Origin: Eledone cirrhosa | Lineage: Eukaryota | DNA: 64,000 bases | Direction of reading: 5' to 3' | Assembly (NCBI GenBank): GCA_964016885.1 | Contig: OZ024743.1 | Coordinates: 351,912,001-351,976,000 of the forward strand | Part shown: positions 1-64,000 of the stretch, piece by piece | How positions within the stretch are numbered: position 1 is the first letter of the stretch | Layout: each line of letters opens with the position of its first letter | The notes under the pieces: model-generated | Database searches by the model: none | Seen by the model: only the letters and a program-made list of their open reading frames with translations | What the model was told of the DNA's origin: nothing | Translations under genes and position numbers: made by a program

Positions 1-1471
1 GGTTACTCAGCCGTTAATATGCATAAGGTATGTATATACGTTAAACAATCTGGCAGGAAGGTATACGTTGCTGACGATAGCTAACAAGCTTGAAACAAGT
101 ACATCGTTCCTTTGTCAGTGTTGAACAAACGAGCAACGGTGGTTGCTAGACACTACGGCTTAACACGGGACGTTTGTTTACGAACACACCGAGCATTATA
201 ATAAATGTTCGGTGAATCCATACGTGCATATACATATGTGTGCATGAATGTATTTATACATACTACTATACGTCTGTATACATATAAGTATGTACGTGTA
301 CATACTTATATTTAATTAACAGCCGTACTAAGAGTGGGAAATGACATATCGTTTCATTTTTTCCGTTTATCGTTTTCGGTACACCCGCCCGATTAACCCA
401 CTCGATATGCAAATTGGGCTACTCAGCCGTTAATAATCATAAGGTAAGTATATACGTTCAATAATCTGGCAGGAAGGTATACGTTGCTGACGATTCCTAA
501 CAAGCTTGAAACAAGTACAGCGTACCTTTGTCAGTGTTGAACAAACGAGCAACGATGGTTGCTAGACACTACGGCTGAATACGGGATGTTTGTTTACAAA
601 GACACCGAGCATTATAATAAATTTTCGGTGAATCCACACGTACATATATATATGTGTGCATGTATGTATATATATATACATACTACTCTACGCCTGTATA
701 CATATATGTATGTACGTGTACATACTTATATTTAAGTAACAGCCCTACTAAGAGTGGGAAATGAAATATCGTCTCATTTTTTCTGTTTATCGTTTTCGGT
801 GCACCCGGCCGATTAACCCACTTGATATGCAAACTGGGCTACTCAGCCGTTAATATGCATAAGGTATGTATATACGTTAAACAATCTGGAAGGAAGGTAT
901 ACGTTGCTGACGATAGCTAACAAGCTTGAAACAAGTACATCGTTCCTTTGTCAGTGTTGAACAAACGAGCAACGGTGGTTGCTAGACACTACGGCTTAAC
1001 ACGGGACGTTTGTTTACAAACACACCGAGCATTATAATAAATGTTCGGTGAATCCATACATGCATATACATATGTGTGCATGAATGTATATATACATACA
1101 TACTACTGTACGTCTGTATACATATAAGTATGTACGTGTACATACTTATATTTAATTAACAGCCGTACTAAGAGTGGGAAATGAAATATCGTTTCATTTT
1201 TTCCGTTTATCGTTTTCGGTGCACCCGGCCGATTAACCCACTCGGTATGCAAATTGGGCTACTCAGCCGTTAATATGCATACAGTAATATATACGTTCAA
1301 CAATCTGGCCGGAAAGTATACGTTGCTGACGATAGCTAACAAGCTTGAAACTAGTACAGCGTTCCTTTGTCAGTGTTGAACAAACGAGCAACGGTGGTTG
1401 ATAGACACTACGGCTTAATACAGGATGTTTCTTTACAAATACACCGAGCATTCTAATAAATGTTCGGCGAA

Positions 1472-4400
1472 TCCATATCTACATATATATATGTGTGCAT
1501 GTATGTATATATATATATACATACTACTATACGTCTGTATACATATATGTATGTACGTGTACATACTTATATTTAAGTAACAGCCGTACTAAGAGTGGGA
1601 AATGAAATATCGTCTCATTTTTTCAGTTTATCGTTTTCGGTGCACCCGGCCGATTAACCCACTCGATATGCAAATTGGACTACTCAGCCGTTAATATGCA
1701 TAAGATAAGTATATACGTTCAACAATCTGGCAGGAATGTATACGTTGCTGACGATAGCTAACAAGCATGAATCTAGTACAGCGTTCCTTTGTCAGTGTTG
1801 AACAAACGAGCAACGGTGGTTGCTAGACACTACGGCTTAATACGGGATGTTTGTTTACAAACACACCGAGCATTATAATAAATATTCGGTGAATCCACAC
1901 GTACATTTATATATGTGTGCATGTATGTATATATATATACATACTACTGTACGTCTGTATACATATATGTATGTACGTGTACATACTTATATTTAAGTAA
2001 CGGCCGTACTAAGAGTGGGAAATGAAATATCGTTTCATTTTTTCCGTTTATCGTTTTCGGCGCACCCGGCCGATTAACCCACTTGATATGCAAATTGGGC
2101 TACTCAGCCGTTAATATGCATAGGGTATGTATATACGTTAAACAATCTGGCAGTAAGGTATACGTTGCTGACGATAGCTAACAAGCTTGAAACAAGTACA
2201 TCGTTCCTTTGTCAGTGTTGAACAAACGAGCAACGGTGGTTGCTAGACACTACGGCTTAACACGGGATGTTTGTTTACGAACACACCGAGCATTATAATA
2301 AATGTTCGGTGAATCCATACGTGCATATATATATGTGTGCATGAATGTATATATATATATACATACTACTATACGTCTGTATACATATATGTATGTACGT
2401 GTACATACTTATATTTAATTAACAGCCGTACTAAGAGTGGCAAATGAAATATCGTTTAATTTTTTCCGTTTATCGTTTTCGGTGCACCCGCCCGATTAAC
2501 CCACTCGATATGCAAATTGGGCTAGTCAGCCGTTAATAATCATAAGGTAAGTATATACGTTCAATAATCTGGCAGGAAGCTATACGTTGCTGACGATAGC
2601 TAATAAGCTTGAAACTAGTACAGCGTTCCTTTGTCAGTGTTGAACAAACGAGCAACGGTGGTTGCTAGACACTACGTCTTCATACGGCATGTTTGTTTAC
2701 AAACACACCGAGCATTATAATAAATGTCCGTTGAATCAATACGTGCATATATATATGTGTGCATGTATATATATATATATACATACTACTGTAAGTCTGT
2801 ATACATATATGTATGTACGTGTACATACTTATATTTAAGTAACAGCCGTAATAAAGGTGGGAAATGAAATATCGTTTCATTTTTTCTGTTTATCGTTTTC
2901 GGCGCACCCGGCCGATTAACCCACTTGATATGCAAATTGGGCTACTCAGCCGTTAATATGCATAGGGTATGTATATACGTTAAACAATCTGGCAGGAAGG
3001 TATACGTTGCTGACGATAGCTAACAAGCTTGAAACAAGTACATCGTTCCTTTGTCAGTGTTGAACAAACGAGCAACGGTGGTTGCTAGACACTACGGCTT
3101 AACACGGGATGTTTGTTTACGAACACACCGAGCATTATAATAAATGTTCGGTGAATCCATACGTGCATATATATATGTGTGCATGAATGTATATATATAT
3201 ATACATACTACTATACGTCTGTATACATATATGTATGTACGTGTACATACTTATATTTAATTAACAGCCGTACTAAGAGTGGGAAATGAAATATCGTTTC
3301 ATTTTTTCCGTTTATCGTTTTCGGTGCACCCGCCCGATTAACCCACTCGATATGCAAATTGGGCTACTCAGCCGTTAATAATCATAAGGTACGTATATAC
3401 GTTCAATAATCTGGCAGGAAGCTATACGTTGCTGACGATAGCTAATAAGCTTGAAACTAGTACAGCGTTCCTTTGTCAGTGTTGAACAAACGAGCAACGG
3501 TGGTTGCTAGACACTACGTCTTCATACGGCATGTTTGTTTACAAACACACCGAGCATTATAATAAATGTCCGTTGAATCCATACGTGCATATATATATGT
3601 GTGCATGTATGTATATATATATACATACTACTGTAAGTCTGTATACATATATGTATGTACGTGTACATACTTATATTTAAGTAACAGCCGTAATAAGAGT
3701 GGGAAATGAAATATCGTTTCATTTTTTCCATTTATCGTTTTCGGTGCACCCGGCCGATTAACCCACTCGATATGCAAATTGGGATACTCAGCCGTTAATA
3801 TACATAGGGTAATTATATACTTCAACAATCTGGCAGGAATGTATACGTTGCTGACGATAGCTAACAAGCATGAATCTAGTACAGCGTTCCTTTGTCAGTG
3901 TTGAACAAACGAGCAACGGTGGTTGCTAGACACTACGGCTTAATACGGGATGTTTGTTTACAAACACACCGAGCATTATAATAAATATTCGGTGAATCCA
4001 CACGTACATATATATATGTGTGCATGTATGTATATATATATACATACTACTGTACGTCTGTATACATATATGTATGTACGTGTACATACTTATATTTAAG
4101 TAACGGCCGTACTAAGAGTGGGAAATGAAATATCGTTTCATTTTTTCCGTTTATCTTTTTCGGCGCACCCGGCCGATTAACCCACTTGATATGCAAATTG
4201 GGCTACTCAGCCGTTAATATGCATAGGGTATGTATATACGTTAAACAATCTGGCAGGAAGTTATACGTTGCTGACGATAGCTAACAAGCTTGAAACAAGT
4301 ACATCGTTCCTTTGTCAGTGTTGAACAAACGAGCAACGGTGGTTGATAGACACTACGGCTTAACACGGGATGTTTGTTTACGAACACACCGAGCATTATA

Positions 4401-7400
4401 ATAAATGTTCGGTGAATCCATACGTGCATATATATATGTGTGCATGAATGTATATATATATATACATACTACTATACGTCTGTATACATATATGTATGTA
4501 CGTGTACATACTTATATTTAATTAACAGCCGTACTAAGAGTGGGAAATGCAATATCGTTTCATTTTTTCCGTTTATCGTTTTCGGTGCACCCGCCCGATT
4601 AACCCACTCGATATGCAAATTGGGCTACTCAGCCGTTAATAATCATAAGGTAAGTATATACGTTCAATAATCTGGCAGGAAGCTATACGTTGCTGACGAT
4701 AGCTAATAAGCTTGAAACTAGTACAGCGTTCCTTTGTCAGTGTTGAACAAACGAGCAACGGTGGTTGCTAGACACTACGTCTTCATACGGCATGTTTGTT
4801 TACAAACACACCGAGCATTATAATAAGTGTCCGTTGAATCCATACGTGCATATATATATGTGTGCATTTATGTATATATATATACATACTACTCTACGTC
4901 TGTATACATATATGTATGTACGTGTACATACTTATATTTAAGTAACAGCCGTTCTAAAAGTGGGAAATGAAATATCGTTTCATTTTTTCCGTTCATCGTT
5001 TTCGGTGCACCCGGCCGATTAACCTACTCGATATGCAAATTGGGCTACTCAGCCGTTAATATGCATAAGGTTTGTATATACGTTCAATAGTCTGGCAGGA
5101 AGGTATACGTTGCTGACGATAGCTAACAAGCATGAATCTAGTACAGCGTTCCTTTGTCAGTGTTGAACAAACGAGCAACGGTGGTTGCTAGACACTACGG
5201 CTTAATACGGGATGTTTGTTTACAAACCAACCGAGCATTATAATAAATATTCGGTGAATCCACACGTACATATATATATGTGTGCATGTATGTATATATA
5301 TATACATACTACTGTACGTCTGTATACATATATGTATGTACGTGTACATACTTATATTTAAGTAACAGCCGTACTAAGAGTGGGAAATGAAATATCGTTT
5401 CATTTTTTCCGTTTATCGTTTTCGGCGCACCCGGCCGATTAACCCACTTGATATGCAAATTGGGCTACTCAGCCGTTAATATGCATAAGGTATGTATATA
5501 CGTTAAACAATCTGGCAGGAAGGTATACGTTGCTGACGATAGCTAACAAGCTTGAAACAAGTACATCGTTCCTTTGTCAGTGTTGAACAAACGAGCAACG
5601 GTGGTTGCTAGACACTACGGCTTAACACGGGACGTTTGTTTACGAACACACCGAGCATTATAATAAATGTTCGGTGAATCCATACGTGCATATACATATG
5701 TGTGCATGAATGTATTTATACATACTACTATACGTCTGTATACATATAAGTATGTACGTGTACATACTTATATTTAATTAACAGCCGTACTAAGAGTGGG
5801 AAATGACATATCGTTTCATTTTTTCCGTTTATCGTTTTCGGTACACCCGCCCGATTAACCCACTCGATATGCAAATTGGGCTACTCAGCCGTTAATAATC
5901 ATAAGGTAAGTATATACGTTCAATAATCTGGCAGGAAGGTATACGTTGCTGACGATTCCTAACAAGCTTGAAACAAGTACAGCGTTCCTTTGTCAGTGTT
6001 GAACAAACGAGCAACGATGGTTGCTAGACACTACGGCTGAATACGGGATGTTTGTTTACAAAGACACCGAGCATTATAATAAATTTTCGGTGAATCCACA
6101 CGTACATATATATATGTGTGCATGTATGTATATATATATACATACTACTCTACGCCTGTATACATATATGTATGTACGTGTACATACTTATATTTAAGTA
6201 ACAGCCCTACTAAGAGTGGGAAATGAAATATCGTCTCATTTTTTCTGTTTATCGTTTTCGGTGCACCCGGCCGATTAACCCACTTGATATGCAAACTGGG
6301 CTACTCAGCCGTTAATATGCATAAGGTATGTATATACGTTAAACAATCTGGAAGGAAGGTATACGTTGCTGACGATAGCTAACAAGCTTGAAACAAGTAC
6401 ATCGTTCCTTTGTCAGTGTTGAACAAACGAGCAACGGTGGTTGCTAGACACTACGGCTTAACACGGGACGTTTGTTTACAAACACACCGAGCATTATAAT
6501 AAATGTTCGGTGAATCCATACATGCATATACATATGTGTGCATGAATGTATATATACATACATACTACTCTACGCCTGTATACATATATGTATGTACGTG
6601 TACATACTTATATTTAAGTAACAGCCCTACTAAGAGTGGGAAATGAAATATCGTTTCATTTTTTCCGTTTATCGTTTTCGGTGCACCCGGCCGATTAACC
6701 CACTCGGTATGCAAATTGGGCTACTCAGCCGTTAATATGCATACAGTAATATATACGTTCAACAATCTGGCCGGAAAGTATACGTTGCTGACGATAGCTA
6801 ACAAGCTTGAAACTAGTACAGCGTTCCTTTGTCAGTGTTGAACAAACGAGCAACGGTGGTTGATAGACACTACGGCTTAATACAGGATGTTTCTTTACAA
6901 ATACACCGAGCATTCTAATAAATGTTCGGCGAATCCATATCTACATATATATATGTGTGCATGTATGTATATATATATATACATACTACTATACGTCTGT
7001 ATACATATATGTATGTACGTGTACATACTTATATTTAAGTAACAGCCGTACTAAGAGTGGGAAATGAAATATCGTCTCATTTTTTCAGTTTATCGCTTTT
7101 GGCGCACCCGCCCGATTAACCCACTCGATATGCAAATTGGCCTACTCAGCCGTTAATATACATAAGGTAAGTATATACGTTCAACAATCTGGCACGAAGG
7201 TATACGTTGCTGACGATATCTAACAAGCTTGAAACTAGTACAGCGTTCCTTTGTCAGTGTTGAACAAACGAGCAACGGTGGTTGCTAGACACTACGGCCT
7301 AATACAGGATGTTTTTTTACAAACACACCGAGCATTCTAAAAAATGTTCGGTGAATCCATACGTGCATATATATATATGTGCATGTATGTATATACATAT

Positions 7401-10400
7401 ACATACAACTGTACGTCTGTATACATTTTTTTATGCACGTGTACATACTTATATTTAAGTAACAGCCGTACTAAGAGTGGGAAATGAAATATCGTTTCAT
7501 TTTTTCAGGTTATCGTTTTTGGTGTACGCGGCCGATTAACCCACTTAATATGCAAATTGGGCTACTCAGCCGTTAATATGCATAGGGTATGTATATATGT
7601 TCAACAATGTGTCAAGAAGGCATACGTTGCAGACGATAGCTAACAAGCTTTAAACTAGTACAGCGTTCCATTGTCAGTGTTGAACAAACGAGCAACGGTG
7701 GTTGCTAGACACTACGGCTTAATACGGGATGTTTGTTTACAAACACACCGAGCATTATAATAAATGTTCGGTGAATCCATACGTGCATATATATATGTGT
7801 GCATGTGTGTATATATATATATACATACAACTATACTTCTGTATACATATATGCAGGTACGTGTACATACTTATATTTAAGTAACAGCCGTACTAAGAGT
7901 GGGAAATGAAGTATCGTTTCATTTTTTCCATTTATCGTTTTCGGTGCACCCGGACGATTAACCCACTCGATATGCAAATTGGGCTACTCAGCCGTTAATA
8001 TGCATAAGGTAAGTATATACGTTCAACAATCCGGCCGGAAGGTATACGCTGCTGATGATAGCTAACAAGCTTGAAACTAGTACAGCGTTCCTTTGTCAGT
8101 GTTGAACAAACGAGCAACGGTGGTTGCTAGACACTACGGCTTAATACGGGATGTTAGTTTACAAATACACCGAGCATTCTAATAAATGTTCGGCGAATCC
8201 ATATCTACATATATATATGTGTGCATGTATGTATATATATATATACATACTACTATACGTCTGTATACATATATGTATGTACGTGTACATACTTATATTT
8301 AAGTAACAGCCGTACTAAGAGTGGGAAATGAAATATCGTCTCATTTTTTCCGTTTATCGTTTTCGGTGCACCCGCCCGATTAACCCACTCGATATGCAAA
8401 TTGGCCTACTCAGCCGTTAATATACATAAGGTAAGTATATACGTTCAACAATCTGGCACGAAGGTATACGTTGCTGACGATAGCTAACAAGCTTGAAACT
8501 AGTACAGCGTTCCTTTGTCAGTGTTGAACAAACGCGCAACGGTGGTTGCTAGACACTACGGCTTAATACGGGATGTTTGTTTACAAACACACCGAGCATT
8601 ATAATAAATGTTCGGTAAATCCATACGTGCATATATATATATGTGCATGTATGTATAAAGATATACATACAACTGTACGTCTGTATACATATATGTATGC
8701 ACGTGTACATACTTATATTTAAGTAACAGCCGTACTAAGGGAGGGAAATGAAATATCGTTTCATTTTTTCAGGTTATCGTTTTTGGTGCACGCGGCCGAT
8801 TAACCCATTTGATATGCAAATTGGGCTACTCAGCCGTTAATATGCATAACGTAAGTATATACGTTCAACAATCTGGCAGGAAGGTATACGCTGCTTACAA
8901 TAGCTAACAAGCTTTAAACTAGTACAGCGTTCCTTTGTCAGTGTTGAACAAACGAGCAACGGTGGTTGCTAGACACTACGGCTTAATACGGGATGTTTGT
9001 TTACAAACACACCGAGCATTATAATAAATGTTCGGTGAATCCATACGTGCATATATATATGTGTGCATGTGTGTATATAAATATATACATACTACTATAC
9101 GTCTGTATACATACATGCAGGTACGTGTACATACTTATATTTAAGTAACAGCCGTACTAAGTGTAGGAAATGAAATATCGTTTCATTTTTTCCATTTATC
9201 GTTTTCGGTGCACCCGGACGATTAACCCACTCGATATGCAAATTGGGCTACTCAGCCGTTAATATGCATAAGGTAAGTATGTACGTTCAACAATCTGGCA
9301 GGAAGGTATACGCTGCTGACAATAGCTAACAAGCTTGAAACTAGTACAGCGTTCCTTTGTCATTGTTGAACAAACGAGCAACGGTGGTTGCTAGACACTA
9401 CGGCTTAATACGGGATGTTTGTTTACAAACACACCGAGCATTATAATAAATGTTCGGTAAATCCATACGTGCATATATATATGTGTGCATTTATGTATAT
9501 ATACATACATACTACTGTACGTCTGTATACATATATGTATATACGTATACATACTGATATTTAAGTAACAGCCGTAATAAGAGTGGGAAATAAAGTATCG
9601 TTTCATTTTTTCCGTCTATCGTTTTCGGTGCACCCGGCCGATTAACCTACTCGATATGCAAATTGGGCTACTCAGCCGTTAATATGCATAAGGTAAGTAT
9701 ATACATTCAACAATCTGGCACGAAGGTATACGCTGCTGACAATAGCTAACAAGCTTGAAACTAGTACAGCGTTCCTTTGTCAGTGTTGAACAAACGCGCA
9801 ACGGTGGTTGCTAGACACTACGGCTTAATACGGGATGTTTGTTTACAAACACACCGAGCATTATGATAAATGTTCGGTGAATCCATACGTGCATATATAT
9901 ATATGTGCATGTATATATATATATATATACATACTACTGTACGTCTGTATACAGATATGTATGTACCTGTACATACTTATATTTAAGTAACAGCCGTACT
10001 AAAAGTGGGAAATGAAATATCGTTTCATTTTTTCCGGTTATCGTTTTCGGTGCACTCGGCCGATTAACCCACTCGATATGCAAATTGGGCTACTCAGCCG
10101 TTAATATGCATACAGTAATATATACGTTCAACATTCTGGCAGGAAGGTATACGTTGCAGACGATAGCTAACAAGCTTGAAACAAGTACATCGTTCCTTTG
10201 TCAGTGTTGAACAAACGAGCAACGGTGGTTGCTAGACACTACGGCTTAATACAGGATGTTTTTTTACAAACACACCGAGCATTCTAAAAAATGTTCGGTG
10301 AATCCATACGTACATATATATATGTGTGCATGTATGTATATATATATACATACTACTGTACGTCTGTATACATATATGTATGAACGTGTACATACTTATA

Positions 10401-13400
10401 TTTAAGTAACAGCCGTACTAAGAGTGGGAAATGAAATATCATTTCATTTTTTCCGTTTATCGTTTTCAGTGCACCCGCGCGATTAACCCACTCGATATGC
10501 AAATTGGGCTACTCAGCCGTTAATATGCATACGGTAATATATACGTTCAACAATCTGGCAGGAAGGTATACGTTGCTGATGATAGCTAACAAGCTTGAAA
10601 CTAGTACAGCGTTCCTTTGTCAGTGTTGAACAAACGAGCAACGGTGGTTGCTAGATACTACGGCTTAATACTGAATGTTTGTTTACAAACACATCGAGCA
10701 TTATAATAAATGTTCGGTGAATCCATACGTGCATATATATATGTGTGGATGTATGTATATATATATATACATACTACTATACGTCTGTATACATATATGT
10801 ATGTACGTGTACATACTTATATTTAAGTAACAGCCGTACTAAGTGTTGGAAATGAAATATCGTTTCATTTTTTCCGTTTATCGTTTTCGGTGCACCCGGC
10901 CGATTAACCCACTGGATATGCAAATTGGGCTACTCAGCCGTTAATATGCATACAGTAATATATACGTTCAACAATCTGGCAGGAAATTATACGTTGCTGA
11001 CGATAGCTAACAAGCTTGAAACTAGTACAGCGTTCCTTTGTCAGTGTTGAACAAACGAGCAACGGTGGTTGCTAGACACTACGGCTTAACACGGGATGTT
11101 TGTCTACAAATACACCGAGCATTATAATAAATGTTCGGTGAATCCATACGTGCATATATATATGTGTGCATGTTTGTATGTATACATACATACTACTGTA
11201 CGTCTGTATACATATATGTATGTAGGTGTACATACTTATATTTAAGTAACAGCCGTACTAAGAGTGGGAAATGAAATATCGTTTCATTTTTTCCGTTTAT
11301 CGTTTTCGGTGCACCCGGCCGATTAACCCACACGATATGCAAATTAGGCTACTCAGCCGTTAATATGCATAAGTTAAGTACATACGTTCAACAATCTGGC
11401 AGCAAGGTATACGTTGCTGACGATAGCTAACAAGCTTGAAACTAGTACGGCGTTCCTTTGTCAGTGTTGAACAAACGAGCAACGGTAGTTGCTAGACACT
11501 ACGGCTTAATACGGGATGTTTGTTTAGAAACACACCGAGCATTATAATAAATGTTCGGTGAATGCATACGCGCATATATATATATGTGTGTATGTATGTA
11601 TATATATATATACACAATACTATACGTCTGTATACATATATGTATTTACGTGTACATACTTATATTTAAGTAACAGCCGTACTAAGTGTTGGAAATGAAA
11701 TATCGTTTCAATTTTTCCGTTTATCGTTTTCAGTGCACCGGCACGATTAATCCAATCGATATGCAAATTGAGCTACTCAGCCGTTAATATGCATACGGTA
11801 ATATATATGTTCAACAATCTCGCAGGAAGGTATATGTTGCAGACGATAGCTAACAAGCTTGAAAGCAGTACAGCGTTCCTTTGTCAGTGTTGAACAAACG
11901 AGCAACGGTGGTTGCTACACACTACGGCTTAATACGGGATGTTTGTTTATAAACACACCGAGCATTATAATAAATGTTCGGTGAATGCATACGCGCATAT
12001 ATATATATGTGTGCATGTATGTATATATATATATACATACTACTATACGTCTGTATACATATATGTATTTACGTGTACATACTTATATTTAAGTAACAGC
12101 CGTACTAAGTGTTGGAAATGAAATATCGTTTCATTTTTTCCGTTTATCGTTTTCGGTGCACCCGCCCGATTAACCCACTCGATATGCAAATTGGGCTACT
12201 CAGCCGTTAATATGCATACGGTAATATTAATATACACGTTCAACAATCTGGCAGGAAGGTATACGTTGCTGATGATAGCTAACAAGCTTCAAACTAGTAC
12301 AGCGTTCCTTTGTCAGTGTTGAACAAACGAGCAACGGTGGTTGCTAGACACTACGGCTTAATACGGGATGTTTGTTTACAAACACACCGAGCATTATGAT
12401 AAATGTTCGGTGAATCCATACGTGCATATATATATGTGCATGTATGTATATATATATACATACTACTGTACGTCTGTATACAGATATGTATGTACGTGTA
12501 CGTACTTATATTTAAGTAACAGCCGTACTAAGAGTGGGAAATGAAATATCGTTTCATTTTTTCCGTTTATCGTTTTCAGTGCACGCGCCCGATTAACCCA
12601 CTCGATATGCAAATTGGCCTACTCAGCCGTTAATATACATAAGGTAAGTATATACGTTCAACAATCTGGCACGAAGGTATACGTTGCTGACGATAGCTAA
12701 CAAGCTTCAAACTAGTACAGCGTTCCTTTGTCAGTGTTGAACAAACGAGCAACGGTGGTTGCTAGACACTACGGGTTAACACGGGATGTTTGTCTACAAA
12801 CACACCGAGCATTATAATAAATGTTCGGTGAATCCATACGTGCATATATATATGTGTGCATGTATGTATATATACATACATACTACTGTACGTCTGTATA
12901 CATATATGTATGTACGTGTACATACTTATATTTAAGTAACAGCCGTACTAAGAGTGGGAAATGAAATATCGTTTCATTTTTTCCGTTTATCGTTCTCAGT
13001 GCACCCGCGCGATTAACCCACTCGATATGCAAATTGGGCTACTCAGCCGTTAATATGCATACGGTAATATATACGTTCAACAATCTGGCAGGAAGGTATA
13101 CGTTGCTGATGATAGCTAACAAGCTTCAAACTAGTACAGCGTTCCTTTGTCAGTGTTGAACAAACGAGCAACGGTGGTTGCTAGACACTACGGCTTAATA
13201 CGGGATGTTTGTTTACAAACACACCGAGCATTATGATAAATGTTCGGTGAATCCATACGTGAATATATATATATGTGCATGTATGTATATATATATACAT
13301 ACTACTGTACGTCTGTATACATATATGTATGTACGTGTATGTACTCATATTTAAGTAACCGCCCTACTAAGAGTGGGAAATGAAATATCGTTTCATTTTT

Positions 13401-16400
13401 TCCGTTTATCGTTTTCGGTCCACCCGGCCGATTAACCCACACGATATGCAAATTGGGCCACTCAGCCGTTAATATGCATAGGGTATGTATATACGTTCAA
13501 CAATCTGGCAGGAAGGTATACGTTGAAGACGATAGCTAACAAGCTTGAAACTAGTACAGCGTTCCTTTGTCAGTGTTGAACAAACGAGCAACGGTGGTTG
13601 CTAGATACTACGGCTTAATACTGAATGTTTGTTTACAAACACATCGAGCATTATAATAAATGTTCGGTGAATCCATACGTGCATATATATATGTGTGGAT
13701 GTATGTATATATATATATACATACTACTATACGTCTGTATACATATATGTATGTACGTGTACATACTTATATTTAAGTAACAGCCGTACTAAGTGTTGGA
13801 AATGAAATATCGTTTCATTTTTTCCGTTTATCGTTTTCGGTGCACCCGGCCGATTAACCCACTGGATATGCAAATTGGGCTACTCAGCCGTTAATATGCA
13901 TACAGTAATATATACGTTCAACAATCTGGCAGGAAATTATACGTTGCTGACGATAGCTAACAAGCTTGAAACTAGTACAGCGTTCCTTTATTAGTGTTGA
14001 ACAAACGAGCAACGGTGGTTGCTAGACACTACGGCTTAACACGGGATGTTTGTCTACAAATACACCGAGCATTATAATAAATGTTCGGTGAATCCATACG
14101 TGCATATATATATGTGTGCATGTTTGTATGTATACATACATACTACTGTACGTCTGTATACATATATGTATGTAGGTGTACATACTTATATTTAAGTAAC
14201 AGCCGTACTAAGAGTGGGAAATGAAATATCGTTTCATTTTTTCCCTTTATCGTTTTCGGTGCACCCGGCCGATTAACCCACACGATATGCAAATTAGGCT
14301 ACTCAGCCGTTAATATGCATAAGTTAAGTACATACGTTCAACAATCTGGCAGGAAGGTATACGTTGCTGACGATAGCTAACAAGCTTGAAACTAGTACGG
14401 CGTTCCTTTGTCAGTGTTGAACAAACGAGCAACGGTAGTTGCTAGACACTACGGCTTAATACGGGATGTTTGTTTAGAAACACACCGAGCATTATAATAA
14501 ATGTTCGGTGAATCCATACGTGCATATATATATGTGTGCATGAATGTATATATATATATACATACTACTATACGTCTGTATACATATATGTATGTACGTG
14601 TACATACTTATATTTAATTAACAGCCGTACTAAGAGTGGGAAATGAAATATCGTTTCATTTTTTCCGTTTATCGTTTTCGGTGCACCCGCCCGATTAACC
14701 CACTCGATATGCAAATTGGGCTACTCAGCCGTTAATAATCATAAGGTACGTATATACGTTCAATAATCTGGCAGGAAGCTATACGTTGCTGACGATAGCT
14801 AATAAGCTTGAAACTAGTACAGCGTTCCTTTGTCAGTGTTGAACAAACGAGCAACGGTGGTTGCTAGACACTACGTCTTCATACGGCATGTTTGTTTACA
14901 AACACACCGAGCATTATAATAAATGTCCGTTGAATCCATATCTACATATATATATGTGTGCATGTATGTATATATATATATACATACTACTATACGTCTG
15001 TATACATATATGTATGTACGTGTACATACTTATATTTAAGTAACAGCCGTACTAAGAGTGGGAAATGAAATATCGTCTCATTTTTTCAGTTTATCGTTTT
15101 CGGTACACCCGGCCGATTAACCCACTCGATATGCAAATTGGACTACTCAGCCGTTAATATGCATAAGATAAGTATATACGTTCAACAATCTGGCAGGAAT
15201 GTATACGTTGCTGACGATAGCTAACAAGCATGAATCTAGTACAGCGTTCCTTTGTCAGTGTTGAACAAACGAGCAACGGTGGTTGCTAGACACTACGGCT
15301 TAATACGGGATGTTTGTTTACAAACACACCGAGCATTATAATAAATATTCGGTGAATCCACACGTACATTTATATATGTGTGCATGTATGTATATATATA
15401 TACATACTACTGTACGTCTGTATACATATATGTATGTACGTGTACATACTTATATTTAAGTAACGGCCGTACTAAGAGTGGAAAATGAAATATCGTTTCA
15501 TTTTTTCCGTTTATCGTTTTCGGCGCACCCGGCCGATTAACCCACTTGATATGCAAATTGGGCTACTCAGCCGTTAATATGCATAGGGTATGTATATACG
15601 TTAAACAATCTGGCAGTAAGGTATACGTTGCTGACGATAGCTAACAAGCTTGAAACAAGTACATCGTTCCTTTGTCAGTGTTGAACAAACGAGCAACGGT
15701 GGTTGCTAGACACTACGGCTTAACACGGGATGTTTGTTTACGAACACACCGAGCATTATAATAAATGTTCGGTGAATCCATACGTGCATATATATATGTG
15801 TGCATGAATGTATATATATATATACATACTACTATACGTCTGTATACATATATGTATGTACGTGTACATACTTATATTTAATTAACAGCCGTACTAAGAG
15901 TGGCAAATGAAATATCGTTTAATTTTTTCCGTTTATCGTTTTCGGTGCACCCGCCCGATTAACCCACTCGATATGCAAATTGGGCTAGTCAGCCGTTAAT
16001 AATCATAAGGTAAGTATATACGTTCAATAATCTGGCAGGAAGCTATACGTTGCTGACGATAGCTAATAAGCTTGAAACTAGTACAGCGTTCCTTTGTCAG
16101 TGTTGAACAAACGAGCAACGGTGGTTGCTAGACACTACGTCTTCATACGGCATGTTTGTTTACAAACACACCGAGCATTATAATAAATGTCCGTTGAATC
16201 AATACGTGCATATATATATGTGTGCATGTATATATATATATATACATACTACTGTAAGTCTGTATACATATATGTATGTACGTGTACATACTTATATTTA
16301 AGTAACAGCCGTAATAAAGGTGGGAAATGAAATATCGTTTCATTTTTTCTGTTTATCGTTTTCGGCGCACCCGGCCGATTAACCCACTTGATATGCAAAT

Positions 16401-19400
16401 TGGGCTACTCAGCCGTTAATATGCATAGGGTATGTATATACGTTAAACAATCTGGCAGGAAGGTATACGTTGCTGACGATAGCTAACAAGCTTGAAACAA
16501 GTACATCGTTCCTTTGTCAGTGTTGAACAAACGAGCAACGGTGGTTGCTAGACACTACGGCTTAACACGGGATGTTTGTTTACGAACACACCGAGCATTA
16601 TAATAAATGTTCGGTGAATCCATACGTGCATATATATATGTGTGCATGAATGTATATATATATATACATACTACTATACGTCTGTATACATATATGTATG
16701 TACGTGTACATACTTATATTTAATTAACAGCCGTACTAAGAGTGGGAAATGAAATATCGTTTCATTTTTTCCGTTTATCGTTTTCGGTGCACCCGCCCGA
16801 TTAACCCACTCGATATGCAAATTGGGCTACTCAGCCGTTAATAATCATAAGGTACGTATATACGTTCAATAATCTGGCAGGAAGCTATACGTTGCTGACG
16901 ATAGCTAATAAGCTTGAAACTAGTACAGCGTTCCTTTGTCAGTGTTGAACAAACGAGCAACGGTGGTTGCTAGACACTACGTCTTCATACGGCATGTTTG
17001 TTTACAAACACACCGAGCATTATAATAAATGTCCGTTGAATCCATACGTGCATATATATATGTGTGCATGTATGTATATATATATACATACTACTGTAAG
17101 TCTGTATACATATATGTATGTACGTGTACATACTTATATTTAAGTAACAGCCGTAATAAGAGTGGGAAATGAAATATCGTTTCATTTTTTCCATTTATCG
17201 TTTTCGGTGCACCCGGCCGATTAACCCACTCGATATGCAAATTGGGATACTCAGCCGTTAATATACATAGGGTAATTATATACTTCAACAATCTGGCAGG
17301 AATGTATACGTTGCTGACGATAGCTAACAAGCATGAATCTAGTACAGCGTTCCTTTGTCAGTGTTGAACAAACGAGCAACGGTGGTTGCTAGACACTACG
17401 GCTTAATACGGGATGTTTGTTTACAAACACACCGAGCATTATAATAAATATTCGGTGAATCCACACGTACATATATATATGTGTGCATGTATGTATATAT
17501 ATATACATACTACTGTACGTCTGTATACATATATGTATGTACGTGTACATACTTATATTTAAGTAACGGCCGTACTAAGAGTGGGAAATGAAATATCGTT
17601 TCATTTTTTCCGTTTATCTTTTTCGGCGCACCCGGCCGATTAACCCACTTGATATGCAAATTGGGCTACTCAGCCGTTAATATGCATAGGGTATGTATAT
17701 ACGTTAAACAATCTGGCAGGAAGTTATACGTTGCTGACGATAGCTAACAAGCTTGAAACAAGTACATCGTTCCTTTGTCAGTGTTGAACAAACGAGCAAC
17801 GGTGGTTGATAGACACTACGGCTTAACACGGGATGTTTGTTTACGAACACACCGAGCATTATAATAAATGTTCGGTGAATCCATACGTGCATATATATAT
17901 GTGTGCATGAATGTATATATATATATACATACTACTATACGTCTGTATACATATATGTATGTACGTGTACATACTTATATTTAATTAACAGCCGTACTAA
18001 GAGTGGGAAATGCAATATCGTTTCATTTTTTCCGTTTATCGTTTTCGGTGCACCCGCCCGATTAACCCACTCGATATGCAAATTGGGCTACTCAGCCGTT
18101 AATAATCATAAGGTAAGTATATACGTTCAATAATCTGGCAGGAAGCTATACGTTGCTGACGATAGCTAATAAGCTTGAAACTAGTACAGCGTTCCTTTGT
18201 CAGTGTTGAACAAACGAGCAACGGTGGTTGCTAGACACTACGTCTTCATACGGCATGTTTGTTTACAAACACACCGAGCATTATAATAAGTGTCCGTTGA
18301 ATCCATACGTGCATATATATATGTGTGCATTTATGTATATATATATACATACTACTCTACGTCTGTATACATATATGTATGTACGTGTACATACTTATAT
18401 TTAAGTAACAGCCGTTCTAAAAGTGGGAAATGAAATATCGTTTCATTTTTTCCGTTCATCGTTTTCGGTGCACCCGGCCGATTAACCTACTCGATATGCA
18501 AATTGGGCTACTCAGCCGTTAATATGCATAAGGTTTGTATATACGTTCAATAGTCTGGCAGGAAGGTATACGTTGCTGACGATAGCTAACAAGCATGAAT
18601 CTAGTACAGCGTTCCTTTGTCAGTGTTGAACAAACGAGCAACGGTGGTTGCTAGACACTACGGCTTAATACGGGATGTTTGTTTACAAACCAACCGAGCA
18701 TTATAATAAATATTCGGTGAATCCACACGTACATATATATATGTGTGCATGTATGTATATATATATACATACTACTGTACGTCTGTATACATATATGTAT
18801 GTACGTGTACATACTTATATTTAAGTAACAGCCGTACTAAGAGTGGGAAATGAAATATCGTTTCATTTTTTCCGTTTATCGTTTTCGGCGCACCCGGCCG
18901 ATTAACCCACTTGATATGCAAATTGGGCTACTCAGCCGTTAATATGCATAAGGTATGTATATACGTTAAACAATCTGGCAGGAAGGTATACGTTGCTGAC
19001 GATAGCTAACAAGCTTGAAACAAGTACATCGTTCCTTTGTCAGTGTTGAACAAACGAGCAACGGTGGTTGCTAGACACTACGGCTTAACACGGGACGTTT
19101 GTTTACGAACACACCGAGCATTATAATAAATGTTCGGTGAATCCATACGTGCATATACATATGTGTGCATGAATGTATTTATACATACTACTATACGTCT
19201 GTATACATATAAGTATGTACGTGTACATACTTATATTTAATTAACAGCCGTACTAAGAGTGGGAAATGACATATCGTTTCATTTTTTCCGTTTATCGTTT
19301 TCGGTACACCCGCCCGATTAACCCACTCGATATGCAAATTGGGCTACTCAGCCGTTAATAATCATAAGGTAAGTATATACGTTCAATAATCTGGCAGGAA

Positions 19401-22400
19401 GGTATACGTTGCTGACGATTCCTAACAAGCTTGAAACAAGTACAGCGTTCCTTTGTCAGTGTTGAACAAACGAGCAACGATGGTTGCTAGACACTACGGC
19501 TGAATACGGGATGTTTGTTTACAAAGACACCGAGCATTATAATAAATTTTCGGTGAATCCACACGTACATATATATATGTGTGCATGTATGTATATATAT
19601 ATACATACTACTCTACGCCTGTATACATATATGTATGTACGTGTACATACTTATATTTAAGTAACAGCCCTACTAAGAGTGGGAAATGAAATATCGTCTC
19701 ATTTTTTCTGTTTATCGTTTTCGGTGCACCCGGCCGATTAACCCACTTGATATGCAAACTGGGCTACTCAGCCGTTAATATGCATAAGGTATGTATATAC
19801 GTTAAACAATCTGGAAGGAAGGTATACGTTGCTGACGATAGCTAACAAGCTTGAAACAAGTACATCGTTCCTTTGTCAGTGTTGAACAAACGAGCAACGG
19901 TGGTTGCTAGACACTACGGCTTAACACGGGACGTTTGTTTACAAACACACCGAGCATTATAATAAATGTTCGGTGAATCCATACATGCATATACATATGT
20001 GTGCATGAATGTATATATACATACATACTACTCTACGCCTGTATACATATATGTATGTACGTGTACATACTTATATTTAAGTAACAGCCCTACTAAGAGT
20101 GGGAAATGAAATATCGTTTCATTTTTTCCGTTTATCGTTTTCGGTGCACCCGGCCGATTAACCCACTCGGTATGCAAATTGGGCTACTCAGCCGTTAATA
20201 TGCATACAGTAATATATACGTTCAACAATCTGGCCGGAAAGTATACGTTGCTGACGATAGCTAACAAGCTTGAAACTAGTACAGCGTTCCTTTGTCAGTG
20301 TTGAACAAACGAGCAACGGTGGTTGATAGACACTACGGCTTAATACAGGATGTTTCTTTACAAATACACCGAGCATTCTAATAAATGTTCGGCGAATCCA
20401 TATCTACATATATATATGTGTGCATGTATGTATATATATATATACATACTACTATACGTCTGTATACATATATGTATGTACGTGTACATACTTATATTTA
20501 AGTAACAGCCGTACTAAGAGTGGGAAATGAAATATCGTCTCATTTTTTCAGTTTATCGCTTTTGGCGCACCCGCCCGATTAACCCACTCGATATGCAAAT
20601 TGGCCTACTCAGCCGTTAATATACATAAGGTAAGTATATACGTTCAACAATCTGGCACGAAGGTATACGTTGCTGACGATATCTAACAAGCTTGAAACTA
20701 GTACAGCGTTCCTTTGTCAGTGTTGAACAAACGAGCAACGGTGGTTGCTAGACACTACGGCCTAATACAGGATGTTTTTTTACAAACACACCGAGCATTC
20801 TAAAAAATGTTCGGTGAATCCATACGTGCATATATATATATGTGCATGTATGTATATACATATACATACAACTGTACGTCTGTATACATTTTTTTATGCA
20901 CGTGTACATACTTATATTTAAGTAACAGCCGTACTAAGAGTGGGAAATGAAATATCGTTTCATTTTTTCAGGTTATCGTTTTTGGTGTACGCGGCCGATT
21001 AACCCACTTAATATGCAAATTGGGCTACTCAGCCGTTAATATGCATAGGGTATGTATATATGTTCAACAATGTGTCAAGAAGGCATACGTTGCAGACGAT
21101 AGCTAACAAGCTTTAAACTAGTACAGCGTTCCATTGTCAGTGTTGAACAAACGAGCAACGGTGGTTGCTAGACACTACGGCTTAATACGGGATGTTTGTT
21201 TACAAACACACCGAGCATTATAATAAATGTTCGGTGAATCCATACGTGCATATATATATGTGTGCATGTGTGTATATATATATATACATACAACTATACT
21301 TCTGTATACATATATGCAGGTACGTGTACATACTTATATTTAAGTAACAGCCGTACTAAGAGTGGGAAATGAAGTATCGTTTCATTTTTTCCATTTATCG
21401 TTTTCGGTGCACCCGGACGATTAACCCACTCGATATGCAAATTGGGCTACTCAGCCGTTAATATGCATAAGGTAAGTATATACGTTCAACAATCCGGCCG
21501 GAAGGTATACGCTGCTGATGATAGCTAACAAGCTTGAAACTAGTACAGCGTTCCTTTGTCAGTGTTGAACAAACGAGCAACGGTGGTTGCTAGACACTAC
21601 GGCTTAATACGGGATGTTAGTTTACAAATACACCGAGCATTCTAATAAATGTTCGGCGAATCCATATCTACATATATATATGTGTGCATGTATGTATATA
21701 TATATATACATACTACTATACGTCTGTATACATATATGTATGTACGTGTACATACTTATATTTAAGTAACAGCCGTACTAAGAGTGGGAAATGAAATATC
21801 GTCTCATTTTTTCCGTTTATCGTTTTCGGTGCACCCGCCCGATTAACCCACTCGATATGCAAATTGGCCTACTCAGCCGTTAATATACATAAGGTAAGTA
21901 TATACGTTCAACAATCTGGCACGAAGGTATACGTTGCTGACGATAGCTAACAAGCTTGAAACTAGTACAGCGTTCCTTTGTCAGTGTTGAACAAACGCGC
22001 AACGGTGGTTGCTAGACACTACGGCTTAATACGGGATGTTTGTTTACAAACACACCGAGCATTATAATAAATGTTCGGTAAATCCATACGTGCATATATA
22101 TATATGTGCATGTATGTATAAAGATATACATACAACTGTACGTCTGTATACATATATGTATGCACGTGTACATACTTATATTTAAGTAACAGCCGTACTA
22201 AGGGAGGGAAATGAAATATCGTTTCATTTTTTCAGGTTATCGTTTTTGGTGCACGCGGCCGATTAACCCATTTGATATGCAAATTGGGCTACTCAGCCGT
22301 TAATATGCATAACGTAAGTATATACGTTCAACAATCTGGCAGGAAGGTATACGCTGCTTACAATAGCTAACAAGCTTTAAACTAGTACAGCGTTCCTTTG

Positions 22401-25400
22401 TCAGTGTTGAACAAACGAGCAACGGTGGTTGCTAGACACTACGGCTTAATACGGGATGTTTGTTTACAAACACACCGAGCATTATAATAAATGTTCGGTG
22501 AATCCATACGTGCATATATATATGTGTGCATGTGTGTATATAAATATATACATACTACTATACGTCTGTATACATACATGCAGGTACGTGTACATACTTA
22601 TATTTAAGTAACAGCCGTACTAAGTGTAGGAAATGAAATATCGTTTCATTTTTTCCATTTATCGTTTTCGGTGCACCCGGACGATTAACCCACTCGATAT
22701 GCAAATTGGGCTACTCAGCCGTTAATATGCATAAGGTAAGTATGTACGTTCAACAATCTGGCAGGAAGGTATACGCTGCTGACAATAGCTAACAAGCTTG
22801 AAACTAGTACAGCGTTCCTTTGTCATTGTTGAACAAACGAGCAACGGTGGTTGCTAGACACTACGGCTTAATACGGGATGTTTGTTTACAAACACACCGA
22901 GCATTATAATAAATGTTCGGTAAATCCATACGTGCATATATATATGTGTGCATTTATGTATATATACATACATACTACTGTACGTCTGTATACATATATG
23001 TATATACGTATACATACTGATATTTAAGTAACAGCCGTAATAAGAGTGGGAAATAAAGTATCGTTTCATTTTTTCCGTCTATCGTTTTCGGTGCACCCGG
23101 CCGATTAACCTACTCGATATGCAAATTGGGCTACTCAGCCGTTAATATGCATAAGGTAAGTATATACATTCAACAATCTGGCACGAAGGTATACGCTGCT
23201 GACAATAGCTAACAAGCTTGAAACTAGTACAGCGTTCCTTTGTCAGTGTTGAACAAACGCGCAACGGTGGTTGCTAGACACTACGGCTTAATACGGGATG
23301 TTTGTTTACAAACACACCGAGCATTATGATAAATGTTCGGTGAATCCATACGTGCATATATATATATGTGCATGTATATATATATATATATACATACTAC
23401 TGTACGTCTGTATACAGATATGTATGTACCTGTACATACTTATATTTAAGTAACAGCCGTACTAAAAGTGGGAAATGAAATATCGTTTCATTTTTTCCGG
23501 TTATCGTTTTCGGTGCACTCGGCCGATTAACCCACTCGATATGCAAATTGGGCTACTCAGCCGTTAATATGCATACAGTAATATATACGTTCAACATTCT
23601 GGCAGGAAGGTATACGTTGCAGACGATAGCTAACAAGCTTGAAACAAGTACATCGTTCCTTTGTCAGTGTTGAACAAACGAGCAACGGTGGTTGCTAGAC
23701 ACTACGGCTTAATACAGGATGTTTTTTTACAAACACACCGAGCATTCTAAAAAATGTTCGGTGAATCCATACGTACATATATATATGTGTGCATGTATGT
23801 ATATATATATACATACTACTGTACGTCTGTATACATATATGTATGAACGTGTACATACTTATATTTAAGTAACAGCCGTACTAAGAGTGGGAAATGAAAT
23901 ATCATTTCATTTTTTCCGTTTATCGTTTTCAGTGCACCCGCGCGATTAACCCACTCGATATGCAAATTGGGCTACTCAGCCGTTAATATGCATACGGTAA
24001 TATATACGTTCAACAATCTGGCAGGAAGGTATACGTTGCTGATGATAGCTAACAAGCTTGAAACTAGTACAGCGTTCCTTTGTCAGTGTTGAACAAACGA
24101 GCAACGGTGGTTGCTAGATACTACGGCTTAATACTGAATGTTTGTTTACAAACACATCGAGCATTATAATAAATGTTCGGTGAATCCATACGTGCATATA
24201 TATATGTGTGGATGTATGTATATATATATATACATACTACTATACGTCTGTATACATATATGTATGTACGTGTACATACTTATATTTAAGTAACAGCCGT
24301 ACTAAGTGTTGGAAATGAAATATCGTTTCATTTTTTCCGTTTATCGTTTTCGGTGCACCCGGCCGATTAACCCACTGGATATGCAAATTGGGCTACTCAG
24401 CCGTTAATATGCATACAGTAATATATACGTTCAACAATCTGGCAGGAAATTATACGTTGCTGACGATAGCTAACAAGCTTGAAACTAGTACAGCGTTCCT
24501 TTGTCAGTGTTGAACAAACGAGCAACGGTGGTTGCTAGACACTACGGCTTAACACGGGATGTTTGTCTACAAATACACCGAGCATTATAATAAATGTTCG
24601 GTGAATCCATACGTGCATATATATATGTGTGCATGTTTGTATGTATACATACATACTACTGTACGTCTGTATACATATATGTATGTAGGTGTACATACTT
24701 ATATTTAAGTAACAGCCGTACTAAGAGTGGGAAATGAAATATCGTTTCATTTTTTCCGTTTATCGTTTTCGGTGCACCCGGCCGATTAACCCACACGATA
24801 TGCAAATTAGGCTACTCAGCCGTTAATATGCATAAGTTAAGTACATACGTTCAACAATCTGGCAGCAAGGTATACGTTGCTGACGATAGCTAACAAGCTT
24901 GAAACTAGTACGGCGTTCCTTTGTCAGTGTTGAACAAACGAGCAACGGTAGTTGCTAGACACTACGGCTTAATACGGGATGTTTGTTTAGAAACACACCG
25001 AGCATTATAATAAATGTTCGGTGAATGCATACGCGCATATATATATATGTGTGTATGTATGTATATATATATATACACAATACTATACGTCTGTATACAT
25101 ATATGTATTTACGTGTACATACTTATATTTAAGTAACAGCCGTACTAAGTGTTGGAAATGAAATATCGTTTCAATTTTTCCGTTTATCGTTTTCAGTGCA
25201 CCGGCACGATTAATCCAATCGATATGCAAATTGAGCTACTCAGCCGTTAATATGCATACGGTAATATATATGTTCAACAATCTCGCAGGAAGGTATATGT
25301 TGCAGACGATAGCTAACAAGCTTGAAAGCAGTACAGCGTTCCTTTGTCAGTGTTGAACAAACGAGCAACGGTGGTTGCTACACACTACGGCTTAATACGG

Positions 25401-28400
25401 GATGTTTGTTTATAAACACACCGAGCATTATAATAAATGTTCGGTGAATGCATACGCGCATATATATATATGTGTGCATGTATGTATATATATATATACA
25501 TACTACTATACGTCTGTATACATATATGTATTTACGTGTACATACTTATATTTAAGTAACAGCCGTACTAAGTGTTGGAAATGAAATATCGTTTCATTTT
25601 TTCCGTTTATCGTTTTCGGTGCACCCGCCCGATTAACCCACTCGATATGCAAATTGGGCTACTCAGCCGTTAATATGCATACGGTAATATTAATATACAC
25701 GTTCAACAATCTGGCAGGAAGGTATACGTTGCTGATGATAGCTAACAAGCTTCAAACTAGTACAGCGTTCCTTTGTCAGTGTTGAACAAACGAGCAACGG
25801 TGGTTGCTAGACACTACGGCTTAATACGGGATGTTTGTTTACAAACACACCGAGCATTATGATAAATGTTCGGTGAATCCATACGTGCATATATATATGT
25901 GCATGTATGTATATATATATACATACTACTGTACGTCTGTATACAGATATGTATGTACGTGTACGTACTTATATTTAAGTAACAGCCGTACTAAGAGTGG
26001 GAAATGAAATATCGTTTCATTTTTTCCGTTTATCGTTTTCAGTGCACGCGCCCGATTAACCCACTCGATATGCAAATTGGCCTACTCAGCCGTTAATATA
26101 CATAAGGTAAGTATATACGTTCAACAATCTGGCACGAAGGTATACGTTGCTGACGATAGCTAACAAGCTTCAAACTAGTACAGCGTTCCTTTGTCAGTGT
26201 TGAACAAACGAGCAACGGTGGTTGCTAGACACTACGGGTTAACACGGGATGTTTGTCTACAAACACACCGAGCATTATAATAAATGTTCGGTGAATCCAT
26301 ACGTGCATATATATATGTGTGCATGTATGTATATATACATACATACTACTGTACGTCTGTATACATATATGTATGTACGTGTACATACTTATATTTAAGT
26401 AACAGCCGTACTAAGAGTGGGAAATGAAATATCGTTTCATTTTTTCCGTTTATCGTTCTCAGTGCACCCGCGCGATTAACCCACTCGATATGCAAATTGG
26501 GCTACTCAGCCGTTAATATGCATACGGTAATATATACGTTCAACAATCTGGCAGGAAGGTATACGTTGCTGATGATAGCTAACAAGCTTCAAACTAGTAC
26601 AGCGTTCCTTTGTCAGTGTTGAACAAACGAGCAACGGTGGTTGCTAGACACTACGGCTTAATACGGGATGTTTGTTTACAAACACACCGAGCATTATGAT
26701 AAATGTTCGGTGAATCCATACGTGAATATATATATATGTGCATGTATGTATATATATATACATACTACTGTACGTCTGTATACATATATGTATGTACGTG
26801 TATGTACTCATATTTAAGTAACCGCCCTACTAAGAGTGGGAAATGAAATATCGTTTCATTTTTTCCGTTTATCGTTTTCGGTCCACCCGGCCGATTAACC
26901 CACACGATATGCAAATTGGGCCACTCAGCCGTTAATATGCATAGGGTATGTATATACGTTCAACAATCTGGCAGGAAGGTATACGTTGAAGACGATAGCT
27001 AACAAGCTTGAAACTAGTACAGCGTTCCTTTGTCAGTGTTGAACAAACGAGCAACGGTGGTTGCTAGATACTACGGCTTAATACTGAATGTTTGTTTACA
27101 AACACATCGAGCATTATAATAAATGTTCGGTGAATCCATACGTGCATATATATATGTGTGGATGTATGTATATATATATATACATACTACTATACGTCTG
27201 TATACATATATGTATGTACGTGTACATACTTATATTTAAGTAACAGCCGTACTAAGTGTTGGAAATGAAATATCGTTTCATTTTTTCCGTTTATCGTTTT
27301 CGGTGCACCCGGCCGATTAACCCACTGGATATGCAAATTGGGCTACTCAGCCGTTAATATGCATACAGTAATATATACGTTCAACAATCTGGCAGGAAAT
27401 TATACGTTGCTGACGATAGCTAACAAGCTTGAAACTAGTACAGCGTTCCTTTATTAGTGTTGAACAAACGAGCAACGGTGGTTGCTAGACACTACGGCTT
27501 AACACGGGATGTTTGTCTACAAATACACCGAGCATTATAATAAATGTTCGGTGAATCCATACGTGCATATATATATGTGTGCATGTTTGTATGTATACAT
27601 ACATACTACTGTACGTCTGTATACATATATGTATGTAGGTGTACATACTTATATTTAAGTAACAGCCGTACTAAGAGTGGGAAATGAAATATCGTTTCAT
27701 TTTTTCCCTTTATCGTTTTCGGTGCACCCGGCCGATTAACCCACACGATATGCAAATTAGGCTACTCAGCCGTTAATATGCATAAGTTAAGTACATACGT
27801 TCAACAATCTGGCAGGAAGGTATACGTTGCTGACGATAGCTAACAAGCTTGAAACTAGTACGGCGTTCCTTTGTCAGTGTTGAACAAACGAGCAACGGTA
27901 GTTGCTAGACACTACGGCTTAATACGGGATGTTTGTTTAGAAACACACCGAGCATTATAATAAATGTTCGGTGAATCCATACGTGCATATATATATGTGT
28001 GCATGAATGTATATATATATATACATACTACTATACGTCTGTATACATATATGTATGTACGTGTACATACTTATATTTAATTAACAGCCGTACTAAGAGT
28101 GGGAAATGAAATATCGTTTCATTTTTTCCGTTTATCGTTTTCGGTGCACCCGCCCGATTAACCCACTCGATATGCAAATTGGGCTACTCAGCCGTTAATA
28201 ATCATAAGGTACGTATATACGTTCAATAATCTGGCAGGAAGCTATACGTTGCTGACGATAGCTAATAAGCTTGAAACTAGTACAGCGTTCCTTTGTCAGT
28301 GTTGAACAAACGAGCAACGGTGGTTGCTAGACACTACGTCTTCATACGGCATGTTTGTTTACAAACACACCGAGCATTATAATAAATGTCCGTTGAATCC

Positions 28401-28403
28401 ATA
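1472..28403 (+). repeat. Higher-order repeat: two tandem copies of a 32-monomer, 13,463-bp block
   Basis: ORF-track features recur at exactly +13463 (2680/16143, 3522/16985, 6725/20188, 9391/22854, 11939/25402); boundaries read at ~1472, ~14935-14940 and ~28403. Confidence 0.93.
10545..10631 (+). ncRNA. Type I hammerhead ribozyme (representative intact copy; one per monomer)
   Basis: Stem I ACGTTG(10570-75)/CAGCGT(10607-12); core CTGATGA(10576-82); stem II AGCT-AACA-AGCT closed by U.U; GAAA(10597-600); stem III palindrome ACTAGT; GUA triplet with cut after 10606. Stem I extends via AAGG/CCTT, CTGGCA/TGTCAG and GTTCAACA/TGTTGAAC. Confidence 0.85.
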
Positions 28404-30596
28404 CGTGCATATATATATGTGTGCATGTATGTATATATATATACATACTACTGTAAGTCTGTATACATATATGTATGTACGTGTACATACTTATATTTAA
28501 GTAACAGCCGTACTAAGTGTTGGAAATGAAATATCGTTTCAATTTTTCCGTTTATCGTTTTCAGTGCACCGGCACGATTAATCCAATCGATATGCAAATT
28601 GGCCTACTCAGCCGTTAATATACATAAGGTAAGTATATACGTTCAACAATCTGGCACGAAGGTATACGTTGCTGACGATAGCTAACAAGCTTCAAACTAG
28701 TACAGCGTTCCTTTGTCAGTGTTGAACAAACGAGCAACGGTGGTTGCTAGACACTACGGGTTAACACGGGATGTTTGTCTACAAACACACCGAGCATTAT
28801 AATAAATGTTCGGTGAATCCATACGTGCATATATATATGTGTGCATGTATGTATATATACATACATACTACTGTACGTCTGTATACATATATGTATGTAC
28901 GTGTACATACTTATATTTAAGTAACAGCCGTACTAAGAGTGGGAAATGAAATATCGTTTCATTTTTTCCGTTTATCGTTCTCAGTGCACCCGCCCGATTA
29001 ACCCACTCGATATGCAAATTGGGCTACTCAGCCGTTAATATGCATAAGGTAAGTGTATACGTTCAACAATCTGGCAGGAAGGTATACGTTGCTGACGATA
29101 GCTAACAAGCTTGAAACTAGTACAGCGTTCCTTTGTCAGTGTTGAACAAACGAGCAACGGTAGTTGCTAGACACTACGGCTAAATACGGGATGTTAGTTT
29201 AGAAACACACCAAGCATCATAATAAATGTTCGGTGAATCCATAGCTACATATATATATGTGTGCATGTATGTATATATATATATATACTACTGTACGTCT
29301 GTATACATATATGTATGTACGTGTACATACTTATATTTAAGTAACAACCGTACTAAGAGTGGGAAATGAAGTATCGTTTCATTTATTCCGTTTATCGTTT
29401 TCGTTGCACCCGGCCGATTAACCGACTCGATATGCAAATTGGGCTACTCAGCCGTTAATACGCACAAGGTAAGTATATACGTTCAACAATCTCGCAGGAA
29501 GGTATACGTTGCTGACGGTAGCTAACAAGCTTGAAACTAGTACAGCGTTCCTTTGTCAGTGTTGAACAAACGAGCAACGGTGGTTGCTAGACACTACGGC
29601 TTAATACGGGATGTTTGTTTACAAACACAATGAGCATTCTAATAAATTTTCGGTGAATCCATTGCTACAGATATATATGTGTCCATGTATGTATATATAT
29701 ATATATACATACTACTATACGTCTGTATACATATATGTATGTACGTGTACATACTTATATTTAAGTAACAGCCGTACTAAGAGTGGGAAATGAAGTATCG
29801 TTTCATTTTTTGCGTTTATCGTTTTCGGTGCACCCGCCCGATTAACCCACTCGATATGCAAATTGGGCTACTCAGCCGTTGATATGCATAAGGTAAGTAT
29901 ATACGTTCAACAATCTGGCAGGAAGGTATACGTTGCTGACGTTAGCTAATAAGCTTGAAACTAGTACAGCGTTCCTTTGTCAGTGTTGAACAAACGAGCA
30001 ACGGTGGTTGCTAGACACTACGGCTTAATACGGGATGTTTGTTTACAAATACACCGAGCATTATAATAAATGTTCGGTGAATCCACACGTACATATATCT
30101 ATGTGTCCATGTATGTATATATATATACATACTACTGTACGTCGGTATACATATATGTATGTACGTGTACATACTTATATTTAAGTAACAGCCGTACTAA
30201 GAGTGGGAAATGAAATTTCGTTTCATCTTTTCCGTTTATCGTTTTCGGTGCACCCGGGCGATTAACCCACGCGATTTGCAAATTGGGCTACTCAGCCGTT
30301 AATATGCATAAGGTAAGTATATACATTCAACAATATGGCAGGAAGGTATACGTTGCTGACGTTAGCTAATAAGCTTGAAACTAGTACAGCGTTCCTTTGT
30401 CAGTGTTGAACAAACGAGCAACGATGGTTGCTAGACACTACAGCTTAATACGGAATGTTTGTTTACAAACACACCGAGCATTACAATAAATGTTCGGTGA
30501 ATCCACACGTACATATATATATATATGTGCATGTATGTATATATATATACATACTACTTCTATGCCTGCATACATATATGTATGTACGTGTACATA

Positions 30597-30599
<3 letters not shown>

Positions 30600-30680
<81 letters not shown>
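30600..30680. repeat. (TA)n microsatellite terminating the satellite array
   Basis: About 80 bp of pure TA directly after ...GTACATACTTA. Confidence 0.97.
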
Positions 30681-30684
<4 letters not shown>

Positions 30685-30689
30685 TATAT

Positions 30690-31060
30690 ATATATAAACA
30701 TACACATAATCATACATATATACACACGTAGATACACACACATACATACACACATATATACACGCATACATACGCATACACAAATATAGATATATGTACA
30801 TACACCTACATACGCACACACACAATTAATTATAAGAAAAAATATGATAATAAAAATACCGTCACATAATAATAAAAATAAATGTAAAAAGTATTATAAA
30901 GTTGACAGCGATACAGGCAACAAATAAATGAACAAACACACTTGGTAAGCAATACACACAATTGCACATACACATACATACATAAAAATAAATACATACA
31001 CCCACACACACATACATATACATATACATACACATACACATATACATACACACACACACA
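30690..31060 (-). repeat. Dispersed microsatellite-rich repeat; inverted copy of ~47470-47840
   Basis: Unique core AATACCGTCACATAA...GTTGACAGCGATACAGGCAACAAAT is the reverse complement of ~47600-47680; ORF-track peptides VCSFICCLYRCQLYN are shared. Confidence 0.85.
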
Positions 31061-31114
31061 TATATATTATGAAATACTTAGTGCTTCTTGCTCATAATAA
31101 TTTTTATACTTTTC

Positions 31115-31120
<6 letters not shown>
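31061..31120 (+). repeat. Short 3'-terminal fragment of the ~631-bp element at 51.7-52.6 kb, running into (TA)n
   Basis: TATATATTATGAAATACT..GTGCTTCTTGCTCATAATAATTT.TATACTTTTCATTTAT is the reverse complement of ~52369-52428. Confidence 0.75.
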
Positions 31121-31193
<73 letters not shown>

Positions 31194-31197
<4 letters not shown>

Positions 31198-32141
31198 AGT
31201 ATGTACACGTACATACATATATGTATACAGACGTACAGTAGTATGTATATATATATACATACATGCACACATATATATATGTACGTATGGAGTCACCGAA
31301 CATTTGTTATAATGCTCGGTGTGTTTGTAAACAAACATCCCGTGTTAAGCCGTAGTATCTAGCAACCACCGTTGCTCGTTTGTTCAACACTGACAAAGGA
31401 ACGCTGTACTAGTTTCAAGCTTGTTAGCTATCGTCAGCAACGTATAACTTCCTGCCAGATTGTTGAACGTATATACATACCTTATGCATATTAACGGCTG
31501 AGTAGCCCAATTTGCATATTGAGTGGGTTAATCGGCCGGGTGCACCGAAAACAATAAACGGAAAAAATGAAACGATATTTCATTTCCCACTCTTAGTACG
31601 GCTGTTACTTAAATATAAGTATGTACACGTACATACATATATGTATACAGAAGTACAGTAGTATGTATATATATATATACATACATGCACACATATATAT
31701 ATATGCACGTATGGATTCACCGAACATTTATTATAATGCTCGGTGTGTTTGTAAACAAACATCCCGTATTAAGCCGTAGTGTCTAGCAACCACCGTTGTT
31801 CGTTTGTTCAAGACTGACAAGGGAACGCTGTACTAGTTTCAAGCTTGTTAGCTATCGTCAGCAACGCATACCTTCCTGCCAGATTGTTGAATGTATACAG
31901 TTACCCTATGCATATTAACGGCTGAGTAGCCCAATTTGCATATCGAGAGGGTTAATCGGTAGGGTGCACCGAAAACGATAAACGGAAAAACGAAACGATA
32001 TTTCATTTCCCACTCTTAGTACGGCTGTTACTTAAATATAAGTATGTACACGTACATACATATATGTATACAGACGTACAGTAATATGTATATATATATA
32101 CATACATGCACGCATATATATATGTACGTATGGATTCACCG
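31194..32141 (-). repeat. Inverted ~2.25 monomers of the hammerhead satellite
   Basis: Reverse complement of the 420-bp unit; two intact hammerhead cores at 31401-31443 and 31825-31867 (both CUGACGA/GAAA/ACUAGU). Confidence 0.95.
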
Positions 32142-32628
32142 GGGAGGAGTATAATGAGGAAGGATGAGATAGGAGGAGAGATGGGTGATAGAGAGAGAGA
32201 GAGATAGCTTTTATAACTGAGAAAAATATATTGTTTTACATAGAGAGGTTAAAAAACCGTTGGAAGATAATATATAAATTAAAAGAATTTGAAAATTAAC
32301 GAAGAGAAAAATTTAGAATAATGTTAAATTAAGGTTTGTATATTGGAGGGTTTAATAATATGTACGAATAAAAGAAATTGTTAATATGTATTAAGAATAA
32401 TATTTAAGGGTTTAATAATATGTGCGATGGAAAGAAATTGTTGATATGTATTATAAAAAAATATAAAAATATAACAATAGTAATGCAATTAAGGATATAT
32501 TGTGAAAAGAAGTAGTAGAGTGGATGAATAAGTGTAATATGTATAAGTTAGTTGAGCATGAAAGTAGAGTGGATGAATAAGTGTAATATGTATAAGTTAG
32601 TTGAGCATGAAAGGGAGAAAAAAATAAT

Positions 32629-32807
32629 TGTTTCTACTTTAGGCACAAGGCCAGCAATTATCACAGTGCATTACTGGTACTTTATTTTATCGACCTCGTA
32701 AGGATGAAAGGCAAAGTCAACCTCGGCGGGATTTGAACTCAGATCGTAAAGGGACGTAACTATGCTGGAAAGCATGGCGTCCGACCCTCTACCGATACTG
32801 CCAATCC
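32629..32807 (-). mobile_element. tRNA-derived SINE inserted in the PLE 3' UTR
   Basis: Minus-strand A-box TGGCAGTATCGG and B-box GAGTTCAAATCC; 14-bp TSD GAGAAAAAAATAAT at 32615-32628 and 32808-32821. Confidence 0.9.
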
Positions 32808-33192
32808 GAGAAAAAAATAATGAATTGAGGATGAATAATCTAACGTCAAAAAAATGTTTATGTTTACGAAGGATTTTTCAAGGTGATATAAAGTAAGGAT
32901 ATATTGTGGTGGGTAATAATGAGAATTGAGAAGTATCTAGGAAGAAAAGGTACAGATTAGAGGTTAGAAATTAAAAGAAAAAAGAAAAGAAAAAAGAAAA
33001 GAAAAAAGGAAAAAAGAAAGAAAGGGAAGTGATAAATAGGAGTGATATAGAATGAGTAACTAGTATTATATAATGTATAATAAATAACATTGAAATAAGG
33101 TAGAAAGATGGGTATATTTTTAAAGAAATATATATGTATATATATATATGTGCCTTTGAGAAAAGGATTTTAAATTGGTAAAGTATTAGATA

Positions 33193-34878
33193 TTAGCTGT
33201 ATACTTTATGGAATGTTCTGTGGAATTTATGAAAGCAGAGAGAAAACAAGTCAGTGCGTCTATTTATTATAGAATCTAAATTAGATATAATGGTAAATTT
33301 TTCACATAAACAGAGATTGCATGTCTTGGATAGAGAACTATTCAAGTATAAAGAAGCAGAACAAACCTTCCAAGAGATGTTATAGTTAATATGTTTGTCT
33401 TTCAAGCACCATATAAGTTCTGAGAGTGCCGTGTTGGTTCTTTTAAGTTGGTATTTAAAAGACGAATGATGATTATAAAGACGAGCTTTAAAGGAGGTGG
33501 AAGTGGAGCCAAAATAGGTAAAGGAATTGGTGTCAGTTATAACTTTACATTCGTAGATTAAGTTTTTTTCAAGACAATGGTTGTTGAGAGGACATTTATT
33601 TTTAACAGGGCAATTACAATTGCGATTAGAGAAATTAACAGAGTTATTAACAAGTGACCTAGTGTTATCTATAGAAGGAATTGGATTGGAGAAGTTATTT
33701 ACGATAGGAATAATAGTTTCTTGATTTAGAATGGGATTGAGAACATTTAACGAAGTTGCGTTTGACGTTGTATTTGGGTTTGAAGAAATTAGCCTAGAGT
33801 TAACAATGACGTCGGGAGTACTATTACTATTATTATGATATTCAGTGTTGGAAGGAAGAGATTTAGTATTTAGTATTTTATTGTTGTGTTTAGAGATAAT
33901 GTTGGAGATGTTGGAGATGTTGGAGGAGGTCGAATAGGAAAATTTTATAGTGTGTTTGTTAAATATTTTACTATAGATATGTGAGGGAGGGAAGCATTTA
34001 TTTAAGGCACTAAAGAATAATTTAGGAATATTATTATTAATAGAGATGGAGAAAGGAGCATTATACCAGATTATGCTTTTGTATCTAGGTCTTTTATTAA
34101 AATTATTGGAATGATCATGATTAATTATTCTACTGTAAGATCTTCTAGCATTTGTTTCTTTACTATATTTGATTTTATCAGGATAACCGGCTTTAGAAAG
34201 CGCGTTATTATAGTAATTGGCGTTAGCATCAAAGATGTTTTTATTAGAAGATAGGTTGGATATTCTTTTTCCAATATTACTAACTATAGCATTCTTGATA
34301 TTAATGGGATGGTTAGATTTAAAATTAACATAATTTAGGTTCTCATTGTTTTTATGGTAAGGGTAATATAGGCCAGTGTCAAGATTAAGAGATACATCCA
34401 AGAAATTAGCTAGTTTGATGCTGTTATCAAATTCAATTTTTAAGTTATGTTGGTTAAAGAGATTACGTATATTGTTCTTAATAATATTAAGGTTAACTAT
34501 GTTGCAATTTAAGATAGTAAAGAGTCCATCGTCACGATAAATTCCACCGCGAAGTTGAGGAATTTTCCGATTCAAAGAGTTCAAAATAAAGATACCAATT
34601 AAATCTGTCAATTGGGATGAATCGGATTCTCCCATTGTGATGTCAAAGTTGTTAGAGGTATCAGCTCTGGTCCAATATTCATTGTTGAACTGTAGGATGG
34701 TTTTACGTGCGGTGAGAATGATGTGAAGTTCATATGTGGTGATGTCTGAATATTTGTAAGCGAAAGATAGAGCATTGTTGAGAAGTGAGGGCGAAATAGA
34801 AGAATAGTAGCTGGCAATATCAAATTGAATAAATGTTTGTTTGTTTTTCTTATTCAATTTGTTGAACCAGCCAATCAC
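33193..34878 (-). CDS. Penelope-like reverse transcriptase plus C-terminal GIY-YIG endonuclease (N-terminus missing)
   Basis: RT motifs FIQFDIASYYSSI, FDITMGESDSSQLTDLIG, GIYRDDGL, FLDVSLNL; linker CxCx5Cx5C (CNCPVKNKCPLNNHC); LIY...YFGSTSTSFKARLYNH; CNLCLCEK; 561 aa with no stop. Confidence 0.9.
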   Translation of the reverse strand: MIGWFNKLNKKNKQTFIQFDIASYYSSISPSLLNNALSFAYKYSDITTYELHIILTARKTILQFNNEYWTRADTSNNFDITMGESDSSQLTDLIGIFILNSLNRKIPQLRGGIYRDDGLFTILNCNIVNLNIIKNNIRNLFNQHNLKIEFDNSIKLANFLDVSLNLDTGLYYPYHKNNENLNYVNFKSNHPINIKNAIVSNIGKRISNLSSNKNIFDANANYYNNALSKAGYPDKIKYSKETNARRSYSRIINHDHSNNFNKRPRYKSIIWYNAPFSISINNNIPKLFFSALNKCFPPSHIYSKIFNKHTIKFSYSTSSNISNISNIISKHNNKILNTKSLPSNTEYHNNSNSTPDVIVNSRLISSNPNTTSNATSLNVLNPILNQETIIPIVNNFSNPIPSIDNTRSLVNNSVNFSNRNCNCPVKNKCPLNNHCLEKNLIYECKVITDTNSFTYFGSTSTSFKARLYNHHSSFKYQLKRTNTALSELIWCLKDKHINYNISWKVCSASLYLNSSLSKTCNLCLCEKFTIISNLDSIINRRTDLFSLCFHKFHRTFHKVYS

Positions 34879-35365
34879 TTCAGAAGTACCATTTTTTAAT
34901 AATACATATCAACAATTTCTTTCCATCGCACATATTATTAAACCCTTAAATATTATTCTTAATACATATTAACAATTTCTTTTCATCGCCCATATTATTA
35001 AACCCTCCAATATACAAACCTTAATTTAACATTATTCTAAATTTTTCTCTTCGTTAATTTTCAAATTCTTTTAATTTATATATTATCTTCCAACGGTTTT
35101 TTAACCTCTCTATGTAAAACAATATATTTTTCTCAGTTATAAAAGATATCTCTCCCTCTCTATCACCCATCTCTCCTCCTATCTCATCCTTCCTCATTAT
35201 ACTCCTCCCCTCCACTTTTTACTCTCATCTCCTCCTCTTTTTCACCCCCCCCCCCCTCAATTTTTTTTTTCCCAATATCACACATCAATCTAAAACTACG
35301 TTTCATATGTTGATTTAAAACTGCACTATTCACAAGTGTTTTTTAACCTTCATATCATGTCTCCC

Positions 35366-35436
35366 TATTTTATCTGACGAAAACGCAAATGTTATCGCAT
35401 GATGATATTTGTTTTTGAAATGCGCATAATAAAATA
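35366..35436 (+). ncRNA. Minimal type I hammerhead ribozyme in the PLE pseudo-LTR
   Basis: TATTTTAT-CTGACGA-(~15-bp stem II, GCAT loop)-GAAA-TGCGCA-TA^ATAAAATA; palindromic stem III as known for PLE hammerheads. Confidence 0.85.
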
Positions 35437-35562
35437 CATGGAACTCTTTTAACAATCTTTTGATCTTATATATTATTTATACTCCAGTCCTACAAACTGT
35501 AGAGTGCTACTTATCCGATATCTGCATTGCTTTATTGTACTACAAAAAAACTCACCTCCTAC

Positions 35563-35621
<59 letters not shown>

Positions 35622-35629
<8 letters not shown>

Positions 35630-35771
35630 ATACTTTGGGAGGGTCATGTTGTCAATAAGAAACACACGCACCAGTTGCTTTCACTTCAATTTATTATAAT
35701 AAATTGAAGTGAAAGCAACTGGTGCGTGTGTTTCTTATTGGCAACATGACCCTCCCAAAGTATAACAATAT
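35622..35771. repeat. 150-bp spacer-less palindrome
   Basis: Arms 35622-35696 and 35697-35771 are reverse complements with one mismatch seen; centre TTATTATAATAA. Confidence 0.92.
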
Positions 35772-35825
35772 CGGTTTCAACACACGATTTCAGATAAAGA
35801 ATCTTGCTAAACAAATTCAGAAACG

Positions 35826-35873
<48 letters not shown>

Positions 35874-36049
35874 TGCCCCCTCGTTATCGAGTATGGCCAT
35901 TGCACCGGGAGAAAAAAAAAAATATATATATATTAATAAATAAATAAAAAATAAAATAAAATAAAAAAAGAAATATATATATATATACACACATACATAT
36001 ACATATATACACACATATATATATACATACACACATATACATTAATAAC

Positions 36050-36099
<50 letters not shown>

Positions 36100-36173
36100 C
36101 AACAATAATAATAACGACAACAACAATAATAATATACATATATATATATACACACACACGCACACACATAAAC

Positions 36174-36207
<34 letters not shown>

Positions 36208-36215
36208 GATAGCAA

Positions 36216-39185
36216 CTAACAGCGCTGCGATCGAATGTGGCTTTTTAGCCCAGCCAATGATCTAAAATGTCTTGCACAGAGTCGGCAACCAAAACATTCA
36301 CTGCGAATACCCGGCTGTGGTTGGAGTTCATGTACTTTTGCATGTCGTTTGAGCCCTCCTGCTGATTTACATTCTCTACCACATGCTTGGCAAGCATGAT
36401 GAGTAGCATCTCTAACAGCAGCCTGATAGTCAACCACTGGCCTTACTTTATGACTGCGAAAATGACTTTCCAGTCCAGCTTTGTTTAGGCAGAGTCTCGC
36501 ACAGACGCTGCATGTCAGCACCATAGGAGGACCATCGCCGTCTGGAAGTGCAACAGCAATGCCCTTCCTCACATCCCGCTTTACTTTCTCGTATGCGATT
36601 CGAGATGCCTCAAAGGCAACTTTTCCCTCATATACAGTCTTTCTCCATTTATTACAATCAACAGCAATATTTTCCCATGTATCAGCAGAGATGTTAGCGT
36701 CTTTCAAAGAGGCTTTCAACGAATCCTTATACTTCTTTTTTGGTTTATGTGGCGGTCGTTTTCCTTTAACCAACTCTCCATAAAAGAGTTGTTTTGGTAT
36801 TCTAGAATCCTTCATCCTGGCAAGGTGACCACTCCAACGGAGTCGTTGCTTAAGCACAAGAGCTTCTATACTGTCACACATACAGCTTTCAAAAATCTCG
36901 ACATCACTGATGTGGTCCCTCCAGTGAACGCCATGGATCCGTCTGAGACACATCTGATGGAAACGCTCCAATTGCTTAAGGTGGTGTCGATATGTGCCCC
37001 AGCATAAAGAAGACAAGAGAGCACATATGCCTTGTATACCTTTACCTTTGTCCTCCTGCATATGTCTCGCCGACCCCAGAGTCCCCTTTCTAGCTTTCCG
37101 GAAGCATTAACCCAAGCCTTCATGTCGTCATGGAAAGACCTAACTAAAGCAAGGAACTTATACGGATTCATTAGCCCATATCCTGCCAAACAAAGAGTGA
37201 AGATGTTGCAGAAGTCTCTCACCACCATATTGTAGGAGCTCAGCATGTATGCCATCCATACCTGGAGACCTTCCACTGTTCAGCTTCGAGATAGCCACTG
37301 CAACCTCCACAAGCGTCGGAGGTTCTGCGAGAGTTACTTTCACAGGACTTTCTGGAATGAGATTGAGGAAATCTTCACTGACGACAGACGGCTGATTCAA
37401 AAGATCATCAAAGTGCTCTCGCCACCTTCGTAGAATTCCTTGTGAGTCACGAAGAAGTTCTTTGCTATCCTTGCTGCGAAGCGGTGTCACCAGAGAAGAA
37501 GACGGTCCATAAACCTCACGCAAGAGACTGTACAACAGCTTTGTGTTATTGGAATCTGACGCAGTTTGTATCTCACCAGCCTTCTCACTCCACCACTGAT
37601 CCTTCATCTGAGAAAGACTCCGTCTAACACGTAATTTTACACCCTTGAGTTCCTCATGCAACGTATTCCTCTCCTGTGGTTTTGCCGTCAAGTAACACGC
37701 CTCTTATCAGCCAACAAGTCTTCTATATGTACATCATTCTCATTAAACCAGTCCTGATGTTTTCTCTGCACCAATCCCAGAACACGCATGCCTACATCAT
37801 AAACCGACTTTTTAAGGGTCGGCCAATCCTCACCAAGATCTGCAGCCCGCATCTCTTCTTCCAATGTCTTCTTCACATTTTTATCCTTACGACGAGCAAC
37901 ATTCAATCTTTTGGTCAGAGCAACACCAGGAGCCCGGATTTTACGTTTAGTGATTAGTTTCACTTTTGCGCGTACCAGGCGGTGGTCCGTCCAGCACTCA
38001 GCTCCACGAAGAGCACGAACACACTGCACATCCTGTCTGTCACGCATCCTGACTAGGACGTAGTCCAAAAGATGCCATTCCTTAGATGCAGGGTGCATCC
38101 ATGTGGTCTTGAATTTGTTCTTTTGTTGGAACATGGTGTTGGTAACACGCAGATCCAGCTCCTCACACATCTGCAGAGGAGCATACCATTGTTGTTACAC
38201 TTTCCCACCCCATGCCTTCCGATTACATTCCATGTGTTAAAATCCCTACCCACTCTAGCATTAAAGTCACCAAGCACGATGACTTTGTCTGCCTGAGGGA
38301 TATTTCTTAAAACACCTTTCAAGGCATGGTAAAAGGACACTTTTTCTTCATCGACAGAATTCATAGTTGGAGCATACACACTCACCGGGGTCGCATATCT
38401 TCCTTTGTCCAGCGGAATTCTCATGGACATAAGACGCTCACTAATCCCTACTGGGAATTCTTCTAATTTATTCACAAGAACAGTCTTAACAGCAAATCCT
38501 ACCCCAGCCTCTCTTCTGGTTCCTTCATCTCTTCCTTTCCAGAAGAATGTATATTCTCCCCAAAATTCTGTAAGATGACCATCTCCAGCTAACCTCGTCT
38601 CAGATAAAGTCAAGATCGTAACGTCGAAGCTCCTTTGCAACAAGAGCGGTCCTTCGTTCAGGACGCTCCAAGGAACTCCTGTCAAGCAGCGTCCGTACGC
38701 TCCAGCAGCCAAGACTAAATGCCTTGTTTGGCTCTATTACAATGGCACGATGACGAGCGGGCCCTTATTGCCAATTATCTTTTTTGTTCCAGAACCTAAA
38801 TTGCCAATTATCTCTTTTATATTGTTCTGGAACATCATTGAATAAAAAAAAAAAAGAAAAAAAAAAGTAATAATAATAGTAACAATAATAATAATAATAC
38901 ACTATTAATAATTATTAATGCACTCGTGCAATGCCTGTGCGTGACGAATATTTTTAAAGTGAGGAAAGACTGTGCACTGAGCCAATCCCACTCTCTGAGC
39001 GACAGTAGCTATAACCCGAAAAGAAGAAAAGATCGACATCATCGGTAACTACTGAGCCGCAGGTTTTATGTCAGAGTTAACCCAGTTTCCTGAGATGCCT
39101 TCTTCTAGAAGAATGCTCTGACAAGGGCTAGGGGTTCTTCACTCCCAGTGGTTTAACTGCGCGATCGGGCATCCAGCCAGATTAT
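36216..39185 (-). mobile_element. RTE-clade LINE, frameshifted, RT core deleted
   Basis: APE motifs LSETRL, GVGFAV, YAPT, GDFNARVG, TWMHP..WHLLDYVL, TDHRLV; pre-RT RWREHF and SPGMDGIHAELL; post-RT RLRWSGHLARM..RIPKQLFYGEL; three C2H2-like fingers; (TG)n tail. The 5' boundary is approximate. Confidence 0.85.
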
Positions 39186-39325
39186 TTCTATGTCCCCGCG
39201 CGCGCGCAAAAAAAAAAAAACTCACTTATTGACACTTATACGTACGACATACACACACGCGCATACATACGCGCCCACACAGCAACACTCATACATACAA
39301 ACAAACACACACACGCTACTCACTT

Positions 39326-39359
<34 letters not shown>

Positions 39360-39461
39360 TACCGTCATTACTGATACAAGATTACAAGATTATGTCAACT
39401 GTTGACTTTCAAGAGTTTGTATAGTTGAAGCCGTTCGTATTACAGTCCAGTATTATTATAA

Positions 39462-39618
39462 CATGCTTTCCAGCATAGTTACGTCCCTTTGCGGTCTGAG
39501 TTCAAATCCCGCGGAGGTTAACTTTGCCTTTCACCCTTACGGGGTCGATAAAATAAAGTACCAGTAATGCACTGTGATAATTGCTGGCCTTGTGCCAAAA
39601 GTAGAAACAATTATTATA
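39462..39618 (+). mobile_element. SINE, 5'-truncated
   Basis: CATGCTTTCCAGCATAG...GAGTTCAAATCC...GTCGATAAAATAAAGTACCAGT...GTAGAAACAATTATT matches the other copies. Confidence 0.85.
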
Positions 39619-39639
39619 ATTGCTTTACAGCATAGAGCT

Positions 39640-39779
39640 ATGGCTCTCCACGTTCTGAGCTTAAATCCCGCCGAGGTCAACCTTGTCTTTCATCCCCACG
39701 GAGTCAACAAAAGAGAGTACCAGTAATGCGCTGGACAAGTCGCTGGATCCGTGCCAAAAGCAGAAAAATTATTATTATT
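39640..39779 (+). mobile_element. Diverged SINE copy
   Basis: AAATCCCGCCGAGGTCAACCTTGTCTTTCATCC...GTACCAGTAATGC...GTGCCAAAAGCAGAAA. Confidence 0.7.
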
Positions 39780-40104
39780 GAAGTTGTTTTCTTAAGGCCC
39801 GGTCGCTGGTGATGGTGATGGCGGCGGCGGTGGTGGTGGTGGCAGTTGATGTTGTTGTTGTGTTGTGTGCGTGTGTGTGTGTTTTGTTATTTTGAGCTTT
39901 TTTTATTGTTTGTGGTTTTTTTGGTTTTTTTTTATCGTTTTATGCCGCTGTTGTTGTTGTTGTAAATGTTCATTTCAATTCATTCTGAAGCTGTTGTTGC
40001 TGTAAACATTAGTGCCGGTGTTGTAGATGTTGGGGTTGAAATCTGGTCGTTTGACTGAGTGATGTATATACACACATATACATACATATATATATAATAT
40101 ATAC

Positions 40105-40525
40105 GATCAAAAGATGGTTAAATGAGTTCCATGTATTTTATTATGCGCATTTCAAAAACAAATATCATCATGCAATAACATTTGTGTTTTCATCAGATAA
40201 AATAGGAAGACATGATATGAAGGTTAAAAACACTTGTGGATAGTGCAGTTTTAAATCAACATATATTGATATGTTGATTTAAAACTGCACTATCCACAAG
40301 TGTTTGTAACCTTCATATCATGTCTTCCTATTTTATCTGATGAAAACACAAATGTTATTGCATGATGATATTTGTTTTTGAAATGCGCATAATAAAATAC
40401 ATGGAACTCATTTAACCATCTTTTGATCTTATATATTATGTATACTCCAGTCCTACAAACTGTAGAGTGCTTCTTATCCGATATCTGCATTGCTTTATTG
40501 TACTACAATAAAACTCACCCCCTAC
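40105..40525. mobile_element. Solo PLE pseudo-LTR with inverted head (160-bp arms), two hammerheads
   Basis: 40105-40264 is the reverse complement of 40269-40428; 40269-40525 matches ~35306-35563. Confidence 0.85.
40329..40399 (+). ncRNA. Minimal hammerhead ribozyme (pLTR copy; mirror copy at 40134-40204 on minus)
   Basis: TATTTTAT-CTGATGA-stem II-GAAA-TGCGCA-TA-ATAAAATA. Confidence 0.83.
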
Positions 40526-41204
40526 ATACATATATATACACATTCAACACAGAGTAGAGAGTTTGACAACAGGTCGATGACTTTAGTCTAGATAGGGTAA
40601 TGACATGTGATGGTGGGGAGAGAGTGTAGACATTATTGTGGTGGTGGGGGACAGTGAGATATATCTAGTTCATTTGTCCGTTTTCTTCTCTTTTCAAAAT
40701 TTGAATTTTATATATATATATATCTATATCAAATGCTCTCAATGGGGGGCATATGCACCCCCAGGGGGCGTTTCGGAACTCAGGGGGGCGTTTGGGAGCA
40801 AGGGGACACTAGGGGTGTGGCGTTTTGAGCTTTGGAGTGCACTGGAAGGCTCTTTATTTTGGTAAGTTTTATAAGCCATATTTGTATGTCTTTGAGACAG
40901 CCAGAGTGAATGCATTTGAATGAGCATGCAGATTGCTTAACTATGGTATGACCGCAGGTGTGCAGGCGTGTTTAGACATTAACCAGCAATTGAGATCCTA
41001 ACAATGGACAAACCCACAGTCATCTGGGTCAATGACACTTCATCTGGGTCAATGACACTTCAAGCGCAGCCAGTTAGTATCTTGCCTTTCCTTCACTGTA
41101 TTTCATGTTTGAAATTATTGACTCAACCGTAACAAGTTAACACTATGTAGATCTATTTTAACCTATTGTATAAATAATATTACAAATAAAAAAAAAACAA
41201 AAAA

Positions 41205-41630
41205 AAACACAGAAGCGGGTAGCACACACATCTAGGACAACATACAACACATAATCAGATAATACACACATCTAGGACCACATACAATACATAAGCAGGT
41301 AATACACACATCTAGGACAACATACAACACATAAGTCGGTAATACACACATCTAGGACCAGATGTAACACAGAAGGAGGTAGCACACACATATACAACAC
41401 ACAGGCAAGTAATACATACATCTAGGACCACATACAACACATAATCAGGTAATACAAACATCTAGGATCACATACAACACATAATCAGGTAATACAAACA
41501 TCTAGGACCACATACAACACATAATCAGGTAATACATACATCTAGGACGACATGCAATACATAAGCAGGTAATACATACATCTATGACTACCTACAACAC
41601 ACAGGCAGGTAATACATACATCTAGGACGA
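41205..41630 (+). repeat. 40-bp minisatellite, ~10 copies
   Basis: Unit AATACACACATCTAGGACCACATACAACACATAATCAGGT. Confidence 0.92.
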
Positions 41631-42647
41631 CGGAAGAGCAATGGTCGGCCAACATAAGGGTTTCGTCACTCTTCTGAAGAGAGAAAGTCTATCTGTATTT
41701 GTTGTTCACTGTGTCATTCATCGACAACACTTGGCTGTGAAGAAACTTGCTGGTGGCCATTGATGTCATCAATTTTATCAAACGGCATTCCCTCAATGAA
41801 CGAATTTTCCGGCAACTGTGCCAAGATAATGACGAAGAATTTGTCAAGTTGCTCCTTCATAATGAAGTGAGGTGGCTTTCAAAGGGCAAGTGCCTTACTC
41901 ACTTCTTTGAACTGTTTGACTCTATGATTGAGTTTCTGCGAGGATGCAGCACAAAACTGTACAAGAAAACCCTCGATATGAGGCAAAACTGCGCCTACTT
42001 CACCGACATCTTCGACAAATGCAACAGCGTCATTTTGGCTTTGCAGGGGAAGAAGATCACCTTGCTTAAAGCAAGGAATGCTGTGAAAACATTCCTGGCC
42101 AAATTGAATGTCATCGAAAGGAATCTTTGTTGACGGGAATTCTATAATTTTCCTAGTGTCGCCAATGTTCAAAACATTGTAAGCGATGACCAACTCCAAA
42201 TTTATACCACTCACCTCCGTGCGCTACAAGACAACATGAGAGAACGGTTTGTCGACCTTTTGCCGATGGACATCCCAATGTGGGTAGCAGACCTTTATAG
42301 TTAACGTCGATGATTTGGACGTTATATTTCAGGAAGAATTCATTGAACTTCAAGCAGATGACATGATCAAAATTAGATTTCCCAAAATAGGTGAACCCCT
42401 TTTTTGGATGCAAGAGGAAATTCAGCGTCGATTTCCACACCTACATGCAGAGGCTAAGAGATTTGCTCTGCCTTTTCCAAGCTCATACTTAGTCAAGAGG
42501 AGGTTTGGTGCTGTTTCCAGACTGCACAGTAAGGCTCGCAACCACTACAGTGTAATTACATGTGGAGATCTCCGGCTACATCTTACGAAAATCCAGCCTG
42601 ACGTCAAAGAGTTAGCTAGACTCCATGAAGTTCAAGGGTCCCATTGA
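41629..42647 (+). pseudogene. hAT transposase C-terminal remnant
   Basis: DGRAMVG..GF, HCVIHRQHLA, LLHNEVRWLSKGK, LALQGK, LPFPSSYLV..FG, GDLRLHLTKIQPD; interrupted by stops and frameshifts. Confidence 0.88.
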
Positions 42648-43305
42648 AATGAGGTCAAAGTTAAAGTAAGTTGATTTACCGAAAACATAGATATACTATT
42701 GTTACAAAGCAAACTAACAATTTTTTTTATTTGTAGTTGCAGTCTGACTGGACTGGAAACCATCTACTACAATTCACTTACTCATTTTTTGTTTATATTT
42801 TACCATTTACTAATAAATATACCCTCCCGCGTGGTCATGAAAACCCTCTTCCGTGGTCTCTAAGCTCACAAAGCAGAGAGGACGTCAAGTTAGATATCAA
42901 CATTTATTCTGTCTGTTTCATTAAAGGGAAAACTGGAAAGCTTTGAAATGATATAATTGCCATTTTCTTCCAGATAAGAGCACTCTTTGGATAGAGTTGC
43001 TCTTGTATAAATTTTCAAAATAGTTGGTATCGCCTGGTGGGAATATAACAAATTCAACTGGTCCTTATTCATAAAAAAGAACATTTATGTTCCTTTTTTG
43101 AAATTTATATATTTCCTTTCAAGGAATGTATTTATACTCTCAGCTGCCTGCAATGGTATCTTTGGAATATTGTTAATCAATTTTTTAATAATCTACAGAT
43201 ATCAAAATCAGTAGTATATTAAAAAATGGAAAAATAGGGTAGGGGGCGTTTCGTGATTTCGAGGGACAAAAGGGGGCGTTTGGCCTAAATGAGTTGAGAA
43301 CCTGT

Positions 43306-43420
<115 letters not shown>

Positions 43421-43816
43421 TGTAGATATATGGTGGGTGTGTGTATATGTGTATTTTTATATAATTGTTTATGTGTGTATATATATAATAGCCTCAGAAA
43501 CGGCTTGAGCTCTGCCGTCGGTGTCATACTTTTCCTATATATATATGTATATGTATGTATGTATATATGTGTGTATTTGTATGGTTGTGTGTGTGTGTAT
43601 ATATATATATATGTATATGTGTATGTGTATGTATATGCATAATTACATACAGTGATTTAATGCTTATTTTCATTGATTATTTGCTCCAGGAACTTGTTGA
43701 GTGCTCTAAATCACCTATAAACATTTATACCCTTTTCTAATTATTTATTTATTTATTATTTGTCGTATTCCCAACTATTTGTTTACCCCTTTCACCTTTT
43801 TATTTATATATATATA

Positions 43817-44285
43817 CTAGCAGAGGTACCCGGCGTTGCTCGGATATTAAATAGCAGTTGTGTATACCATTTATGTCAATACTACAGTGCTGCTTCGAAA
43901 ACTATACTTTTACAAAATCATCCGCTTTTTCCAAAAGGGGGTTCCTGCCCCCAGGGGTCCCCTACCCAATATGTGCTAATTCTGAGAGTTCACATTCATC
44001 TGTAGGACAAACGTAGCCCATGTGTCAAGTTTTGTGAAAATCAGTTGCGAACTCCAGAAGTTATGACGATTTGTTGCATTGCACTGCAGTGCTTCAGTCG
44101 ACTCCAAGGAAGTGGTTAAAGTGGTTAAAGGGGTTATCTGCCGGGGAGGGGGGGGGGGGGGGCTATAATCAATATCTGGAAAAATGACAGTGCGCATGAC
44201 CATCCGGAGTACATAAGTAACCTATGTCTTAAGTTTGGTGAAAATATTGTAGAAATGCATAAGGTTTATACATACGCGCGTGCGT

Positions 44286-44361
<76 letters not shown>

Positions 44362-45629
44362 TTGTGTGTGCGTATGTATGTGTATGTCCGTCGGGGCATA
44401 CGTATGTACTGGCCTAAATCTTCACTATTTACTTTTACTATTTTAATAACCTCTGTCATTTTCGTTTTCAATTTTATTTACATCATTCTTAAACTCCATG
44501 GTTGGAAATCATTCTGTTATTTTAAATAGAATATTAGTCTAACGACTCCATTTATACCATAAACTTGTCTTTGCATTAAATTGTTCTTCACGCTCCACAT
44601 AACGATATATTATCCTCGCTTTTTTCCCGTTCCTTACAGGGAACGACTTCACGAACCAAAATATCGTCTTCCTATTTTCGTTTGGTTGCAACGTTTCTCG
44701 AAATATTTACTTCTGCGTTCACAGATAACTTTCAGTTCAATTTGAATGGGAAATTCCTGTTTCATCGATTTTATCCGTAACCATGGAAGCTTGTAGTAGC
44801 CAAAAGTTTATTAACAGCGAAATAACGTTGTCTTTGATATGTTATTTTAAATAAGACAATGAATTGAAAAATACTACTTACTGTTAGTGGTGGTTAACAT
44901 GTATTAGAAATAAAATGAAAATGATATCTGAAAAAACGTACTTGAGAACATGATTCCCTTCTTCGCAATTTAAGGGTTTTATTTCTTTTGATGGAAAACA
45001 GTGACTGTTTTCGGTTTGGCATTTCGTAAAATGGTACTGCAGAATTGATTTCATAAAACGGTACTGTATGATAGTTTACACTTTGATTGCCCTGGTCAGC
45101 AAGAGGGGCTTCTATATATTAGATATTTATTAGAAGAGGGGGAAATAACTAACCCCAGTATTAGAACAGAGGGTTCGCAATGTATGGGTTTTATTTCTTT
45201 TGTTAGAAAACAGTTACTTTTTCGATTTGGCATTTCGTAAAATTCTACTGCAGACTCGATTTCATAAAACAGTACTGTATGATCGTTATAGAATTATTTA
45301 AATTTAATATAGAGCAATTATATTTTAAAAATGAAAATGAAACGTACTGTAGTAGCCAAAAGTTTATTAACAGCGAAATAACGTTGTCTTTGATATGTTT
45401 TTTTAGACAAAAGTATTAGAACAGGGGGAAATAACTCACTGAACGCGATAGTTTTGGGGCCCCAGGGACCACATTTTTCAAGTTAGAGATTTGAAGCCTC
45501 GTCTATTTGCTTCCTTGGTACTTTTTACATAGGTGTGTAAATTTTTACGTCCGTCCGACCACGTCTACTACCATTTAACCGTGCACATCTGAATTTCAAC
45601 CACCGCCCATTTCACAAATATATATTAGA
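43817..45629 (-). mobile_element. Non-autonomous Helitron-like element
   Basis: Minus-strand 3' end: hairpin CCGAGC-AAC-GCCGGG, then CTAG|T (43817-43820); 5' A|TC at 45629 (alternative at 45123); internal duplications (~44791-44843/45348-45400, ~44975-45070/45186-45282) and (GT)n. Confidence 0.65.
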
Positions 45630-45717
45630 TAATATTTATGTATTTTCTTATATATATATGTGTGTGTGTATATGTATATATATACATGTATATGTATATA
45701 TATACATACATATATAT

Positions 45718-46935
45718 TATGCCAAACCCATGACTTCCAAACATCTGATCCACCGAAACTCGGCTGTTTCGGACCATACCAAAATCAACATACTGATTGC
45801 GGATTTGGTACGGGTGATGAGAAACGTGTCCCGCATGTGCAACCCCGAAGAACTAGAGAGACACATACAACACTTCATCCACCGTATGCAGTTCTCTGGT
45901 TACAATCAGAGAGATAAAATCAGAGTGTATAGAGGAGCCAGAACCAAATGGGAAAAAATGGTAAATAATGACACAAATGGGACCTGCCCCTTGTATAGGA
46001 ACAACTTTTGGAATATAATAGAAATAACTAGGAATAAGGCTAATAGAATAAACTCATGGTATGATAGCAATAAATACCAGAGTGTAATGTTCATCGATAC
46101 AACCCCTAGAGGTGAATTAGCTTACAAATTTAGAAGGGCCCTAGATAAACATAAACTCAATATTAAGATAGTAGAAAGACCAGGTACCTCCGTAAAAACA
46201 CTTATTAGCAAGGCATACCCTTTTCAAAGACCCCCTGTATAGATAAGAAATATATAACCTGTAAAATAAGCCCCCATATTAACTGTAAAACTAGAAATGT
46301 AGTGTATAGCATAAGATGTACTGAAGGACAATGTAGAGACAAAAATATAGTGTACATAGGTGAGACAGCCCGTAGTGTACGGGAACGGATAAATGAACAC
46401 TGGCGAGACCTTCAAGATAGTAAAGAATCATCTGTACTCTACCAACATGCTAAAATAGAACATAAGGGTAAATTAGAGGACATAGAAATAAAAATAGAAT
46501 CTACACACAGAAAAGACGCAATGTTTAGACAAATCACAGAGGCAATAAACATAAAAGAATTACAACCAAAATTAAATAGAAAATATGAGTGGAACAGCAA
46601 CATCACAACTTACAATTAAGGACAAAATGAAAACACACACACACATAGAACAAACAACCAACCGGTAACATGTAAATAAACAAATAAATAAACAAATATA
46701 AACACACACAGACACCCGGATGTGGCGCATGCGCAGACTGAACACACAACACACACACAGAAACGAAATGGCGTAGGACAGAACAAAGGAGAGGCACAAA
46801 AACAAAGAAAAGAATCCCCAGTCACTGATGAGGTCACAGAATGTGTGACGAAAGAACTTTGAAATAAAATAATATGCACGCGGGTCAATTAATTTTTTCA
46901 ACAATTTTAACCTTGCGTGTGAAGAACTCAATTAG
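45718..46935 (+). mobile_element. Penelope-like element 3' part (RT thumb + GIY-YIG), different subfamily, frameshifted
   Basis: YAKPMTSKHLIHRNSA...FSGY thumb; CKTRNVVYSIRC...YIGETARSVRERINEH...RQITEAINIKELQPKLNRKYE; 5'-truncated at a TA/TG microsatellite. Confidence 0.82.
46821..46863 (+). ncRNA. Minimal hammerhead in the PLE 3' region, partly decayed
   Basis: TCA-CTGATGA-G-GTCACA(GAATG)TGTGAC-GAAA-GAAC-TT-TGA; stem I only 3 bp. Confidence 0.6.
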
Positions 46936-47844
46936 ATTTAAAAAAAATAAATATATGCATGTATTATTTATACACGCATATAGGTATTTTCTTAGGCTAA
47001 AAACAGAGATATGATACCAGAATAACAATCAATATTTCATAGAAATAATAAATACGGAAAGTTACACTTAAAAGGTATCTGGAAATATTCATCTCTGGCC
47101 AAATCAAGAGTATAATATTTAATACATTAACAGAGAAAGTTTTAAGCTATACTCTGACTGGCTTCCATCTCACTCAACAAACATTAGGATATACCTTAGT
47201 ATAATCCCAATTTTACGTTTGGGGTACTAACTATATGTATTTTGCGGATAGCCAGTTGTATTATTTTATATGAGACATAATTAAAATACATCTCTCTTTC
47301 CAAACAATTGTTTCATTATAAGTTTTCTACAAGTTATATATATATATATTTAAGAGTTAAACAAGGTTCAATGAATACATCTAAGAATGAGTTTTACACA
47401 CATACATGTGTGTGTATGTATTTATATGTATGTGTGTGTGTATATGTATGTATATATATGTATATATATATGTGTCTGTGTGTGTATGTATATGTGTATG
47501 TATGTGTATATGCATATGTATGTATTTGTGTGTGTGTGTGTATTTATTTTTATGTATGTATGTGTATGTGCAATTGTGTGTATTGCTTACCACGTGTGTT
47601 TGTTCATTTATTTGTTGCCTGTATCGCTGTCAACTTTATAATAATTTTTACATTTATTTTTATTCTTATGTGACGGTATTTTTATTATCATATTTTTTCT
47701 TATAATTAATTGTGTGTGTGCGTATGTAGGTGTGTGTACATATATCTATATTTGTGTATGCATATGTATGCGTGTATATATGTGTGTATGTATATGTGTG
47801 TATGTACGTGTGTATATATGTATGATTATGTGTATGTATATATA

Positions 47845-48029
47845 GGGCGGTGGATTGGCAGTATCGGTAGAGGGTCGGACGCCATGCTTTCCAGCATAGT
47901 TACGTCCCTTTACGATCTGAGTTCAAATCCCTCCGAGGTTGACTTTGCCTTTCATCCTTACGGGGTCGATAAAATAAAGTACCAGTAATGCACTGGTTAA
48001 TTGCTGGCCTTGTGCCTAAAGTAGATACA
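47845..48029 (+). mobile_element. Full-length tRNA-derived SINE
   Basis: A-box TGGCAGTATCGG, B-box GAGTTCAAATCC; TSD ATTATGTGTATGTATATATA on both sides. Confidence 0.9.
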
Positions 48030-48597
48030 ATTATGTGTATGTATATATATATATATATATATATAGTAGAATAATCGAGTATCGAAAAATCGGCGCACGA
48101 GTTCACGATAAACAAATTTCGACATGAGTGGCAGAGGGCTCAATAATTCAGAGAAATCAGAGCTGTAACTATCGTTAAAATACCAACACACATAGATCAT
48201 GTCTAAAATCAACCATACGACCGAAAAATTACGATCAGGAAGATTCGGGTCACTCAGATAAAATATCAATAAATCAATAAATCATGTGAATGTAAAAAGC
48301 TTACCCGGACCCACTAGAAAGATGGTAAATCTAGCTTCTTGGGTTTCTGTAAATCCTTAAACCGCCCACTATCAGCCCACATAAAAATATATAAGACTTC
48401 TAGAGAGCGGCGGACAGGAAATACTTTATCAACGAGCTTTGTCCAGACGAATAAAAAAGCCAACCCTAGCTGAAAACGCACATGGAATCCAGCAAGGGAG
48501 ATAACCTCTATATCCGCGAAAAATATTCGGGAATGTGGAAAATCACATATCGAATAAGAGTGCTCAATAGACATGTTATATAGATAGATAGATGTAT

Positions 48598-48867
48598 ATA
48601 CAATATATTAACAAATGGAAACTATATTTATAAAACCATATTTATTTCATTTTACATATTTCAAGGATATCAAAGAAAATTATGGTGCGCTTTCATCAGA
48701 TAAAATATAATATAGATCAGTTTTATAAACAAATATTGACATACGCTTAAAGAATGCGACATGTCGGTTGGAAGCTCCCTTGAAATATGCTTTGGTGTCC
48801 TTGAAATATGTATAATGAAATAAATATGGTTTTATAAATATAGTTTCCATTTGTTAATATATTGTAT
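48598..48867. repeat. ~78-bp inverted repeat with 114-bp spacer (possible decayed PLE inverted pLTR)
   Basis: 48598-48675 is the reverse complement of 48790-48867 with a few mismatches; the spacer has a hammerhead-like remnant TATTTTATCTGATGAAAGCGC on minus. Confidence 0.7.
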
Positions 48868-48921
48868 TTTTACTCCAATAATTTGTTGCTTGTTGTATCC
48901 CAACAAATTAAATATAACTTC

Positions 48922-48996
<75 letters not shown>

Positions 48997-50249
48997 GTGT
49001 CTGTGTTTGTGTATTTGTGTGTATCTATGTATAGATATGTTGATATATATGTGTGTATGTATGTATATGTATATGTATGTGTATTTGTACGTGTATGTAT
49101 ATGTGTATGTATGCATATATATATATATGTATATGTATGTATATATATGTGTATGTATATATGTGTGTTTGTAATTGTGTATGTGTGTGCATGTGTGTTT
49201 ATTTTTCCTTTCCTTCTTCCTTTTCCAGCCTCACTTTCATATAGATTATATTTTTGTTTTTAAAATCTAATGTCAATAAATACACCAGGATTCTTTCATT
49301 CTGATAATTGAAAGCAAAATTTGTTTGCTTTCAAGAAACCACTGGTAAATGAAATAATTGCCTTATGTTGTTTATTACATAACTATATATATATATATAC
49401 ATATATGTGTGTGTGTGTTTGTGTATTTGTGTGTATGTGTATTTGTACGTGTATGTATGTGTGTATGTATATATATATGTATGTATATGTGTATGTGTGT
49501 GTATATGTGTATGTGTATGTATATGTGCGTGTGTGCATGTGTGAATATTACATAACTATATATATATATATAAATTAATAAAAACAATGAAATAAAAACA
49601 AAGAACAAGTTCTTTATATTAAAAAAATTCATCATTTTACGATCGTTTCTAGGATGTATATGTGTGTTGGTATGTATATCATATAGATCTATGTAAAAAT
49701 ATTACAAACTATCAGAGGAAATATACATACCTTAACATATATATGCTGTCTTCAGAAATGATGAAATTTGTTTATTGAAACAAAAACCAACAAAGATTTA
49801 ATATAAAAGGTCTGCTTGGGAACAGGTTTTGAATTGACCAATAGAAAAGTAGTTAGAGGTCAAGTTGATAGAATAGTAGTAGTAGAAATTTAATTTAGGG
49901 GTAGAGGAGTGCAGACTTATGTTTTGAATGAAAAGAATACTTTGAATGTAAAGAATACTTTGGGGATGAAAAGAGATCAAGCCAGTGAAAGGTACACGAA
50001 AATTTGATGTTATAGGGATAGGGGTAGTAGTGAGAAATACCAATCTTATATAAACTACAAGGAATCTAGATTCATAACAGCAAATTAAATTAATTTATAG
50101 GTATACTTTTAGGTAATAATTTTTCGGAAAAGAGAGCTGTAAGAGGGAAATAAAATTATGAAGTTCTCTGTAGTAAAGTACTAATTATAGGTTAACTAAA
50201 TTAAAAAACTAATTATAATAATATTTAAAATATAAATGTAAGGTGTATA

Positions 50250-51656
50250 TTAATTAGGTTTATAATATTTGAATGTTCTTCTAATTCTATGATTGCAAGA
50301 TATAATTAATTCCTGTCGCTTATTTAATAGGATATCCTTAGAGTTCATGATTTCAAAAAGTTCCTGGGAGCATAGTCTACACTCGTATCTGTTATTTTGA
50401 TAAGGGGTGGCCCTTTTGAGCACACTCCAGGTCAGGTTGTAATCGATATTCTTCTTTCTATAATTATTAATTGTTTCAGCCAAGGATGTTGTATTAGCTA
50501 ATGCAGCATTTTTAAAACTATGTTACTTTAAATTGGTTAGACATAGCTCCTATATATGAATAAGTGGAGTCCTTAGTGCTAATTTTACATTTATAGACTA
50601 TGTTATTAATAAGACAATTTCCTTTTAATGAGCAATTTCTTTTGATTCTACAGTTACAACCACTCGTGAATATTATATCAGGGGAGTTACTCGACTTGTT
50701 ACAGGTGAAGGAGATGGTGGTTTGTTGCGGTTTATTTTAGTATTATGGTTGGTTTGATGTGTTGGTGGTATATTTGATTTTTTTTAACATTTATATGTGT
50801 TGTACGCACTTATATTTTGTTGTATATTTTTGGTAGTGGAGTATGAAAATTTGGCAGTTGATCTATTTAAAATTTGATGGTATTTATGGTTTGGCGGGAA
50901 GTTTTTCTCTAGGATAGTAAAAAACTTTTTAAGGATATTATCTTTAATTCGTAGATTAAATGGAGCATTATACCAAGTAACCCGTCTATTACGGTTTCGA
51001 TATTTTTTAAAAATATTTATACGATGTATCAGGATGTTTACTAAGAGAGTTACTATTAGTGAATTTATTATATATAGGTTTAGTTAGATTGACTGATTTA
51101 GGTGTTTTAGTCTGATTATTAGGAATTTTGTTAGTAATGTTGTTAACATATATTGGAGTATTATTAGGATGAATGGTTTTTTGAAAGTCATTATATTTTA
51201 TGTGAGAAGAGGTAGAGAAATTAAGTTTTAGGTTGGTATTTTTGGGTGTAGTATGAGTAGCATTTAGGTGTGGGTTTTTCATTTGGTGTTTGTTGGTAAT
51301 ATTGGGTTGTATGTTTGAAGTATTATTGGTGCAAGGTATATAGACTAATTTGTTTAAGATGAAAGGTTAAAGATTCTGAGTGAGATATTATATGCTAGGT
51401 TTTTAAGGATAGATCTAGGGTGACTGGATTGTGAGTGTATGTAATGTAAATTTTGGTCAGGTTTATGGTAAGGTTGGTAGATTCCCGTAGACAAGTCTAA
51501 AGTTATATCTAGGAAATTGACTATTTTACTGGTGTTTTCAAATGTAATAGTGAGATTGTAATAGTCTTTGAGGAAAGTTCTAATAAGTTTTTTATTTTTT
51601 TCAATTGCTGATAGGCTAAGATTAGTGGAAAGAAGAAGACAGTCATCACGATATAA

Positions 51657-51659
<3 letters not shown>
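50250..51659 (-). pseudogene. Degenerate Naiad-type PLE RT/GIY-YIG
   Basis: YRDDCLLL at ~51630-51655; WYNAPFNL; GCNCRIKRNCSLKGNCLINNIVY...YIG; CRLCSQE..LLNKRQELIISCNHR; frameshifted; truncated at (TA)n. Confidence 0.85.
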
Positions 51660-51745
<86 letters not shown>

Positions 51746-52614
51746 AAAGTATAGAAATTATTATGAGCAAGAAGCACACAGTATTTCATAATATATAAGT
51801 GACTATAGCGTCAAAATGGGAAAATAGTTAACGTAAGATGTGGGAAAAATAATTCAAACTCAATTCAAAAAGAATCAGGATATAGATTCATCTAACAGAA
51901 TTTAGTGAAATCCAGGGAAAAAATCAATAGAGCCTTAACTCATGATAAAATAAAGTTTAAAATATTCATCCTTCAATTTGGAAAAACTACAAATGCTCTG
52001 TATAGTCTTGAAAAGACTATTTCACGAAACTTTCAGTGGTGATGGTCACGGTTGGATTAGATCATCAGCAGAGCTCAACACGATAACCAAAATCTCACTG
52101 ATTATAATATGCCAGAAAGGGAATTTAAAAGCAGGCTAGTTCAACATCATGCGTAATTATGAAAATAAAACGCACATGTGGAGACAGGGCTGGTGACGTC
52201 AGAATGAGACATATGTTTGTTTACATGAAATAACAGTCACAAACATTCCGAAAAAAACTCTACAATAAGGAGTTCAGAAAAAGCAATATTATCGCGGTTT
52301 TTTAAAAAAAAGACCAGGATTAGTCACAAATAATTTAAGCACTCTAGGAAAGAAATCCGAGTATAAATATAAATGAAAAGTATAGAAATTATTATGAGCA
52401 AGGAGCACACAGTATTTCATAATATATAAGTGACTATAGCGTCAAAATGGGAAAATAGTTAACGTAAGATGCGGGAAAAATAATTCAAACTCAATTCAAA
52501 AAGAATCAGGATATAGATTCATCCAACAGAATTTAGTGAAATCCAGGGAAAAATCAATAGAGCCTTAACTCATGATAAAATAAAGTTTTAAATACTCATC
52601 CTTCAATTTGGAAA
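51746..52614 (-). mobile_element. ~631-bp unit in 1.4 tandem copies with a hammerhead motif (second retrozyme-like family)
   Basis: 51746-51984 is repeated at 52377-52614; the left end abuts (TA)n 51661-51743. Confidence 0.7.
51995..52074 (-). ncRNA. Type I hammerhead candidate with full-length stem III
   Basis: Minus strand GCTCTG-CTGATGA-(38 nt)-GAAA-TAGTCTT-TTC-AAGACTA-TA^CAGAGC: perfect 6-bp stem I and 7-bp stem III; stem II poorly paired. Confidence 0.65.
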
Positions 52615-53350
52615 TATTATATATATAGTAATAATAATAAATTTGAAGACTAAAATCCAAAGAGGGCTCGATAAGGATAAATATATATCAAATATATAAG
52701 TACCGTAGAGCAAATATTTATTAAAATAACAGATTAAAGTTTAAGCAAAGAATCGCTGCTTTCACCCATAACGGGATCTGAAACTAAAAGAATCAATCTG
52801 TGAACGCAGGAGTAAATATTTCGAAAAACGTTGCAACTGAAGGAAGACAGAAAGACGAGGCAGAGGAGGTGGGGTCGAGGGGACGGGGGGGGGACGAAGG
52901 TCGAGGTAGTGCCGGAGGGCGCGTAGGCTGTCGGCGTAGGGAATGACTGTTTAGAGGGATTTAATGTCTAAGGTGAAGAGGTGGGGTGTGGGCCGGGTGG
53001 GAAGGTGTGTGTGTATATATATGCGTGTGTGTGTGACAAAGAAAACCTGTCTCACCTGTAAATATGATAATTGAATGGCTCTGAAACATAATTCACAGCA
53101 TGGTCATTGCTTGATAGTTACATATTAAATTATATTTTTTTAAATGAGAAATACTCTGACGAGGACGGCCTATTGAACAGGACGTCGACCCCTGTTATGT
53201 TATTTTAAATAATTATTATATATTTTTGATTATAAAGGTATGATGTGTATACGTGTTTGCTTGCAAAAGTATTATTAAAAATGTATTTACTAAACTTCTA
53301 TTGATGCGATGAATTGGTATGGCAGCAAGAGAGGGGGGGGGGATATGCAC

Positions 53351-53382
<32 letters not shown>

Positions 53383-53550
53383 CTAATGGGGGTGTCATCA
53401 AAATGTTTCTAAACACAACCATACACAACCATCAGATGGTTGTGGATGGTTGTGTCCAATGTGTGTCTGTGTATGTGTATGTGTCTGAAAGAAAAAATGG
53501 ACAAATTAATATGTCCCTATAGTTCTGTCAATATATACACACATATATAT

Positions 53551-54507
53551 ACTAGACATGAAAAATGCGCAAGCTCAAAAGTGCCACAGAATGTTATAAT
53601 AAACCTTCAAAAGTGTGGGACTAGAGTTGTTGCTAAAAAATATTGTAATCATTATATATCGTACATTCTGTGGCATCCTTTATAAAAATAGCTTAAACCA
53701 ACGAAGCCTTTATTTTTACGCTATTTCACTTAGTTAATTCTTAGAGTGTAACATATAAAAATATGATTTACAACTATAAAATAAATTAATTAATATAATA
53801 ACAGAGCTGCGGAGCTGAAATTTAGGAAATAATGGAGTATCGGATCCTGAGTTGGAGCCAGTCAATTTTTGGCCGACTCCGCAGCCCTGTATAATACATT
53901 TCATATTAAAGTTATTAATAAACCTATTTTACACTTCATGCAAATTACCACGAGATATTGATATTAGATATAAGATACAGCGCAATATCTACAGCTGTAA
54001 AAGTACGAAAGCGAAGTAATAATAAGTGGCTTAAGGTAATTCCAATATGAAAGTTTGTAGTGATAAAAATTTGATAATGCAATACGATTGTTAATATTAT
54101 AGTTCTATGAAAATGTAACAATAGATAACTAAATTATTTTACTATTAGTATATTTAAGAAATTATCATTATAGATTTGATCGTTCATATAAGCATCATAT
54201 TAAGTTTCAACACAATTATTTTGTTACTATGAGTATATGATAATAATATTACGTAATTATTTATAGCTGTTATTACATTAAACATAGATGTATTTATTTT
54301 TATATGTTACACTCTAAGAATTAACTAAGTGAAATAGCGTAAAAATAAAGGCTTCGTTGGTTTAAGCTATTTTTATAAAGGATGCCACAGAATGTACGAT
54401 ATATAATGATTACAATATTTTTTAGCAACAACTCTAGTCCCACACTTTTGAAGGTTTATTATAACATTCTGTGGCACTTTTGAGCTTGCGCATTTTTCAT
54501 GTCTAGT
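53551..54507. mobile_element. Foldback/MITE-like element with ~210-bp terminal inverted repeats
   Basis: 53551-~53760 is the reverse complement of ~54297-54507 with no mismatch noticed; termini ACTAG...CTAGT. Confidence 0.8.
53802..53889. mobile_element. 88-bp hAT-type MITE nested in the foldback element
   Basis: TIRs CAGAGCTGCGGAG / CTCCGCAGCCCTG; 8-bp flanks TATAATAA/TATAATAC. Confidence 0.65.
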
Positions 54508-55049
54508 TTAATATTTTTTTAAGGCAACGCTTGTAATAACTCTAGTTAAACAGGATATATATATTAATAATAAATTATCGTTGTAATGTAATTAGATTAT
54601 GTAATTGTTATTATAAATTATCTTATAAATATTAGTGTAAGATGTATAAAAATATTTTCAGACTTTTAATATAAACAACTACAAAAAACAATCAATATTA
54701 AATCAATATATTATACATAATAGAAAACATAAAATATACAATATTTACATACAATTGCAATTATCAGTGTATATACATTTTCTTTATATTCCCTGAGCAA
54801 ATTAATAAGATTTGTTTTTATTGTACATAATTTGATGACTTGTTGGAGTGTATTAAAAGATAGCAACAATTTGTGATTAAATTGTTATCTTAAGCAACTC
54901 ACTTTTTAATAGTTGTTGGCTGAGCGAAATTGTAAAAGCCTATGAGCAAATATAAAAAAAAATACACAAACAACATTTCCTTGTGTTATTACAACATTAG
55001 ATAAAATAATTGAGCAATGTCGTTATATTTTGCTCTTATTGCACATTAA

Positions 55050-55218
55050 TAGTGTTTCTATTTTTCGGCACAAATCCATTACGGCAGTCCATTACTGGTA
55101 CTTTATTTTATCGAATTAGTAAGTATGAAAGTCGAAGTTAACCTCGGCAGGATTTGAACTTAGAATGCAAAGGACCATAACAATACTGCAAAGCATGGTG
55201 TCTGACGCTCTACCAATA
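55050..55218 (-). mobile_element. Old diverged SINE copy
   Basis: CATTACTGGTACTTTATTTTATCGA...ACCTCGGCAGGATTTGAACT...CTCTACCAATACT. Confidence 0.75.
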
Positions 55219-55613
55219 CTTGTGTTGAGCTGGTCATTAATTTATGGTGGTCGTGCGTGGAGTAGAGCAATCGCTAGTTGAAATATTATGAACAAAACAT
55301 TTTTATTTGCCGAAGAACATATTTTCAATACTGTTTGTGAATGTGACGAAGGAAATACATTCTGATATGGAACAGTGTACAAAGTGTGTCTGTGAATAAC
55401 ATAATGTTACCTCATGTTGTTGTCAAGACATAATGGATTTCGTATATCCAGTTAGAAGATGAAACCTAGCCATCTCGGATTAGTTATATTTCATGCCATG
55501 TGTAAACGTGTTTGAGGATAGCAAAATATGCGCGTTAATTATAATAATTAGTTAATAATATTACAAAATATACCTAATTAAACTCTTTGCTTGAAATTTT
55601 ATCATTCTTCGTT

Positions 55614-55652
<39 letters not shown>

Positions 55653-57129
55653 GGAGAGAGAGAGATTTATCTAGTCCTTCGCTCAAGATTAATCTATAAG
55701 TTTAGATGTTTGCCTTCGTTTAAGTAAATATTACAGTAAGATTTTTAATATAAACAACTACAAAAAACAATTAATATTAAAACGAAAAAATTATCAATGA
55801 TAAAAGAAGCGGATGCAACTTTTTTTTTTATAAAGTTATATTCCTGTTTCTTTAAAGAACATTTCATTTTTGTTCTATTGTAGGCGAAATAATGCAATGG
55901 TTTAATAGGGAAGATATAACTTACGAATTATGTCTCTAACCGTGTAACGCTTTTTAAGTAGATAACTACAATTGAAAATACTAAAGAAATGGAACCAACA
56001 ATTCAATTTGAAAGTCGTCTAGTGACAGTGTATTACTGGTACTTTATTTTATCGACCCCGTAACGATGAAAGGCAAAAATGCAAATGCTTAAAATTTAAA
56101 TTGCCTTAATTCTATCGTCTGCTGTTTCATTAAAGGGAGATTCTCGTCTGTATTTAATTCTATCGTCTACTGTTCCACTAAACAGATATACCTCCACTAT
56201 CGTCTCTATTTATACATTTTAACTTATAACTTATACACATTTGATTTGAAATATTTTATCTAGTCCCCCCTCTCAATATTATGATGATTTCTTTCGAATG
56301 AAACAGTTCTAGTCCTGTAGAAGCCATTTATATATATAATTGAACTGAGTTAAAAATTCACAATATTTATAATTAAATAAGCTCATATATATATGTGTGT
56401 ATTTATCTGTTTATTGTATTATATATAATGTGTGTATATACAGGATGTCCCCCAAAAATATATACACACTTCAACAGCATTCTAATAACTATTGCCTGTA
56501 CAGGTAATCAAAGTGTCAATCGAATGTTAGTTTCGTGTTTTAACAGTACAAATTTACAATACACACATAAAACCAGTGTATATACATACATGAGTGTGTA
56601 TATACATACATGAATGTGTATATACAATATATATGTATATATATATAGACACATATATTCACGGTGCAACGGTACATTAAAATATAGATGCGGGAGAGGG
56701 GGGTGTGTATATATAGGGGCGCTGGGGATAAAGGAGTGTAAAGCGTGTGTAATTGATATATTGAAGGAGAGGAGCGTGCAGCGATAGAGTAACAAATATA
56801 TAGAGAGGGGGAGAGATGGTATTGAAGGGGAGGAGTGCAAAGCGAAAGAGTAAGAGATATATATAGAGACGGAACAGATAGAGAGAAACAGGCGTAAGTA
56901 ACAGTGGAAGAGATATAGAGAGAGGTACTCTGATTGGTTGAAAATTAGCCAATGACATACGATCACCACCACCACGGCTATCCCCGAAAAATTTTTAAAG
57001 AAGCTAGGCATATATGTTAGAACACGAAAAGTGAACATTCTGTTGTTTCACACTTTTCGTGTTCTAACAGATATACATTGTTATATTTGGAGTGTCATAT
57101 TGTTATATAATATTGCCAGAAATAATAAT

Positions 57130-57315
57130 TGTTTCTACTTTAGGCACAAGGCCAGCAATTAACCAGTGCATCACTGGTACTTTATTTTATCGACCCCGTA
57201 AGGATGAAAGGCAAAGTCAACCTCGGCGGGATTTGAACTCAGATCGTAAAGGGACGTAACTATGCTGGAAAGCATGGCGTCCGACCCTCTACCGATACTG
57301 CCAATCCACCGCCCT
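57130..57315 (-). mobile_element. Full-length tRNA-derived SINE
   Basis: Near-identical to 47845-48029; 17-bp TSD TTGCCAGAAATAATAAT at 57113-57129 and 57316-57332. Confidence 0.92.
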
Positions 57316-57519
57316 TTGCCAGAAATAATAATAAAACACACTCACTGTTTGATTTGGATTGGTTTTCGCTTCTGTTAATTTAGCTTGAAATCAACGTTTA
57401 TCGTTGATTGAGTGAGGTTAAAAAAATATATATAGTCTATTAAGGTTATTCCAGTACACGTCTGTGAATCATGTGGGGTGATTTTATATTTCCTCTCGTT
57501 GTAATGTCTATTCTATTTT

Positions 57520-57550
<31 letters not shown>

Positions 57551-57894
57551 TTCATGCATCTGTGCATGTGTGTGTGTGTTTTCATTCTGTCTTTCGTGGT
57601 TGTTGTATTGTACCTGTGTATATTTATTTATATTCATTTGAATCACTATTTCTTTATCTGGATACTATTATAAATGCTATAGACAACATAGAAATGAATA
57701 TGGCGTCTGAATGCCTCTGAAATATAATAGACCACAAATATGATTCACCGTCATAGCTTAAAAGTGATTTACATTAATATTATATTAAAAAAAAATTCTT
57801 ATACATATGTAGCTGATACAAATTTGCTTAGCATTTTTTCTTTCATTTTGCCTGTTTGTAAATGATTTTATGTGCTTTTTTTCTGCATTTTCTT

Positions 57895-59720
57895 CAACCA
57901 CACCCCTAGCCAAAAACGAGTCTATTTCTTTAGAACCTGCTCACCTCGAAGCTTATTCCAGAGTGAAACAGGAATTAGCTGATGTCACCCTGCTTGCACA
58001 TCCTGTGCCTGATGCCCAGTTTTCACTGGTCGTTGACGCATCAAGCACAGCAGTAGGTGCAGTTTTGCAACAGTATCACAATTAGAGTATGCAACCACTT
58101 GCATATTTCTCAACACAACTTAAACCCGCTGAAACCTGATACAGTACTTTCGGCAGAGAACTGTTAGCGATGTACTTGGCAATCAAACACTTCCAGCATT
58201 CGTTGGAAGGACGCCAGTTTACGATTTTCACCGACCATCGTCCTTTGACATTTGCTCTCAAAGCGAAACTCGAAAGATACTCGCCACGTGAAACTCGACA
58301 TTTAGATTATGTATCACAATTCACTAGTGATATACGTCATATTCCTGAATCACAGAATTTAGCGGCATATGCATTATCTCGTTTACTTATCAACTCACTA
58401 TCGACAAAAACCGATATTGATCTACGTTTGCTCGCTGCTAACCAGCCTGCTTTGGACGATTTGGATTTAGCTGCAACCGAAATTGCGACGTGCAAATTCA
58501 AACAATTACCTTTACACAATTCTGACACAAGCATCCTGTATGACATATCGACTGATTCATCTCGACCCTTCGTTCCGGAACTTCATCGGCGAACAGTTTT
58601 CGACACGTTACACAACCTCTCATACCCTGGAATCCTTTCATCAGTGAAACTCATTACGGCTAGATTCTTTTGGCCAAATATGAGACGAGATATCACTGCA
58701 TGGTCTCGTTCCTGCATACTTTGCCAGAAGTCTAAGGTGCACAAACACATTCGAGCACCTCTGGGCACATTCAACGCTCCATATGCCCGCTTTGACCATA
58801 TTCATATCGACCTAGTTGGACTTTGGCCGGTCAGCCATGGATATACACATACCTTCTTACGTGTATCGACCGTTTTACACGTTGGCCTGAATCCATTCCT
58901 CTCGAAGAGATTTCAGCAGAATCGGTAGCACGAGCTCTGATGTCTGGCTGGATTTCGCGATACGGTGTCCCTTCCACGATCACCACTGACCGTGGCGGAC
59001 AATTTGAATGACATCTCTTCCATGAACTTTCTAAAATTTTAGGGATACATCGTATTAGAACTATAGTTACCATCCGGCGTCAAATGGCATGATAGAACGC
59101 TTTCATCGACAATTAAAAGCAGCATTGCGTGCTTATCCCGACCAGCAAAAATGGAGTGAATATCTACCAATTGTTCTTCTTGGCTGTTGCGCGGCGGTCA
59201 GGGGGGATCTCGGATAGTCCCCAGCGGAATTGCTGTACGGAACACCTTCATCCTTGCCGGGACAGATGTTAGTCACAGTCGACGCATCACGGGAAGATCC
59301 TACGTTATATATTAACCGATTGCGATCATATTTCAATGATCTTAAGCCTATGGGAACACGTCAACAGACAATTAAAGCTTCGGTTCCTAAAAACACTACT
59401 TCTTGGACTCACGTTTTTCTACGTAAAGACTCAGTGAAAGGACCACTGGTACCACCCTATACAGGACCCTACCATAGACGTTTGTGGTAGGAAATACACA
59501 GTTTCAGTAGATAGGATTAAACAGGCCTTTACAAACGCTCCACCAGTTGAATCCCATACACCCCCACATACAATACATTGCATGTTGAACCTTCACGAGC
59601 ATACTCAGCCACAACATCACACACACCTTCCTTACCTTCACCAACATATGTTACGACGACTCGTAGTGGTCGTAGAGTGCATTGGCCTCAGAGATTGAGT
59701 AAAGCAATCTATATATGAAC
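57895..59720 (+). pseudogene. Ty3/Gypsy pol remnant (RNase H + integrase)
   Basis: LVVDASSTAVGAVLQQ, RELLAMYLAIKHF, FTDHRPL, zinc-finger region ending [39 protein letters not shown]; several stops and frameshifts. Confidence 0.92.
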
Positions 59721-59975
59721 TTTGATATTGTTCAAACTTTTGACTCTTCTGAAAACAATTACTTTTGCTTGTTCAATTATGTTATGTTTCATTTTTCTCG
59801 GTTGTATTCATGCATGTATCTTTTCTCTGTGTACCCGATGATTTTTTATTGTTTGATGTCATGTAGACATATTGCATATTTAGCACTACTCATGTAATAC
59901 GTGAAGAGTTGCAACCCACATAGTTTTGCCTTGGCTTATATATTGATATCGACCTTCGATCTAAACGGAAGGTAA

Positions 59976-61079
59976 TGTAGTGAACAGATAAATAGGTAAA
60001 TTTACACGCGTTGATTCCTGTTGCACTAACTCACCTCACCTAACTATTAGCCAGCCAACGATCTGATACAGCTATCTATCGGATGAGTAATGCATTGTGC
60101 CAAACCCGAAAGCAAGAGTAGAGCAGATAGTTTCAGACCAGAAACACGTAATAATTTGCTGTCCTCAACATGCGACACGTGGCGCGAAATATGCCTAACC
60201 CGAGAGTGCTATGTTTAATCTACCAACTGGATATTAGACATCCATAATGTCTTGACAACCAGCAGAGGTAACATTGTACTATCCGCAAACACCCTTGTAC
60301 TCTTAACAAGTTCAAATGTATTCTGCTTGTTCACATTCACAAACACGATTGAAAAATATGTTCTTCGATAAATAAATATTCTGTGTTCATACTGTTGCGA
60401 CTAGATCTCGTTCTGCCAATCCAATTGACATTAAACGCAGCCTACCGCCTTCTGATACTATTTCTAAATTGGAGTAAATAAAATAGTAAAATGGCCAAAC
60501 CATTAATTTTCTATAGTGGTCATAAAACACTCTACAACTATGATAAATGTTATATATCATTTGACCTGTGACAGATGATAGGCAAATGGCCTAGCTATTG
60601 TCTCAAAAGCCATATACACGTTCTTCTAGCTATAGTATTCTTATAAATACAAGCGCTACGAGAACCAAATTAGAGATAATGGCTAACACAGACGACAGAA
60701 GAACTGTTCTACTAACACTATGGATTCTCTTCACGAATACAGTCTTCTATTTACTATTCTCTCACATTTCTTAGTCGCTCGACAGACAGGGAATTAGAGA
60801 GATGGACTGACCGCTACTAAAGAAACCACGTTTGCTACGGATTAACACACACACACACAGTAGGTTTCCTTCTATTGTCCCTTATACACTTTATCTAACC
60901 TTTTGACTTCCTGTCATTCTCACGTTTTTATTACTCAATATTCGATGTACCAACAAGTGACTTTTATTATTACAAAATAAACGTTGTCAACGACATCACA
61001 ATTCTTCATCATTCTTTTTATCATTCATCCTACGAAGAATACATTTTAACAGTTACATGGACGTGACCCTATCGCTACA
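59976..61079 (+). mobile_element. Putative 3' LTR of the Gypsy element
   Basis: Purine tract AAACGGAAGGTAA, then TGTAGTGA...TCGCTACA (7/8 inverted ends, TG..CA); AATAAA near 60976. Confidence 0.65.
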
Positions 61080-61181
61080 CATATAAAACAGATTTTCTTT
61101 AGGATAACATTATAAATACTATCAGAAGAATCACCCCGGGCGGTTTTCTGTTAGCATATGTAGTGTGCATATTATATCATA

Positions 61182-61456
61182 CTAGATGAGGTACCCGGCT
61201 TCGCCCGGCTGAACAGTTAATAAGAGAAGACAAGTAGAAGAGAAAACGACTGTATTGGATGCGTTGTCTGGTTTACAGTATGAGGCGAAACCGTGATGTG
61301 TCTGTGTGACAAAAAAAAAAGTAAAAAAACTTCCAAATACGCCAGATTCTTTGTTTTGCCGTTCGTGCAAAGTATATGAAGATTTCTAGATGTTCCCACT
61401 CGTGAACAACCAATATATAACTGTCCATGGATAAAAACTGATTCTCTCAGATTCAA
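61182..61456 (-). mobile_element. Helitron 3' end with PIF1-like helicase C-terminus
   Basis: LRESVFIHGQLYIGCSRVG (helicase motif VI) then GKTKNLAYLEVF; hairpin CCGGGC-GAA-GCCGGG and terminal CTAG|T. Confidence 0.82.
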
Positions 61457-61499
61457 TAATAATAACTTATCCAGTTATTGACGCCCTGAGGATAAATAT

Positions 61500-62330
61500 C
61501 TTGTCTTTAAAGCGTAGAAATATCCGAGACCCCCAGTAGACAACTAATGAGGAAAACGACGAAGTCGGACATAGGGAGAATCAGTAAACAGATCCTAGAC
61601 CAGGTTATACCAAAAGTTAAGTAGAACGCGAGACTTAGCCTTTGGGTCAGCACCCAGGAAGTCATCTCATGGCTCAGGAATATTGAGGACAAACAGGACA
61701 CAAAATTCATCCAGTTCGACATAGTGAGCTATTACGCTTCTATTACCTTACCGCTACTTACGCCCGCTTTGGACTTTGCCAAAACACTTACACCCATCAC
61801 CGACCAAGAAAGAAACATCATTCTCCACGCCAGGAAGACAGTCCTTCTTTTCGACAACTCCAAATGGATAAAGAGAGCTCCCGACTCCCCCTTCGACGTC
61901 AGTATGGGCGTGACCGACTCGGCCAACGTGACCGATCTTATAGAATTATTCCTACTACATAAACTCACCGAAATGTTTCCTGCATTCGGCGGTGGATTGT
62001 ACCGAGACGATGGGCTCCTTACCCTCAAAGGGTACAACCCCAGTAGTACAAACCGGGTCAGTAAACAACTAATCAATTTCTTCCAGGACTGGGGATTTAA
62101 AATCACCCTACAACTTTATTGTCCGGGGCTAACTCCTACACGGGAGGACGCCGTCCGTGTAACTTATGCTCGGAGGAAACATTACAAATGCTGTTTACGA
62201 AGGACCAACCCCTAAACAAAAAAGACGAACTTGTAACAGCATGTAAACATCGATTGCGTAGGACTTACTTCGCCCTCAAAACCCCTAATGACCCGGGGTG
62301 GCTGCAACATCCTCCTTTTCCCCACTTGCC
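61500..62330 (+). pseudogene. Naiad-type PLE remnant with internal deletion
   Basis: KSDIGRISKQIL, FIQFDIVSYYASI, FDVSMGVTDSANVTDLI, GLYRDDGL, then a jump at ~62118 to the endonuclease tail CNLCSEE..LNKKDELVTACKHR. Confidence 0.85.
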
Positions 62331-62607
62331 GAACAAGATAGGGGAAACCCCAGCTAACATAGGTAGATGTACATCTTTTCTTTACACACAGTATCGTGTA
62401 TAAAGATAGAAGGCAAGGGCGGAAAGGTCAATGTACTGCCACTAGAAATAGCAGCAGTTAAAACGACCAAAATGTTATCTCGACCAGAGGAAATTAGTAA
62501 TAATAAAGTATGTTTTCCTACATGCAAAAAATGCATATAGGGACACATGTATTATCCAACCGTATGCCAATGTGGTTCTATGGCAGGTTATTAAATTAAC
62601 GAGCCAG

Positions 62608-62798
<191 letters not shown>

Positions 62799-63069
62799 CG
62801 CGATCAGTCGCATATTTTGGCGTGGGAGACTATTTATTAAATTTAAGATGAATACTATCTCCGACAATAATGCCACAACTACAGCCCGGTTGAATAACTG
62901 GTTATTCTTCTAACTATCCCTTCTGAAGACAACTTTTATTCGAATTCGTAAAGAAATCCGACTAAATACATAATTCATTTTACAAGGATTTTCTACAAAC
63001 AGCATGGCTGAACACATCAAGATGCTACTAGACTCCCTAGCAGCCAGGTCGAACAGCGCCTTGAAACAA

Positions 63070-64000
63070 CTATGCTTGTAAGAAACTTGACACCACCTGT
63101 ACCATCTAAGTCTACTTCGAATTCTGGGGAAAACACTATCGATAATAATAATAATCGAAGAAATAATAATAATAATCGAATAAATGTGACACCACGTATA
63201 CCATCCGAGTCTACCTCGACTGTTGTGGAAAATACTATCGATAATGATAATCAAAAGTATAAACAATTGAAAATTTCCCTCAACGAAATCTTCCAGAGAG
63301 AAATTAACTCATGTATAAATATCTCTCTTGCTGAACGTGTTAAAATGACAATGGTGAATAAAAACCAAATAATGAAATACTACGTGTTATTGACGAAATA
63401 GGGGATGAATATTTACGACGGATAAAAGCCCCAACATTTTGGCAAATCAACGCCTGTTTATATGCCTTAGCAATGACAGTGAAGCATTATCTTGGTGATA
63501 GCAGAGATATTAACAAGAACAAAACACCACCAAAAATACCATCATATATAACTAAAATAAAAAAAGAGTGCTGACCTACGAAAAAACATAGGACATGTAT
63601 GTGACAATGCTCCTTACATGCAAACAAACACAAAAAACCTCACTCCTCACCAACAAAGAGTGAAAAATAAAATAGAGACGATGTTTGGTAACAGTAGAAC
63701 CAGAACTCTCCAATATAGGCTGATCACCCTCAAAGAAGAATTGAGAGCTGTTAGCGAAAAACGCTGATACCTGAAGAAGGTAGATGAGAGGAAAATGCTT
63801 AATAAAAGATTCAGACGAAACCAAACATCAGTCTATAGAGATATGAAAGGCAAAATAATAAGTGTCGCTGAGAAAGAAAGACATAGATTCCAAGAAAGAC
63901 ATAGATTCCTTTTGGAGAAAAATATGGGGTGAAAAGAAGAATTTCAACCAAGATGCAGTGTGGCTAAGAGAAATCCGAAAGAACTATTGCTCCTACACTA
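63070..64000 (+). pseudogene. R4/Dong-like non-LTR retrotransposon, pre-RT region, degraded
   Basis: FWQINACLYALA; LNKRFRRNQTSVYRDM; IDSFWRKIWGEKKNFNQDAVWL resembles the FW..IW...N..A.W block upstream of R4-clade RTs; no RT motif inside the window. Confidence 0.55.

Follow-up and report, generated by a model that had tools for sequence, protein, structure and literature searches.

The way in which animal hammerhead satellites spread has been an open question ever since they were defined as retrozymes. Mobilisation of metazoan non-LTR retrozymes by PLEs (Penelope-like elements) was proposed (Cervera and de la Pena 2020, PMC7229834; Li, Clavereau and Pollet 2026, bioRxiv 10.64898/2026.07.22.740005), and the portions of these papers considered here argue from common ribozymes, tandem form, co-occurrence and pLTR homology. 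The window that we analysed, 64,000 nucleotides of Eledone cirrhosa contig OZ024743.1, contains a 420-bp hammerhead repeat joined directly to a PLE. This locus raises the question of whether a PLE enzyme copied the repeat and whether the junction was made during such copying. Our results make it reasonably probable that the repeat was reverse-transcribed in trans by the enzyme of a Hydra-clade PLE and that the junction at 32141 formed in one such insertion.

On the minus strand, a PLE open reading frame (33193-34891) is followed by its 3' UTR, the junction at 32141, 2.25 repeat units (31195-32141; 2.3 tandem copies by TRF) and (TA)n. The initial annotation had claimed this order, together with a 1-nt overlap at the junction, ribozyme-sense units and, in an inverted copy, a UTR continuing for some 160 nt to the PLE's own hammerhead; the coordinates bear out all of these points. 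Two type I hammerheads of the same motif are predicted on the minus strand of the repeat, at 31402-31442 (predicted cut between 31407 and 31406) and 31826-31866, with cores starting at 31437 and 31861. The UTR (32142-33192, minus strand) belongs to a PLE family, H1, and is cut about 260 nt ahead of the 'short' one of the two H1 ends. It was later changed by tandem duplication of 49 bp (32514-32613) and by a SINE-like insert of high copy number (32619-32807), which is absent from most H1 copies. The reading frame is 5'-truncated, with about 260 N-terminal residues missing, and meets the opposite arm head to head at an inversion junction, where imperfect microhomology extends over a few bases (34891-34899). 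This second arm, on the plus strand, consists of the H1 3' UTR/pLTR (34899-35567); it matches 32141-32462 at 97% and extends 164 nt further to the PLE hammerhead core at 35374. The H1 hammerhead (35368-35434, plus strand) is a predicted minimal form with a long stem II and a palindromic stem III, which misses the strict descriptor with its 4-bp stem II and is without an Rfam match. The arm finishes with the H1 'tail' (35470-35567, plus strand), about 97 nt from the short end (~35469) to the 'long' end on (TA)n. The composite insertion is bounded by (TA)n tracts at 31118-31194, the putative target, and at 35565-35625. A target-site duplication is unreadable inside (TA)n, and no satellite resumes beyond 35565, where it would have spoken against the proposed fusion.

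The PLE had been labelled a Naiad, an identity that is ruled out by the domain order, with the RT ahead of the endonuclease. In the window ORF (P0001), the YRDD of the RT lies at residue 124 and the endonuclease motifs at 431-558, the CxCX5C linker, CxxC and CxH being found at positions 431, 530 and 558. No endonuclease motif precedes the RT in a longer H1 copy (L104), whose frame carries the Hydra motifs DKT (in place of DKG) at 144 and RLRWIA (a variant of RWK) at 56. The C-terminal GIY-YIG-like endonuclease was recognised by motif (IY...YFG), and a Pfam search with the window ORF gave no family match. Judged by these motifs, H1 is a Hydra-clade PLE with its endonuclease at the C-terminus. 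It has in common with the known C-terminal EN+ PLEs of this clade (Craig et al. 2021, PMC8557442) not only the position of the endonuclease, DKT, the CxCX5C linker, CxxC and CxH, but also a pLTR hammerhead, a (TA)n target and an inverted 5'-truncated arm. Unlike them, it has a unit of about 3.5 kb (L256) rather than less than 3 kb, RWI rather than RWK, and a tail of about 97 nt (about 83 nt in a second Hydra family, H2) rather than the 30-40 nt usually quoted. Naiads share with H1 the (TA)n target, inverted arm and tail; however, their endonuclease is N-terminal and they are without a canonical hammerhead, whereas in H1 the endonuclease is C-terminal and a hammerhead motif is present.

The repeat unit measures 420-424 bp, with a GC content of 0.42 in its non-TA part. 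Its copies are dispersed, in arrays that range from less than one to more than 100 units, and the 3' half of its ribozyme has 8,639 exact matches. The predicted hammerhead combines a 5-bp stem I, a CUGACGA core, a 4-bp stem II over a U-U at its base and a palindromic minimal stem III. A hammerhead descriptor matched the unit and none of 2000 dinucleotide shuffles; the core columns are 94-100% conserved over 184+ repeat copies, and 26 of the roughly 72 units of a large neighbouring array pass the strict descriptor. None of the 150 listed Rfam matches to the whole window (of 537) is a hammerhead, nor did two targeted scans give one, and the hammerheads of both repeat and PLE go unrecognised there. 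Minimum-energy folds of single units did not form the ribozyme and were no better than those of shuffles (z -0.5 to -2.0; circular monomer z -1.5), and folding energy was left out of the evidence for it. No frame of at least 150 aa is present in 1-32141. By its sequence, the repeat appears to be non-coding and, with its predicted hammerhead, to match the traits of non-LTR retrozymes. As described in the parts of PMC7229834 and bioRxiv 10.64898/2026.07.22.740005 considered here, these are short low-GC tandem units with one type I hammerhead, occurring as dimers to large multimers with PLEs alongside, and the same is found here. Units of young arrays are 0-0.6% apart (L033, L041-L043, L304, L340, L171), which would fit a circular template without proving one.

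The single chimera is a minor part of the evidence when set against the footprint of the whole family. Repeat insertions have variable 5' ends and head-to-head arms, and they end on (TA)n at two fixed sites, which are separated by 60 nt. Exact matches to these ends followed by (AT)n number 3,730 and 1,471, versus 4 at an internal TTAT control site. We sampled 182 repeat ends from listed places and, within the initial 195 Mb of a single contig, assigned their classes in part by visual inspection; on this basis, the 90 short ends have a long partner arm in 59 cases and a short one in 4, and the 92 long ends a short partner in 46 and a long one in none (Fisher p ~2e-26). H1, for whose two ends 2,498 and 2,163 exact matches of end+(AT)n were counted, pairs in the same manner (42 short versus 1 long partners of 60, and 17 long versus 0 short of 30). 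All four ends of repeat and PLE finish in TTAT, able to pair with (TA)n, and the locus itself fits the rule, joining an H1 long end to a repeat short end. The footprint of the repeat is the PLE 'tail' pattern, that is, the same two-ended insertions as those of the genome's PLEs. In vitro, such a tail has been shown to mark two sites at which the RT starts (PMC11167929). As in the work on tails and on internal initiation by the RT (Frangieh et al. 2024, PMC11167929; Arkhipova et al. 2013, PMC3846280), there are two genomic ends, only one arm bears a tail, the targets are AT-rich, and both strands would be cut and extended. In PMC11167929, however, a Poseidon element acted on its own RNA and started without target homology, whereas here the signature lies on a non-coding passenger whose TTAT ends can pair with the target. 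This PLE-specific footprint of two start sites extends over thousands of insertions and makes PLE-type mobilisation of the repeat family very probable. The initial annotation had suggested that a PLE RT primed at (TA)n on satellite RNA and copied several units, a suggestion that the data support, far more through the family than through the locus. We did not find such insertion evidence for a repeat-PLE partnership in the literature. The footprint also provides a genomic test for other genomes, namely two fixed ends of which the long one is paired with the short one.

A different relation between repeat and PLE has to be weighed, namely that an autonomous PLE outside the sample has the repeat as its pLTR, or that the composite derives from a chimeric source element (3' transduction), with no need for a passenger RNA or a switch. 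Xenopus retrozymes do resemble pLTRs, according to the part of bioRxiv 10.64898/2026.07.22.740005 considered here. We nevertheless hold this reading to be quite unlikely, since no recurrent sequence lies upstream of the repeat in the 182 sampled ends and comparing the repeat with what was sampled of five Hydra families and of two other TA-targeting repeats gave no similarity better than E 0.1. Moreover, a composite family with a fixed junction was rejected, as only a paralogue of the locus has the junction too. The 420-bp unit shows no similarity to the sampled PLEs, unlike retrozymes with pLTR homology. MRC1 and other non-autonomous Chlamys elements, as covered in part of PMC8557442, are likewise non-autonomous and multicopy head-to-tail with a PLE architecture; they come from a green alga and generally have 3' sequence in common with an autonomous family, whereas none was found here in the sampled families. 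On balance, we lean slightly towards a retrozyme unrelated to its host PLEs, with its own pair of RT start sites, that would be copied in trans by Hydra enzymes jumping between its RNA and the RNAs of several PLE families. If true, this reading would constitute direct genomic evidence for the proposed partnership of PLEs and retrozymes, with candidate enzymes and a cis-element of 60 nt that is already mapped.

Direct fusions to other DNA, which add to the footprint a kind of evidence distinct from that of the retrozyme papers, bear on the identity of these enzymes. TA-free fusions account for 19 of the 182 sampled repeat ends, and Hydra PLEs from four families are the partner in 8 of them. The flanks of 44 intact insertions, with 6.6% Hydra DNA (range 1.4-10%), give the expectation, and the excess is significant (binomial 1e-5 to 3e-4), under a null whose family library was partly built from fusion partners. 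In 7 of these 8 fusions the polarity could be made by an RT. PLE-PLE fusions across families are also present (L250, L261, L312).

The junction at 32141 is, on comparison of its assembled copies, a single event that later spread by segmental duplication (4 paralogues). The initial annotation had called for other satellite-PLE chimeras; fusions to other Hydra PLEs do exist, but this junction recurs in a paralogue only, a diverged copy at G000:C4:352284632 that is identical over 101 nt. None of the 27 contig pieces listed (out of 505) bridged it; these pieces come from at most two samples and may not represent the assembled individual. An assembly artefact would accord with this result, just as machinery other than that of Hydra PLEs (a Naiad or Neptune PLE, a LINE or DNA-based rolling circles) could be imagined, given that Naiads also favour (TA)n and bear tails (PMC8557442); the link to Hydra would then be incidental. 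We give such explanations very little credence. Two assembled copies, with a 1-2% difference between their flanks, contain the junction, and in three further copies a deletion runs through it; in addition, the two-site tail has been described as unique to PLEs (PMC11167929), and the ORF-bearing PLE partners found are all Hydra-like, though the query used was itself Hydra.

A more serious rival accepts PLE mobilisation of the family and makes the junction secondary. H1 and the repeat would have inserted separately in one (TA)n tract, and the intervening DNA, comprising some 260 bp of UTR, the (TA)n and, if there was one, a second arm of the repeat, would have been lost at the second insertion or later. 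The precursor for such a loss is seen at L010, where a repeat long end, (TA)n and an H1 short end follow one another, and similar neighbours occur at L184, L229 and L260. Two independent deletions in the paralogues of the locus point the same way, as do three fusions of short to short ends (L330, L300, L179) and one tail-to-tail (L161), which are beyond a simple template switch. Random loss into flanks, however, would give about one Hydra partner in 19, and 8 were seen. Rare variants amount to 2.5-3.4% in the repeat units versus 0.8-1.3% in the PLE part, as if the repeat were older, but this excess is equally large after the duplication as before it and therefore reflects rate, not age. With a roughly 3-fold faster change of the repeat, the mutation loads would be compatible with an equal age of both parts, and age is neutral between switch and deletion. 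We consider secondary loss a possible but rather unlikely origin. Because Hydra partners are enriched among the fusions, the switch to PLE RNA put forward in the initial annotation is the likelier origin, though not proven; this is one event, a deletion would give an equal sequence, and deletion between neighbours is a live rival. An origin of the junction at the level of reverse transcription is, all told, probable.

Under the template-switch reading, a PLE endonuclease would cut both strands of (TA)n, and the RT would start at internal sites, one arm from the long site and the other from the short site, aided by the terminal TTAT, which can pair with the target. Tandem units would come from RNA in circular or multimeric form. 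At this locus, one arm would have begun at the H1 long end and the other at the repeat short end; the latter would have been copied for 2.25 units before the RT jumped to H1 RNA at the UTR. The SINE insertion, segmental duplication and deletions would have followed insertion. Such a switch requires that the second arm be started on an RNA other than that of the first. The particular PLE family had also been presented as the partner of the repeat, which our results do not show. The repeat is fused to three Hydra families besides H1, and none of 60 H1 long-end loci carries it; the chimera does not single out H1. Youth of copies was set aside as a criterion, since H1 and H2 alike have very young copies. 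Together, the footprint and the fusions above flank expectation turn the proposal of mobilisation by PLEs into a defined experiment, in which the RT families are named, both starts on the RNA are mapped and the target is (TA)n.

The window also contains a large array of the repeat on the plus strand (4-30601; 72.7 units in the window), which reaches about 45.7 kb with the part upstream. Its terminus on (TA)n is the same short 3' end as that of the fused arm (31195-32141, minus strand), so that a 45-kb satellite array shares its retrotransposition end with single insertions. A local origin of the small array by copying from the large one is not supported, its nearest unit there being 4.0-5.2% away versus 2.5-3.1% for the nearest dispersed unit. 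Some rare variants are common to both arrays.

On sequence evidence, the 420-bp unit is a retrozyme-type repeat that inserts with the whole footprint of a PLE and is fused to Hydra PLEs more often than expected. In the window (G000:C4:351912001-351976000, our handle for the contig; genome 3.0 Gb), tandem repeat calls place 72.7 units at 4-30603 on the plus strand and a fused arm of 2.3 units at 31193-32141 on the minus strand. An ORF scan gives a 571-residue frame of the PLE family H1 at 33193-34908, also on the minus strand (H1 and H2 are our own family labels). The H1 UTR meets the repeat at 32141 on minus with an overlap of 1 nt. An inverted copy of this UTR (34899-35210, 97% identity) carries on for 164 nt as far as a hammerhead core at 35374, then reaches (TA)n at 35565. 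The initial annotation had described this anatomy correctly, from the ORF, UTR and 1-nt-overlap junction to the repeat units and inverted copy, and its suggestion that the UTR appears to run about 160 nt further to the PLE's own hammerhead is borne out. Its clade name, Naiad, fails. The H1 frame carries YRDD at residue 124, CxCX5C at 431, an IY...YFG endonuclease motif at 465, CxxC at 530 and CxH at 558. It is short of about 260 N-terminal residues; RLRWIA and DKT are present in a longer H1 copy (L104, frame of 805 residues), which has no endonuclease motif N-terminally. This motif set fits the Hydra-clade description in section 11 of PMC8557442, a source that describes Naiads as having the endonuclease first and no hammerheads. 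Naiad identity was rejected because the endonuclease motif of H1 is C-terminal and a hammerhead core is present; by motifs and domain order, we assign the PLE at the junction to the Hydra clade.

The lasting result concerns the whole repeat family: a PLE footprint on a retrozyme-type repeat, together with the excess of Hydra fusions. The repeat is dispersed across many contigs, and the 3' half of its ribozyme has 8,639 exact matches. It meets (AT)n at two sites separated by 60 nt, the long end (3,730 exact matches) and the short end (1,471), whereas an internal TTAT control site gave 4 exact matches and reversed-pattern controls gave 0. H1 also has two (AT)n ends, with 2,498 and 2,163 exact matches and about 97 nt between them, and TTAT terminates all four ends. 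Both the fused arm in the window and its 45.7-kb array terminate at the repeat short end. A hairpin is predicted in the repeat tail at unit positions 21-50, with the long end immediately 3' of it; the H1 and H2 tails fold weakly and have no obvious sequence in common with the repeat tail.

Repeat ends were classified from the listed places at the start of contig C1. Of 90 short ends (from the first 100 listed, one dropped as fetched on the wrong side), 59 had a long partner arm, 4 a short one and 5 a partner stopping elsewhere; 7 were single arms, 10 were fused without (TA)n and 5 were unresolved. Of 92 long ends (from the first 100 listed, leaving out 6 whose partner end was already in the sample), 46 had a short partner (50 if four very short arms are counted), 0 a long one and 4 a partner stopping elsewhere, with 29 single or ambiguous and 9 fused. 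This long-with-short pairing gives a Fisher p of about 2e-26, on classes assigned partly by eye and counts that are partly non-independent, since both ends of a few insertions entered the sample and one cluster is tandemly duplicated. In an automatic count for H1, 60 long ends had 42 short partners versus 1 long, and 30 short ends had 17 long versus 0 short. H2, a second Hydra family, follows the same rule. The composite in the window, an H1 long end paired sense-to-sense with a repeat short end, is as expected of one insertion. A PLE 'tail' is described at one end of insertions (PMC8557442; PMC3846280), and in vitro it reflects two internal RT start sites, the protein having cut and extended both strands (PMC11167929). 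We conclude that the long/short difference of the repeat is the PLE tail.

Fusions to other DNA were found at 19 of 182 repeat ends, which adjoin non-repeat DNA without intervening (TA)n. Eight have partners from ORF-linked Hydra families: H1 (L330), H2 (L144, L161, L162, L300), a third family (L312) and another (L129, L400). The remaining partners are two TA-targeting repeats with no ORF shown (L179, L318) and nine stretches of other DNA. In the 1.6-kb flanks of 44 intact insertions, 6.6% of the DNA is Hydra (1.4-10%, depending on distance), and the binomial p for eight in 19 is 1e-5 to 3e-4, a figure flattered by a family library built partly from the partners; H1 and H2 alone (5/19) give p 0.007. 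Seven of the eight Hydra fusions are sense-to-sense or head-to-head, two of them (L300, L400) with microhomology of 8-11 nt. L161 is tail-to-tail and must be a deletion; by chance, about one case would be expected. PLE-type fusions join long to short ends in five cases (L129, L144, L162, L318, L400) and short to short in three (L179, L300, L330), the pairing at L312 being unclear. The repeat occurred at 0 of 60 sampled H1 long-end loci. Four Hydra families appear in these fusions, H1 and H2 both with very young copies, and H1 is one of several candidate partners. Different Hydra families are also joined directly without (TA)n (L250, L261, L312), so cross-family chimerism extends beyond the repeat.

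The junction at 32141 itself is a single event. A 101-nt junction query had two full-length matches among the best 40 of 258 candidates, the window and C4:352284583. In the 160 kb around the latter, the whole locus and its flanks recur as four inverted duplicates spaced about 27.7 kb apart; one retains the junction, three have a common deletion through it, and all four miss the spacer between the opposed repeat arrays. These duplicates (G000:C4:352170001-352300000, L071-L083) correspond to about 31.5-57 kb of the window, a fold-back deletion uniting the opposed arrays. In contigs of four public runs, none of 27 listed of 505 pieces bridged the junction.

The fused repeat units carry 11 and 8 rare variants per 325 nt, and the H1 ORF 13 per 1,692. 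The unit in the paralogue is recombinant between the two units in the window, with variants 73 and 74 from one and 133, 163 and 318 from the other. A hand recount gave 5/325 shared and 7/650 private variants for the repeat, and 13/2,307 and 15/4,614 for the PLE. The rate of change in the repeat is about three times that in the PLE, before the duplication as well as after it, so equal age of the two fused parts is allowed. An origin of the junction during reverse transcription is, in our judgement, fairly probable. Had the repeat inserted next to an H1 short end within a single (TA)n tract, a subsequent deletion would leave the identical junction sequence; such a neighbour arrangement exists at L010, and the window locus is deletion-prone. 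The initial reading is partly supported: PLE-type mobilisation is well supported by the two fixed ends, the paired arms and the Hydra fusion excess, and a template switch is the likelier route to the junction at 32141, though deletion would yield the same sequence.

Every fused unit carries a type I hammerhead motif (stems I and II of 5 and 4 bp, stem III minimal and palindromic), and the descriptor matched 0 of 2000 shuffles. Motifs with palindromic stem III are reported to act as dimers (PMC4209133). An Rfam scan matched neither this hammerhead nor that of H1, so activity is predicted only. Neighbouring units in young arrays differ by 0-0.6%, consistent with copying from a circular or a homogeneous multimeric template. 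The 182 sampled repeat ends had no recurrent upstream sequence. Compared with the parts sampled from five Hydra families and from two other repeats, the unit had no match better than E 0.1; it may still derive from an unsampled parent element. Non-autonomous Chlamys elements such as MRC1 are described as having 3' similarity to autonomous families (PMC8557442), whereas the 420-bp repeat matches none of the sampled Hydra families. The repeat behaves like a non-autonomous PLE and by structure classes as a non-LTR retrozyme, with putative cleavage and circles. PLEs were proposed as retrozyme mobilisers from shared ribozymes, tandem form and co-existence (PMC7229834); a later preprint (bioRxiv 10.64898/2026.07.22.740005) adds co-occurrence and homology with the pLTR, and leaves the mechanism open. 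Searches of the open-access literature turned up no retrozyme described with tails, with paired arms or with fusions to PLEs.

The big array runs from G000:C4:351896881 to window position 30601 (about 45.7 kb, about 108 units). Its first base is unit position 99 and its 3' terminus is the retrotransposition short end; it may be a single insertion enlarged by unequal exchange. Recurring rows in the TRF output point to a 13.46-kb duplication within it. The fused unit at 31610-31285 has three rare variants in common with array units 4098-4423 and 17561-17886, a hint that the opposed arrays have exchanged sequence by gene conversion. Immediately past the right (TA)n lies a 150-bp near-perfect palindrome (35622-35771), likely another TA-targeting two-armed stub. 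The look of the SINE-like insert in the H1 UTR (32619-32807) suggests that the host may be a cephalopod. Long minus frames resembling a broken LINE by eye, together with Hydra-like ORF fragments (43-51% identity to H1), lie at 36216-38733 (minus strand), 61523-62104 and 51357-51560. Many short H1 copies (L181-L270, including a small two-armed insertion at 40089-40538) begin near about 35304, 70 nt upstream of the hammerhead, possibly an RNA 5' end or RT stop. H2 (L411-L440) has 21,452 exact long ends genome-wide, mainly 60-200-bp stubs bearing a short inverted arm; its terminal region contains a GAAAC motif, and no CUGANGA core was found there. Other hammerhead-like motif families, one canonical-looking and one with a long stem II, recur in flanks (L058, L063, L032, L136, L159; window 46825). 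Finally, L158:210-720 holds two copies of another tandem unit, about 310 bp long and terminating on (TA)n. It has a type I hammerhead motif, with a stem II loop similar to that of the 420-bp repeat, and is probably a second retrozyme family.
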